Origin: Escherichia coli
Lineage (GTDB): Bacteria; Pseudomonadota; Gammaproteobacteria; Enterobacterales; Enterobacteriaceae
Strand: one strand, 5' to 3'
DNA: 64,000 nucleotides
Assembly (NCBI RefSeq): GCF_003790525.1
Contig: NZ_CP033635.1
Part shown: piece after piece, positions 1-64,000 of the stretch
Layout of the letters: each line of letters starts with the position of its first letter
How positions within the stretch are numbered: position 1 is the first letter of the stretch
Notes under the pieces: model-generated
Told to the model about the DNA's origin: nothing
Seen by the model: only the letters and a program-made list of their open reading frames with translations
Database searches by the model: none
Program-made: the position numbers and the translations under genes

Positions 1-191
1 GGCACGGCAATCTTAATAACCTCAAACCCTAAATCCTTCCCGGCTTTATCGGCAAACTTCCATTCGGTCTGGAACCACGGCTCTTCCGGTTGCTTCACCA
101 GAAAACCGAGCTTCAGGTTCTCCGCCATAGCGGATTGTGACATAACGGCTGCCAGACCAATGGCTGCCAGGGCTTTAGTAAATTTGTGCAT
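1..191 (-). CDS. araF: L-arabinose ABC transporter periplasmic binding protein, 5' end only (gene continues beyond window start)
   Basis: Minus-strand translation from ATG at 189-191 reads MHKFTKALAAIGLAAVMSQSAMAENLKLGFLVKQPEEPWF..., a signal peptide plus AraF N-terminus; runs off the window edge so absent from ORF track. Confidence 0.85.
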   Translation of the reverse strand, partial: MHKFTKALAAIGLAAVMSQSAMAENLKLGFLVKQPEEPWFQTEWKFADKAGKDLGFEVIKIAV

Positions 192-986
192 GGTTCTCTC
201 CAGCTTTAGTGTCGTTTTGTGTAGGGCAAAAACGAATGACATTCGTTAAATTAATCGGAAAACAAAGCATTACCTTTTAACTAAAAGATAAGTGACCGTG
301 TTGACATAGTTTTAGCGAGAAATTAATTCTCCATAGGAGAGCAATATCACATCGCAGAATTACAGTGAGAACGTGCATAAATTTAGCGGGAAAAGACATA
401 AGGAAAAGCCAATTTGTCTGACAAATTGTCTAGTGCACAGCAGATTAATCCATAAGATTAGCCTGGAAATCCTTGTTGTCTTTGGTACCCAGCGGGATGT
501 CTTTTTTTTAACCAGTCAATAGGCCACATTACCTGGCGTTGAGTTTTTGCAATGGTGTAATAACCGCAACTCAAAGATGTGGAAAAAGCGCGTCATTCAT
601 TTCGCCATTAATTATCACCGTGTTCATTAATTAACAGAACACGTATACTGAGAGCCATATCGCAAAAATGAAAAAACGTTTTAAAAAATCATTGCTTCAT
701 CATGAATTCAAATTCACCGATTAATATCAACAAGATACAAAAAGCACTATCATTAAAATTCATTGCAGTTACATTGATTTCATCAATGAAATGTAAAAAT
801 ATATAAACTTGATGATTTAAGCATTTTCTTATACCCATTCAGACGTTATTCTTATTTCAGATCATCGTCAGAATTGACTCCACGATCACATTTCGGACCG
901 GCAGAAAGGAATTATTCTGCAAACAGTAATTATGGTGTTTTGATTTATCTTGCACCTCTCCACTTCTGGATATAAGGATATTAGGT

Positions 987-1490
987 ATGGCAACCGCTGG
1001 AATGCTTCTCAAACTCAACTCTCAAATGAACCGCGAGTTTTACGCATCCAATCTCTACCTTCACCTAAGTAACTGGTGTTCTGAACAGAGTCTGAACGGC
1101 ACCGCCACTTTCCTTCGCGCCCAGGCACAGAGTAACGTGACCCAAATGATGCGCATGTTTAACTTTATGAAGAGTGTCGGCGCTACTCCCATCGTTAAAG
1201 CCATTGATGTTCCCGGTGAAAAACTGAACTCACTGGAAGAACTTTTCCAAAAAACGATGGAAGAATACGAGCAACGTTCAAGCACGCTGGCACAGTTAGC
1301 CGATGAAGCTAAAGAACTGAATGATGATTCAACCGTCAATTTCCTGCGCGATCTGGAAAAAGAACAGCAGCATGATGGCCTGTTGCTGCAAACCATTCTT
1401 GATGAAGTGCGCAGTGCGAAACTTGCTGGTATGTGCCCTGTGCAGACTGACCAACATGTTCTGAATGTCGTGTCGCATCAGCTGCATTGA
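987..1490 (+). CDS. ftnB: ferritin-like protein FtnB
   Basis: 167-aa ORF, ferritin-like four-helix fold sequence, paralogous to ftnA ORF 1.8 kb downstream. Confidence 0.85.
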
Positions 1491-1533
1491 TCGTCATCGG
1501 CGCTAATGCAATTGCGCCGATGAAGTTTTTGAG

Positions 1534-1570
1534 AAACCGCTGCCTCATCTTTTTGAAGCAGCGGTTTTTT
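1534..1570. terminator. rho-independent terminator hairpin (aaaccgctgc...gcagcggtttttt) between convergent ftnB and yecJ
   Basis: GC stem with loop followed by T-run on + strand and A-run on the other side. Confidence 0.6.
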
Positions 1571-1820
1571 AATGGGATTCGCCCTGTGGGGTAAACTTGA
1601 GTTCAATCAGCGCGATGGCTTTTTGGATTGCCCGCATGGTGACCGGGTCTGCGGCGGCGGGATGGTGAGTAAAGTCGATATTCTTCAGCTGGCTGGACAT
1701 TTTTTCGCGAACTTCAACGGGCGCGATTACATCGAGAACATCCTGAATTTGTTTGATAACAAACTGGCAAGCAACCACATCAGAAACCAGTTCCTGATCG
1801 GCATTCAGCGGCTGGGACAT
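1569..1820 (-). CDS. yecJ: DUF2766 family small protein YecJ
   Basis: 83-aa [23 protein letters not shown]...; recognised as YecJ. Confidence 0.8.
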
Positions 1821-1906
1821 CGTAAACTCCTGATAGCATTTTGAAAGCCGTTATAGTAGCGGCTTCACATCTTCAGCGATAGTCACATCCACCGTCACCA
1901 GGACAC

Positions 1907-1934
1907 AAAAAAACCTGCCGGAGCAGGTTTTTTG
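1907..1934 (-). terminator. intrinsic terminator immediately downstream of azuC (aaaaaaacctgccggagcaggttttttg)
   Basis: Perfect inverted repeat cctgc..gcagg flanked by A-run and T-run; bidirectional shape. Confidence 0.7.
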
Positions 1935-2021
1935 TTATCGGAACATATTGCCTGGTGGTACGTCTTTGAACGTCTTGCAATAGTTATTGAACATACTTTT
2001 CAGGATCTTGCGCAGTTTCAT
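1935..2021 (-). CDS. azuC: 28-aa small protein AzuC
   Basis: Minus-strand reading atgaaactgcgcaagatcctgaaaagtatgttcaataactattgcaagacgttcaaagacgtaccaccaggcaatatgttccgataa = MKLRKILKSMFNNYCKTFKDVPPGNMFR; below the 60-aa cutoff of the ORF track. Confidence 0.8.
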   Translation of the reverse strand: MKLRKILKSMFNNYCKTFKDVPPGNMFR

Positions 2022-2283
2022 CGCGGCACTCCGACTATTTGTTATGCAGGTGTTATTGTCTTTGCACTTATAATATGACAACCATCACAAAAATCAATCT
2101 TTATGTGATGCAAATCACATAAATACCCTTTTAATGTTATAAAAATGATAATCAAAAAGCAGCACCCCCATTTCTGACACCTACAGATGGCAAGAAATAG
2201 CGCCTGCCAGGCGTCTTTTCCGGCCATTGTCGCAGCGCTGTAACGCGTAAAATAGTGCTTTCTTTTACTCTTCTGGCTGGACC

Positions 2284-2607
2284 ATGAGACTTCTGATTCT
2301 GACTCTTTCATTAATAACGCTGGCGGGGTGCACAGTTACTCGCCAGGCTCATGTGGGCGAAGTTGACACGGCAACAGGTATTGTTCGGTTGGTTTATGAT
2401 CAGGCTTTTTTGCAGCATGCCCATACCGATCGTTATGTCAGTCGCGGGATCGCCGATCGCGCATGCCAGCAGGAAGGCTATACCCACGCGATCCCCTTTG
2501 GTCAGCCAGTAGGCAACTGTAGCCTCTTTGCGGGTTCCTTATGTTTGAATACGGAATTCACTTTGTCATATCAGTGCCATCATTCCGCCTTCCCTGTCTT
2601 TCTCTAA
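2284..2607 (+). CDS. yecR: lipoprotein YecR
   Basis: 107-aa ORF with signal peptide and lipobox LAGC. Confidence 0.8.
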   Translation: MRLLILTLSLITLAGCTVTRQAHVGEVDTATGIVRLVYDQAFLQHAHTDRYVSRGIADRACQQEGYTHAIPFGQPVGNCSLFAGSLCLNTEFTLSYQCHHSAFPVFL

Positions 2608-2778
2608 ACGTTTTAATCAGCGAGGGGGATCTTCGCTGATTAAATAAATAGCGGTAATGCGTTTTATTCCCATTCGTATTTTTAATAAATGATGTTTATA
2701 TTTTACCTTTTGCAAATAATAAAATAACAAATTATAGTGACGCCACAGCAACAAATATAACCTTTGTGGAGCACTATC

Positions 2779-3276
2779 ATGCTGAAACCAGAAATGATTG
2801 AAAAACTTAATGAGCAGATGAACCTGGAACTGTACTCTTCACTGCTTTATCAGCAAATGAGCGCCTGGTGCAGCTATCATACCTTCGAAGGTGCTGCCAC
2901 GTTCCTGCGCCGCCACGCCCAGGAAGAGATGACGCATATGCAGCGTCTGTTTGATTATCTGACTGATACCGGCAACTTACCGCGTATTAATACCGTTGAA
3001 TCTCCGTTTGCTGAATATTCCTCACTTGATGAATTATTCCAGGAAACCTATAAACACGAACAATTAATCACGCAGAAAATTAACGAACTGGCTCATGCTG
3101 CAATGACCAATCAGGACTACCCAACATTTAATTTCCTGCAATGGTATGTTTCTGAGCAGCATGAAGAAGAGAAACTGTTCAAATCGATTATTGATAAATT
3201 AAGCCTGGCAGGCAAAAGCGGCGAAGGTCTGTATTTTATCGACAAAGAACTCTCTACCCTCGACACACAAAACTAA
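2779..3276 (+). CDS. ftnA: ferritin FtnA (iron storage)
   Basis: ORF 2764..3276; internal ATG at 2779 gives 165 aa [30 protein letters not shown]..., ferritin family. Confidence 0.9.
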
Positions 3277-3280
3277 TGCT

Positions 3281-3310
3281 CTCCGGCGGCAGGTTTACTG
3301 CCGCCGTTTC
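3281..3310. terminator. terminator hairpin ctccggcggcag..ctgccgccg followed by TTTC, between ftnA and yecH
   Basis: GC-rich inverted repeat directly after ftnA stop. Confidence 0.55.
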
Positions 3311-3313
3311 AAA

Positions 3314-3553
3314 TCAGTGACGGCAAATCTTACTCTGATCGGTCGAAAAACCGTCTTCCGAAGGTATAAATTTGCCTTTTGCTGCCAGAAACGCTACCAG
3401 CTCTCCCGCAGTCATCCCTTCTGCCGAGCAGGTGTGAAAACGTGCCTGTTCACCAAAACGCGCTTTAATCGCAGCTTCCAGACTGGCATGCGTATATTGC
3501 TCGCCTGATTCAATCATCATATTTAACACTTCATGACCGTGAATAGAGTCCAT
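3314..3553 (-). CDS. yecH: DUF2492 family protein YecH
   Basis: 79-aa ORF MDSIHGHEVLNMMIESGEQYTHASLEAAIKARFGEQARFHTCSAEGMTAGELVAFLAAKGKF... Confidence 0.8.
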   Translation of the reverse strand: MDSIHGHEVLNMMIESGEQYTHASLEAAIKARFGEQARFHTCSAEGMTAGELVAFLAAKGKFIPSEDGFSTDQSKICRH

Positions 3554-3634
3554 CGTTCCTCCTCAAAAAAAAGCCTAGCGTAGCGATTACCGCTTATGAA
3601 GACTTTGCGCCAGCGCAGGACTGAATGCTTTTAT

Positions 3635-3652
3635 TGTACATTTATATTTACA
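3635..3652 (+). promoter_or_regulatory. candidate TyrR box (TGTACA-N6-TTTACA) upstream of tyrP
   Basis: Sequence tgtacatttatatttaca matches TGTAAA-N6-TTTACA TyrR-box symmetry, 90 bp upstream of tyrP start. Confidence 0.55.
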
Positions 3653-3743
3653 CCATATGTAACGTCGGTTTGACGAAGCAGCCGTTATGCCTTAACCTGC
3701 GCCGCAGATATCACTCATAAAGATCGTCAGGACAGAAGAAAGC

Positions 3744-4955
3744 GTGAAAAACAGAACCCTGGGAAGTGTTTTTATCGTGGCGGGAACCACAATTGGCGCA
3801 GGCATGCTGGCAATGCCGCTGGCTGCGGCAGGTGTTGGTTTTAGCGTCACGTTAATCTTGTTGATTGGGCTTTGGGCGTTGATGTGCTACACGGCGCTAT
3901 TACTGCTGGAGGTGTACCAGCATGTTCCGGCAGATACCGGTCTTGGCACGCTGGCAAAACGCTATCTGGGACGCTACGGTCAATGGCTGACGGGCTTCAG
4001 TATGATGTTCTTAATGTATGCTCTGACTGCGGCATACATCAGCGGTGCCGGTGAATTGTTGGCCTCCAGCATCAGCGACTGGACAGGTATTTCTATGTCG
4101 GCAACCGCTGGCGTGCTGTTGTTCACTTTTGTTGCCGGTGGCGTGGTTTGTGTCGGAACTTCACTGGTCGATTTATTTAACCGTTTTCTGTTCAGCGCCA
4201 AGATTATTTTTCTGGTGGTAATGCTGGTACTACTGCTGCCGCATATTCACAAAGTGAATCTTTTAACCCTGCCGTTGCAACAGGGGCTGGCTCTGTCTGC
4301 AATCCCGGTGATTTTTACGTCGTTTGGTTTTCACGGTAGCGTGCCGAGTATTGTCAGCTATATGGATGGCAACATTCGTAAGCTACGCTGGGTGTTTATA
4401 ATCGGTAGTGCGATCCCCCTGGTGGCATATATTTTCTGGCAGGTGGCGACGCTTGGCAGCATTGATTCAACAACCTTTATGGGATTGCTGGCTAATCATG
4501 CTGGATTAAACGGGCTGTTACAGGCGTTACGCGAAATGGTGGCCTCTCCGCATGTTGAGCTGGCAGTGCATTTATTTGCTGATTTAGCCCTCGCCACGTC
4601 ATTTCTCGGCGTTGCGTTAGGCTTATTTGATTATCTGGCTGATTTATTTCAGCGTTCAAATACCGTTGGTGGACGGTTGCAAACTGGTGCAATTACGTTT
4701 CTGCCGCCGTTGGCGTTTGCACTGTTTTATCCACGAGGATTTGTGATGGCGCTGGGTTACGCCGGTGTGGCGCTGGCGGTACTGGCATTGATTATCCCTT
4801 CGCTGTTGACCTGGCAAAGCAGAAAGCACAATCCTCAGGCGGGTTACCGGGTCAAAGGTGGTCGTCCGGCGCTGGTGGTGGTGTTTCTCTGTGGTATTGC
4901 TGTGATTGGCGTGCAATTTTTGATTGCGGCAGGGTTGTTACCAGAAGTGGGGTGA
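3744..4955 (+). CDS. tyrP: tyrosine-specific permease (HAAAP family)
   Basis: 403-aa ORF starting at GTG 3744, polytopic membrane protein, recognised TyrP sequence. Confidence 0.9.
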
Positions 4956-5016
4956 TCAGATAGCCTCAAATTCCTTATTGGGTGCCAGAATTAACGCTGA
5001 CACCCAATTTGGCCTC

Positions 5017-5682
5017 TTAATGCAGGCAGCACTGCTTAAATTTCTTACCACTACCGCACGGGCAAGGATCGTTACGCCCCGGTTTCTCTTCTGCTTTGAT
5101 CGGTTGCTGAACAGCTTTTTCCTGCGGATGCGCCATCCAGTACGCATGTAGATCAAGCGCCGCCAGTCGAATGGCATCTACGCTCTCTTCAAACGCTTCT
5201 GGCGACATCTTTTCTACCCGCTCGAAGTTTTCCTCAGTACCGTGCAGCGCAATCGCCTCCAGCGCTGGTTTTAACGAATCGGGCAACGTTGACCAGTCAG
5301 AAAGTGCCACGCCCCGCATATAACCAAAGCACCACTCCTCAACAATCGTCAGCTCGCTGCCATCAACTTCTCGCAAGCCGAATAACGGCTCAAACTGCTC
5401 CGGGAATTCGTTCAGACGCTCTGCGGTATCGGCCATATGTTGAAAAGCCAGATTCATAAAGCGCGTCATCTCTTTCTCTGACGCCCAGCGCGGCACATAG
5501 TCAGCCCCACCCCACACGGCAACCAGCCACTGTTCCGGTTCAATCTCTTGCGGAGAACTCAACACCGCCGTCAATAAACCGTCCAGCTCCGCCACATCAA
5601 GGATGGCGTGGTCAGTGTTGTATTTGGTCAGAATATCGTCCAGCCATTCCAACTCACTTTCGTTTAACGGTCCCGTTTTCAT
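5017..5682 (-). CDS. yecA: UPF0149 family protein with C-terminal SEC-C zinc-binding motif
   Basis: 221-aa ORF ending ...[18 protein letters not shown] (SEC-C motif). Confidence 0.85.
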
Positions 5683-5810
5683 ACGCTTTTCCTTGTGGAT
5701 CTCAACTCGCCAGCACCTATCTTACATGCCGGTCCGTATCAGAGATACTTTTTGAGTGGCTTTGCTGGTGATTAAAAATTAAGGAGGGTGTAACGACAAG
5801 TTGCAGGCAC

Positions 5811-5833
5811 AAAAAAACCACCCGAAGGTGGTT
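5811..5833 (-). terminator. terminator of the pgsA-glyW-cysT-leuZ transcription unit
   Basis: Minus strand reads ccaccttcgggtggtttttttg: hairpin plus T7 run immediately downstream of leuZ. Confidence 0.7.
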
Positions 5834-5877
5834 TCACGACACTGCTTATTGCTTTGATTTTATTCTTATCTTTCCCA

Positions 5878-5964
5878 TGGTACCCGGAGCGGGACTTGAA
5901 CCCGCACAGCGCGAACGCCGAGGGATTTTAAATCCCTTGTGTCTACCGATTCCACCATCCGGGC
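5878..5964 (-). tRNA. leuZ: tRNA-Leu
   Basis: Reverse complement matches GCCCGGATGGTGGAATCGGTAGACACAAGGGATTTAAAATCCCTCGGCGTTCGCGCTGTGCGGGTTCAAGTCCCGCTCCGGGTACCA (87 nt, CCA end). Confidence 0.9.
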
Positions 5965-5976
5965 TCGGGAAGAAAG

Positions 5977-6050
5977 TGGAGGCGCGTTCCGGAGTCGAAC
6001 CGGACTAGACGGATTTGCAATCCGCTACATAACCGCTTTGTTAACGCGCC
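5977..6050 (-). tRNA. cysT: tRNA-Cys (GCA)
   Basis: Reverse complement gives GGCGCGTTAACAAAGCGGTTATGTAGCGGATTGCAAATCCGTCTAGTCCGGTTCGACTCCGGAACGCGCCTCCA (74 nt). Confidence 0.9.
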
Positions 6051-6104
6051 AAATTCTTCAGGCCTTTCAGCCAGACATCCGCTTGACGCCGATGTCTTTT
6101 AAAC

Positions 6105-6180
<76 letters not shown>

Positions 6181-6331
6181 ATTCATCAAGCAATCAGTTA
6201 ATCACTTGATTTTATTATCGTCTGGCAATCAGTGCCGCCGTTCGATGCGTTGCATTCTACTTACCTGGCGCGATGAGTCAACGATATTTTTCACCACTTT
6301 TGATCGTTTGCTGAAAATTACGCCGAAACGA

Positions 6332-6880
6332 TCACTGATCAAGCAAATCTGCACGCGCAGCGCTCAAATATTGCAACATTGACCACAGAGTCAGTACCGC
6401 AGCCACAAAGAAAAGTGCAATACCGGCGTACTCAACCCAAATGTTCGGACGCCACAGCAGCCATGCCAACGCCACCATCTGGGCCGTAGTTTTCACTTTC
6501 CCAATCCAGGAGACGGCCACGCTACTGCGTTTACCCAACTCCGCCATCCATTCGCGTAGCGCAGAAATAATAATTTCACGGGCGATCATCGTTGCCGCCG
6601 GTAATGTCACCCACCAGCTGTGATAATGCTCGGTTACCAGCACCATGGCGATAGCCACGAGAACTTTATCTGCCACAGGGTCAAGGAAAGCACCAAACCG
6701 GGTACTCTGGTTCCAGCGGCGTGCCAGAAAACCATCGAACCAGTCAGTCACCGCCGCGACGCAGAAAATGAGCGCGGCGGCAAACGGCGACCAGGTGACA
6801 GGCAGATAAAAGACCAATACAAAGAATGGGATAAGGATGACACGGAACAGTGTAAGCAACGTAGGGATATTAAATTGCAT
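6332..6880 (-). CDS. pgsA: CDP-diacylglycerol--glycerol-3-phosphate 3-phosphatidyltransferase
   Basis: 182-aa ORF with CDP-alcohol phosphatidyltransferase motif DWFDGFLAR...[10 protein letters not shown]. Confidence 0.9.
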
Positions 6881-6936
6881 AATGACGGGTAACTATCTGT
6901 TGTCAGTAAGATTACCCCTATGTTGCTACAGAGACA

Positions 6937-8769
6937 TCAATGTTTCAACGACCAGAAGATCTTTTCTGCCAGACCTTGCGAAATACCCGGCACTTTTGCA
7001 ATTTCCTCGACGCTGGCGTTACGTAAACCTTGCAAACCGCCCATATATTTCAACAACATTTGCCGACGTTTTGGCCCGACGCCTTCAATGGTTTCCAGGG
7101 AACTGGTATTTTTGACCTTCGCCCGTTTTTTACGGTGCCCGCCAATCGCGTGATCATGTGATTCATCGCGAATATGCTGGATAACATGCAGCGCGGGAGA
7201 ATCTGGCGGCAAACTAAATCCCTCACCTTCCGGCTCAAAGAACAGCGTTTCCAGCCCAGCCTTACGATCTGCTCCTTTGGCAACGCCAAGTAGCAGCGGA
7301 TGATTTTTATCCCATGAGACATCCAGTTCGGCGAAGACATTTTTCGCCTGCGCAAGCTGGCCTTTGCCGCCGTCGATAAGGATCACATCAGGGATCTTAC
7401 TGTCGTCAATGGCTTTACCATAACGCCGACGCAGCACCTGATTCATCGCCGCATAATCATCGCCCGGCCTGATGCCTGTAATGTTATAGCGCCGATACTC
7501 CGCACGCAGCGGGCCGTTAGCATCAAACACCACACAGGAAGCGACGGTTTGTTCACCCATGGTATGGCTGATGTCAAAGCACTCCATCCGCTTCACTTCC
7601 GGCAATTTCAACACGCTGGCAAGCGCGGTCAGTCGCTGGTGAACGGTAGATTGCTGCGAAAGTTTGCTGGTTAAGGCCGTCGCCGCATTGGTGCGCGCGA
7701 GTTTCAGATAACGCGCCCTATCGCCGCGAGGTTTGGTTTGAACATTAATCTTGCGTCCCGCCAGTTCTGAAAGGGAATCGGCGAGCAGCGTTTTATCGCT
7801 AAGATTAAAATCGAGCAGGATCTCACCCGGTAAGGTGCGCATCTGGCTGCCTTGTAAATAGAACTGTCCTACGAAGGTTTCCACCACCTCGCTCAGTTCC
7901 GTACCGCAAGGCACTTTCGGGAAATAGCTGCGGCTGCCAAGCACTTTGCCCTGACGAATGAACAATACGTGGACACAAGCCATGCCCGCATCGAACGCCA
8001 CACCAATAACGTCGAGGTCGTCGCCGGTATTGGACACAAACTGTTTTTCGGTGACGCGTCGCACCGCCTGAATTTGGTCGCGAATACGTGCCGCTTCTTC
8101 AAACTCCAGATTCTGGCTGGCAGTTTCCATACGGCTAATCAGTTGCGTAAGCACCTGATCATCTTTGCCAGACAAAAACAGGCGCACATACTCGACCTGC
8201 TGAGCGTATTCTTCTTCACTCACCAGTCCTTCAACGCACGGCCCCAGACAACGTCCTATCTGATATTGCAGACACGGACGCGAGCGATTGCGATAAACAC
8301 TGTTTTCGCACTGGCGAATGGGGAAAATCTTTTGCAGTAGCGCCAGTGTTTCACGTACGGCATAGCCATTCGGGAACGGGCCGAAATATTCACCTTTGGC
8401 ATGCTTTGCACCACGATGCATCGCCAGACGCGGGTGGGTATCGCCACTCAGGAAGATAAAAGGATATGATTTATCATCGCGTAGCAAAACGTTGTAACGC
8501 GGCTGATAGAGTTTGATGTAGTTGTGTTCCAGCAACAGCGCTTCGGTTTCTGTATGAGTAACCGTTACATCAATTTGCTGGATCTGGGCGACCAGCGCTT
8601 CGGTTTTGCGCGAAGCGAGGTTGCTACGGAAATAGCTGGAAAGCCGTTTTTTCAGGTCTTTCGCTTTGCCGACATAGATAACCGTACCACCAGCATCGTA
8701 CATGCGATAAACGCCTGGCTGGCTGGTTACGGTTTTTAAAAACGCTTTTGCGTCAAACTGATCACTCAC
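6937..8769 (-). CDS. uvrC: excinuclease ABC subunit C
   Basis: 610-aa ORF; N-terminal GIY-YIG motif ([28 protein letters not shown]), C-terminal helix-hairpin-helix region. Confidence 0.95.
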
Positions 8770-9422
8770 TGACTTGATAATGTCTCCGCATTACACAGAC
8801 CATGGCGAATTGCCAGGTGAGTCAGCTCAACATCGCCATGAATGTTTAGTTTACTGAACATACGATAGCGGTAGCTGTTCACCGTTTTCGGACTGAGATT
8901 GAGCTGTTCTGAGATCTCATTGACCTTCTGGCCCTTGGTGATCATCAGCATAATCTGCAATTCACGTTCAGACAAACTGGCAAATGGGCTTTCTGTTTTT
9001 TCTGGTTCGATCTGGCTTAACGCCATTTGTTGAGCGATGTCAGAAGCAATGTAACGCTGCCCTGAATAGACAGAACGAATCGCACTCACGACTTCCTGCG
9101 GAGCCGCGCCTTTGCTGAGGTAGCCCGCAGCACCGGCCTGCATGACTTTCGCTGGTAAAGGGTTTTCTGTATGGACGGTAAGCATGATGATTTTGACATC
9201 AGCTGTGGAACGCGCGATTTTACGCGTCGCCTCAAGACCGCCAATGCCCGGCATACTCATGTCCATTAGCACCACGTCAACGGCATTTGTCCGGCACCAC
9301 TTAACGGCGTCTTCACCGCACGATGCCTCACCGACGACTTTTATACCCTTTATATCTTCCAGAATGCGTCGTATCCCTGCGCGCACCAGTTCGTGGTCAT
9401 CAACAAGTAGAACGTTGATCAA
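8766..9422 (-). CDS. uvrY: response regulator UvrY (BarA partner; receiver + LuxR-type HTH)
   Basis: 218-aa [25 protein letters not shown]...; overlaps uvrC start by 4 bp. Confidence 0.95.
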
Positions 9423-9880
9423 AGGAATATCTCCAGAAATAGGGATAACGCTACTGATAGTTAGTCATTCGTATATTAGCGGTTTTTATTGCAACTTTGA
9501 AACGTTAAAAATGGTGGGTATTCGATTTTTCTCTCGTTTTTGTCAATTCGATTGTCCACAGTTATGGTCACGCCCGTCACCAACGGCTTACCGGATCGTT
9601 TCACAGTAAGCCCTACGATGAAATGTGACAAAAATTGACTTTATTCAGCAAAAATGAAAATCAGCCCGCTGAATATGTAACATTAATTAACCCGAACAAT
9701 ACGGGCAAAAAACATTCATGATAAAAATATTTATTGGTCATTATATTAACGTATTTTATAGCACTGCCGATATCACGCTCAAAAAACAACCACTGCTATT
9801 TTTAGCAAAGCTTATGGTATACTCCGCCGCCTTAACATTTTTCACCGCAAATTTTCATTGCAACATGACGAGGAAAATAA

Positions 9881-10105
9881 ATGAGTACGCCTGATTTTTC
9901 TACTGCCGAGAATAATCAAGAACTGGCAAATGAAGTCTCCTGCCTGAAAGCGATGCTGACGCTGATGCTGCAGGCGATGGGACAAGCTGACGCGGGCCGC
10001 GTGATGTTAAAGATGGAAAAACAGCTTGCGCTGATCGAAGACGAAACCCAGGCTGCAGTATTTTCCAAAACGGTTAAGCAAATTAAACAAGCCTACCGTC
10101 AGTAA
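9881..10105 (+). CDS. yecF: DUF2594 family protein YecF
   Basis: 74-aa [38 protein letters not shown]... Confidence 0.8.
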
Positions 10106-10171
10106 TATAAAACCGGCTGAGAGCGTGCCTTTCAGCCGGTTTTTGCATCTGGCACGCAGAAAGAAAAGCGA

Positions 10172-10894
10172 TCAAATTAAGCCAGTAGCGGCCGCGTAAC
10201 AGGCCACCTGGGTCTTATTTGGTGCATTGATTTTTTTCTGCATGTTTTTCTGATGGAAATTGACCGTATTCTCAGAGATTGACAAAATCATCGCTATCTC
10301 TGCTGATGTCTTCCCTTCCGCCGTCCATTTCAGAATTTCTTTTTCGCGCTTGCTGAAATTCATCTCTGGCGTCATCACTATTTCATCATTTAAACGCATC
10401 AGAGCCATCAGACTTTCGCGCACCAGTAACTGCATTTTTAATTGCAGTTCATCACTAAGAATGGGTATTTCGCGAGCGCTGCAACGGGAAAAGGACAAAA
10501 AGCCCAACGCCCGATTTGGCAGCATTAAATACTGAGTGACACCGCGGCGTAAACCATGTGCGCGCGCGGCTTCCCATAACGGCTGTGCTTCGCTGAATAA
10601 GTCATCATTCCACATTAAATGGCCCTGACTAAAGTTTTCAGGGTTCAGCACCGGATCAATTGCGAGAAAATTTTTTGCCTGATAATAACTAACCCACGAC
10701 TCAGGGTAATTGGTGTAGAAAGCCACTTTAGGTCGCGTGAATGGTACCGGGTGGCGAACACATAACGAATAGTAATCGTACTCCAGCTGCTGAGCCTGAA
10801 GCTCTATTTCATGGTAGACCTCTTCTGCGGCCTCCATCCTCTGAAAACGCAACAGCATCGTGCGACGCCAGCTGAAAAAATCCGTATCCTGCAT
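10172..10894 (-). CDS. sdiA: LuxR-family quorum-sensing regulator SdiA
   Basis: ORF 10172..10906; internal ATG at 10894 gives 240 aa MQDTDFFSWRRTMLLRFQRMEAAEEVYHEIEL..., autoinducer-binding domain plus C-terminal HTH. Confidence 0.9.
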   Translation of the reverse strand: MQDTDFFSWRRTMLLRFQRMEAAEEVYHEIELQAQQLEYDYYSLCVRHPVPFTRPKVAFYTNYPESWVSYYQAKNFLAIDPVLNPENFSQGHLMWNDDLFSEAQPLWEAARAHGLRRGVTQYLMLPNRALGFLSFSRCSAREIPILSDELQLKMQLLVRESLMALMRLNDEIVMTPEMNFSKREKEILKWTAEGKTSAEIAMILSISENTVNFHQKNMQKKINAPNKTQVACYAAATGLI

Positions 10895-11123
10895 AGTAAA
10901 CCGCAACGCCCCTGAGAGTGAGTATCATTTATAATGATAATTCAAACTATCACATAAATAAGATTTATATATAATTTATATTATTCAGGCAATGAATTAC
11001 TTTTGCAAGCCATCGCATTCTCTTATGTTATTAATGAGTTATGCTGATTTGTTAAGCAGTTTTATCAGGCTTGAAATGGCGTCCCGCCCCGACAGGTGAA
11101 TCGTCGGGGCTGATTTTTTCTTA

Positions 11124-11876
11124 TTATTGCAGCAGAAACTTCTCGAGGAACTGGCGGGTGCGAGGCTGCTTGGGATCGGCAAATAACGCTTTTGCGGCCC
11201 CCTGCTCGACTATCCGCCCCTGGTCCATAAAAATCGCCCGGTCCGCAACATCCCGGGCAAAGCTCATTTCGTGCGTCACAATCACCATCGTGCGCTTTTC
11301 CTGTGCCAGCTGACGGATGGTGTTCAGGACTTCGCCCACCAGCTCTGGATCCAGCGCCGACGTTGGCTCGTCAAACAAAATCACCTCAGGACGCATTGCC
11401 AGTGCACGCGCAATCGCAACACGCTGCTGTTGACCGCCAGACAAACGACGTGGATAGCTGGTTTCTTTACCGGCCAGCCCAACTTTCGCCAGTAGCTCGC
11501 GAGCGCGCTCCGTGGCCTCTTCTTTCGGTTCGCCTTTGACGATCACCGGCCCTTCAATAATGTTTTCCAGTACCGTACGATGCGGAAACAAATTAAAGTT
11601 CTGGAAGACAAACCCGACGTGCTGACGCAACTGGCGAATCAGCGATTTTTGCTGACTTAATGAACGTGCAGTATCAATAGTGATATCGCCAACGGTGATA
11701 GTTCCCGCTTCCGGTTGTTCCAGCAGATTTATGCTGCGTAGCAACGTGGTTTTGCCGGAACCACTCGGACCGATAATTGCCACAACTTCGCCAGGCTTTA
11801 CCTCAAGGTCGATACCGTGCAGCACCGTCTGACCGTGAAATTTTTTCACCAGGTTCTTAACTTCAATGGCACTCAT
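11124..11876 (-). CDS. tcyN: L-cystine ABC transporter ATP-binding protein
   Basis: 250-aa ORF; Walker A GPSGSGKTT, ABC signature LSGGQQQRV, Walker B ILFDEPTSALD. Confidence 0.9.
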   Translation of the reverse strand: MSAIEVKNLVKKFHGQTVLHGIDLEVKPGEVVAIIGPSGSGKTTLLRSINLLEQPEAGTITVGDITIDTARSLSQQKSLIRQLRQHVGFVFQNFNLFPHRTVLENIIEGPVIVKGEPKEEATERARELLAKVGLAGKETSYPRRLSGGQQQRVAIARALAMRPEVILFDEPTSALDPELVGEVLNTIRQLAQEKRTMVIVTHEMSFARDVADRAIFMDQGRIVEQGAAKALFADPKQPRTRQFLEKFLLQ

Positions 11877-12541
11877 TTTGGTTCTCTCTCCTGGCGATTA
11901 AGTTGATTCTCAAAATGGTTCTGCAACGTCGATAATACTGTCGCCATGATCCAGTAGATGAGCGAAGCCGCCAGGTACATGGTGAACACCTCCAGCGTGC
12001 GCGAGGTAATCAACTGCGCCTGACGGAACAGCTCCGGCACCTGGATTGTCGCGGCCAGCGACGTATCTTTTACCAGACTGATAAAGCTGTTCGACAGCGG
12101 CGGCAACGCCACCCGCGCCGCCTGTGGCAAAATCGCGCGACGCATAGTCTGCCATGGCGTCATACCAATACTGGCAGCTGCTTCCCACTGACCTTTATCA
12201 ATAGAAGAAATGGCGGCGCGAAGCGTTTCGGCGGCATAGGCGGCAGTGTTCAGCGACAGACCAATCATTGCTGACGGAATGGGATCTAATTCGATACCAA
12301 ACTGCGGCAGGCCGTAATAGATCATAAACAGTTGTGCGATGAGCGGCGTACCACGAAAAATAGAGATATAAAAACGCGCCAGCCAGCGCACGGGCCAGAT
12401 CGGCGACAGGCGCATCAGCGCGAGAATAAACCCGAGCAGTAAGCCAAAAAACATGCCGCCGATACTGAGTTGCAGCGTATACCCAGCCCCTTTCAGCAGG
12501 AACGGCAAGGAATCAATAACCAGTTGTATACTTTCTTGCAT
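11873..12541 (-). CDS. tcyL: L-cystine ABC transporter permease
   Basis: 222-aa polytopic membrane ORF, 4-bp overlap with tcyN (translational coupling). Confidence 0.9.
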   Translation of the reverse strand: MQESIQLVIDSLPFLLKGAGYTLQLSIGGMFFGLLLGFILALMRLSPIWPVRWLARFYISIFRGTPLIAQLFMIYYGLPQFGIELDPIPSAMIGLSLNTAAYAAETLRAAISSIDKGQWEAAASIGMTPWQTMRRAILPQAARVALPPLSNSFISLVKDTSLAATIQVPELFRQAQLITSRTLEVFTMYLAASLIYWIMATVLSTLQNHFENQLNRQEREPK

Positions 12542-12555
12542 GAGCGTTTCCGGAG

Positions 12556-14447
<1,892 letters not shown>

Positions 14448-14534
14448 ATTCACCCCGAATGTTGTTATGTCTGTTTGCAGTGTAGAGCCATTGTTTGTAA
14501 ACACAAAAACAACTCCGCTACATCTTATTCTTAT

Positions 14535-15086
14535 TTAATATATATCAGAAGCAGGCAGGCTGGAGGATTTCTGCACAAGTCCGGTACACGTTTGACGCTG
14601 ATAGTGTTGATACTTCCGTAATGCGATGCGGTAATTGTTGGTGCTGGTGGTGGGCAGCCACGGAGCGAGGATTTCATCAAGGAAACCGTCCTGCAGCTGA
14701 TCGAGGGAAATATTTTGCTCATGTAGATGATTCCCCAAACGGCGCAAACGAACGACATATTCACGCACCGTACCTGGGCTCATTTCAGTTTGCTCAAAAA
14801 GAAATTGCTTAAAGCCGATAATATCGAAAAAATCACTCTGCGTTTTGCAGTGTAAATCACCGCAAAATCGGCACAATGCCGCCCATGATTGTTGTTCCAC
14901 TTGCCAGCCATTTTCATCAAGCAGCGTGTCCAGGCGGGAAATCTCGATTTTATTCACTATTTTGCCGTCGCGAACTAAGGTAATGCGATCGAGTAATTTA
15001 CGGCAATGCGCGCAATGGGTCTGGCTGTGTTTAAAGTCTTTAAGATAGCGGCTTAATGGCCGTCTTTTCAGGTGCTGCACCATCAT
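14535..15086 (-). CDS. fliZ: flagellar regulator FliZ
   Basis: ORF 14535..15122; internal start at 15086 gives 183 aa MMVQHLKRRPLSRYLKDFKHSQTHCAHC... Confidence 0.9.
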   Translation of the reverse strand: MMVQHLKRRPLSRYLKDFKHSQTHCAHCRKLLDRITLVRDGKIVNKIEISRLDTLLDENGWQVEQQSWAALCRFCGDLHCKTQSDFFDIIGFKQFLFEQTEMSPGTVREYVVRLRRLGNHLHEQNISLDQLQDGFLDEILAPWLPTTSTNNYRIALRKYQHYQRQTCTGLVQKSSSLPASDIY

Positions 15087-15131
15087 TAAGAACTCCTGGT
15101 AGTCAAAGTTAAAGTGCGGCATTTACTGACG

Positions 15132-15851
15132 TTATAACTTCCCCAGTTTAGTGCGTAACCGTTTAATAGCCTGGCTGTGTAACTGACTGACCCGCGATTC
15201 CCCGACCTCCAGCACTGCACCAATCTCTTTGAGATTCAGCTCTTCCTGGTAATAGAGGGTTAATACCAGTTTTTCGCGCTCCGGCAACGTTTCGATGGCT
15301 TCCATCACCCGCTGGCGCAGATTACTGTCCAGCAGTTGTTGTAGCGGGTTTTCTCGCTGATGATCATCAGTAACCAGTTCGATGCTATCGCCGTGCTCTT
15401 CGCGCCACTCATCGTAGGAGAAGAGCTGGCTGTTATTGGTGTCGAGCAACATTTGGCGATAATCGGCAATATCGATCCCTAAACGTTCCGCTACCTCAGT
15501 TTCCGTGGCGTTGCGGCCAAGTTCCTGCTCCAGTTGCCCTATTGCCTGTGCCACTTCACGCGCGTTGCGTCGCACGCTGCGCGGCACCCAGTCACGGCTG
15601 CGAAGTTCATCCAGCATAGCGCCACGGATACGCTGCACTGCGTAAGTTGTAAATGCCGTTCCTTGTAGGGCGTCATAGCGTTCGACGGCATTAAGTAACC
15701 CAATGCCGCCCGCCTGTAGCAGATCGTCAAGTTCCACGCTCGCGGGCAGTCGAACCTGCAGGCGCAATGCTTCGTGACGCACCAGCGGGACATAACGCTG
15801 CCACAGCGAGTGTTTATCCATTACACCTTCAGCGGTATAGAGTGAATTCAC
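15132..15851 (-). CDS. fliA: flagellar sigma factor sigma-28 (FliA)
   Basis: 239-aa ORF, sigma-70 family regions 2-4. Confidence 0.95.
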   Translation of the reverse strand: MNSLYTAEGVMDKHSLWQRYVPLVRHEALRLQVRLPASVELDDLLQAGGIGLLNAVERYDALQGTAFTTYAVQRIRGAMLDELRSRDWVPRSVRRNAREVAQAIGQLEQELGRNATETEVAERLGIDIADYRQMLLDTNNSQLFSYDEWREEHGDSIELVTDDHQRENPLQQLLDSNLRQRVMEAIETLPEREKLVLTLYYQEELNLKEIGAVLEVGESRVSQLHSQAIKRLRTKLGKL

Positions 15852-16028
15852 GATAAACAGCCCTGCGTTATATGAGTTATCGGCATGATTATCCGTTTCT
15901 GCAGGGTTTTTAATCGGACGATTAGTGGGTGAAATGAGGGGTTATTTGAGGTTTACCGGTAAATTCCAGGCAGAAAAAACCCCGCCGGTGGCGGGGATGT
16001 ACGTTGCTGACAAATTACGCTTCATGTT

Positions 16029-16062
<34 letters not shown>

Positions 16063-16098
16063 AAAAATGTGCAAATTCAATAAATTGCAATTCCCCTT

Positions 16099-16128
16099 GT
16101 AGGCCTGATAAGCGCAGCGCATCAGGCA
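16099..16128. repeat. REP unit in inverted orientation (BIME partner)
   Basis: gtaggcctgataagcgcagcgcatcaggca, inverted relative to the REP at 16029. Confidence 0.75.
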
Positions 16129-16170
16129 ATTTGGCGTTGCCGTCAGTCTCAGTTAATCAGGTTACGACGA

Positions 16171-17808
16171 TTAACCCTGCAGCAGAGACAGAACCTGCTG
16201 TGGTACCTGGTTAGCTTTTGCCAGCACGGAGTTACCGGCCTGCTGGATGATCTGCGCTTTCGACATGTTGGACACTTCGGTCGCATAGTCGGCGTCCTGA
16301 ATACGGGACTGCGCTTCGGACAGGTTGGTAGTGGTGTTGTTCAGGTTGGTGACCGCGGAATCCAGACGGTTCTGGATAGCACCCAGGGATGAACGGAATT
16401 TGTCGATGGAGCTGATTGCGTCGTCAAGCGCAGCCAATGGATCGGACGTCTTCGATGTTTTATTCTCTGTGCTGTAGACACCATCAGCGTCTTTATAGAT
16501 TTCTTTGCCTGCGCTATTCGTGACCGTGCCATCGGCTTGCGAGTAGTAGGTTGAAACAGTTTGAGCATCCTGGGTTAAGGCATCCCCCGCCAGGAAACCA
16601 TTTGTAGTATTATTTGCGGCAACAGCATAAGTATTCCCACCGGTGTTGGCGGAATATGCAATGCCCGTAAATGCAGATGCTGAAACAGTAGCACCTTCAA
16701 TTTTTACAGTACCTGTATTACCTTCAGCTGTAACTGTTACACCAGCCTCTGTCTTGATGGTTGTTTTAACAGCAGTACCTTTCGCATCCGTATTTCCGAG
16801 AAGCCCAGAAACGGTTGCTTTGTTCGGGTTGCCGGCCTGGTTTTTAGTCAGGTTACCTGTTGAATCCAGATAAAGTTGATCGCCATCACTTGAAGTAATA
16901 TTGCCCGAATCATCAATATTTACATTCTGTGCTGTCCCACCAATAGTAACTGATGCAGCTGTCGTTTTCCCTGCTGCAGGTATGAGATTTGCTGCAGCAT
17001 TCGTTTGGTTTACACCGTCAGCCGTATAGGAGAAGGTATTGCTGGTTGCATTATAAGTATAAGTTGTCGATGTCGCATTATCAGCAAGGCTATTTGCACC
17101 TGTTGCGGTAATTTTATCGCCAGTCTTAAGCGCCGCAAGAATATCAGATCCTTTTGCTGCAGTATTTGCTGTAGTTTTAGTATATGCAGTGCTGCCGTCA
17201 GATGAAGTTAACCCTTTGATATATCCGTCTTTAACCATTCCGTCAGCTGTCGCCGCGACACTTGCCTTATCTGCGCTACCATTCACATTAAACCCACTCA
17301 GCCCCAGCGTATCAGAGTCAATTTTCTTCAGATCAATAGTGATAGTCTGGCCGTCATTCGCACCAACCTGAATTTTCATTGAACCGTCTTTCGCCAGTAC
17401 GTTCACGCCGTTGAACTGGGTCTGGCCAGATACGCGGTCAATTTCGTCCAGACGGGATTTGATTTCGTCCTGAATGGAGTCCAGATCCGAATCGGAGTTA
17501 GTCCCGGTAGAAGCCTGAACCGTCAGTTCACGGATACGCTGTAAGTTGTTGTTGATTTCGGACAGCGCGCCTTCAGTGGTCTGCGCAACGGAGATACCGT
17601 CGTTGGCGTTACGGGCCGCCTGAGTCAGGCCTTTAATGTTAGAAGTAAAACGGTTAGCAATCGCCTGACCCGCTGCGTCATCCTTCGCGCTGTTAATACG
17701 CAAGCCAGAAGACAGACGCTCGATAGAACTCGACAGCGCAGACTGGTTCTTGTTGATATTATTTTGAGTGATCAGCGAGAGGCTGTTGGTATTAATGACT
17801 TGTGCCAT
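16171..17808 (-). CDS. fliC: flagellin (H antigen), 545-aa allele
   Basis: Conserved flagellin N-terminus [54 protein letters not shown] and C-terminus ...[24 protein letters not shown]; central T/S/G/A-rich variable domain. Confidence 0.95.
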
Positions 17809-17884
17809 GATTCGTTATCCTATATTGCAAGTCGTTGATTACGTTTTGGGTTTCCACCCGTCGGCTCAATCGCCGTCAACCCTG

Positions 17885-17911
17885 TTATCGTCTGTCGTAA
17901 AACAACCTTTA
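17885..17911 (-). promoter_or_regulatory. sigma-28 (class 3) promoter of fliC
   Basis: Minus strand reads TAAA-ggttgttttacgaca-GACGATAA, matching the TAAA-N15-GCCGATAA consensus. Confidence 0.7.
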
Positions 17912-18003
17912 GAATTTTTTTCACAAACAGCCATTTTTTGTTAGTCGACGAAATACTCTTTTCTCTGCCCCTTATTCCCGCTATTAAAAAAAACAATTAA
18001 ACG

Positions 18004-18030
18004 TAAACTTTGCGCAATTCAGGCCGATAA
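18004..18030 (+). promoter_or_regulatory. sigma-28 promoter of fliDST
   Basis: TAAA-ctttgcgcaattcag-GCCGATAA, exact consensus -10, about 45 bp upstream of fliD start. Confidence 0.75.
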
Positions 18031-18073
18031 CCCCGGTATTCGTTTTACGTGTCGAAAGATAAAAGGAAATCGC

Positions 18074-19480
18074 ATGGCAAGTATTTCATCGCTGGGAGTC
18101 GGGTCAGGTCTGGATTTAAGTTCAATCCTTGATAGCCTCACCGCCGCGCAAAAAGCGACGCTAACCCCTATTTCAAATCAGCAATCGTCGTTTACCGCTA
18201 AACTTAGCGCCTACGGTACGCTGAAAAGCGCGCTGACGACTTTCCAGACCGCCAATACTGCATTGTCTAAAGCCGATCTTTTTTCCGCCACCAGCACTAC
18301 CAGCAGCACCACCGCGTTCAGTGCCACCACCGCGGGTAACGCCATCGCCGGGAAATACACCATCAGTGTCACCCATCTGGCGCAGGCGCAAACCCTGACC
18401 ACGCGCACCACCAGAGACGATACGAAAACGGCGATCGCCACCAGCGACAGTAAACTCACCATTCAACAAGGCGGCGACAAAGATCCGATTACCATTGATA
18501 TCAGCGCGGCTAACTCGTCGTTAAGCGGGATCCGTGATGCCATCAACAATGCAAAAGCAGGCGTAAGCGCAAGCATCATTAACGTGGGTAACGGTGAATA
18601 TCGTCTGTCAGTCACATCAAATGACACCGGCCTTGATAATGCGATGACACTCTCGGTCAGCGGTGATGATGCGCTACAAAGTTTTATGGGCTATGACGCC
18701 AGTGCCAGCAGCAACGGTATGGAAGTCTCGGTCGCCGCCCAGAATGCGCAGCTGACGGTCAACAACGTCGCCATTGAGAACAGCAGCAACACCATCAGCG
18801 ACGCGCTGGAAAACATCACCCTGAACCTGAACGATGTCACCACGGGCAACCAGACGCTAACCATCACTCAGGACACCTCCAAAGCGCAAACAGCGATTAA
18901 AGACTGGGTGAATGCCTATAACTCGCTAATAGATACCTTCAGCAGCCTGACCAAATACACCGCCGTAGATGCGGGAGCTGATAGCCAGAGTTCTAGCAAT
19001 GGCGCACTGCTCGGCGACTCCACGTTGCGGACGATTCAGACGCAGTTGAAGTCGATGCTGAGTAATACCGTCAGTTCTTCCAACTATAAAACGCTGGCGC
19101 AGATTGGTATCACGACCGATCCCAGCGATGGCAAACTGGAACTGGATGCCGACAAACTCACCGCTGCACTGAAAAAAGATGCCAGCGGCGTAGGTGCATT
19201 GATTGTTGGCGATGGTAAAAAAACCGGCATCACGACCACCATCGGCAGCAACCTGACCAGTTGGCTTTCGACAACGGGCATTATTAAAGCCGCTACCGAT
19301 GGCGTTAGTAAGACCCTGAATAAATTAACTAAAGACTACAACGCCGCCAGCGATCGCATTGATGCGCAGGTCGCGCGCTATAAAGAACAATTTACCCAAC
19401 TGGACGTTTTAATGACCTCGTTAAACAGCACCAGCAGCTACTTAACGCAGCAGTTCGAAAACAACAGTAATTCCAAGTAA
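18074..19480 (+). CDS. fliD: flagellar filament cap protein FliD
   Basis: 468-aa ORF MASISSLGVGSGLDLSSILDSLTAAQKATLTPISNQQSSFTAKLSAYGTLKSAL... Confidence 0.95.
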   Translation: MASISSLGVGSGLDLSSILDSLTAAQKATLTPISNQQSSFTAKLSAYGTLKSALTTFQTANTALSKADLFSATSTTSSTTAFSATTAGNAIAGKYTISVTHLAQAQTLTTRTTRDDTKTAIATSDSKLTIQQGGDKDPITIDISAANSSLSGIRDAINNAKAGVSASIINVGNGEYRLSVTSNDTGLDNAMTLSVSGDDALQSFMGYDASASSNGMEVSVAAQNAQLTVNNVAIENSSNTISDALENITLNLNDVTTGNQTLTITQDTSKAQTAIKDWVNAYNSLIDTFSSLTKYTAVDAGADSQSSSNGALLGDSTLRTIQTQLKSMLSNTVSSSNYKTLAQIGITTDPSDGKLELDADKLTAALKKDASGVGALIVGDGKKTGITTTIGSNLTSWLSTTGIIKAATDGVSKTLNKLTKDYNAASDRIDAQVARYKEQFTQLDVLMTSLNSTSSYLTQQFENNSNSK

Positions 19481-19504
19481 TCAATATTCATCGGGAGACA
19501 GGTC

Positions 19505-19915
19505 ATGTACGCGGCAAAAGGCACCCAGGCCTATGCACAAATTGGCGTCGAAAGCGCCGTAATGAGCGCCAGCCAGCAGCAGCTGGTCACCATGCTATTT
19601 GATGGAGTGCTAAGCGCACTGGTTAGAGCGCGCCTGTTTATGCAGGACAACAATCAGCAAGGCAAAGGCGTCTCTTTGTCAAAAGCGATCAACATCATTG
19701 AGAACGGACTGCGGGTGAGTCTTGATGAAGAGAGCAAAGACGAATTAACCCAAAACTTGATTGCTCTTTATAGCTATATGGTCAGGCGTTTGCTGCAAGC
19801 CAATTTACGCAACGATGTCTCCGCAGTCGAAGAAGTGGAAACATTAATGCGCAATATTGCCGATGCCTGGAAAGAGTCGTTACTCTCCCCTTCTTTGATT
19901 CAGGACCCAGTCTGA
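19505..19915 (+). CDS. fliS: flagellin-specific chaperone FliS
   Basis: 136-aa [37 protein letters not shown]... Confidence 0.95.
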
Positions 19916-20280
19916 TGAACCATGCACCGCATTTGTATTTCGCCTGGCAACAACTCGTCGAAAAAAGCCAGCTCATGTTACGCCTGGCAACGGAAGAACA
20001 ATGGGACGAACTCATCGCCAGCGAAATGGCGTATGTTAATGCGGTGCAGGAGATTGCACATTTGACTGAAGAGATTGACCCGTCCACCACGATGCAGGAG
20101 CAGCTCCGCCCGATGCTGCGCCTGATTCTCGACAACGAAAGCAAGGTAAAGCAGTTATTACAGATTCGGATGGATGAACTGGCGAAACTGGTCGGTCAGT
20201 CATCGGTGCAAAAATCGGTGTTAAGTGCCTATGGCGATCAGGGCGGCTTTGTGCTGGCTCCGCAAGATAACTTATCGTGA
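19915..20280 (+). CDS. fliT: FliD chaperone / anti-FlhDC factor FliT
   Basis: 121-aa ORF starting at the fliS stop (overlap), [33 protein letters not shown]... Confidence 0.9.
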
Positions 20281-20357
20281 ATCTTAACGAGCTAATGGCT
20301 CGCGAATAATCCGATTACGGCTACGCTTCAAATGTTCCCCTTGAATGGAGTCGAAGA

Positions 20358-21845
20358 ATGCGTAATCCCACGCTGTTACAATGTTTTCACTGGTATTACC
20401 CGGAAGGCGGTAAGCTCTGGCCTGAACTGGCCGAGCGCGCCGACGGTTTTAATGATATTGGTATCAATATGGTCTGGTTGCCGCCCGCCTATAAAGGCGC
20501 ATCGGGCGGGTATTCGGTCGGCTACGACTCCTATGATTTATTTGATTTAGGCGAGTTTGATCAGAAAGGCAGCATCCCTACTAAATATGGCGATAAAGCA
20601 CAACTGCTGGCCGCCATTGACGCCCTGAAACGTAATGACATTGCGGTGCTGTTGGACGTGGTAGTCAACCACAAAATGGGCGCGGATGAAAAAGAAGCTA
20701 TTCGCGTGCAGCGTGTAAATGCTGACGACCGTACGCAAATTGATGAAGAAATCATTGAGTGCGAAGGCTGGACGCGTTACACCTTCCCCGCCCGTGCCGG
20801 GCAATACTCACAGTTTATCTGGGATTTCAAATGTTTTAGCGGTATCGACCATATCGAAAACCCTGATGAAGATGGCATATTTAAAATTGTTAACGACTAC
20901 ACCGGCGAAGGCTGGAACGATCAGGTTGATGATGAATTAGGTAATTTCGATTATCTGATGGGCGAGAATATCGATTTTCGCAATCATGCCGTGACGGAAG
21001 AGATTAAATACTGGGCGCGCTGGGTGATGGAACAAACGCAATGCGACGGTTTTCGTCTTGATGCGGTCAAACATATTCCGGCGTGGTTTTATAAAGAGTG
21101 GATCGAACACGTACAGGAAGTTGCGCCAAAGCCGCTGTTTATTGTGGCGGAGTACTGGTCGCATGAAGTTGATAAGCTGCAAACGTATATTGATCAGGTG
21201 GAAGGCAAAACCATGCTGTTCGATGCGCCGCTGCAGATGAAATTCCATGAAGCATCGCGCATGGGACGCGACTACGACATGACGCAGATTTTCACTGGGA
21301 CGCTGGTGGAAGCCGATCCTTTTCACGCCGTAACCCTCGTTGCCAACCATGACACCCAACCGTTGCAAGCCCTCGAAGCGCCAGTCGAACCGTGGTTTAA
21401 ACCGCTGGCGTATGCTCTAATTTTGTTGCGGGAAAATGGCGTTCCTTCGGTATTCTATCCGGACCTCTACGGTGCGCATTACGAAGATGTCGGTGGTGAC
21501 GGGCAAACCTATCCGATAGATATGCCAATAATCGAACAGCTTGATGAGTTAATTCTCGCCCGTCAGCGTTTCGCCCACGGTGTACAGACGTTATTTTTCG
21601 ACCATCCGAACTGCATTGCCTTTAGCCGCAGTGGCACTGACGAATATCCCGGCTGCGTGGTGGTCATGTCGAACGGGGATGATGGCGAAAAAACCATTCA
21701 CCTGGGAGAGAATTACGGCAATAAAACCTGGCGTGATTTTCTTGGGAACCGGCAAGAGAGTGTAGTAACCGACGAAAACGGCGAAGCGACCTTCTTTTGC
21801 AACGGCGGCAGCGTTAGCGTGTGGGTTATCGAAGAGGTGATTTAA
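20358..21845 (+). CDS. amyA: cytoplasmic alpha-amylase (GH13)
   Basis: 495-aa ORF with GH13 catalytic region ([21 protein letters not shown]). Confidence 0.9.
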
Positions 21846-21851
21846 ATTCAT

Positions 21852-21878
21852 CCCCGGCGGCAAGCCGGGGAGATTTCA
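21852..21878. terminator. hairpin ccccggcggcaagccgggg between convergent amyA and yedD
   Basis: GC-rich inverted repeat directly after amyA stop; weak T-run. Confidence 0.4.
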
Positions 21879-22292
21879 TTACGGCAATGGCGTCGGTAAC
21901 GGCGCTTTATCCAGCGCAGCGGCACACTCTGCCGTCGGGCGATCCACACGCTCCATCGTCATACCATCGTACTCAATGGTGTTACCGTCACGCTCAACCT
22001 CGTACAGCTCACGTTTTACGGTAACGTTAGTGAGATCATCAGACATCAATGTCAACTTGCCCGGCACAGCAATCACCCGCTGCCACTGACGGCAATCCAG
22101 AGTATCGCCCTCTTTAATGACAATCAGGCTGCCTATCGCTTCCGGACTGACCAGCGCACGTTGCGGCCCTTTGGTCTGCCAGTAGCCCGCCAGCCAGTCC
22201 GGCGCGGGGGTTTTCACGACATTGTTATAGTTTTCGACTTCGGCACAGCCCGCCAGCAACATGAGCGCGCCTGCAATTGCGAGTTTTTTCAT
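21879..22292 (-). CDS. yedD: lipoprotein YedD
   Basis: ORF 21879..22295; signal peptide with lipobox LLAGC; 137 aa from second Met. Confidence 0.85.
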   Translation of the reverse strand: MKKLAIAGALMLLAGCAEVENYNNVVKTPAPDWLAGYWQTKGPQRALVSPEAIGSLIVIKEGDTLDCRQWQRVIAVPGKLTLMSDDLTNVTVKRELYEVERDGNTIEYDGMTMERVDRPTAECAAALDKAPLPTPLP

Positions 22293-22478
22293 CATTCGTC
22301 CTGCATGAGAAGAAAAGAGGATTGTGGCATTAAAGCCCTGATGTCGCCAGCCTTTCCAGGTTCAGAGAGAAATTTGATCTAACTATTATTTTTGTGAATT
22401 ATTACCCCGAAAATAAATTTGCATGGTGTATGATTCGCGACTCTTGTTTCAAACCTTCTGAGTTCAGAGGCTACATTC

Positions 22479-23684
22479 ATGTCATGGCAGCAATTCAAAC
22501 ACGCCTGGTTGATTAAATTCTGGGCGCCCATCCCCGCGGTCATCGCGGCGGGTATTCTCTCCACTTACTATTTTGGCATTACTGGCACCTTTTGGGCTGT
22601 CACGGGTGAATTTACCCGTTGGGGCGGCCAGCTCCTGCAACTGTTCGGCGTCCATGCTGAAGAGTGGGGTTACTTTAAAATTATCCATCTGGAAGGATCG
22701 CCATTAACCCGCATCGACGGGATGATGATCCTCGGTATGTTTGGCGGCTGCTTTGCCGCAGCGCTGTGGGCCAACAATGTCAAACTGCGAATGCCGCGCA
22801 GCCGTATCCGCATTATGCAGGCCATCATTGGCGGCATTATCGCCGGTTTTGGCGCGCGTCTGGCAATGGGCTGTAACCTGGCGGCGTTCTTTACCGGTAT
22901 TCCTCAGTTCTCGCTGCATGCCTGGTTCTTTGCCATCGCCACTGCCATTGGTTCATGGTTTGGCGCGCGCTTTACCCTGCTGCCCATCTTCCGTATTCCC
23001 GTGAAAATGCAGAAAGTTTCTGCCGCCTCACCGCTGACGCAAAAACCGGATCAGGCGCGGCGTCGTTTTCGTCTCGGGATGCTGGTCTTTTTCGGCATGC
23101 TGGGCTGGGCGCTGCTCACAGCGATGAACCAACCCAAACTGGGGCTGGCAATGCTGTTTGGCGTCGGCTTTGGTTTACTGATTGAACGTGCGCAAATCTG
23201 CTTTACTTCGGCGTTCCGCGATATGTGGATCACCGGACGTACCCATATGGCGAAAGCAATCATTATTGGTATGGCGGTGAGTGCCATCGGGATCTTCAGT
23301 TACGTACAGTTAGGCGTTGAACCCAAAATCATGTGGGCGGGACCAAACGCGGTAATTGGTGGTTTACTGTTTGGTTTTGGCATCGTGCTGGCTGGCGGCT
23401 GCGAAACCGGCTGGATGTACCGCGCGGTAGAAGGCCAGGTGCACTACTGGTGGGTCGGTCTGGGCAATGTGATCGGCTCAACGATTCTGGCGTATTACTG
23501 GGATGATTTCGCTCCGGCGCTGGCCACCGACTGGGACAAAATCAACCTGCTGAAAACCTTTGGTCCGATGGGGGGCCTGCTGGTGACATATTTGCTGTTG
23601 TTTGCTGCGCTGATGTTGATTATCGGCTGGGAAAAACGCTTCTTCCGCCGTGCGGCACCGCAGACTGCTAAGGAGATCGCATGA
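22479..23684 (+). CDS. yedE: YedE/YeeE family membrane transporter (sulfur/selenium-related)
   Basis: 401-aa polytopic membrane ORF, recognised YedE sequence. Confidence 0.85.
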   Translation: MSWQQFKHAWLIKFWAPIPAVIAAGILSTYYFGITGTFWAVTGEFTRWGGQLLQLFGVHAEEWGYFKIIHLEGSPLTRIDGMMILGMFGGCFAAALWANNVKLRMPRSRIRIMQAIIGGIIAGFGARLAMGCNLAAFFTGIPQFSLHAWFFAIATAIGSWFGARFTLLPIFRIPVKMQKVSAASPLTQKPDQARRRFRLGMLVFFGMLGWALLTAMNQPKLGLAMLFGVGFGLLIERAQICFTSAFRDMWITGRTHMAKAIIIGMAVSAIGIFSYVQLGVEPKIMWAGPNAVIGGLLFGFGIVLAGGCETGWMYRAVEGQVHYWWVGLGNVIGSTILAYYWDDFAPALATDWDKINLLKTFGPMGGLLVTYLLLFAALMLIIGWEKRFFRRAAPQTAKEIA

Positions 23685-23914
23685 AAAATATCGTTCCTGA
23701 TTACCGCCTTGATATGGTGGGTGAACCCTGCCCTTATCCGGCAGTCGCAACCCTTGAGGCGATGCCGCAGTTAAAAAAAGGGGAAATCCTGGAAGTGGTG
23801 AGCGACTGTCCGCAGTCGATCAATAATATTCCACTGGATGCGCGTAATCACGGCTATACGGTGCTGGATATTCAGCAAGACGGGCCGACCATTCGTTATT
23901 TAATTCAGAAGTAA
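23681..23914 (+). CDS. yedF: TusA-like sulfurtransferase-fold protein YedF
   Basis: 77-aa ORF with conserved CPxP motif (GEPCPYPAVA), overlaps yedE stop. Confidence 0.85.
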   Translation: MKNIVPDYRLDMVGEPCPYPAVATLEAMPQLKKGEILEVVSDCPQSINNIPLDARNHGYTVLDIQQDGPTIRYLIQK

Positions 23915-24022
23915 TCCCTCATTCCCGCTGTGACCCACAGCGGGAACATCGTTACCTTTGTATCACATAGATTTTACCCACCCCCTCTCCTATTCTTTTC
24001 AGTATGATCTCAGGAGGTTTCT

Positions 24023-39522: not shown

Positions 39523-39701
39523 CATCACCTTATCCGCAATTTTTTTCGCTGACAAGAAAATATTCGCGATATGAATGATTAACGCTACTTATGAATAGAA
39601 ATGTGACGTGCGTCACCCCTTGGTGGCTCTGGCGTCAACGGGATCGCTCCCGAAAAAATCATCTTTGATTATTTGTGCTGTTTTGAGAATCATCCTGGTA
39701 A

Positions 39702-42226
<2,525 letters not shown>

Positions 42227-42396
42227 CCTGACGACTCCCAACCTGCTTTTTTATGATTCTGGCATAACCTGGCGATAGCGTACCGCAAAACAGCGATAAT
42301 TTTATAATGGTGGCATGATAAGACGCGACTATCATTCATTGCAGGCATTGGCACACCAGGCCGGATGTGATCCGGCCTGGTGTTAATGATACCCTT

Positions 42397-42579
42397 TCAA
42401 ACTTCTTCCGCAGAACGACTCCCCTCCCCCGGAACAAGCTCGGTTTCATGAAAAGCTTCCCGCTTGACCCCGTAACCGTCATACCAACGACACTCAACCA
42501 TACCGCTGGAGTATCCGGTGACAATCATCCGCGGGCCGCCCTCTTTAACCGTAACTTCCTCACTAACCATAAAGCTCAT
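42397..42579 (-). CDS. yodC: small protein YodC (DUF2158)
   Basis: 60-aa ORF MSFMVSEEVTVKEGGPRMIVTGYSSGMVECRWYDGYGVKREAF... Confidence 0.8.
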   Translation of the reverse strand: MSFMVSEEVTVKEGGPRMIVTGYSSGMVECRWYDGYGVKREAFHETELVPGEGSRSAEEV

Positions 42580-42657
42580 ACTCGCCTCCTTTTTTCGAGT
42601 GAAACTTGTTCACCTTAGTTGAAGATGGCGAATTTTGCATAATAGCCTGTGCGAGTA

Positions 42658-43575
42658 TTAATGTGCCTGACCGCGTATTTTCGCTACGGCTTTCACTCCC
42701 AGCACCACGATGCCGCCGATGATAAATCCAAGAATCAGATTTAAAACAGTCGGTAATATCATCGCCACCACTGCACTTTGCTGCCCGGCGAAATGTTCAA
42801 TGGCGTGATGCAGCGGCGCAATTCCATGTACCACAATCCCACCGCCGACGAGGAACATCGCCAGCGTGCCGACAATCGATAACGCCTTCATCAACCAGGG
42901 CGCAATGATCAATAACCCTTTACCTAATGCCTGCATCAGCGCGCTGGATTTTTCCGCCAGCCAATACCCCAGGTCATCAATCTTAACGATAACCCCTACC
43001 AGACCGTAGACGCCCACGGTCACTACCAGCGCGATGCCTGAAAGCACCAGCACCTGATTAAGCAACGGCGCTTCGGCCACAATCCCCAGCGTGATGGCGA
43101 CGATTTCGGCAGACAATATAAAATCGGTACGAATCGCCCCTTTTATTTTGTCCTTTTCAAACTTCAGCGGATCCTGCGCCGCCAGCTTCTCCAGACGCTG
43201 CTGGCTCTGCGCCGGATCTTCTTTATGTTTACGCGCCTCCAGCATATGCAGCACTTTCTCTACTCCTTCAAAGCAGAGAAACGCGCCACCAATCATCAAC
43301 AGAGGCGTAATCGCCCACGGGATAAACGCACTGATGATCAGCGCCAGCGGCACCAGAATCACTTTATTAATCAGCGATCCTTTCGCCACGCCCCAGACCA
43401 CGGGAAGTTCCCGGTTGGCCCGCACGCCTGAAACTTGTTGCGCATTGAGCGATAAGTCATCCCCTAATACACCGGCGGTTTTCTTCGCCGCCAGTTTGCC
43501 CATCACGGAGATATCGTCCAGTAGTGTGGCGATATCATCGAGCAACGTCAGTAAACTACTCCCGGCCAAAAGCAT
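42658..43575 (-). CDS. yedI: DUF808 family inner membrane protein
   Basis: 305-aa polytopic membrane ORF. Confidence 0.85.
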
Positions 43576-43747
43576 TCCCTCTCATTTTTATTGTTGAAGG
43601 GTGTAAGTATGAAGCAAAAACGGCAGCTCTGATACTTGCTTCACAGGTCAACATTTTTTTAACAATTAAGTGCAATTATATCTCTCGCCAGCAGAATGAT
43701 TTTCACGTTTACTATGAACCACCTTTTTATTTCCACCGTGAGGGATT

Positions 43748-44668
43748 ATGCGTTTCCGCCAGTTGTTACCGCTTTTTGGCGCGCTGTTTGCGTTGTATAT
43801 CATTTGGGGCTCAACCTATTTTGTCATTCGGATTGGCGTGGAAAGCTGGCCTCCGTTAATGATGGCAGGCGTTCGATTCCTGGCAGCCGGTATTTTATTG
43901 ATGGCATTTTTGCTACTGCGCGGACACAAGCTCCCCCCGCTACGTCCGCTGCTCAATGCCGCGCTGATTGGCCTGTTATTGCTGGCTGTCGGTAATGGCA
44001 TGGTGACGGTTGCCGAGCATCAAAATGTTCCTTCCGGCATCGCCGCCGTTGTGGTTGCAACCGTGCCCCTCTTTACCCTGTGCTTCAGCCGCCTGTTTGG
44101 CATTAAAACGCGCAAACTGGAATGGGTGGGTATCGCCATTGGGCTTGCCGGAATCATCATGCTCAATAGCGGTGGAAATTTAAGCGGCAATCCGTGGGGC
44201 GCGATTCTGATTTTAATCGGCTCGATTAGCTGGGCGTTTGGCTCGGTTTATGGCTCGCGCATTACCTTACCTGTAGGGATGATGGCGGGTGCTATTGAGA
44301 TGCTGGCGGCAGGCGTGGTGTTAATGATCGCGTCGATGATTGCAGGTGAAAAACTGACGGCGCTCCCTTCCCTTTCAGGCTTCCTTGCGGTCGGCTATCT
44401 GGCGCTGTTTGGTTCGATTATCGCCATCAACGCTTATATGTATTTAATCCGTAATGTCAGTCCGGCTCTCGCCACCAGCTACGCCTACGTTAACCCGGTG
44501 GTCGCGGTCTTGCTGGGTACGGGACTGGGCGGAGAGACGCTGTCGAAGATTGAATGGCTGGCGCTCGGCGTAATTGTCTTCGCGGTGGTGCTGGTCACGT
44601 TGGGAAAATATCTCTTTCCGGCAAAACCCGTAGTTGCGCCAGTTATTCAGGACGCATCAAGCGAGTAA
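43748..44668 (+). CDS. yedA: EamA/DMT family transporter
   Basis: 306-aa ORF with two EamA-type repeats of transmembrane helices. Confidence 0.85.
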   Translation: MRFRQLLPLFGALFALYIIWGSTYFVIRIGVESWPPLMMAGVRFLAAGILLMAFLLLRGHKLPPLRPLLNAALIGLLLLAVGNGMVTVAEHQNVPSGIAAVVVATVPLFTLCFSRLFGIKTRKLEWVGIAIGLAGIIMLNSGGNLSGNPWGAILILIGSISWAFGSVYGSRITLPVGMMAGAIEMLAAGVVLMIASMIAGEKLTALPSLSGFLAVGYLALFGSIIAINAYMYLIRNVSPALATSYAYVNPVVAVLLGTGLGGETLSKIEWLALGVIVFAVVLVTLGKYLFPAKPVVAPVIQDASSE

Positions 44669-45127
44669 ATGAATCCCCTGCGTGTCGATCTGCGCGCTGG
44701 CACCTTCGCCGCAGATCCACTCTTCCAGACGCTCGCTAAGCGCTTCATCCGTCAGCTTCTCGCGCCCACGTAACGCGCACTCCCAGACAATCAATACGCG
44801 CCAGCCGAGTTCCTGCAAGCGACTGATATCGCGGCGATCGCGCTCAACATTTTTACCTATCTTCTCCAGCCAGAACTCGGTTCGAGTCGCAGGCACTTTA
44901 AACAGATAGCAGTGATGATGATGCCAGAAGCAGCCGTGGGTAAATATCACGCAGCGATATTCATCAACGACAAAATCCGGGCGTCCGGGCAGACTGGCGT
45001 CCTGAACGCGAAACGCCAGGCCCTGCCCGGTTAACAGACTGGCGAGGCGCTTCTCTATCGCCGTATCACGCGTGGCAATCGCGCGCATATTTTTGCTGCG
45101 AGTGGCCTTATCGTGAACGTCGGCCAT
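44657..45127 (-). CDS. vsr: very-short-patch repair endonuclease (G/T mismatch-specific)
   Basis: ORF 44657..45289; internal ATG at 45127 gives 156 aa [28 protein letters not shown]...; start lies inside the 3' end of dcm. Confidence 0.9.
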
Positions 45128-46526
45128 GTTGTGCCTCTTGCTGACGCAACGCCACCGCCTGTTTGATTTTTGGCTCAAGCAGTTTTGCCACCGCGGCAAA
45201 GACCGGCACGACCACCGAGTTACCGAACTGGCGATAGGCCTGAGTGTCCGAAACCGGAATGCGGAATTTCGCTTCTCCCGGCGCTTCAAAACCCATTAAG
45301 CGCGCGCATTCACGAGGCGTTAACCGACGTGGACGATGTTGCTGATTCTGCGGATCGTCAAAGTCTTTCTCACCCGTGGCCATATCCCAGCCACGATCGA
45401 TTAAAATTTCCGCGCCATCTTTGTAATAACGCGCAGACAGCGTACGGGTGACGCTTTGCGGATTGTTCGGATAAACCATTCCATAACCGAAGCCGTTACC
45501 GCGCGCCTGATGTTTTTTCGCATATCGATAGAGGTACTTCCACAGCACCGGCGTCAGGATATATTTCGCCTCGACCATCGGGTCCAGCAGCTGCGCCAGC
45601 GTCACTCGCTGCGCAGGGAAACATTCGCTGATATCACGCAGGGTAAAATCGGCTTTCAGATTCAGATCGCGACGAAAACCCACCAGCACGATGCGTTCAC
45701 GGTGCTGCGGCAGAAAATGTTTGCCGTCGATGATTTTCGGATCGTCTGGCCCGTTATCTTCTGCATCAGCCACGTCATAGCCCAGTTCGTCCAGCGTCTG
45801 CATGATGATGCGGAACGTTTTACCCTGGTCGTGACTTTTCAGGTTTTTGACGTTTTCGAGCACAAACATCGCCGGACGACGCGCGTCGATAATGCGTACC
45901 ACATCAAAAAACAGCGTGCCCTGGGTATCGCAGGCAAAACCGTGCGCCCGCCCGAGCGAGTTCTTTTTCGATACGCCAGCCAGCGAAAATGGCTGACAAG
46001 GGAAACCGGCCAGTAAAACATCGTGTTCAGGAATGTGTTGACGAATATGTTCCGCCGCCGCCTCATCACTCACGCCTTCTTTATGGCTGAGGGTGATATC
46101 GCGGATATCTTCATTAAAATGATGCGTCGCCGGATCGCAATAATGGTTGGCTTTATAAGTGCGTACCGCATGTTTGTTCCATTCGCTGGTAAACACGCAT
46201 TGTCCGCCAATCGATTCAAAACCGCGACGGATGCCGCCAATTCCGGCAAATAGATCGATAAAGCGAAACGCATAATGCGGATGATGTGCCGGTGGTTTGG
46301 GTAACAACGTTTGCAGATGGGCGAACTCTTTCTCACTTAAACGGTGCCATGCCGAGTCATTCGCCAGCGCACGTTTTAAAATTGCCGCGCTCCAGTGATT
46401 CTCACCCACACCATTAAGCTGCGCCACCAGCGTTTTAACATCATAAATTTGCAGCAGTTTCTCCAGCATTGCCTGTGCGGCATTCCCGGTGCTGTATGAA
46501 TCGGTTACTGATATATTTTCCTGCAT
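45108..46526 (-). CDS. dcm: DNA cytosine-5 methyltransferase (CCWGG)
   Basis: 472-aa ORF with C5-MTase motifs FAGIGG (motif I), PCQPFS (catalytic motif IV), ENV (motif VI). Confidence 0.95.
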
Positions 46527-46592
46527 AGATTTAACCGGCCATCTGAGATGGCCGACAGGTTAACATAATTACAGCCATTTAGGGCCACGCGC

Positions 46593-47288
46593 TTATCCCG
46601 CGGGTGAAAACGCATCTATCACCTTGTGATCGACACCTTCATTCTCCCCCGCCAGTTCGGCACTGAGCTTCGCCATAAACTCGACTAAAAAATGCGCGTT
46701 GTGCTGCGCCAGCTGCTTGCCTCTTGCGGTTTGCATGGTTTGCGGTAGCTTCAGCAACTTAGTCTGGAAATGATCCAGCGCGTAGCGTTTATCATCAAGC
46801 GGGCGATGCTGTGCGAACGGATCTTCACCATCAAACAGCGCCACGCCCAATGCCCCTGAAACGGCAAACACGCGCGCCAGGCCAATCGCCCCCAGGGCTT
46901 CCAGCCGATCCGCATCCTGGACGATTTTAGCTTCCGTTGTTAAGGGGGCGATTTGCGCGCTGAAACTGTGAGCGGCAATGGCATGACAAACGGCCTCGAT
47001 TTTCTCCGCCGGAAATTGCTCGAACTCTTCACGGAGCAGGCGACGCGTCTCTTCTGCCGCCAGGATTGAAGAACGCTGCCTTTGCGGATGATTTTTCGCC
47101 AGGCTCACAATATCGTGAAAATAACAGGCGGTTAAAATCACCAGCATATCGACATCGTCATCTGCCGCCAGCTTCTGTGCCGTAGCCCAGACGCGGCGAA
47201 AATGACACACGTCATGGGCCGCGTCCTGGTGCTGATGATGGTTTTTCAACCAGTTTTCGAACTGTGCCTGCCAGTGTTGTAAGTCCAT
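46593..47288 (-). CDS. yedJ: HD-domain phosphohydrolase
   Basis: 231-aa ORF with HD motif (H...HD). Confidence 0.85.
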
Positions 47289-47327
47289 ACGCGCTCCGTT
47301 GCCAAAGAGTCGCCACCTTAGCAGTTT

Positions 47328-47711
47328 TTATTCATAGCGTCTGCTACGTGCGGGACGAGGTCGGGTGTACCAGGCAATGCTGCCTAACAATGCCCCGACC
47401 AGAGCCATAAATAAAAATCCGACCAGTGCCCCTAACCACTTTCCCGCGGTAGAGCCTAAATCGCTTTCAAATCCCGACACCGGGGCATCGGGGATCCGGC
47501 TCATCACCCAGATGTAACGCGCCATTGCCCAGACGAAATAGCCACACCATGTATAGAAAGCCCACAAAGCCAGTTTGCCACCAGGGCTGCGAGAGAGTCT
47601 CTCTTCCATCTTTGTCGAACCGTATTCCATTTTGAGATAACCCGGAAAATTCAGACTTAGTACTATTATGTGATAAAAGTCACATTTTTCCACATTGGAT
47701 GAGCCAGTCAA
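47328..47711 (-). CDS. yedR: small inner membrane protein YedR (exact start uncertain)
   Basis: 127-aa ORF with two hydrophobic segments; true start may be a few codons internal. Confidence 0.7.
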   Translation of the reverse strand: MTGSSNVEKCDFYHIIVLSLNFPGYLKMEYGSTKMEERLSRSPGGKLALWAFYTWCGYFVWAMARYIWVMSRIPDAPVSGFESDLGSTAGKWLGALVGFLFMALVGALLGSIAWYTRPRPARSRRYE

Positions 47712-47859
47712 GACTCACTCATTTTTTGAACAAATAGATAATTTTTGCGCAACGGCAGTGAATACAGGAAAAATCGTTTTGAGCGATTTTATTTATCTTT
47801 GAGATCGGCTTTATTAATTCATTTAATCAATATATTAGCACTGAATACAATTATACCTT

Positions 47860-47948
47860 TTTATTTTTCTGTGTCATGATGCCTCCGTTATTAGCCTTTT
47901 ATCGTCTTGTTTATATTTTTTGGGCCGGCATGATGCCGGCTTTTTTTT
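47860..47948 (+). ncRNA. rseX: candidate small RNA in the yedR-yedS intergenic region, possibly RseX
   Basis: Strong intrinsic terminator gccggcatgatgccggc + TTTTTTTT at 47924-47948 on + strand with no upstream protein gene; -10-like ttatac about 70 nt upstream; the rseX assignment is from memory of its reported location. Confidence 0.45.
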
Positions 47949-48260
47949 ATGCCTTCATTAATGTGCGCGTGATCACACCAGCCGTTTGGCACAACAATCA
48001 TTGATACCCCCTATGCTTCCGCTCAACTCATAACATATTGATATACATTTATAATTTTCATGAATATTTATATTTAGAATTCATAATCCTGAATTATATT
48101 AAATAGATTAGAAACATTTTGAAATCTTTTAAATACATTTGTTACATGTAATCTTTAAAATAAAATGAACTTCATAGAATAGTATCCAAATGTGCTTTTT
48201 TTTTGGATAACGGCACTTATTGATATATTCATGAAGATTATAATCACAAGGGAATACATA

Positions 48261-49424
48261 ATGAAAAGAAAAGTTCTGGCAATGCTGGTCCCGGCGTTAT
48301 TAGTTGCTGGCGCAGCAAATGCGGCTGAAATTTATAATAAAAATGGCAATAAACTGGATCTGTACGGAAAAGTTGATGCTCGTCATACTTTTTCCGATAA
48401 CCCTGGCGATGACGGCGATGAAACTATCATCGAGTTAGGCTTCAAAGGTGAGACCCAAATTACAGATCAGTTAACTGGTTATGGTCAAGCACTGACCAAA
48501 ACAAAGGCTAGCGACACTGAAGGTTCTGATAATACTTATGTCAAACTTGCTTTTGCAGGTCTGAAGTTCGGCGAGATGGGCTCCTTTGACTATGGTCGTA
48601 ACTATGGTGTGATTTACGACGTTGAAGCCTGGACAGATATGCTTCCTGTATTCGGCGGCGACTCCTATACCTGGACTGATAACTTCATGGCAGGCCGTGC
48701 AAATGGGGTAGCTACTTACCGCAATAGTGATTTCTTCGGTCTGGTGGAAGGTCTGAACTTTGCATTGCAGTATCAAGGTAACAACGAAGGCAGCAATGCA
48801 GGAGAAGATCAAGAAGGTACTAAAAATGGTCACGAAGACGTTCGCTTCCAGAACGGTGATGGTTTTGGTCTTTCCACTTCATATGACTTTGACTTCGGTT
48901 TGAGCTTAGGTGCCGCTTACTCAAACTCTGACCGTACCAATTCTCAAGTAGCTCTTGGCGGGTATCACTACAATGAATACAGCAAATTTGCTGGTGGTGA
49001 TACAGCTGAAGCATGGACATTTGGTGCAAAATACGACGCCAACAATGTTTATCTTGCAATGATGTATGCTGAAACCCGCAATATGACACCATATGGTAAT
49101 GTGGGTATCGCAAATAAAACCCAGAACTTTGAAGCTGTAGCACAGTATCAGTTCGATTTTGGTCTGCGCCCATCTCTTGCATATGTTTATTCAAAAGGCA
49201 AAGACCTCGGCGGTAACGACTATAACAACAATGGTCATCAAGAGTATGTTGATCAGGATCTGGTCAACTATGTTGAAATTGGAGCGACCTACTATTTCAA
49301 TAAGAACTTCTCAACATATGTTGACTATAAAATAAACTTGTTGGATAAAGATGACGATTTCTATGACAACAATGGCATCGCAACAGATGACGTTGTTGGT
49401 GTGGGCTTAGTCTACCAGTTCTAA
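48261..49424 (+). CDS. yedS: OmpC/OmpF-family general porin, intact reading frame
   Basis: ORF 48192..49424; ATG at 48261 gives 387 aa with signal peptide [21 protein letters not shown], porin beta-barrel ending in C-terminal ...VGLVYQF. Confidence 0.85.
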
Positions 49425-49466
49425 TCAGCCAACGCGCCGCGGCGTGTTACTGTAAAACTTAACACT

Positions 49467-49505
49467 AGCCTGAGTTCGTCCCTCATCGAACTCAGGCTTT
49501 TTTAT
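49467..49505 (+). terminator. rho-independent terminator downstream of yedS
   Basis: agcctgagttcg-tccctcat-cgaactcaggct followed by TTTTTTATT. Confidence 0.75.
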
Positions 49506-50015
49506 TGGCATTTTATCTCCCTCTGCGGCACGCGCAATTGCCAAAGCATATCGATACAGCACCTTACCCTGCCCCTGCTGGCACAATAACATCTACCAGC
49601 GACTCTTCCAGCCAACACCCAAATGCATTTCTTTATGAATTAATCTGCAACAAAACCGCCTCCCATATAGAAATATTTGCAAAAATAGTGCATGAAATAA
49701 GCTTTTTCTCTACCAATCCGGGATATAAATATTCATCAGCACCACAATATTCCACATCACTAAATCTCTCCCCGCCGCCCCGTACCTCTGATAATGGTCT
49801 AAAATCATTGAGGCCACTTGCGACGACGTTGCTCAATAAGGAAAATTTGGCGTGAATAATATTCAACACCAGTGCAGCATCATCATTACATACTTACACC
49901 CGCCGACTACCGCTTTCGATATATTGACTCAATTTTCCAGCCTGGTTAAAAATAGCGACCAGCTCAGTCGCAAATATAGTGACTACCCTAACTAAGCAAC
50001 AATAAGGAATACACT

Positions 50016-50867
50016 ATGACTGTTCAAACAAGTAAAAATCCGCAGGTCGATATTGCTGAAGATAATGCATTCTTCCCTTCAGAATATTCGCTTAGCCAAT
50101 ATACCAGTCCTGTCTCTGATCTTGATGGCGTGGACTATCCAAAACCGTATCGCGGTAAACATAAAATTCTGGTGATCGCCGCGGACGAACGTTATTTGCC
50201 AACCGATAACGGAAAACTGTTCTCGACCGGTAACCATCCGATTGAAACGTTGCTGCCGTTGTATCATCTCCATGCTGCAGGTTTCGAATTCGAAGTGGCG
50301 ACCATTTCCGGTCTGATGACCAAGTTTGAATACTGGGCTATGCCGCACAAAGATGAAAAAGTAATGCCATTCTTTGAGCAACATAAATCGTTGTTCCGCA
50401 ATCCGAAGAAACTCGCGGATGTTGTCGCCAGCCTCAACGCTGATAGCGAATATGCAGCAATCTTTGTTCCTGGTGGTCATGGCGCACTTATTGGTTTACC
50501 AGAAAGCCAGGACGTAGCTGCTGCTTTGCAGTGGGCAATCAAAAATGACCGTTTTGTTATCTCCCTTTGCCACGGCCCGGCGGCTTTTCTGGCGCTTCGC
50601 CACGGCGATAACCCACTGAATGGTTATTCCATTTGCGCATTCCCAGACGCCGCAGACAAACAAACGCCAGAGATAGGCTATATGCCGGGTCATCTCACCT
50701 GGTACTTCGGCGAAGAGCTGAAGAAAATGGGCATGAACATTATTAATGACGACATCACCGGGCGAGTACATAAGGACCGTAAAGTTCTCACCGGCGACAG
50801 TCCTTTTGCAGCGAATGCGTTGGGTAAACTGGCGGCGCAGGAAATGCTGGCAGCTTACGCGGGTTAA
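50016..50867 (+). CDS. hchA: Hsp31 chaperone / glyoxalase III (DJ-1/PfpI family)
   Basis: 283-aa ORF with conserved nucleophile-elbow Cys (ISLCHGPAAF). Confidence 0.9.
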   Translation: MTVQTSKNPQVDIAEDNAFFPSEYSLSQYTSPVSDLDGVDYPKPYRGKHKILVIAADERYLPTDNGKLFSTGNHPIETLLPLYHLHAAGFEFEVATISGLMTKFEYWAMPHKDEKVMPFFEQHKSLFRNPKKLADVVASLNADSEYAAIFVPGGHGALIGLPESQDVAAALQWAIKNDRFVISLCHGPAAFLALRHGDNPLNGYSICAFPDAADKQTPEIGYMPGHLTWYFGEELKKMGMNIINDDITGRVHKDRKVLTGDSPFAANALGKLAAQEMLAAYAG

Positions 50868-50973
50868 TCCCTGTTACGTTTGAATGTAAGCGCTAATCAA
50901 TCGCAGCCGCGTTAGTACTCACGACGTGGCTGCGTTTTTTCACGGTTAATTCATGGCGTACTGAAGCCTTATG

Positions 50974-52332
50974 TTAATTTCTTTGCGGTAACGTAATCCG
51001 GAACACATTATGCTTATTGAGATAGTGATACGTAGCACTTCCCCCATGTAATTCGGCAATCGCTTTGACTAAAGAAAGGCCTAGTCCCTGACCTACGGAA
51101 TGACGCGAATTATCTCCCCGCCAAAATCTACGGAAGAGTTTTTCAGGCTCATGAATTTTCGTTCCAGGACTGGCGACATCAATATTAAGATAGCCGTTGG
51201 TATCAAGAAAACTGGTTATATGAATATGCGATTTTTCTGGTGAATATCTAATGGCATTAACAATAAGATTCGATAACATTCGTTGCAGTAAAATTTTATC
51301 CGCAAAGATTTGCTGATTGCACTCGACCTTAAAGCAAATCTCTTTCTCGTCTGAAAGGTATTCAAGATAATCCAACAAATTTTCGACTTCCTTATTGAGA
51401 GAAAGCGAGTCCAGTTTCACCAAAACATTGTTTTTATCTGCCCGGGCAAGAAACAGTATGTTCTCTGTTAACCGCGAAATATTTTCCAGCTCTTCAATGT
51501 TACCGGCAATTGTTTTTTGATATTCAGCGATACTTCTGGTTTGACTGAGCGTAACCTGATTCTGACCCAGTAATGCATTAATGGGCGTTCTAAGTTCATG
51601 AGCGAGATCGTCAGCAAATTGACTTAGGCGTTCAAAATCTTTGACTAAGGCTTGATGCATTTTATTCAACGCCTGCCCAAGAGGTTTTAGTTCTCTCGGT
51701 AATGCGCTAACCTCAACAGGCTCCCGGCTATCGTTATAATTCAGCGCTTCCGTTACACCACTCAACTTTTTGATCTCTCGTAATCCCGTTCTGATTAACA
51801 GCGGACTTAATACTGAGCAAAGTACAATGGCGACAATGCAAATTATAATGCTATTAATTTTATACTGTTCAAGCATGTTATGTCTGGCTGAAGCCAATTT
51901 AGCCACAGTAACCGTTAATGATGGCGAAACTTCATCAATATTAATTCGTAAAGCATCTATCTCTGTATCATTAATAATGCTTCTGTAAATGCCAGCTGCG
52001 CTGATTGTCTCACTAGCAGGTATGTTATTTAACATGTCATCACTGACATTCGTCCGGTTAACAATTTTATTGATGCCATCACCATGAATGATCAAGATAT
52101 CCTGACTAACATCCATCATCCGGTTAAAGTACACAGGTAACGTATCTGGATTTACCCCATCAATTAACAACTGCTTGATCTGCGCTGTCCGGTTAATGAG
52201 TGTTGTATCATCGCGCCATTTCAACTCACTTGCCAAGCCATTATAGAGAGTCCATACAATTCCAGCGCCAGCAACAGACAGCAGCAATATAAAAAGCAAG
52301 GTTAAACGGACGGTTATAGATAATCTTTTCAT
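50974..52332 (-). CDS. hprS: two-component sensor histidine kinase (HprS/YedV)
   Basis: 452-aa ORF: two transmembrane segments, HisKA H-box HELRTP, HATPase_c G-boxes; AT-rich. Confidence 0.85.
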   Translation of the reverse strand: MKRLSITVRLTLLFILLLSVAGAGIVWTLYNGLASELKWRDDTTLINRTAQIKQLLIDGVNPDTLPVYFNRMMDVSQDILIIHGDGINKIVNRTNVSDDMLNNIPASETISAAGIYRSIINDTEIDALRINIDEVSPSLTVTVAKLASARHNMLEQYKINSIIICIVAIVLCSVLSPLLIRTGLREIKKLSGVTEALNYNDSREPVEVSALPRELKPLGQALNKMHQALVKDFERLSQFADDLAHELRTPINALLGQNQVTLSQTRSIAEYQKTIAGNIEELENISRLTENILFLARADKNNVLVKLDSLSLNKEVENLLDYLEYLSDEKEICFKVECNQQIFADKILLQRMLSNLIVNAIRYSPEKSHIHITSFLDTNGYLNIDVASPGTKIHEPEKLFRRFWRGDNSRHSVGQGLGLSLVKAIAELHGGSATYHYLNKHNVFRITLPQRN

Positions 52333-53003
52333 TATTTTTTTACCGCTACGAATGAATAGCCCATCCCCCGGATTGTGGCGATTAGCTTTTCAGGAAAAGG
52401 ATCATCAACTTTTGCGCGGAGCCTGCGAATGGCGACATCCACCGTATTGGTATCACTATCAAAGTTGATTCCCCAAATTTCACTCGCAATAACCGTTCTG
52501 GGTATAATTTCGCCAGCTCTGGAGGCCAGTAGCCAAAGTAACTGAAACTCCTTGCGCGTCAGTGTAATACTGATATTGTCCCTGCTCACACTTTGACTAA
52601 CAGAGTCCATTCTTAAACCACTGATTTCTAATGTTGAATTCAAAGCGTGATGTTGCCTTAATTGTGCCCGAACCCTTGCCAGCAACTCAGAAAATGAAAA
52701 AGGTTTTACCAGATAATCATTTGCTCCACTGTCCAGCCCTCTGACTCTGTCATCGACAGAATCCCTTGCAGTAAGGCAAATAACAGGGGTTTGCTTTGCT
52801 GTTCTTAACGTTTGTAAGATCTGCCAGCCATCCATACCCGGAAGCATAATATCCAGAATGATCAATGCATAATCATCCTTCAACGCAAGATAAAGCCCAT
52901 CTCTGCCATCAGAAACGGCATCAATGACATAACCCGCTTCGGAAAGCCCCTGTGTTACCCATTCCTGGGTCCTTTGATTATCTTCAATAAGTAAAATCTT
53001 CAT
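52332..53003 (-). CDS. hprR: OmpR-family response regulator (HprR/YedW)
   Basis: ORF 52332..53114; internal ATG at 53003 gives 223 aa MKILLIEDNQRTQEW...; receiver domain plus winged-helix. Confidence 0.85.
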   Translation of the reverse strand: MKILLIEDNQRTQEWVTQGLSEAGYVIDAVSDGRDGLYLALKDDYALIILDIMLPGMDGWQILQTLRTAKQTPVICLTARDSVDDRVRGLDSGANDYLVKPFSFSELLARVRAQLRQHHALNSTLEISGLRMDSVSQSVSRDNISITLTRKEFQLLWLLASRAGEIIPRTVIASEIWGINFDSDTNTVDVAIRRLRAKVDDPFPEKLIATIRGMGYSFVAVKK

Positions 53004-53135
53004 GAAAATAATATGCCATAAATCATATGTTATAGAAACAGCCTGGTTCATTACAAAATTGTAATGCTGCTGTAAGGTTACCCTGGACGTTTTTTCGCTA
53101 TCCTCAAAACTCATTCAGATGACAAGGATATAAAC

Positions 53136-53549
53136 ATGTTAAAGCGTTATTTAGTACTCTCCGTAGTAACGGCAGCATTTTCATTACCTTCTTTGGTTTA
53201 TGCCGCACAACAAAACATTCTTAGCGTGCACATTTTGAACCAGCAAACCGGAAAACCCGCTGCTGACGTGACAGTCACTCTTGAAAAGAAGGCGGATAAC
53301 GGCTGGTTACAACTTAATACCGCCAAAACAGATAAGGATGGACGAATTAAGGCACTGTGGCCCGAGCAAACTGCGACTACTGGCGATTACCGTGTCGTAT
53401 TTAAAACCGGGGACTATTTCAAGAAACAAAATCTTGAAAGTTTCTTCCCTGAGATCCCCGTTGAATTTCATATTAATAAAGTGAACGAGCATTATCATGT
53501 GCCTTTATTACTTAGCCAATATGGGTATTCAACCTATCGTGGCAGTTAA
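53136..53549 (+). CDS. hiuH: 5-hydroxyisourate hydrolase (transthyretin-related protein)
   Basis: 137-aa ORF with signal peptide and C-terminal YRGS tetrapeptide typical of HIU hydrolases. Confidence 0.85.
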
Positions 53550-53651
53550 TGCATAAATATGTAAAAGCAGATCTCTGCTACTGTTAGGGAGGACACTCCC
53601 TGACAGATTAACAGTAAACGGCTCTTGCTGGCTAACGACAAAAAAGTGTGA

Positions 53652-54662
<1,011 letters not shown>

Positions 54663-64000: not shown

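Follow-up and report, generated by a model that had tools for sequence, protein, structure and literature searches.

Organization and composition of the araF-ftnB gap

The window analyzed here is a 64,000-nucleotide stretch of Escherichia coli DNA (RefSeq assembly GCF_003790525.1, contig NZ_CP033635.1), near the left end of which araF and ftnB are transcribed away from each other. The araF start codon (CAT at 189 to 191) lies on the minus strand, with the gene starting at 191, and ftnB starts with the ATG at 987, leaving a gap of 795 bp from 192 to 986; the equivalent gap in K-12 measures 796 bp and has nothing annotated inside. GC content is 35.1% in the gap versus 48.9% across the whole window, and it falls to 26.8% in the core from 600 to 830 (73% A+T, above the approximately 70% A+T used as a criterion for H-NS-silenced regions). 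The lowest 200-bp GC value within the gap, 25.5%, belongs to the bottom 0.24% of 200-bp segments across the 64 kb. The earlier note on this DNA, made from the sequence alone, had described a long AT-rich gap with A/T tracts, and both descriptions hold: nine tracts of at least 5 bases are present versus 3.95 ± 1.89 in composition-matched shuffles (P = 0.018). With respect to length, only one gap is longer among the 40 annotated in the near-identical strain XDL over the 50 kb that were aligned, counting those of 30 bp or more (median, 107 bp); this ranking is approximate because the window and XDL lose register further along.

We consider it very probable that the gap is not a single element and instead consists of three pieces lying side by side:

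192 to 477: araFGH control region, 73 to 79% identity across genera
478 to 785: spacer, fast-evolving and AT-rich, sitting where other genera have a DJ-1/PfpI gene
786 to 986: ftnB promoter and leader, with a CpxR box, a −10 hexamer, a probable start near 860, and a 127-nt leader

Alignments across genera and within Escherichia generate matching boundaries. Positions 101 to 477 of the window align to every araF-bearing genus at 73 to 79% identity, and this homology ends abruptly at 476/477. From 478 to about 680 no counterpart was found in other genera by cross-genus alignment, and from about 680 to 986 the window aligns with Citrobacter ftnB-upstream DNA at 62 to 70%. Pairwise comparisons within Escherichia give 62% identity in the spacer, 88% in the araFGH control region, and 91% and 96% in the ftnB promoter and leader, respectively. 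Third codon positions within Escherichia are 77% (ftnB) and 75% (araF) identical, so the spacer diverges faster than these. The parts rank in the same order of constraint among eight E. coli strains, with 9.7% variable sites in the spacer and 0 of 127 in the ftnB leader. The known regulatory sites, described below, are located within the conserved pieces. A natural IS1 deletion in strain Ecol_542 takes everything to the left of window position 784 and spares just the conserved ftnB promoter.

These boundaries also revise the earlier division of the gap, which had assigned only the ~200 bp nearest araF to the araFGH promoter. The control region actually spans 286 bp and therefore leaves about 510 bp. 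The former figure of roughly 500 bp for the remainder thus stands as a length, but about 200 of those bases are the ftnB promoter and leader.

The araFGH control region

The following features were located between the araF start codon and the end of cross-genus homology:

192 to 302, minus strand: putative araF 5' leader of about 110 nt, conserved outward from the araF start codon in 20 genera/species
309 to 314, minus strand: candidate weak araFGH −10, TAAAAC, about 30 bp from the center of the CRP-like site and within a block conserved across genera
328 to 340: perfect palindrome TCTCCATAGGAGA, within the best-conserved core of the araFGH promoter, nearly invariant across genera
336 to 351: CRP-like site GGAGAGCAATATCACA, center at 343.5, two mismatches to TGTGA-N6-TCACA, retained in every genus aligned
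363 to 400, plus strand: promoter-proximal AraC dimer site (araFG1-like), direct-repeat half-sites at 363 to 379 and 384 to 400, 21 bp apart
412 to 426: perfect palindrome ATTTGTC-T-GACAAAT, between the two AraC sites
438 to 475, plus strand: distal AraC dimer site (araFG2-like), half-sites at 438 to 454 and 459 to 475, 21 bp apart, araI-like

The araF leader carries the Shine-Dalgarno sequence GGAG (CTCC at 198 to 201 on the plus strand) and a conserved block at 259 to 274, and its pairwise identity within Escherichia is 91%. The geometry of the promoter would place the transcription start near 302. Two bases upstream of the candidate −10, on the minus strand, lies a G at position 316. Hendrickson's work of 1992 reportedly describes the araFGH promoter as galP1-like, with a weak −10, no −35, and an important upstream G, and TAAAAC at 309 to 314 is a −10 candidate consistent with that description. 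Two-mismatch CRP matches occur at chance level in the 64 kb (24 found versus 28 expected). The position of the CRP-like site between the AraC sites and the −10 matches the known araFGH layout, and araFG1 and araFG2 are presumably the literature names of the two AraC dimer sites.

The AraC half-sites are direct repeats at 21-bp spacing, lie directly upstream of araF, and are conserved together with it. Both proximal half-sites are conserved across genera, with the one at 384 to 400 showing two mismatches to TAGC-N7-TCCATA, and the distal half-sites (438 to 454 and 459 to 475) show one and two, respectively. The distal site further shares an exact 15-mer, ATCCATAAGATTAGC (448 to 462), with araI in the K-12 araC-araBAD region (E = 7e-5), where it spans the I1/I2 junction, and the outer edge of this araI-like site coincides with the end of homology at 476/477. 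The TTGTCnGACAA core of the palindrome between the AraC sites is found in most genera and has been lost in the C. freundii group (C. werkmanii, C. gillenii, and Citrobacter sp. Cu233).

The likeness to araBAD, where I1 and I2 of araI are likewise two 17-bp AraC half-sites in direct repeat at 21 bp and AraC acts together with CRP, has limits. At araFGH the AraC sites do not adjoin polymerase but sit upstream of the CRP-like site. They face away from araF and make up two dimer sites with a palindrome between them, and the core promoter has only a weak −10 and lacks a −35. Positions 192 to 477 would comprise the whole of araFGH control. A weak promoter lacking a −35 would give a leader of roughly 110 nt, with a CRP site near −41 and the two AraC dimer sites farther upstream, and AraC with arabinose and CRP with cAMP would turn on leftward araFGH transcription. 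A second araF promoter has been reported in vitro (Maciag 2011, PMC3141248).

The ftnB promoter and leader

On the opposite side of the gap, the features up to the ftnB start codon are as follows:

793 to 807, plus strand: CpxR box GTAAAAATATATAAA, its center some 60 bp upstream of the ftnB transcription start, identical to the published site (PMC9600279, Table S1)
847 to 852, plus strand: ftnB −10 hexamer TATTCT, conserved across genera (TATGCT in most relatives)
860 to 986, plus strand: 127-nt ftnB 5' leader with four GGA motifs at 895, 908, 968, and 976
901 to 920, plus strand: predicted hairpin GCAGAA-AGGAAUUA-UUCUGC whose loop presents a GGA, as is typical of CsrA sites

The start is placed near 860 because the reported leader is 127 nt long, and the −10 lies 7 nt upstream of it. 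The tandem GTAAA-N5-GTAAA pattern of the CpxR box is kept across genera, and ftnB expression has been reported to depend on CpxR, with a 2.2-fold drop in a cpxR mutant and induction upon Cpx activation (PMC2731931, PMC9600279); the regulation is also listed in RegulonDB. Published work on the leader counts four GGA motifs and describes footprints of CsrA at three sites, the strongest over the Shine-Dalgarno sequence, with CsrA binding at a reported KD of 13 nM and repressing translation (PMC6686035). In the leader of the window, one GGA motif lies over the Shine-Dalgarno sequence and another in the hairpin loop. All six pairs of the hairpin are kept in Escherichia, Salmonella, and the aligned Citrobacter except C. 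sedlakii, which is apparently misaligned by one base, and in Silvania confinis, Leclercia, and three further sequences the closing pair is A-U instead of G-C. Overall, the leader matches first codon positions in its degree of conservation. The CpxR box at about −60 would activate a promoter with a poor −35, and CsrA bound at three GGA sites, including the one that covers the Shine-Dalgarno sequence, would block ftnB translation during growth.

Like the CsrA-repressed leaders of glgC, pgaA, cstA, and hfq, the ftnB leader combines several GGA sites with one in a hairpin loop and one at the Shine-Dalgarno sequence; we see no substantive difference from them, and ftnB is a published member of this class. 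The orthologous ftnB of Salmonella Typhimurium conserves the CpxR-type tandem repeat, the −10, the CsrA hairpin, and the Shine-Dalgarno block, but the locus there retains a DJ-1/PfpI gene upstream of ftnB and lacks araFGH, and a conserved Salmonella upstream block (TGAAAC...GTTTCA) is not kept in E. coli.

The second ferritin-family gene in the window, ftnA, lies about 2 kb away and resembles ftnB in its AT-rich upstream region and distant regulator sites. At E. coli ftnA, Fe-Fur reportedly reverses H-NS silencing (Nandal 2010, cited in PMC6686035). In contrast, the regulators of ftnB are CpxR, CsrA, and probably FNR, and a Fur box upstream of ftnB was rejected, its best 19-mer match being 12/19, equal to the shuffle mean, with matches in other genera also at chance. 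This agrees with published work (PMC3212961, PMC6686035); in E. coli, Fur was seen to have no effect on ftnB (PMC6686035). An upstream open reading frame in the leader (33 codons, TTG start) was likewise discarded: it is broken in most other genera, and in Escherichia it survives throughout only because the leader DNA hardly varies.

The spacer and the DJ-1/PfpI gene of other genera

Across a synteny set of 38 FtnB-anchored loci, the distance between araF and ftnB is about 790 to 800 bp in all seven Escherichia lineages versus about 1,000 to 1,430 bp elsewhere. The extra DNA in other genera is a 185-amino-acid open reading frame on the araF strand that matches the DJ-1/PfpI family (PF01965, E = 3e-30). 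This gene is present at the locus in Citrobacter, Salmonella, Leclercia, and others; by tblastn it is full-length in 27 loci and decayed in 4, and it is absent from all Escherichia examined. No DJ-1/PfpI-like DNA was found in 5,426 complete E. coli genomes. A remnant in the E. coli gap was rejected as well, since tblastn gave nothing better than E = 6 and nhmmer with a 26-sequence DNA profile found none in eight Escherichia sequences at E values up to 100. The same profile did recover partial remnants in Citrobacter. One candidate relic of the DJ-1 stop region, TTAACCAGTCAATAGG at 508 to 523, shows a loose resemblance that is not conserved among Escherichia and was dropped.

The most economical reading, by parsimony, is that the DJ-1/PfpI gene was lost in the Escherichia ancestor rather than gained elsewhere. 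The spacer would then be the rest of the old divergent region toward ftnB, and the lengths are consistent with this, the 509 bp from 478 to 986 comparing with 489 to 558 bp between the DJ-1 gene and ftnB in Citrobacter and Salmonella. The half of the spacer near ftnB would retain upstream ftnB elements, including an FNR box, and the half near araF would have drifted beyond recognition. The gap would thus be long because a gene is missing and not because something hides there. The gene seen in other genera, the main reason for the length of the gap, is not visible from the E. coli sequence alone.

The spacer as a whole appears to be under little or no constraint, with a few short stretches conserved within Escherichia:

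606 to 664, plus strand: island conserved within Escherichia, with CATTAATTA twice, a TATAAT-like hexamer, and a CRP-like TGAGAGCCATATCGCA
698 to 702: short conserved island CATCA
725 to 730: short conserved island TATCAA

In the largest of these, CATTAATTA occupies 606 to 614 and 625 to 633 and the CRP-like TGAGAGCCATATCGCA occupies 649 to 664; the hexamer at 644 to 649 is TATACT in this strain and TATAAT in the other seven E. coli strains aligned. A block that Citrobacter and Salmonella conserve may be the ancestor of this island.

Possible roles of the spacer in ftnB control

Two further features bear on whether part of the spacer works for ftnB:

717 to 730: FNR box, CCGAT-TAAT-ATCAA here (two mismatches), about 136 bp upstream of the ftnB start
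754 to 759, plus strand: −10-like TAAAAT, 30.5 bp downstream of the FNR box center, a candidate by sequence geometry

Beyond gene loss, with which it is compatible, one reading adds a function to the spacer, and we give it slightly less than an even chance. H-NS would coat about 600 to 860 and silence ftnB, and FNR (at 717 to 730, in anaerobiosis) and CpxR (at 793 to 807, upon envelope stress) would overcome the silencing, much as Fur is set against H-NS at ftnA. The low GC content over 600 to 830 and the above-chance A/T tracts are in line with such a region. No full sigma-70 promoter-like sites were found versus 2.9 to 3.6 in shuffles, as expected for activator-dependent promoters, and the stretch from about 680 to 785 still aligns to Citrobacter ftnB-upstream DNA. 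In Salmonella, H-NS binds ftnB and deletion of hns raises its expression (as cited in PMC3212961), and Salmonella Typhimurium ftnB is described as FNR-dependent, H-NS-bound, and indirectly Fur-activated (PMC3212961). The FNR box is a perfect TTGAT-TAAT-ATCAA in K-12 and O157, and FNR binding at ftnB in K-12 has been detected by ChIP-qPCR (PMC2690998), for which 717 to 730 is the likely site.

Several observations weigh against this control function. H-NS motif matches are enriched in the gap, but of the six only one is in the spacer and the other five belong to the araFGH part, and we discarded the motif scan as uninformative. The spacer diverges faster than silent sites, and the FNR box is degenerate in this strain, where a two-mismatch match is at chance level, as well as in other Escherichia clades. 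Ecol_542 lacks everything to the left of 784, and Fur showed no effect on ftnB in E. coli (PMC6686035). Given how AT-rich the region is and the Salmonella analogy, we regard control by nucleoid proteins (H-NS) as plausible. The earlier suggestion of an extended ftnB regulatory region under such control therefore survives in part: its extent is borne out by the CsrA-bound leader, the CpxR box, and the FNR box that is perfect in K-12, and the nucleoid-protein component keeps the weaker standing just given.

A more specific proposal, which we regard as unlikely though worth stating, is that the spacer carries a second, anaerobic ftnB promoter. Its elements would be the FNR box centered at 723.5 and the TAAAAT at 754 to 759, with a start near 765 and a leader of about 220 nt, probably repressed by H-NS in air. 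A class II FNR-dependent promoter has its TTGAT-N4-ATCAA box centered about 41.5 bp upstream of the start. The FNR box of the window belongs to a rare haplotype with two mismatches, and three aligned strains with CTGAT, including the Nissle-derived SYNB1934, have one.

Leader RNAs, foreign DNA, and a hidden gene

Short RNAs from the ftnB leader were considered on the basis of published 3' ends:

918 (K-12 1986856) and 961 (K-12 1986899), plus strand: mapped RNA 3' ends in the ftnB leader (Term-seq, PMC7815308)

These are the only 3' ends among those listed for K-12 1986100 to 1986999 (PMC7815308), and they would delimit RNAs of about 59 and 102 nt that might function, for example, as CsrA sponges or through regulated premature termination. 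The end at 918 falls in the 3' arm of the CsrA hairpin, and both the first-codon-position level of leader conservation and the 13 nM KD of CsrA are in keeping with a function. We nevertheless find this doubtful. The read scores (1255 and 886) are low compared with tens of thousands for neighboring entries, the leader has no terminator-like stem with a U run, and the end at 918 was scored as not Rho-dependent (PMC7815308). Decay intermediates shielded by structure or by bound CsrA would give such ends too, and the CsrA sites already account for the conservation of the leader.

The sharp left boundary at 477/478, the AT-richness, and the lack of any detectable homologue in other genera could also mean that 478 to about 680 is foreign DNA inserted in place of the DJ-1/PfpI gene rather than decayed ancestral intergenic DNA. 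This seems improbable to us, since 478 to 700 is single-copy in E. coli and turned up on plasmids in no more than two places; on the single-copy result we also rejected the idea that the spacer holds a mobile element or dispersed repeat. Furthermore, 478 to 680 has 39% GC and is not the most AT-rich part of the gap, and the 509 bp from 478 to 986 match the length of the DJ-1-to-ftnB region in Citrobacter and Salmonella. That region is poorly conserved even between Citrobacter species, and the failure of 478 to 680 to align is therefore to be expected.

The earlier note had further raised a hidden small transcript, and an unannotated small RNA or small-protein gene in the spacer is highly improbable, despite the TATAAT-like hexamer at 644 to 649 that adjoins the CRP-like 649 to 664 and is conserved with it within Escherichia, an 18-codon ATG open reading frame (668 to 724) intact in the window and K-12, and the ease with which promoters arise in AT-rich DNA. 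The conservation analysis that the note had called for gave the 62% identity within Escherichia reported above, below the 75 to 77% of third codon positions, and outside E. coli and its closest clade no spacer open reading frame stays intact. Predicted RNA folds have ordinary z-scores on both strands, the lowest of 64 segments (−2.1) lying in the araFGH part, and an Rfam search of the gap returned only sub-threshold noise, with nothing near a gathering score, so that a structured RNA in the gap was rejected. Nothing is annotated in the spacer in K-12 or in the 30 E. coli records listed, none of the listed Term-seq 3' ends falls between K-12 1986100 and 1986855 (PMC7815308), and we found no promoter-terminator pair of the kind that marks a small RNA, with no terminator past the candidate promoter. 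Terminator-like matches at 576 to 594 (plus strand) and 340 to 328 (minus strand) have weak stems and were set aside, the second being the palindrome of the araFGH promoter core.

Significance

Overall, the gap is ordinary: it holds the studied control regions of two genes, split by about 300 bases of fast-evolving filler. Published work already covers what is functional in it, namely the promoter of araFGH, the ftnB promoter with its dependence on CpxR, and the leader bound by CsrA, and the remainder behaves as an unconstrained spacer, which leaves the region of little value for discovery. The case shows that a gap can be long and AT-rich without hiding a gene, and that related genera can reveal a gene that is absent here. 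It is also a clean natural example of the decay of a divergent promoter region, in which the half belonging to the missing gene has drifted and the ftnB half has been kept. Finally, the polymorphic FNR box suggests a testable strain difference in anaerobic iron storage, and if the anaerobic promoter proves true, anaerobic FtnB expression would differ between E. coli strains.

Coordinates and composition of the araF-ftnB gap

The gap between araF (minus strand, start codon at 189-191) and the divergent ftnB (987-1490, followed in order by yecJ, azuC and yecR) extends from 192 to 986 and measures 795 bp, as the note stated. The equivalent gap in K-12 MG1655 (1986129-1986924) is 796 bp and carries no annotated feature, though the annotation has azuR/azuC a short way downstream. 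Matches to the window's first 2.3 kb exist in 5,419 complete E. coli genomes, with strain XDL at 99.9%. GC content is 35.1% in the gap versus 48.9% in the window, with 26.8% over 600-830, and the lowest 200-bp value lies within the bottom 0.24% of the window; runs of at least five A or T number 9, against 3.95 ± 1.89 in shuffles (P = 0.018). These values bear out the long AT-rich gap claimed in the earlier note, which is real and ordinary in its explanation.

Three blocks under different constraint

Comparison of the gap with loci of other genera by blastn resolved three blocks. Window 101-477 matches every araF-bearing genus at 73 to 79% identity, with the alignment always ending at 476 or 477, and the stretch from about 680 (at best 636) to 986 matches Citrobacter ftnB-upstream DNA at 62 to 70%. 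Between them, 478 to about 680 had no blastn match in the other-genus loci, and this is the place where those loci carry a DJ-1/PfpI gene.

Identity and variability by segment (mean pairwise identity within Escherichia; variable sites among eight E. coli strains)
192-477, araFGH control region: 88%; 3.8%
478-785, spacer: 62% (4% gaps); 9.7%
786-859, ftnB promoter: 91%; 4.1%
860-986, ftnB leader: 96%; 0%

Third codon positions within Escherichia are 77% identical in ftnB and 75% in araF; the spacer therefore evolves at least as fast as silent sites, and both flanks are constrained.

Proposed loss of a DJ-1/PfpI gene

A scan for FtnB with one genome per species yielded 38 loci. The araF-ftnB distance is about 790 to 800 bp in all Escherichia lineages (E. 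coli, E. albertii, E. whittamii and the cryptic clades) and about 1000 to 1430 bp in Citrobacter, Leclercia, Lelliottia, Enterobacter, Huaxiibacter and Silvania, where the added length comes from a 185-codon gene, encoded on the araF strand, whose product belongs to the DJ-1/PfpI family (PF01965, E = 3e-30; the nearest NCBIfam model, DJ-1 family glyoxalase III, scores just below its cut-off). Full-length copies occur in 27 loci, among them Salmonella, which has no araF; the copy in one Leclercia (locus L037, about 2900-3480) is frameshifted, and three Citrobacter lineages (L015, L039 and L008; about 2900-3480) retain only fragments, each with a different internal deletion. The gene is decaying independently in several lineages, and Escherichia, which lacks it entirely, may show where this recurrent process ends. 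Neither tblastn nor a DNA-profile search that readily picked up the Citrobacter fragments found a trace of it in the Escherichia sequences, and a search of 5,426 complete E. coli genomes turned up no similar DNA. Another member of the superfamily, hchA (glyoxalase III, Hsp31), also lies in the window, at about 27128-27979 (XDL annotation, with a possible offset).

The simplest history is deletion of the DJ-1/PfpI gene, with a short 3' flank, in the Escherichia ancestor. The far end of the araFGH control region would thereby have come to adjoin the former divergent promoter region, of which the portion serving the lost gene would have drifted afterwards and the portion serving ftnB would have been retained. 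The 509 bp between 478 and the start of ftnB fall within the 489 to 558 bp spanned by the DJ-1-to-ftnB region of Citrobacter and Salmonella. In the Citrobacter and Salmonella loci (L012-L026, L010/L013), this interval holds a strongly conserved block, TTTTGTGAnnTGAAACAnnnTTTCA, with palindromic TGAAAC...GTTTCA, about 250 to 270 bp upstream of ftnB; it is not kept in Escherichia and may be a regulator site for the DJ-1/PfpI gene or ftnB. Separately, about 220 bp of Salmonella enterica subsp. diarizonae (L010, 2609-2827) matches window 166-424, the araF 5' end and promoter (64.5% identity, E = 6e-21), and looks like the scar of an araFGH deletion, since Salmonella lacks araFGH.

The araFGH control region

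On the araFGH side, the constrained control region covers 286 bp, its far limit coinciding exactly with the outer AraC half-site. Its conserved elements were called by phylogenetic footprinting.

Elements of the araFGH side
araF start codon and Shine-Dalgarno region: conserved by footprinting
259-274: conserved block
309-351: near-invariant core, including the next two elements
328-340: perfect palindrome TCTCCATAGGAGA, overlapping the left half of the CRP-like site
336-351: CRP-like site, two mismatches
363-379/384-400: proximal AraC half-site pair, direct repeat, 21 bp apart
412-426: perfect 15-bp palindrome ATTTGTC-T-GACAAAT, between the two AraC sites
438-454/459-475: distal AraC half-site pair, direct repeat, 21 bp apart

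The TCTCCATAGGAGA palindrome (328-340) was also flagged by a terminator scan on the minus strand. The distal AraC pair is almost a copy of araI, with which it has an exact 15-mer in common at window 448-462; the comparison used the K-12 araC-araBAD region, in which the canonical araI sequence was confirmed. The 412-426 palindrome looks like a regulator-binding site; its TTGTCnGACAA core is kept from Escherichia to Leclercia and Silvania and is absent from C. freundii-group sequences (C. werkmanii, C. gillenii and Citrobacter sp. Cu233).

The geometry of these sites suggests a class II CRP promoter whose weak -10 would be TAAAAC (314 to 309, minus strand) and whose start would lie near 302; counted from there, the AraC half-sites fall near -68/-89 and -143/-164. 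Such a layout agrees with the araFGH promoter that Hendrickson reportedly described in 1992 as galP1-like, without a -35 and with a weak -10 that only a double mutation brings to consensus. In the same work, araFG1 is said to be essential and araFG2 dispensable, names that presumably apply to the two AraC sites here.

According to Maciag et al. (2011, PMC3141248), the sigma-S holoenzyme preferentially transcribes araF in vitro, and does so from a second promoter in addition to the known one.

The ftnB promoter and leader

Elements of the ftnB side
793-807: CpxR site GTAAAAATATATAAA, identical to the published ftnB site (PMC9600279)
847-852: conserved -10 hexamer TATTCT/TATGCT, 7 nt before 860
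895, 908, 968 and 976: GGA motifs of the leader
901-920: hairpin of six pairs, GGA in the loop

ftnB is a recognised Cpx regulon member (PMC2731931, PMC9600279), and the tandem GTAAA-N5-GTAAA pattern is kept across genera. E. coli NR1430 (L047) carries a 2-bp deletion in the published CpxR box, at about window 799-800, that reduces the spacing of the two GTAAA-type repeats. In E. coli Ecol_542 (L048, 1536-2701), an IS1 insertion with an adjacent deletion (breakpoint at window 784) has taken part of otsA, araHGF and the gap to 783, leaving only the CpxR box, promoter and leader upstream of ftnB.

The ftnB start is placed at 860 because the leader described by Pourciau et al. (PMC6686035) is 127 nt; it has four GGA motifs and three CsrA footprints, of which the one covering the Shine-Dalgarno is strongest, and CsrA represses ftnB translation directly. 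All six pairs of the hairpin are present in Escherichia, Salmonella and the aligned Citrobacter except C. sedlakii, whose sequence appears misaligned by one base; in genera further removed, the closing pair is A-U instead of G-C. The full leader folds with ordinary stability (z = +0.8), which is what a leader that binds protein would be expected to show. Term-seq places two 3' ends in it, at window 918, scored not Rho-dependent, and 961 (PMC7815308); the former lies within the CsrA hairpin, on its 3' arm, and both could be decay intermediates or short leader RNAs.

Search for hidden elements in the spacer

Apart from these short leader-derived ends, the hidden transcript suggested earlier finds no support. 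Spacer ORFs stay intact only in E. coli or the clade nearest to it; folding in sliding windows gives unremarkable z-scores on either strand (minimum -2.1 among 64 windows, in the araFGH part); an Rfam search of the gap returned only sub-threshold noise; a strict sigma-70 scan of the gap gave zero full promoters in the window strain or K-12, versus about 3 expected; and the Term-seq entries listed (PMC7815308) hold no further 3' ends in K-12 1986100-1986999. The gap contains no Fur box, and 478-700 is single-copy in E. coli genomes.

A small island at 606-664, conserved within Escherichia, contains two CATTAATTA repeats, a TATAAT-like hexamer and a CRP-like site, and could derive from a block that Citrobacter and Salmonella both conserve. 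At the equivalent of window 717-730, K-12 has a perfect FNR consensus, TTGATTAATATCAA, and FNR is bound at ftnB in vivo by ChIP-qPCR (Lemmens et al., PMC2690998). A TAAAAT hexamer 30.5 bp downstream of the box centre makes this a possible but unproven class II FNR promoter, with a start near 765. The box reads CCGAT...ATCAA in the window and begins CTGAT in three aligned E. coli strains. The spacer haplotype of the window strain (478-860) is rare, with only 146 of 5,416 genomes at least 99% identical, and over 478-700 most genomes (4,016) are only 90 to 95% identical to the window; the changes in this haplotype include TT to CC in the FNR box and A to C in the TATAAT-like hexamer.

H-NS binding at ftnB in Salmonella is cited in PMC3212961, and by analogy with that gene and the neighbouring ftnA, H-NS likely coats the AT-rich stretch. 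The proposal of an extended ftnB control region is partly right, with CpxR, FNR and the CsrA-bound leader as its parts and H-NS a probable further one. The functional elements of the gap are already published; what is added here is modest, namely a proposed origin of the spacer through gene loss and the polymorphism of the FNR box.

Follow-up and report, generated by a model that had tools for sequence, protein, structure and literature searches.

Identification of azuC

We conclude, with confidence close to certainty, that positions 1935..2021 of the stretch of DNA we analysed (64,000 nucleotides, hereafter the window) are azuC/AzuCR of Escherichia coli, an independent minus strand transcription unit for a dual-function RNA. 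The identification is correct and nothing contradicts the assignment; the gene is already known and experimentally characterised, and it is not novel. The original prediction had called a complete 28-aa gene azuC at 1935-2021, and this is borne out by the identity to K-12, the RefSeq coordinates and the NCBIfam model NF033642. It had also treated the locus as a plain small-protein gene. Of this the gene call stands, but the description was incomplete, since the transcript is also a base-pairing sRNA, AzuCR (the K-12 ncRNA azuR; PMC8915982).

The window is part of the E. coli chromosome and is collinear with K-12 MG1655 at about 1.986-2.050 Mb, with 97-98% identity. Positions 1-25128 are 99.98% identical to strain XDL and positions 25100-49100 are 100% identical to strain SMS-3-5. 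Around azuC the genes follow one another as araF (-), ftnB (+) 987-1490, yecJ (-) 1569-1820, azuC (-) 1935-2021, yecR (+) 2284-2607, ftnA (+), yecH (-) and tyrP (+). Elsewhere in the window, espR3 (yedN; 25419..26558, -) and the ompC-like porin gene yedS (48261..49424, +) are intact, as they are in SMS-3-5, and both are pseudogenes in K-12. A prophage that lies next to serU (~57700) in SMS-3-5 and XDL is missing from the window, and XDL carries an IS903-associated deletion of window 25129-49073.

The gene itself is described by two features:

1935..2021, minus strand: azuC coding sequence, 28 codons plus TAA, product MKLRKILKSMFNNYCKTFKDVPPGNMFR, from translation
2029..2032, minus strand: Shine-Dalgarno (SD) GGAG, 7 nt upstream of the ATG, from the sequence

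Read on the minus strand, the 87 bases from 2021 to 1935 run ATG AAA CTG ... CGA TAA and form a complete ATG-to-TAA open reading frame (ORF). Its product is identical to K-12 AzuC (b4663) at 28/28 residues (100%), and the two coding sequences differ by 2 synonymous nt changes, in codon 5 (AAG/AAA) and codon 22 (CCA/CCG). In the near-identical strain XDL, RefSeq places a CDS azuC ('stress response protein AzuC', WP_010723106.1) at these very coordinates, 1935..2021. The NCBIfam equivalog model NF033642 (stress_AzuC) matches over profile positions 1-26/26 with a score of 75.9 bits (cutoff 30; E = 1.3e-21). At least 1000 contigs in public collections carry the exact protein sequence, labelled 'stress response protein AzuC', and its 90% cluster holds only 28-aa variants with a single substitution, from E. 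coli and Shigella. Of 5426 complete E. coli genomes, 5418-5419 carry the locus, with an identity of 95-100%. Pfam has no family for the protein and the PDB no relative of it.

The duplex of the SD with the anti-SD has an energy of -6.1 kcal/mol, and CGGAG in this region does not vary among the 6 loci aligned, which represent 2 or more genera. Residues 1-20 of the protein have a helical hydrophobic moment of 0.53, compared to 0.24 +/- 0.12 for shuffled sequences, of which 1.5% reach 0.53. This computed moment is consistent with the published amphipathic helix; the membrane localisation comes from K-12 experiments. K-12 AzuC is reportedly also the subject of works by Hemm et al. dating from 2008 and 2010.

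Reading frame and coding constraint

The claim that a 60-aa cutoff hides this gene was right, as the ORF is absent from the default 60-aa listing. When the minimum length is set to 20 (min_aa 20), azuC is shown only as a 48-aa ORF at 1935..2081 (-) with a TTG start, which follows from the ORF tool using the first start after a stop. That the real gene might be this longer form, as the listing gives it, is a reading to which we assign next to no chance. The transcription start site (TSS) is at 2063, downstream of the TTG at 2081, which falls inside the promoter spacer and CRP site 2 (see below) and has no SD ahead of it. The frame of the additional 20 upstream codons is not kept in other genera, whose untranslated region (UTR) contains indels, and neither the curated annotation nor the NCBIfam model extends beyond the 28-aa form. 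The 48-aa TTG version is a tool artefact which could mislead automated annotation. Separately, two plus strand antisense ORFs at 1932..2078 and 1987..2073 were rejected as mechanical artefacts.

An ORF of 28 codons is on its own not beyond chance. In the 9.7 kb of unannotated DNA in the window, starts and stops combine into 403 possible ORFs of 10-59 aa, and for 38 of these the anti-SD duplex is at least as strong as that of azuC. The frequency of such ORFs lends something to the reading that the locus encodes only a non-coding sRNA, the IsrB/IS092 of the first descriptions, with the 28-codon ORF being incidental, as does the report that AzuCR does act by base pairing (PMC8915982). We nevertheless consider this reading highly improbable. 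Substitutions between genera are concentrated at synonymous sites, with both the length and the frame of the ORF kept, and for K-12 a tagged protein, ribosome footprints and co-purification with GlpD have been published. In K-12 the reading is refuted by experiments described in PMC8915982, in which AzuC-SPA was detected and a stop-codon mutant lost the glycerol phenotype. The legend of Fig EV1 in 10.1101/2021.04.27.441574 likewise describes ribosome density on K-12 azuC in untreated, Onc112-treated and retapamulin-treated cells, so that the Ribo-seq check with initiation inhibitors which the original prediction had proposed is already in print for K-12. The coding reading of azuC is thus carried by its identity to K-12, NF033642, RefSeq, its near-universal presence in E. 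coli, synteny across genera and purifying selection.

The last two of these come from homologues outside E. coli. Species-representative genomes were scanned with a degenerate N-terminal DNA pattern, ATGAARNTNNNNAARNTNNTNAARNNNATGNTN, which is too permissive for AT-rich genomes. Among the matches listed there are at least 4 true azuC homologues outside E. coli, from E. albertii (MKLSKILKSMFDNYCKTFKDVPPGNMFR), from 'Enterobacter sp.' BIGb0383 (MKLRKILKSMFENYCKTFKDVPPGAMF) and from 'Enterobacter sp.' Bisph1 and a soil MAG (both MKLRKILKHMFETYCKTFKDVPPGAMF). The ORF is 27-28 aa long in the other genera with its frame preserved, and in 4/4 of the non-E. coli loci yecJ is the next gene downstream of azuC, on the same strand, while yecR and ftnA are found on the other side of azuC. 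Pairwise pN/pS among the 6 loci ranges over 0-0.29, and 11/18 variable CDS columns are third codon positions (binomial p = 0.014). This pattern of substitution indicates coding-type constraint, that is, purifying selection on azuC. In a six-locus alignment (A2) the invariant or nearly invariant blocks are the two CRP half-site blocks, the -10, TAACACCUGC(A/U)UAACA, CGGAG, the terminator stem and the U7 tract, while the spacer sequences and the terminator loop vary.

Transcript, promoter and regulatory sites

The transcript and the elements that may control it are the following:

1900..2063, minus strand: AzuCR (AzuR / IsrB / IS092) transcript, 5' end at 2063, from the K-12 annotation and the published TSS
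2070..2097, minus strand: sigma-70 promoter, -35 TTGATT at 2097..2092, 16-nt spacer, -10 TATTAT at 2075..2070, from a consensus scan
2104..2119, no strand assigned: CRP site 1, perfect TGTGA-N6-TCACA palindrome centred at ~-48.5, from a pattern search
2074..2089, no strand assigned: CRP site 2, 1 mismatch, overlapping the spacer and the -10, centred at ~-18.5, from a pattern search
2046..2052, minus strand: FnrS target site CACCUGC, 25-31 nt upstream of the ORF, complementary to the FnrS 5' end GCAGGUG
1950..1993, minus strand: predicted AzuR base-pairing region, RNA nt 71-114, within the coding sequence, from windowed RNAduplex

The published length of AzuCR, formerly IS092/IsrB, is 164 nt, and its +1 is K-12 position 1988001 (Raina et al. 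2022, PMC8915982). The K-12 RefSeq ncRNA azuR (b4434, 1987843..1988001) maps to window 1905..2063 by collinear alignment (offset 38), so that the 3' end is at 1905 if the RefSeq ncRNA of 159 nt is followed or at 1900 with the published 164 nt. The RNA is identical to that of K-12 at 160/164 nt. The 4 single-nt differences comprise +18 U>C and +28 G>A in the 5' UTR and two synonymous changes in the coding sequence, at +57 and +108. There is a 3-nt discrepancy in the published numbering, as the coding sequence is given as transcript nt 40-126 in PMC8915982 and falls at 43-129 when counted from its +1 and the RefSeq CDS 1987873..1987959. The fold of the whole RNA is not unusually stable (z = -1.8). 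Rfam 15 has no family for AzuCR and gave nothing there at gathering thresholds, and a permissive scan returned only sub-threshold matches to unrelated families, on both strands of the azuC terminator.

The position of the sigma-70 promoter fits the TSS at 2063, and across genera its -10 is invariant and its -35 nearly invariant in the six-locus alignment. CRP site 1 is conserved in alignment A2, and in CRP site 2 the blocks TTTTGTGATG...TCATATTAT are nearly invariant across genera. The placement of two putative CRP sites over the promoter fits repression, and CRP is reported to repress azuC transcription in K-12 (PMC8915982). Further matches to the CRP consensus occur elsewhere in the window, one a perfect palindrome at 47669..47684, ~175 nt upstream of rseX, and one with a single mismatch at 39602..39617, between dsrA and yedP.

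[quoted passage not shown] In the window this site, CACCUGC, is perfectly complementary over 7 bp to the 5' end of FnrS from K-12. The full match is owed to the +18 U>C difference (window 2046) from K-12, where the site reads CACCUGU with a G-U wobble, and the predicted duplex energy is -13.9 kcal/mol in the window versus -11.5 in K-12. The same CACCUGC is found in the 3 'Enterobacter sp.'/MAG loci, and the E. albertii type strain lacks the site (AGAUAUA; duplex -0.1 kcal/mol). We put forward as a tentative idea, with some chance of being right but more of being wrong, that natural variation in the AzuCR 5' UTR may tune the anaerobic repression of AzuC by FnrS between lineages.

AzuCR as messenger and as base-pairing RNA

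What the RNA does is known from K-12. AzuC is described in PMC8915982 as an amphipathic, membrane-associated protein that co-purifies with GlpD and raises its dehydrogenase activity. The RNA represses cadA and galE by base pairing through a sequence inside the coding region, which was verified there with compensatory mutations. Translation and base pairing are reported to interfere with each other (PMC8915982), as can be understood from the pairing sequence lying inside the coding region.

To look for the pairing sequence we used RNAduplex with 28-nt windows; unrestricted RNAduplex on the whole RNA gave meaningless long duplexes. As cadA, galE, glpD and fnrS all lie outside the window, pairing with cadA, galE and FnrS was computed against K-12 sequences. 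AzuR nt 71-114 are predicted to pair with positions -15..+25 of K-12 cadA, around its start codon, at -21 to -24 kcal/mol, and the prediction for galE is weaker. The likely cadA pairing site in our model is therefore nt 71-114, whereas the text of PMC8915982 states only that the pairing region and the coding sequence overlap. The synonymous G>A at +108 shifts the predicted cadA pairing energy by only ~1 kcal/mol.

Taken together with the K-12 work, the locus would function as follows. The sigma-70 promoter would start an RNA of 159-164 nt at 2063, which the intrinsic terminator at 1907..1933 would end. As an mRNA it would be translated from the GGAG/ATG at 2032/2021 into the 28-aa amphipathic, membrane-associated AzuC; as the sRNA AzuR, a sequence within its coding region would pair with the cadA and galE mRNAs and repress them. 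Transcription would be repressed by cAMP-CRP, and under anaerobic conditions FnrS would repress translation through pairing with CACCUGC in the 5' UTR. Sequence identity, cis elements, conservation, coding constraint and synteny are direct observations on this DNA. Translation, GlpD binding, repression of cadA and galE and control by CRP and FnrS we infer for this strain by analogy with K-12, as far as these are described in PMC8915982.

The terminator and the gene downstream

Between azuC and the end of ftnB we describe three further elements:

1907..1933, minus strand: intrinsic terminator, A6-CCUGC-UCCG-GCAGG-U7 with a 4-nt loop, from direct folding
1858..1853, minus strand: TACTAT, -10-like, ~32 nt upstream of the yecJ ATG, invariant in 6/6 aligned loci
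~1535-1570, both strands: ftnB/yecJ convergent-gene hairpin, -25.2 kcal/mol on the plus strand and -23.0 kcal/mol on the minus strand

The azuC terminator coincides with the annotated azuR 3' end. Its stem and T7 are invariant across genera and its loop varies. It folds at -18.0 kcal/mol on the minus strand (z = -4.9) and at -14.3 on the plus strand (z = -2.9), and it is symmetric, the stem being followed by U7 on the minus strand and by U6 on the plus strand. It had been described as a bidirectional terminator. This is accurate to the extent that a hairpin with A and T tracts folds on both strands, but azuC and yecJ are in tandem and not convergent. Known bidirectional terminators of convergent genes have a hairpin between an A-tract and a U-tract, as here, whereas the genes flanking this one are tandem. 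Because of this tandem arrangement on the minus strand, no annotated plus strand unit ends at 1907-1933 (the order being ftnB (+), yecJ (-), azuC (-), yecR (+)). A function on two strands is thus unsupported and the symmetry is structural only. The A-tract is largely conserved across genera, but this does not discriminate, because such conservation would be expected for an extended stem and for a plus strand U-tract alike. A scan for consensus terminators missed the hairpin that direct folding showed, likely because the A-tract pairs with the U-tract and leaves no free T-run. A sub-threshold Rfam match to STnc370 at 1875-1939 (+), scoring 30 bits where the gathering threshold is 54, probably reflects only this terminator.

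The separate hairpin at ~1535-1570, which has U6 on the plus strand and only UUUCUC on the minus strand, is, judged from sequence, the real convergent-gene terminator of the locus, serving the 3' ends of yecJ and of ftnB, the closest plus strand gene upstream. The consensus scan missed it as well, as the stem seen by eye (AAACCGCUGC/GCAGCGGUUU) leaves a 14-nt loop that is over the limit of the scan.

In a rival reading, azuC would open an operon with yecJ, as its first cistron or its leader, and the hairpin would work as an attenuator. The two genes are on the same strand ~115 nt apart, and they are adjacent in 4/4 of the non-E. coli loci recovered. However, the terminator between them is strong and conserved and has a U7 tract, and both the annotated RNA and the RNA published in PMC8915982 (159-164 nt) end there. 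The TACTAT at 1853..1858 is probably the -10 of yecJ, and its invariance suggests that yecJ has a promoter of its own and that azuC is a self-contained unit. We therefore judge the operon very improbable and keep to azuC as an independent transcription unit, from which some read-through into yecJ is possible. The consensus scan also flagged a plus strand promoter-like sequence at 1830..1857 (TATAGT, overlapping TACTAT). Other genera conserve TATAGT less well, and transcription initiated from it would meet the plus face of the azuC terminator.

Other small genes in the window

The original prediction had also warned that other genes below 60 aa could exist in the window, and one does:

9718..9894, plus strand: yecU, 58 aa, b4752 in K-12, from annotation

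Its overlap with yecF is 14 nt long, its sequence is the same as in K-12, and its SD is weak (-2.5 kcal/mol). Besides azuC and yecU, no gene below 60 aa is annotated in the window by RefSeq for XDL and SMS-3-5 or by the curated annotation of K-12, whose entries include small proteins confirmed by ribosome profiling. All annotated CDSs in the window translate cleanly.

Small-ORF prediction with RBS scoring, which had been proposed as a check, showed clear limits. Beyond the annotated genes the scan gave 27 further ATG/GTG candidates with an SD of -4.5 kcal/mol or better. Among the scored candidates azuC alone has purely synonymous differences from K-12; the others have either none, which is uninformative, or mostly non-synonymous ones. 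The synonymous test could thus separate azuC, but RBS scoring itself could not, given that 38/403 ORFs score at least as well, and it would miss yecU with its weak SD. The test against K-12 is low in power at a divergence of 2-3%, and for this reason further unannotated small genes are possible in the window. One candidate is a 36-aa ATG ORF at 47891..48001 (-), which has a very strong SD of GGGGG (-10.6 kcal/mol) and is antisense to rseX (47858..47947, +), an sRNA gene. K-12 has the ORF intact too, and since both of its differences there are non-synonymous it is probably a chance ORF.

Among the sRNAs annotated in K-12, only DsrA (39437..39522) and RseX (47858..47947) give Rfam matches at gathering thresholds in the window. 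The K-12 sRNAs 3'ETS-leuZ (5811..5877), SdsN (10983..11119) and FliX (15974..16168) map into the window at these approximate positions by offset, and none of the three has an Rfam match there at gathering thresholds.

Relation to known systems and implications

The closest known system is AzuC/AzuCR of K-12 itself (b4663 / b4434), with which the locus shares its promoter, CRP sites, SD, terminator and position between yecJ and yecR. SgrS/SgrT of E. coli is similar in that one transcript both base-pairs and encodes a small protein that acts on carbon metabolism. In SgrS, however, the coding and base-pairing regions are separate, while according to PMC8915982 those of AzuCR overlap and compete, and the two systems have no sequence relationship. 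Spot 42/SpfP of E. coli and VcdRP of Vibrio cholerae are, like AzuCR, described as CRP-linked dual-function RNAs that encode proteins of 15-29 aa affecting carbon metabolism; from these descriptions their sequences, targets and protein partners are unrelated to those of AzuCR.

The discovery value of this locus is low, as azuC/AzuCR has already been characterised genetically and biochemically, and its value here is methodological. It serves as a positive control which demonstrates that a 60-aa cutoff hides real genes and that a listing by first start gives them the wrong size (48 instead of 28 aa). RBS scoring of intergenic ORFs was neither specific, with 38/403 ORFs scoring as well as azuC, nor sensitive, as the weak SD of yecU illustrates. 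The comparative evidence from synonymous and non-synonymous differences, on the other hand, set azuC cleanly apart from the other candidates.

Follow-up and report, generated by a model that had tools for sequence, protein, structure and literature searches.

The overlap between dcm and vsr of Escherichia coli is already known: it has been described since the early 1990s, the paper by Sohail et al. (1990) reportedly being an early one on the subject and that of Dar & Bhagwat (1993) being said to describe the overlap in its title, and the RefSeq annotation is identical. The target of methylation by Dcm is CCWGG, and where the resulting 5-methylcytosine deaminates to leave a T/G mismatch, Vsr nicks the DNA 5' of the mismatched T (PMC3467078, PMC2715241). 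The sequence-only reading that we followed up had described the overlap as known biology, and this agrees with the statement that dcm partially overlaps vsr (PMC4444293, citing Dar & Bhagwat 1993).

The closest described system is that of E. coli K-12 MG1655, where dcm (b1961, 2030899-2032317) and vsr (b1960, 2030448-2030918) have the same order, the same lengths and the same 20-nt overlap in the +1 frame as in the DNA analysed here, a stretch of 64,000 nucleotides (the window) of an E. coli chromosome (NCBI RefSeq assembly GCF_003790525.1, contig NZ_CP033635.1). The neighbours are also the same (drpB and yedJ upstream, yedA and yedI downstream) and the junction sequence is identical, the differences being strain-level polymorphism: Q393 versus L393 in Dcm, S135 versus T135 in Vsr and a few synonymous changes. 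The dcm-vsr pairs of Salmonella enterica and Klebsiella pneumoniae, whose orthologues were taken from chromosome fragments misfiled in a plasmid collection, likewise have an overlap of 20 nt, the same N-terminal Vsr sequence, and yedA as a convergent neighbour. They differ from E. coli close to the vsr start, the upstream vsr frame being closed by a TAG in Salmonella, whereas in Klebsiella additional ATGs lie 1 and 3 codons upstream and Vsr has 164 aa.

More distant pairs are found on plasmids, in the methylase-Vsr operons of Pseudomonas syringae pB26-2, Aeromonas media pE31B and Burkholderia sp. THE68 p2, in which vsr lies immediately 3' of a cytosine-5 methylase gene. The Vsr proteins of these three operons are 46-48% identical to the E. 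coli protein and have the same N-terminal Met, and the stop and start codons of the two genes overlap. However, the overlap of the plasmid pairs is of 1 nt (TGATG) and has no Shine-Dalgarno (SD) sequence, as opposed to 20 nt in E. coli, and two of the three plasmid pairs belong to a full restriction-modification system whereas the Dcm of E. coli is solitary. On the Pseudomonas and Aeromonas plasmids, vsr overlaps its neighbours on both sides, by 1 nt at the 5' end and 4 nt at the 3' end (positions 2501-2947 in both loci, L005 and L006), which indicates that vsr is embedded there in a complete restriction-modification system.

In the window, dcm, encoding the DNA-cytosine (CCWGG) methyltransferase, extends on the minus strand from an ATG at 46526 to a TAA at 45110-45108 (45108-46526; 1419 nt, 472 aa), and vsr, encoding the very-short-patch (VSP) T/G mismatch endonuclease, extends on the same strand from an ATG at 45127 to a TGA at 44659-44657 (44657-45127; 471 nt, 156 aa). 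Dcm matches the Pfam families DNA_methylase (PF00145; 3.3e-77, 260.5 bits for a cut-off of 22) and DNA_meth_N (1e-19) as well as the Dcm subfamily model NF007772 of NCBIfam (953 bits for a cut-off of 710). The conserved motifs of m5C-methylases are FxGxG (I), PCQ (IV), ENV (VI), QxRxR (VIII) and GNSV (X), and the Dcm translation contains FAGIGG, GFPCQ, LENV, QHRER and GNSV. Since 471 of its 472 residues are identical to those of K-12 Dcm, its specificity is presumably CCWGG. Vsr matches PF03852 (1.2e-39, 134.4 bits for a cut-off of 27) and TIGR00632 (182.7 bits for a cut-off of 97.85, model positions 1-119 aligning to residues 1-118), and 154 of 155 residues are identical to the crystallised E. 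coli Vsr (PDB 1CW0, chain A), the sole difference being S135 in place of T135 (156-aa numbering). Its translation holds Asp51 and His69, which we take to be the catalytic residues from the 1VSR and 1CW0 structures, together with the presumed zinc ligands Cys66, His71, Cys73 and Cys117 and the presumed intercalating residues Phe67, Trp68 and Trp86. The near-identity to the K-12 enzyme suggests that Vsr would nick the T/G mismatch in the CTWGG/CCWGG context (PMC2715241, PMC3467078).

The whole 1870-nt dcm-vsr stretch is 100% identical to that of E. coli SMS-3-5 and of several other strains, and was matched in 5367 of 5426 complete E. coli genomes (59 were without a match and 9 more had a partial match only). 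Positions 1-57709 of the window correspond to the reverse complement of SMS-3-5 with 99.98-99.99% identity, and the genes follow the expected order, with drpB and yedJ before dcm and vsr, and yedA and yedI after them. Judged by its sequence, the pair is thus the reference system itself, one residue away from K-12 in each protein, and we hold it highly probable that the locus is the ordinary chromosomal dcm-vsr pair of E. coli, with no unusual trait in this copy.

The two genes share 20 nt on the minus strand (45108-45127) when the dcm stop codon is counted, 17 nt of which are dcm sense codons. These values, obtained from the ORF list and from the sequence, coincide exactly with the dcm end, the vsr start and the overlap of about 20 bp given by the sequence-only reading, which had also correctly placed the vsr start within the 3' end of dcm in another frame: vsr is in the +1 frame relative to dcm, the A of its ATG being the second base of dcm codon 467. 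The junction sequence caaGAGGcacaacATGGCCGACGTTCACGATAAg is read QHGRRSR* in the Dcm frame and MADVHDK in the Vsr frame, the overlap proper encoding (H)GRRSR* and MADVHD(K) respectively, and vsr codons 6 and 7, Asp6-Lys7 (GAT AAG or GAT AAA), supply the three letters of the dcm stop TAA. The same 20-nt overlap is annotated in SMS-3-5, K-12 MG1655, two divergent E. coli, Salmonella enterica and Klebsiella pneumoniae, and comparison with the RefSeq annotations of K-12 and SMS-3-5 gives a Vsr of 156 aa and a Dcm of 472 aa, as anticipated. Within the overlap, the few substitutions between genera are located at the third position of vsr codons, corresponding to the first position of dcm codons. The Vsr reading MADVHDK is invariant in E. 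coli, Salmonella and Klebsiella, whereas the Dcm tail varies (QHGRRSR, VDGGRSR and NDGGCSR). We infer from this pattern that the overlap is the dcm frame continuing into a constrained vsr 5' end. Deletion of the first 14 residues of Vsr diminishes both endonuclease and VSP repair activity (PMC2715241), in agreement with a constraint on the Vsr reading in the overlap while the Dcm tail drifts.

The ORF track gives for vsr a longer reading frame, of 210 aa (44657-45289), and the sequence-only reading was justified in calling its 54-codon N-terminal extension misleading; the codon at 45289 is however a TTG and not the ATG that it had reported. Upstream of 45127, the vsr frame contains no start-like codon other than three TTGs (45289, 45199 and 45178), and the first in-frame ATG is that at 45127. 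A start at one of these TTGs would lengthen Vsr by 54, 24 or 17 residues, and two features could speak for it: in both E. coli and Klebsiella no stop interrupts the frame over the 56 upstream codons, and SD-like sequences lie 5' of 45199 (-5.8 kcal/mol) and of 45178 (-5.1 kcal/mol). TTG 45289, in contrast, is without a Shine-Dalgarno sequence (-0.9 kcal/mol). The open frame itself is to be expected by chance, since 5000 synonymous-codon shuffles gave runs of at least 56 codons in the vsr frame upstream with P = 0.27; elsewhere in dcm, this frame stays open over further runs of 88, 76 and 58 codons. In Salmonella, this upstream stretch contains three in-frame stops, one of which is the TAG immediately 5' of the vsr ATG.

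The substitution pattern points in the same direction. In the 162 nt 5' of the vsr ATG, substitutions fall at dcm position 3 in 24 of 41 cases for Salmonella and 28 of 47 for Klebsiella, dcm position 3 being position 2 of the hypothetical vsr extension, whereas in the vsr body (from 20 nt past the ATG) they fall at vsr position 3 (71/103 and 74/128, respectively). Across the 54 codons, amino acid identity in the dcm frame is 0.83 with Salmonella and 0.76 with Klebsiella, against 0.46 and 0.44, respectively, in the vsr frame. The 54-aa extension peptide gave no family match in NCBIfam, and with the 210-aa ORF as query the Pfam, NCBIfam and PDB matches all begin at residue 56. With the 156-aa protein, position 1 of the Pfam Vsr model falls on residue 2, position 1 of TIGR00632 falls on residue 1, and the 1CW0 chain begins at Ala2; the Vsr N-termini of Salmonella, Klebsiella and the distant plasmid homologues likewise align to the Met at 45127. 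Five independent lines of evidence thus place the vsr start at ATG 45127. The stretch of 54 codons from TTG 45289 (45128-45289, minus strand) is the 3' end of dcm read out of frame and does not belong to vsr, and we reject it as an extension: it is a chance open frame, stopped in Salmonella, substituted in the manner of dcm and matching no family. As a conserved feature, a start at an upstream TTG is effectively refuted, and we give such a start next to no chance of being the one used.

The position of vsr in the +1 frame of dcm also allows, by its geometry only, that the source of Vsr activity is a Dcm-Vsr fusion produced by +1 ribosomal frameshifting in the overlap. Against this stand the conserved ATG and an N-terminus common to stand-alone Vsr proteins, the absence of an evident slippery motif in the 20-nt overlap, and the fact that a separate Vsr protein of 155-156 aa has been crystallised and is active (1CW0; PMC2715241). 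In addition, dcm is gone from E. coli CM13 except for its last 72 nt (a partial pseudogene), and vsr is nevertheless annotated there as intact, with the overlap (NZ_CP114893.1; positions 3000-3522 of locus L010). That a frameshift fusion is the source of Vsr activity is therefore extremely unlikely. The CM13 arrangement looks like an engineered dcm deletion that spared the vsr start. A minor extended isoform of Vsr starting at TTG 45199 or 45178 (in E. coli and not in Salmonella), or a rare +1 frameshift fusion of Dcm and Vsr, has nothing in its support and is also very improbable; if real, it would physically link the methylase and repair functions.

To account for the expression of vsr, the signals around its start were considered together with published data. 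A SMRT-Cappable-seq study placed yedR (drpB), yedJ, dcm and vsr in the same operon. On the gene strand, our promoter scan revealed no sigma-70-like site close to dcm or, within dcm, upstream of vsr, which is consistent with transcription from further upstream. A GAGG Shine-Dalgarno-like element (45134-45137, minus strand) lies within dcm codons, 6 nt 5' of the vsr ATG (-10 to -7). Its duplex with the anti-SD reaches -5.8 kcal/mol, a value equalled or beaten at 7.9% of the positions of the locus, so that an independent initiation of vsr from its own usable SD is possible. According to this explanation, vsr would be translated independently from GAGG-ATG and the overlap would be a by-product of gene compaction without a role in coupling, the dcm frame simply running to its first stop, which the conserved Asp6-Lys7 codons of Vsr happen to provide. 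The variable Dcm tail opposite invariant Vsr residues is in agreement with it and resembles a tolerated read-through of dcm, all the more as the Pfam methylase domain already ends at residue 448 of 472. The restriction of VSP repair mainly to stationary phase (PMC2715241) also fits independent translation.

Several data are in opposition to independent translation of vsr. The overlap length is constant in the three genera despite an SD strength varying from -5.8 kcal/mol in E. coli to -5.3 in Salmonella and -3.3 in Klebsiella, and the distant plasmid methylase-vsr pairs have the TGATG junction without SD, which is the classic termination-reinitiation arrangement. Both observations argue for a coupling of vsr to dcm. 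Furthermore, no vsr activity is left when codon 45 of dcm carries the dcm-6 nonsense mutation (PMC4444293), as coupling would predict; Rho-dependent transcriptional polarity could explain this loss equally well. Together with the shared operon, the dcm-6 phenotype gives indirect support to the coupling named in the sequence-only reading. The mRNA structure around the vsr start lends no support to a structure that ribosomes translating dcm would need to open, the 140-nt fold being no more stable than its shuffles (z = -0.92). On balance, we consider that vsr translation is most likely coupled to the ribosomes that finish dcm, whereas independent translation of vsr, including the chance origin of the dcm stop that it entails, appears unlikely without being far-fetched.

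The coupling of vsr to dcm could operate as follows. Dcm methylates the inner cytosine of CCWGG, T/G mismatches arise when this 5-methylcytosine deaminates, and the nick made by Vsr 5' of the mismatched T starts very-short-patch repair. vsr is the last gene of a drpB-yedJ-dcm-vsr transcript, and since its start codon and GAGG both lie inside dcm codons, no ribosome completes dcm without passing them. Synthesis of Vsr would then depend on dcm translation, through ribosomes that terminate on dcm and re-initiate about 17 nt 5' of its stop and, alternatively or in addition, through an opening of the vsr site by ribosomes translating dcm. Coupling is probably not the whole story, since Vsr protein is, unlike Dcm, reportedly low in growing cells (Macintyre et al. 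1999). Stationary phase is where VSP repair mainly takes place, and the expression of Vsr is said to require regulation (PMC2715241), which shows a control in addition to coupling.

Other features were observed around the pair. At its distal end, vsr (minus strand) meets the convergent gene yedA (plus strand, 43748-44668), and the 3' ends of the two share 12 nt (44657-44668), which leaves no space between them for a terminator of either gene; a convergent vsr/yedA overlap is also annotated in Salmonella (12 nt) and Klebsiella (26 nt). A terminator-like hairpin followed by a T-run is present on the plus strand at 45069-45095 (hairpin 45069-45085), antisense to vsr codons 14-20 approximately and about 400 nt past the yedA stop. 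As a yedA terminator this hairpin was discarded, because it does not form in the minimum free energy folding of the antisense strand, and it is probably due to chance. On the other side, a perfect 9+9 palindrome, CGGCCATCT-C-AGATGGCCG (46536-46554, minus-strand sense), lies 9 nt 5' of the dcm ATG, occupies the expected ribosome-binding position and is predicted to form a stable hairpin. It was found in all the E. coli examined and is absent from Salmonella and Klebsiella; it could stabilise the mRNA, serve as a processing site after yedJ or slow the translation of dcm.

Further away, Rfam models detected the small RNAs DsrA (105 bits; 39437-39522, minus strand) and RseX (96.7 bits; 47858-47947, plus strand), both at the expected places relative to dsrB/rcsA and drpB. 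The porin gene beside drpB (approximately 48261-49424, plus strand; named ompC by PGAP) is intact in the window and in SMS-3-5, and frameshifted with an internal stop in CM13. The identity with SMS-3-5 stops at 57709, inside the tRNA-Ser(CGA) gene (57648-57737), beyond which SMS-3-5 has prophage tail-fibre and IS3 remnants and the window has a tRNA-Asn (58729-58804). The tRNA-Ser(CGA) gene thus appears to be a strain-variable site of prophage integration.

Beyond annotation hygiene, the dcm-vsr overlap matters little. Where the longest ORF is taken as the gene, vsr is called 54 codons too long, reaching into dcm, and the comparison with Salmonella settles the true start. For the bacterium, the proposed coupling would mean that a cell placing the mutagenic methyl mark on its DNA also produces some of the enzyme needed to repair the damage.

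Follow-up and report, generated by a model that had tools for sequence, protein, structure and literature searches.

What does a strong transcription terminator do in the region between drpB (yedR) and yedS of this E. coli chromosome, with no protein-coding gene in front of it? A sequence-only reading of the window (the whole 64-kb stretch of DNA analyzed here) had described the hairpin as an orphan terminator that might end a small RNA. The locus is bounded and marked by three features:

47328 to 47630, minus strand: drpB (yedR), the divergent upstream neighbor, 100 aa, with the start codon given by PMC7648144
47922 to 47948, plus strand: Rho-independent terminator, assigned below to rseX (stem 47924-47930/47934-47940, with G-U pairs from 47922; loop UGA; U8 at 47941-47948)
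48261 to 49424, plus strand: intact yedS-type porin gene, 387 aa, the downstream neighbor on the same strand, with the PGAP name "porin OmpC"

The intergenic region had been taken as 47712 to 48260. Since the true start of drpB is the ATG at 47630 (PMC7648144), we corrected these limits to 47631 to 48260. The established drpB promoter lies between 47693 and 47630 (PMC7648144), and our consensus scan picked out TGGAAA-16-CATAAT, reading from 47692 to 47665 on the minus strand, inside that published stretch.

Direct reading of the letters confirmed the hairpin. Positions 47924 to 47948 of the plus strand carry GCCGGCATGATGCCGGC and then eight T residues, which form a perfect 7-bp GC-rich stem, GCCGGCA-TGA-TGCCGGC, at 47924-47940 with T8 directly after it at 47941-47948, and an inverted-repeat search returned arms that were 100% complementary. 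A terminator scan also picked up the site, with the stem growing to 9 pairs through two G-U pairs from 47922, and the stem was present in both the MFE and the centroid predicted structures. We defined a strict motif, requiring a perfect stem that was 7 bp or longer and had 5 or more G/C, a loop of 3 to 8, and T at 7 or more of the following 8 positions, and found it at three sites on the two strands of the 64-kb window: here, at the dsrA terminator near 39432-39461 on the minus strand, and at 15996-15972 on the minus strand. The motif did not occur in 40 composition-preserving block shuffles, and therefore the hairpin is real and far beyond chance. The DsrA sRNA gene (39437-39522, minus strand) is itself a full-length Rfam match at 105.2 bits that ends in the strict motif, and the third site, at 15972-15996 on the minus strand, reads CCCCGCC-ACC-GGCGGGG followed by T6CT.

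We searched the whole window against Rfam 15 and obtained a match to RF01401, the rseX Hfq-binding RNA, at 47858-47947 on the plus strand. The match scored 96.7 bits (gathering score, 50), spanned model positions 1 to 94 of 94, and had an E value of 4.9e-12 for the 64-kb search. A permissive Rfam scan of the intergenic region reproduced this match; the sub-threshold RyhB, Esr41, and mmgR matches that it also produced overlap the same terminator and were taken as chance. In the RefSeq annotation of K-12 MG1655, the ncRNA gene rseX (b4603) is at 2033649-2033739, flanked by drpB (b1963) and the yedS pseudogene (b4496). When the two intergenic regions were aligned, K-12 rseX fell on window positions 47858-47948 without indels, with 89 of 91 nucleotides identical. 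The two substitutions are at 47866 (T in the window versus A in K-12; nt 9 of the RNA) and 47883 (C versus T; nt 26), leaving nt 27-91 identical. As judged from the K-12 annotation, the alignment, and the flanking proteins, the gene is a positional orthologue: it lies between drpB and yedS, is divergent from drpB, and is co-directional with yedS. The window and K-12 share the drpB-rseX-yedS order, the RNA length of 91 nt, the strand relations, and the terminator; they differ at nt 9 (U in the window, A in K-12) and nt 26 (C in the window, U in K-12), and in yedS, which is intact in the window and a pseudogene in K-12.

47858 to 47948, plus strand: rseX, the gene for the 91-nt Hfq-dependent sRNA RseX (Rfam RF01401; positional orthologue of K-12 b4603)

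We conclude, with a probability of about 97%, that this interval is rseX, encoding a 91-nt Hfq-dependent trans-acting sRNA with a probable sigma70-type promoter of its own and a hairpin-plus-U8 end, for which we predict the function described in the literature. The sequence-only reading had suggested a location for RseX in the yedR-yedS interval, and the annotation, the alignment, and the Rfam match all place it there. No coding gene lies upstream, but the terminator is not an orphan: the hairpin is the terminator of rseX. The identity, orthology, and anatomy of the gene, along with the conservation and in silico pairing described below, are established by this analysis. The gene was already known, as an Rfam family and as a K-12 annotation, and is not a discovery; with rseX on record since 2002-2006, the discovery value here is small.

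The absence of a protein-coding gene upstream, as originally claimed, held up, as drpB is divergent and no plus-strand ORF is conserved. If the region coded for a small protein, the candidate would be an ATG-initiated 42-codon ORF that is present on the plus strand at 47876-48004 and runs from inside rseX through the terminator. However, no Shine-Dalgarno sequence precedes this ORF, and its frame is not conserved: in E. whittamii, both Escherichia clades, and E. coli E69, stop codons interrupt it some 18 codons in, and C. amalonaticus has lost the ATG. We rejected the 42-aa ORF, whose chance of being a gene is negligible. The elements that we assign to the RNA gene instead are as follows:

47822 to 47828, plus strand: weak inferred -35 candidates, TTTAAT (18-nt spacer) and TTAATC (17-nt spacer), each 3/6
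47846 to 47851, plus strand: rseX -10 hexamer TACAAT (5/6), read from the sequence, stopping 7 nt short of the 5' end of the RNA at 47858
47871 to 47895, plus strand: 5' hairpin of the Rfam rseX consensus, a weak stem of A-U and G-U pairs whose 6-nt loop, at 47881-47886, is variable (Rfam structure line and MFE fold)
47876 to 47900, plus strand: predicted target-pairing region, RseX nt 19-43, containing CCUCC (local duplex search)
47909 to 47921, plus strand: U-rich stretch directly 5' of the terminator, likely part of the Hfq-binding module as judged from general knowledge of Hfq-dependent sRNAs

The -10-like element that had been noticed about 70 nt upstream of the hairpin is this TACAAT, which stands about 70 to 75 nt before the terminator and is mostly kept among the Escherichia homologues. 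Our consensus scan did not include the rseX promoter because, with a well-placed -10, its -35 is poor and matches at only 3 of 6 positions. In K-12, rseX has a sigma70 promoter, and its primary 5' end was mapped by 5' RACE (PMC8313858). In the predicted fold of RseX, a long single-stranded stretch rich in U separates the weak 5' hairpin from the terminator. This whole-RNA fold was no more stable than those of shuffled sequences (z = -1.46), as expected because the sRNA is mostly unstructured and U-rich. The 7-bp stem and U8 are what a rho-independent terminator of an RNA of about 91 nt with a U tail calls for, and they predict its 3' end; together with the U-rich tract, they also lead us to predict Hfq binding here.

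The consensus scan returned a different promoter at the start of rseX, facing the other way:

47850 to 47877, minus strand: candidate antisense sigma70 promoter ATGACA-16-TATAAT, 11/12, overlapping the rseX -10 and the first 20 nt of the RNA

No other site in the 64-kb window matched at 11/12 or better, and shuffled sequences give an expectation of 0.87 per window and 0.06 per intergenic region. Because 0.87 matches are expected per window, we treat it as a candidate only. Its -10 crosses the rseX -10, its -35 corresponds to the invariant RseX core TGTCAT read on the opposite strand, and it is distinct from the published drpB promoter. The antisense promoter may be real and may outcompete the weak rseX promoter for RNA polymerase; functional interference of this kind is improbable. 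If it did occur, it would, with H-NS, add to the long-standing non-detection of native RseX, and the element might be a second, distal drpB promoter that makes expression of the sRNA and of the cell-division gene mutually exclusive.

We determined the distribution of rseX with a 131-nt query around the gene: of 5426 complete E. coli genomes, 4879 carry it, every one but a single genome at 90 to 100% identity, and 547 lack it. In one of the latter (NZ_CP062851.1), an IS1 element follows immediately after the equivalent of position 47810, and rseX, yedS, hchA, and hprSR are deleted. The IS1-linked loss and the absence from about 10% of genomes fit the published view of rseX as a variable sRNA that has been lost repeatedly (PMC3318445). 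Scanning one genome per species with an exact pattern, we obtained homologues from E. albertii, E. whittamii, two Escherichia clades, one further E. coli, and C. amalonaticus. These all scored above the Rfam threshold (70.9 to 95.2 bits), and each has a yedS-type porin gene in the same orientation on one side and, on contigs that extend far enough, a drpB homologue on the other. The scan of species representatives returned no Salmonella rseX; the literature reports an RF01401 match there, and our pattern was probably too strict.

The RNA core, CUGUGUCAU..AU and CGUUAUUAGCCUUUUAUCGUC, was invariant in eight homologues, and the 6-nt hairpin loop and the flanks varied. The terminator stem was nearly invariant as well, with one compensatory change of G-C to A-U in C. 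amalonaticus. When we scored covariation in the 5' hairpin and terminator of the eight homologues, there was almost no variation, with one compensatory pair and 57 of 500 shuffles as good. Covariation is therefore uninformative either way, because the homologues are too similar and the 5' stem is nearly invariant.

The practical value of the assignment lies in annotation, since PGAP/RefSeq omits rseX in most E. coli genomes, including a strain identical to the window here. The 549-bp region first considered is 100% identical to that of the urinary isolate E. coli EC1515, in which PGAP annotates nothing between drpB and the porin gene. This is an annotation gap and no evidence of absence. RefSeq/PGAP gives no feature in this intergenic region in the listed E. 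coli genomes (e.g., NZ_CP021844.1), K-12 excepted, and rseX goes unmentioned in a published study that uses the yedS-yedR intergenic region as a host-source biomarker.

In K-12, H-NS silences expression of the gene. RseX is undetectable in wild-type K-12, and species of about 91 nt and about 75 nt appear on Northern blots only in hns mutants (PMC8313858). The K-12 locus lies in silenced protein-occupancy domains in seven of eight conditions. We mapped the published H-NS site onto the window by alignment, and K-12 and the window have no indels across this stretch:

47816 to 47826, no strand assigned: H-NS occupancy motif at rseX positions -42 to -32, carried over from K-12 (PMC8313858)

Positions 47600-48300 have 22 to 37% G+C, compared to about 52 to 58% in the genes to the left, and this low G+C content around rseX is consistent with H-NS binding, which we predict here. 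The gene could then be rseX by descent and yet a cryptic relic, co-inherited with the yedS locus, silent under H-NS, and with no physiological role in this strain. The detection of native RseX only without H-NS, the occupied and silenced domains, the roughly 10% of complete genomes that lack the gene, as by the IS1-associated deletion, and its scoring as a variable sRNA with repeated secondary loss (PMC3318445) would all agree with such a relic. However, a relic would not readily account for retention in 90% of genomes at the identities given above or for a core that stays invariant out to Citrobacter amalonaticus as the flanks and hairpin loop vary; moreover, TraDIS suggested a requirement for rseX in S. 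Typhimurium, and RseX has defined targets once expressed. We consider the complete lack of a role doubtful. The chief caveat to the assignment nevertheless concerns physiology and not identity, since H-NS silencing and the loss in about 10% of genomes mean that the gene may be largely cryptic.

The sequence-only reading had also called RseX a regulator of OmpA and OmpC. That RseX represses ompA and ompC in an Hfq-dependent way was published by Douchin et al. in 2006, as cited in PMC8313858 and PMC7648144, and further repression of fimB and ihfB has been described (PMC8313858). We used a windowed local duplex search of RseX against the K-12 ompA and ompC translation-initiation regions, with 100 shuffled RseX sequences, as unrestricted RNAduplex gave meaningless whole-molecule duplexes. 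In silico and with the K-12 targets, RseX nt 19-40 paired with ompA -23 to -4 at -19.3 kcal/mol and nt 24-43 paired with ompC -28 to -9 at -19.0 kcal/mol, each over the Shine-Dalgarno sequence and each with 2 of 100 shuffles as good. These predicted duplexes of about -19 kcal/mol are consistent with the published regulation. The C at 47883 (RseX nt 26) converts CUUCC to CCUCC in the hairpin loop, and the best local duplexes with C26 as in the window versus U26 as in K-12 were -19.3 versus -18.0 kcal/mol for ompA and -19.0 versus -17.1 kcal/mol for ompC. Thus, the C26 allele is predicted to improve pairing with the two Shine-Dalgarno regions modestly. It is common, with 697 genomes at least 99% identical over the 131-nt query.

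We propose that the core at about nt 19-43, which contains CCUCC and is predicted to be single-stranded or weakly structured, would pair with the ompA and ompC Shine-Dalgarno regions, and that this pairing would block translation and lower the levels of the two mRNAs. RseX came to light because it suppresses rseP essentiality when present in multicopy, and its overexpression would ease envelope stress in this way. The Hfq-binding 3' module would consist of the U-rich tract, the terminator stem-loop that follows it, and the U tail, and the AT-rich site would be silenced by H-NS/StpA so that the RNA is normally barely made. We infer that Hfq dependence, the targets, H-NS silencing, and the terminator-loop function described next hold in this strain too.

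In K-12, the 3'-terminal 40 nt of RseX (RseX+52, nt 52-91) were shown in 2024 to repress fepA 23-fold (PMC11979758). Nucleotides of the terminator loop, Hfq, and RNase E are all needed for this repression, which apparently involves no base pairing (PMC11979758), so the K-12 terminator loop would have a separate, non-pairing role. The RseX+52 segment corresponds to window positions 47909-47948 and is identical to that of K-12. Since the terminator loop drives fepA repression in K-12, the hairpin that first drew attention to this locus has a documented role beyond termination. The 3' terminator module of RseX resembles SdsR+44 and ArrS in that it represses fepA by itself through loop nucleotides, Hfq, and RNase E (PMC11979758). 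In contrast, RseX differs in its response to the fepA StemComp mutant, and no pairing was detected in the published work (PMC11979758). The terminator loop of C. amalonaticus reads AUUUU versus AUGAU.

Among known regulators of outer membrane proteins, the sigmaE-dependent sRNAs MicA and RybB are like RseX in being Hfq dependent, in pairing with major omp mRNAs at or close to their translation-initiation regions, and in relieving envelope stress. Overexpression of these sRNAs compensates for lost sigmaE activity (PMC8313858). Unlike MicA and RybB, RseX has no sigmaE promoter but a sigma70-like -10 and H-NS silencing, and it belongs to a separate Rfam family with no sequence relatedness to them.

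The position of rseX beside a porin gene raises the question of whether it acts on yedS. MicF, whose gene adjoins ompC, likewise comes from an sRNA gene beside a porin gene and regulates other porins in trans, and micC adjoins ompN. However, micF and micC are divergent from the adjoining porin genes, whereas rseX is in tandem, upstream of yedS. The windowed duplex search found no pairing of RseX with the yedS start region beyond chance (86 of 100 shuffles were as good), and we rejected control of the neighbor by pairing.

The tandem arrangement also allows a reading in which yedS has a leader or attenuator made up of the promoter, hairpin, and U8, with read-through controlling the porin gene in cis and no independent trans-acting RNA. 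In keeping with this, yedS follows rseX on the same strand after 312 nt, their tandem order is kept to Citrobacter, and yedS is intact in the window. However, the rseX terminator is strong, with seven perfect pairs and U8, and the 312-nt spacer has promoter-like sites of its own at 48073-48100 and 48139-48166. In addition, plasmid-borne RseX acts in trans on ompA, ompC, fimB, ihfB, and fepA, the predicted fold showed no alternative antiterminator structure, and the shuffles in the duplex search with the yedS translation-initiation region again speak against it. The strong terminator, the promoter-like sites in the spacer, and the action of RseX in trans make the leader or attenuator reading unlikely, with only a very slight chance of being correct. 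A trans-acting RseX next to, but separate from, yedS is the reading that we retain.

The strain context is mildly interesting in that RseX, with a C26 allele of slightly better predicted pairing, stands upstream of an intact and highly divergent yedS allele. The YedS protein is about 70% identical to the K-12 pseudogene product and to other Escherichia YedS proteins. Nucleotide identity to K-12 was 96 to 100% over the intergenic region and the signal peptide, fell to 54 to 83% over most of 48300-49400, and was back at 96 to 100% from about 49470, except for one bin at 90%. These sharp breakpoints in the sequence point to an allelic replacement or a hypervariable mature porin in yedS. A perfect 8-bp inverted repeat, TATCCAAA/TTTGGATA, is also present at 48183-48209, with an 11-nt T-rich spacer that is one T shorter in K-12. 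The repeat is located 52 nt upstream of the yedS ATG and may serve to bind a protein or form a hairpin in the 5' UTR.

Follow-up and report, generated by a model that had tools for sequence, protein, structure and literature searches.

Among the closest described counterparts of the gene treated here are the Salmonella porin OmpS1, which is activated by OmpR as well as by LeuO, and the low-expression "third" porins OmpN and OmpK37, the latter a quiescent protein of Klebsiella pneumoniae. The quiescent Salmonella gene ompS1 is kept off by H-NS/StpA, and LeuO lifts this silencing (PMC4264507). In E. coli, yedS is treated as ompS1 in a study that lists "yedS (ompS1)" among the sigma-E-repressed outer-membrane genes (PMC2731931), and some sources call the E. 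coli proteins at the yedS locus "outer membrane protein S1"; the likeness to OmpS1 comes from this literature, from naming and from composition, and Salmonella OmpS1 is not in the best 120 matches of either protein search. According to PMC4048246 and PMC11267920, which cite it, the study of Warner et al. (2013, AAC 57:1935; pmid 23318808) described a carbapenem-resistant clinical isolate in which an intact yedS is translated and the active porin affects carbapenem susceptibility and resistance; the allele there is possibly a different one from ours. Under carbapenem pressure strains may lose OmpC and OmpF, and how much drug still enters can then depend on a silent third porin; the published work, as those two articles cite it, implicates YedS in such entry.

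The DNA analysed here is a 64,000-nucleotide stretch from E. coli, called the window throughout. Its porin gene occupies the yedS (ompS1) slot, between drpB/rseX and hchA, and the gene order dcm-yedJ-drpB-rseX-porin-hchA-hprS is identical to that of K-12 MG1655. The genes dcm, yedJ and drpB (yedR) are on the minus strand, hchA and hprS follow downstream of the porin, and the sRNA gene rseX, annotated at the same place in MG1655, stands directly 5′ of the porin on the same strand. According to the K-12 annotation, adjacency of a porin gene and an sRNA gene is seen in all three pairs ompC-micF, ompN-micC, and yedS-rseX. The mechanical ORF of drpB (47328-47711, minus strand) has 127 aa and a TTG start, and the start codon of this gene is annotated inconsistently in RefSeq, which gives 282 nt (93 aa) in most strains and 303 nt in MG1655. 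The 590-bp spacer between porin and hchA (49425-50015) has a strong strand bias, with GC skew down to −0.46, and holds an ORF of 78 aa (49633-49869, minus strand) that RefSeq carries as a hypothetical protein in strain EC1515. None of the three ORFs in this spacer has a Pfam match that would mark a gene remnant, and tblastn gave no similarity between the spacer and the genes downstream of the Enterobacter porins.

The ORF list contains one open frame at the porin locus, 48192-49424 on the plus strand, for which the mechanical start, a GTG at 48192, gives 410 aa. The ATG at 48261 has a Shine-Dalgarno sequence 5′ of it and yields exactly 387 aa and a stop; judged from these signals it is the biologically sensible start. 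A first-pass annotation of this DNA had placed a 387-aa porin frame at 48192-49424, of which the length stands while the start coordinate belongs to the mechanical GTG. Its central claim, that this single frame is intact, is borne out: no internal stop or frameshift was found between 48261 and 49424 in the ORF list, the sequence or the alignment to K-12, and the protein matches the Pfam profile Porin_1 (PF00267) from end to end (profile positions 1-337 of 337, E 1.8e-135), which excludes chance. The ORF is a real, intact porin gene. The signal peptide that had been proposed ends with ANA before the AE of the mature chain, and its cleavage site is fixed by the mature chains of solved porins, which align from query residue 21-22. 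The C-terminus, ...VGLVYQF, carries the expected aromatic residue as a terminal Phe. A β-barrel prediction, which had been suggested as a check, was obtained with AF2: the model has a signal helix at residues 2-21 followed by 16 strands, with a pLDDT of 67, a moderate confidence that is due to the shallow alignment. Foldseek with this model returned OmpK37, OmpC and OmpK36 as the best matches (TM 0.74-0.82), with OmpK37 on top (TM 0.74-0.81), and OmpK37 is also the best solved relative by sequence (E 7e-153). In the L3 region the window protein is near-identical to OmpK37 (PDB: 6V78) and OmpN, one residue apart; these porins differ from it in being encoded at another locus (ompN adjoins micC) and in keeping the canonical residues R42, E62, R82, and E117. 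The features of the locus are collected in Table 1.

Table 1. Features of the yedS locus in the window, with the evidence for each
Feature	Positions	Strand	Evidence and remarks
rseX sRNA gene	47858-47947	+	Rfam RF01401, 96.7 bits (gathering score 50); own terminator at 47922-47942
AT-rich promoter/leader region	47948-48260	+	Composition, GC down to 0.22
Leader block GAACTTCATAGAATAGTATC, 20 nt	48167-48186	+	75-94 nt 5′ of the ATG; blastn to E. kobei upstream region, alignment
Shine-Dalgarno AAGGGA	48248-48253	+	7 nt 5′ of the ATG; invariant columns in Enterobacter-group upstream alignment
yedS (ompS1-type) porin CDS	48261-49424	+	387 codons + TAA; ORF list, Pfam, NCBIfam, identical CDS in EC1515
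Signal peptide, 21 codons	48261-48323	+	Identical in all sampled E. coli alleles
Hyper-divergent interior, mature barrel	48375-49400	+	20-80% identity to other alleles; boundaries ± ~25 nt
Intrinsic terminator of porin gene	49467-49504	+	12-bp stem, 7 GC pairs, T-run

The statement in the first-pass annotation that K-12 carries yedS as a disrupted pseudogene proved correct. MG1655 has the slot annotated as pseudogene yedS b4496 (formerly b1964-b1966), the annotation of K-12 DHB4 reads "frameshifted; internal stop," and the pairwise alignment that we ran against the window gene, itself free of such lesions, shows a TAG at a Leu codon of the window gene and, farther along, a deletion of 1 bp. 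The disruption is not the general condition of the species. The yedS locus is matched in 4,891 of 5,426 complete E. coli genomes, and an intact porin of 352-404 aa stands at the locus in 10 of the 14 genomes that were inspected, the other four being K-12, O157:H7 TT12B (frameshift), CREC-629 (truncated), and MLI104K2 (gene absent). Intact yedS is therefore the majority state in this sample and K-12 the exception. An intact yedS porin is already known and annotated: a gene identical to that of the window occurs in the UTI isolate EC1515 (WP_000824375.1, RefSeq "porin OmpC"), and the exact 387-aa protein is found on at least 1,000 public contigs. At the same time the gene is dispensable: K-12 and O157:H7 carry it as a pseudogene, CREC-629 in truncated and Shigella sonnei in only partial form, and MLI104K2 lacks it. 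The S. sonnei records in the protein cluster contain only partial forms (123-258 aa) of the window allele, which suggests that S. sonnei inherited a lineage of the window type and then disrupted it. In TT12B (locus L010, positions 130-410 and 1061-2247) drpB and the yedS-locus porin are both annotated as frameshifted; these frameshifts could be real or could be homopolymer sequencing errors.

K-12 yedS sits in the same slot between drpB/rseX and hchA, and its signal-peptide region, upstream region, last 24 nt and terminator are identical to those of the window (flanks 96-100%), but its mature part belongs to another lineage. The two genes have 69% global nucleotide and 72% amino acid identity, and are nearly or fully identical over the initial ~110 nt and the final 24 nt. 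A sliding identity scan in 50-nt windows of the window gene against the alleles of K-12, UTME-7, Nissle, and PBS4 gave 96-100% identity up to ~48350-48375 and again from ~49400. A distance tree of 26 proteins with 300 bootstraps resolves three E. coli lineages, namely the K-12 type, the Nissle/PBS4 type and the window type, with 100% support each. K-12-type proteins are 72-73% identical to the window protein and, among the matches listed, have relatives in Escherichia only (E. albertii, 86%, and Shigella boydii); proteins of the Nissle/PBS4 type are 59-64% identical to it, as distant as OmpC (63%) or OmpF (61%). The window type falls within a group of porins from Enterobacter, Lelliottia, Trabulsiella, and Pseudocitrobacter, with 78-83% identity and 100% bootstrap support. 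The window gene is a member of a separate allele lineage, other than that of the K-12 reference, and no repaired K-12 yedS.

The central 871 nt of the window gene recur with at least 99% identity in 379 of the 5,426 complete genomes (~7%), from many hosts, and the carriers include O111:H8 STEC and urinary isolates. A census of the complete genomes with central segments specific to each lineage, in which a match had to span at least 80% of the query, assigned 368 genomes to the window type (all at least 99% identical), 1,662 to the K-12 type in a broad sense, 1,154 to the Nissle type and 745 to the PBS4 type. The relatives in the Enterobacter group, such as the porins of E. kobei (P0065) and Pseudocitrobacter (P0029), are 80-83% identical in amino acids and are found directly after vsr-dcm-yedJ, in Pseudocitrobacter after drpB too, which makes them positional orthologues. 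They share with the window protein the motifs DARHTF and PVFGGD, two co-varying patterns of pore residues and an AT-rich upstream region, and differ in their third-position composition, in having other genes downstream and in lacking rseX upstream; no rseX reaches the Rfam gathering score in the four Enterobacter-group loci L004, L005, L023, and L024.

The less ordinary feature of the window gene appears to be that it is an old, minority allele with an unusual pore lining. In OmpF the constriction is classically made up of R42, R82, R132, D113, and E117, as known from OmpF structures and charge mutants, and several of these are among the solved-structure matches of the window protein. We compared the pore positions 16, 20, 42, 62, 64, 82, 113, 117, 121, and 132 (OmpF numbering). 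In the K-12 type, 115 of 120 proteins read KLRENRDEDR, identical to OmpF. In the window clade (n = 127), 85 proteins read KRQEKRDVDR and 36, the window protein included, read KRELKKDVDR, with a few one-off variants. Across the whole clade, E117 in L3 (PVFGGD vs PEFGGD) and R42 in the wall of the barrel have been lost and R20 and K64 are new, and the subclade of the window has in addition E62 replaced by L, R42 by E, and R82 by K. The window protein keeps K16, D113, D121, and R132, so that of the canonical arrangement, K16/R42/R82/R132 facing D113/E117, position 42 is now E, position 82 K and position 117 V. The result is a variant constriction in which the L3 loop is retained. The remodelled constriction probably changes ion and solute selectivity, and with a glutamate in effect relocated from position 62 to 42 the pore could have a distinct selectivity, β-lactams included. 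Discrete, co-varying and conserved patterns of this kind are expected of a working pore with altered electrostatics and not of decay. The non-canonical constriction of this lineage has no description in the literature searched.

Taken together, the window very probably carries an intact, functional-grade allele of yedS, the counterpart of ompS1, encoding a 16-stranded diffusion porin of the OmpC/OmpF/OmpN kind that is near-silent in culture and has a remodelled pore. Three other readings of the gene have to be weighed against this one. The RefSeq name would make the gene another copy of ompC or a variant of it, and the score against the NCBIfam OmpC subfamily model, 519.8 bits, does exceed the cut-off of 484; that model, however, is of the type "subfamily" and not an equivalog, the identity to K-12 OmpC (63%) is below that to OmpN (69%) and OmpK37 (67% in the Foldseek alignment), and the true K-12 ompC lies elsewhere, adjoining micF, while the window gene is in the yedS slot, all of which leaves the OmpC reading barely credible. 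The intact frame could also be that of a cryptic gene which is never expressed in nature and is heading to decay, with too little time elapsed for a disruption. Independent losses in K-12, O157:H7, CREC-629, MLI104K2, and S. sonnei would agree with this, as would the H-NS repression of the upstream region in K-12 and the finding of serum antibodies to YedS in only 1 of 141 people (PMC11242715), a figure obtained with a recombinant antigen that probably differs from the window allele. Such a fate is quite improbable in view of a dN/dS of at most 0.15 against every comparator, over divergences at which synonymous sites are saturated. The intact state in 10 of 14 genomes, the discrete patterns in which pore-lining residues are conserved across genera, the conservation of ribosome-binding site, leader block and terminator, and the attenuation of Salmonella ompS1 mutants in mice (PMC4264507) likewise speak against it.

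The third reading concerns the origin of the allele, which the first-pass annotation had thought possibly xenogeneic. A recent import, of the gene or only of its interior, from an Enterobacter-like donor by homologous recombination through the conserved ends would account for the sharp divergence boundaries inside the CDS, for the place of the allele within the Enterobacter/Lelliottia/Trabulsiella/Pseudocitrobacter clade and apart from the other E. coli alleles, for a K-12-type lineage whose listed matches are confined to Escherichia, and for an allele that is present in only 7% of genomes in copies that are all at least 99% identical. We nevertheless consider it unlikely. The most similar DNA from outside E. 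coli reaches just 74-75% identity, and synonymous sites are saturated (pS 0.68-0.76); GC3 of the window gene, 0.40, lies with the other E. coli alleles (0.40-0.42) and well apart from the presumed donors (0.55-0.61); and the porin has diverged (80-83% amino acid identity) to the same degree as the Dcm of the window from the Dcm of the same Enterobacter-group genomes (76-81%), dcm being a flanking core gene. The relatives are at the same locus, the ORF list of the window has no mobile-element genes flanking the porin, and the AT-rich flanks, with 96-100% identity across all E. coli allele classes, are native E. coli sequence. On GC3, saturated dS, dcm-like divergence and synteny, recent horizontal transfer of the window allele was rejected, and the xenogeneic origin has the same observations and the shared flanks against it. 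A recent import fits these data less well than does an old lineage, vertically descended and now in a minority of E. coli; acquisition long ago from a low-GC relative outside the sample is conceivable. The window lineage, common to E. coli and the Enterobacter-group genera at one and the same locus, may be the ancestral one.

The flanks of the gene had been described as AT-rich, which holds for the upstream side (GC 0.22-0.37) and not for the downstream side (0.40-0.50, compared with 0.49 for the whole window); the CDS itself has a GC content of 0.43. The corresponding upstream region of the Enterobacter-group loci is likewise AT-rich (GC 0.26-0.34). The ribosome-binding site, a "ATATTCAT" block and the 20-nt leader block are kept across genera, and the rest of the AT-rich leader is fast-evolving. 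The leader block GAACTTCATAGAATAGTATC is common to the upstream regions of E. coli and of the Enterobacter group, which hardly align elsewhere, and may be a candidate promoter −10/TSS element or a regulator site. Matches to the sigma-70 consensus in the region number 6, including those at 48073-48100 and 48139-48166, against 7.9 expected from shuffles; since they are no commoner than in shuffled sequence, we do not name a promoter.

In K-12 hns/stpA mutants rseX "and surrounding areas" are de-repressed (PMC8313858). Given the AT-rich upstream region and the published H-NS/StpA data on rseX and ompS1, H-NS silencing is considered the most likely state of the window yedS in culture. Salmonella ompS1 and the window gene both have an AT-rich upstream region, silenced in Salmonella and probably so in E. 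coli. By analogy, H-NS/StpA bound to the AT-rich rseX-yedS upstream region would probably keep yedS almost silent in laboratory culture, with expression limited to certain conditions or to regulatory mutants. The protein would be exported by Sec and, with the C-terminal Phe as assembly signal, be built into the outer membrane as a water-filled pore, as its relatives are. A dependence of YedS on MicF has been reported (Warner et al. 2013, as cited in PMC4048246 and PMC11267920). RNAduplex of the 5′ 33 nt of MicF with the yedS start region gave −10.2 kcal/mol, a value equalled or bettered by 62% of random window segments, whereas the positive control, ompF with MicF, gave −27.1 kcal/mol (0.15% of random segments). 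Direct MicF pairing at the yedS translation start is not supported by this energy, which is no better than random and covers the start region only; MicF could act on yedS elsewhere or indirectly.

With regard to the population, the window carries one of several deeply diverged E. coli lineages that coexist at yedS. The allele types, at frequencies of 7-31% each, would be kept intact while the lineages differ from each other like paralogous porins, and alleles appear to be exchanged as cassettes between the invariant signal-peptide region and the invariant 3′ end. We tentatively raise the possibility, which we rate as somewhat less than even, that yedS is under a long-lived balanced polymorphism, with four or more allele types between which megablast gives no match, grouped in three deep lineages, and with a window pore of distinct selectivity. 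The deep multi-allele structure of the locus is not described in the literature searched, and beyond the known intact gene it is this structure and the non-canonical constriction that remain as points of interest. K-12 is a poor reference for the yedS locus, and the RefSeq name "porin OmpC" hides the yedS identity of the gene. If the pore chemistry of the window lineage differs, the strains that carry it could differ in antibiotic permeability, in phage and colicin susceptibility, and in antigenicity. A multi-allele yedS locus would also suit the study of balancing selection on surface proteins.

Two further observations concern repeats and insertions. Farther along the window, at 55297-55362 on the minus strand, a weak Rfam match to naRNA4 (CssrE), with 35.8 bits below the gathering score of 59.5, is probably a REP-type repeat. 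In two other strains the yedS locus appears to attract insertions: in E. coli 204446 (L011, positions 2303-3074) the transposase gene of ISEc53, of the ISL3 family, takes the usual place of the conserved spacer, directly 3′ of an intact yedS of 400 aa, and in CREC-629 (L016) the truncated porin gene is followed by an IS3-family transposase and group II intron fragments.
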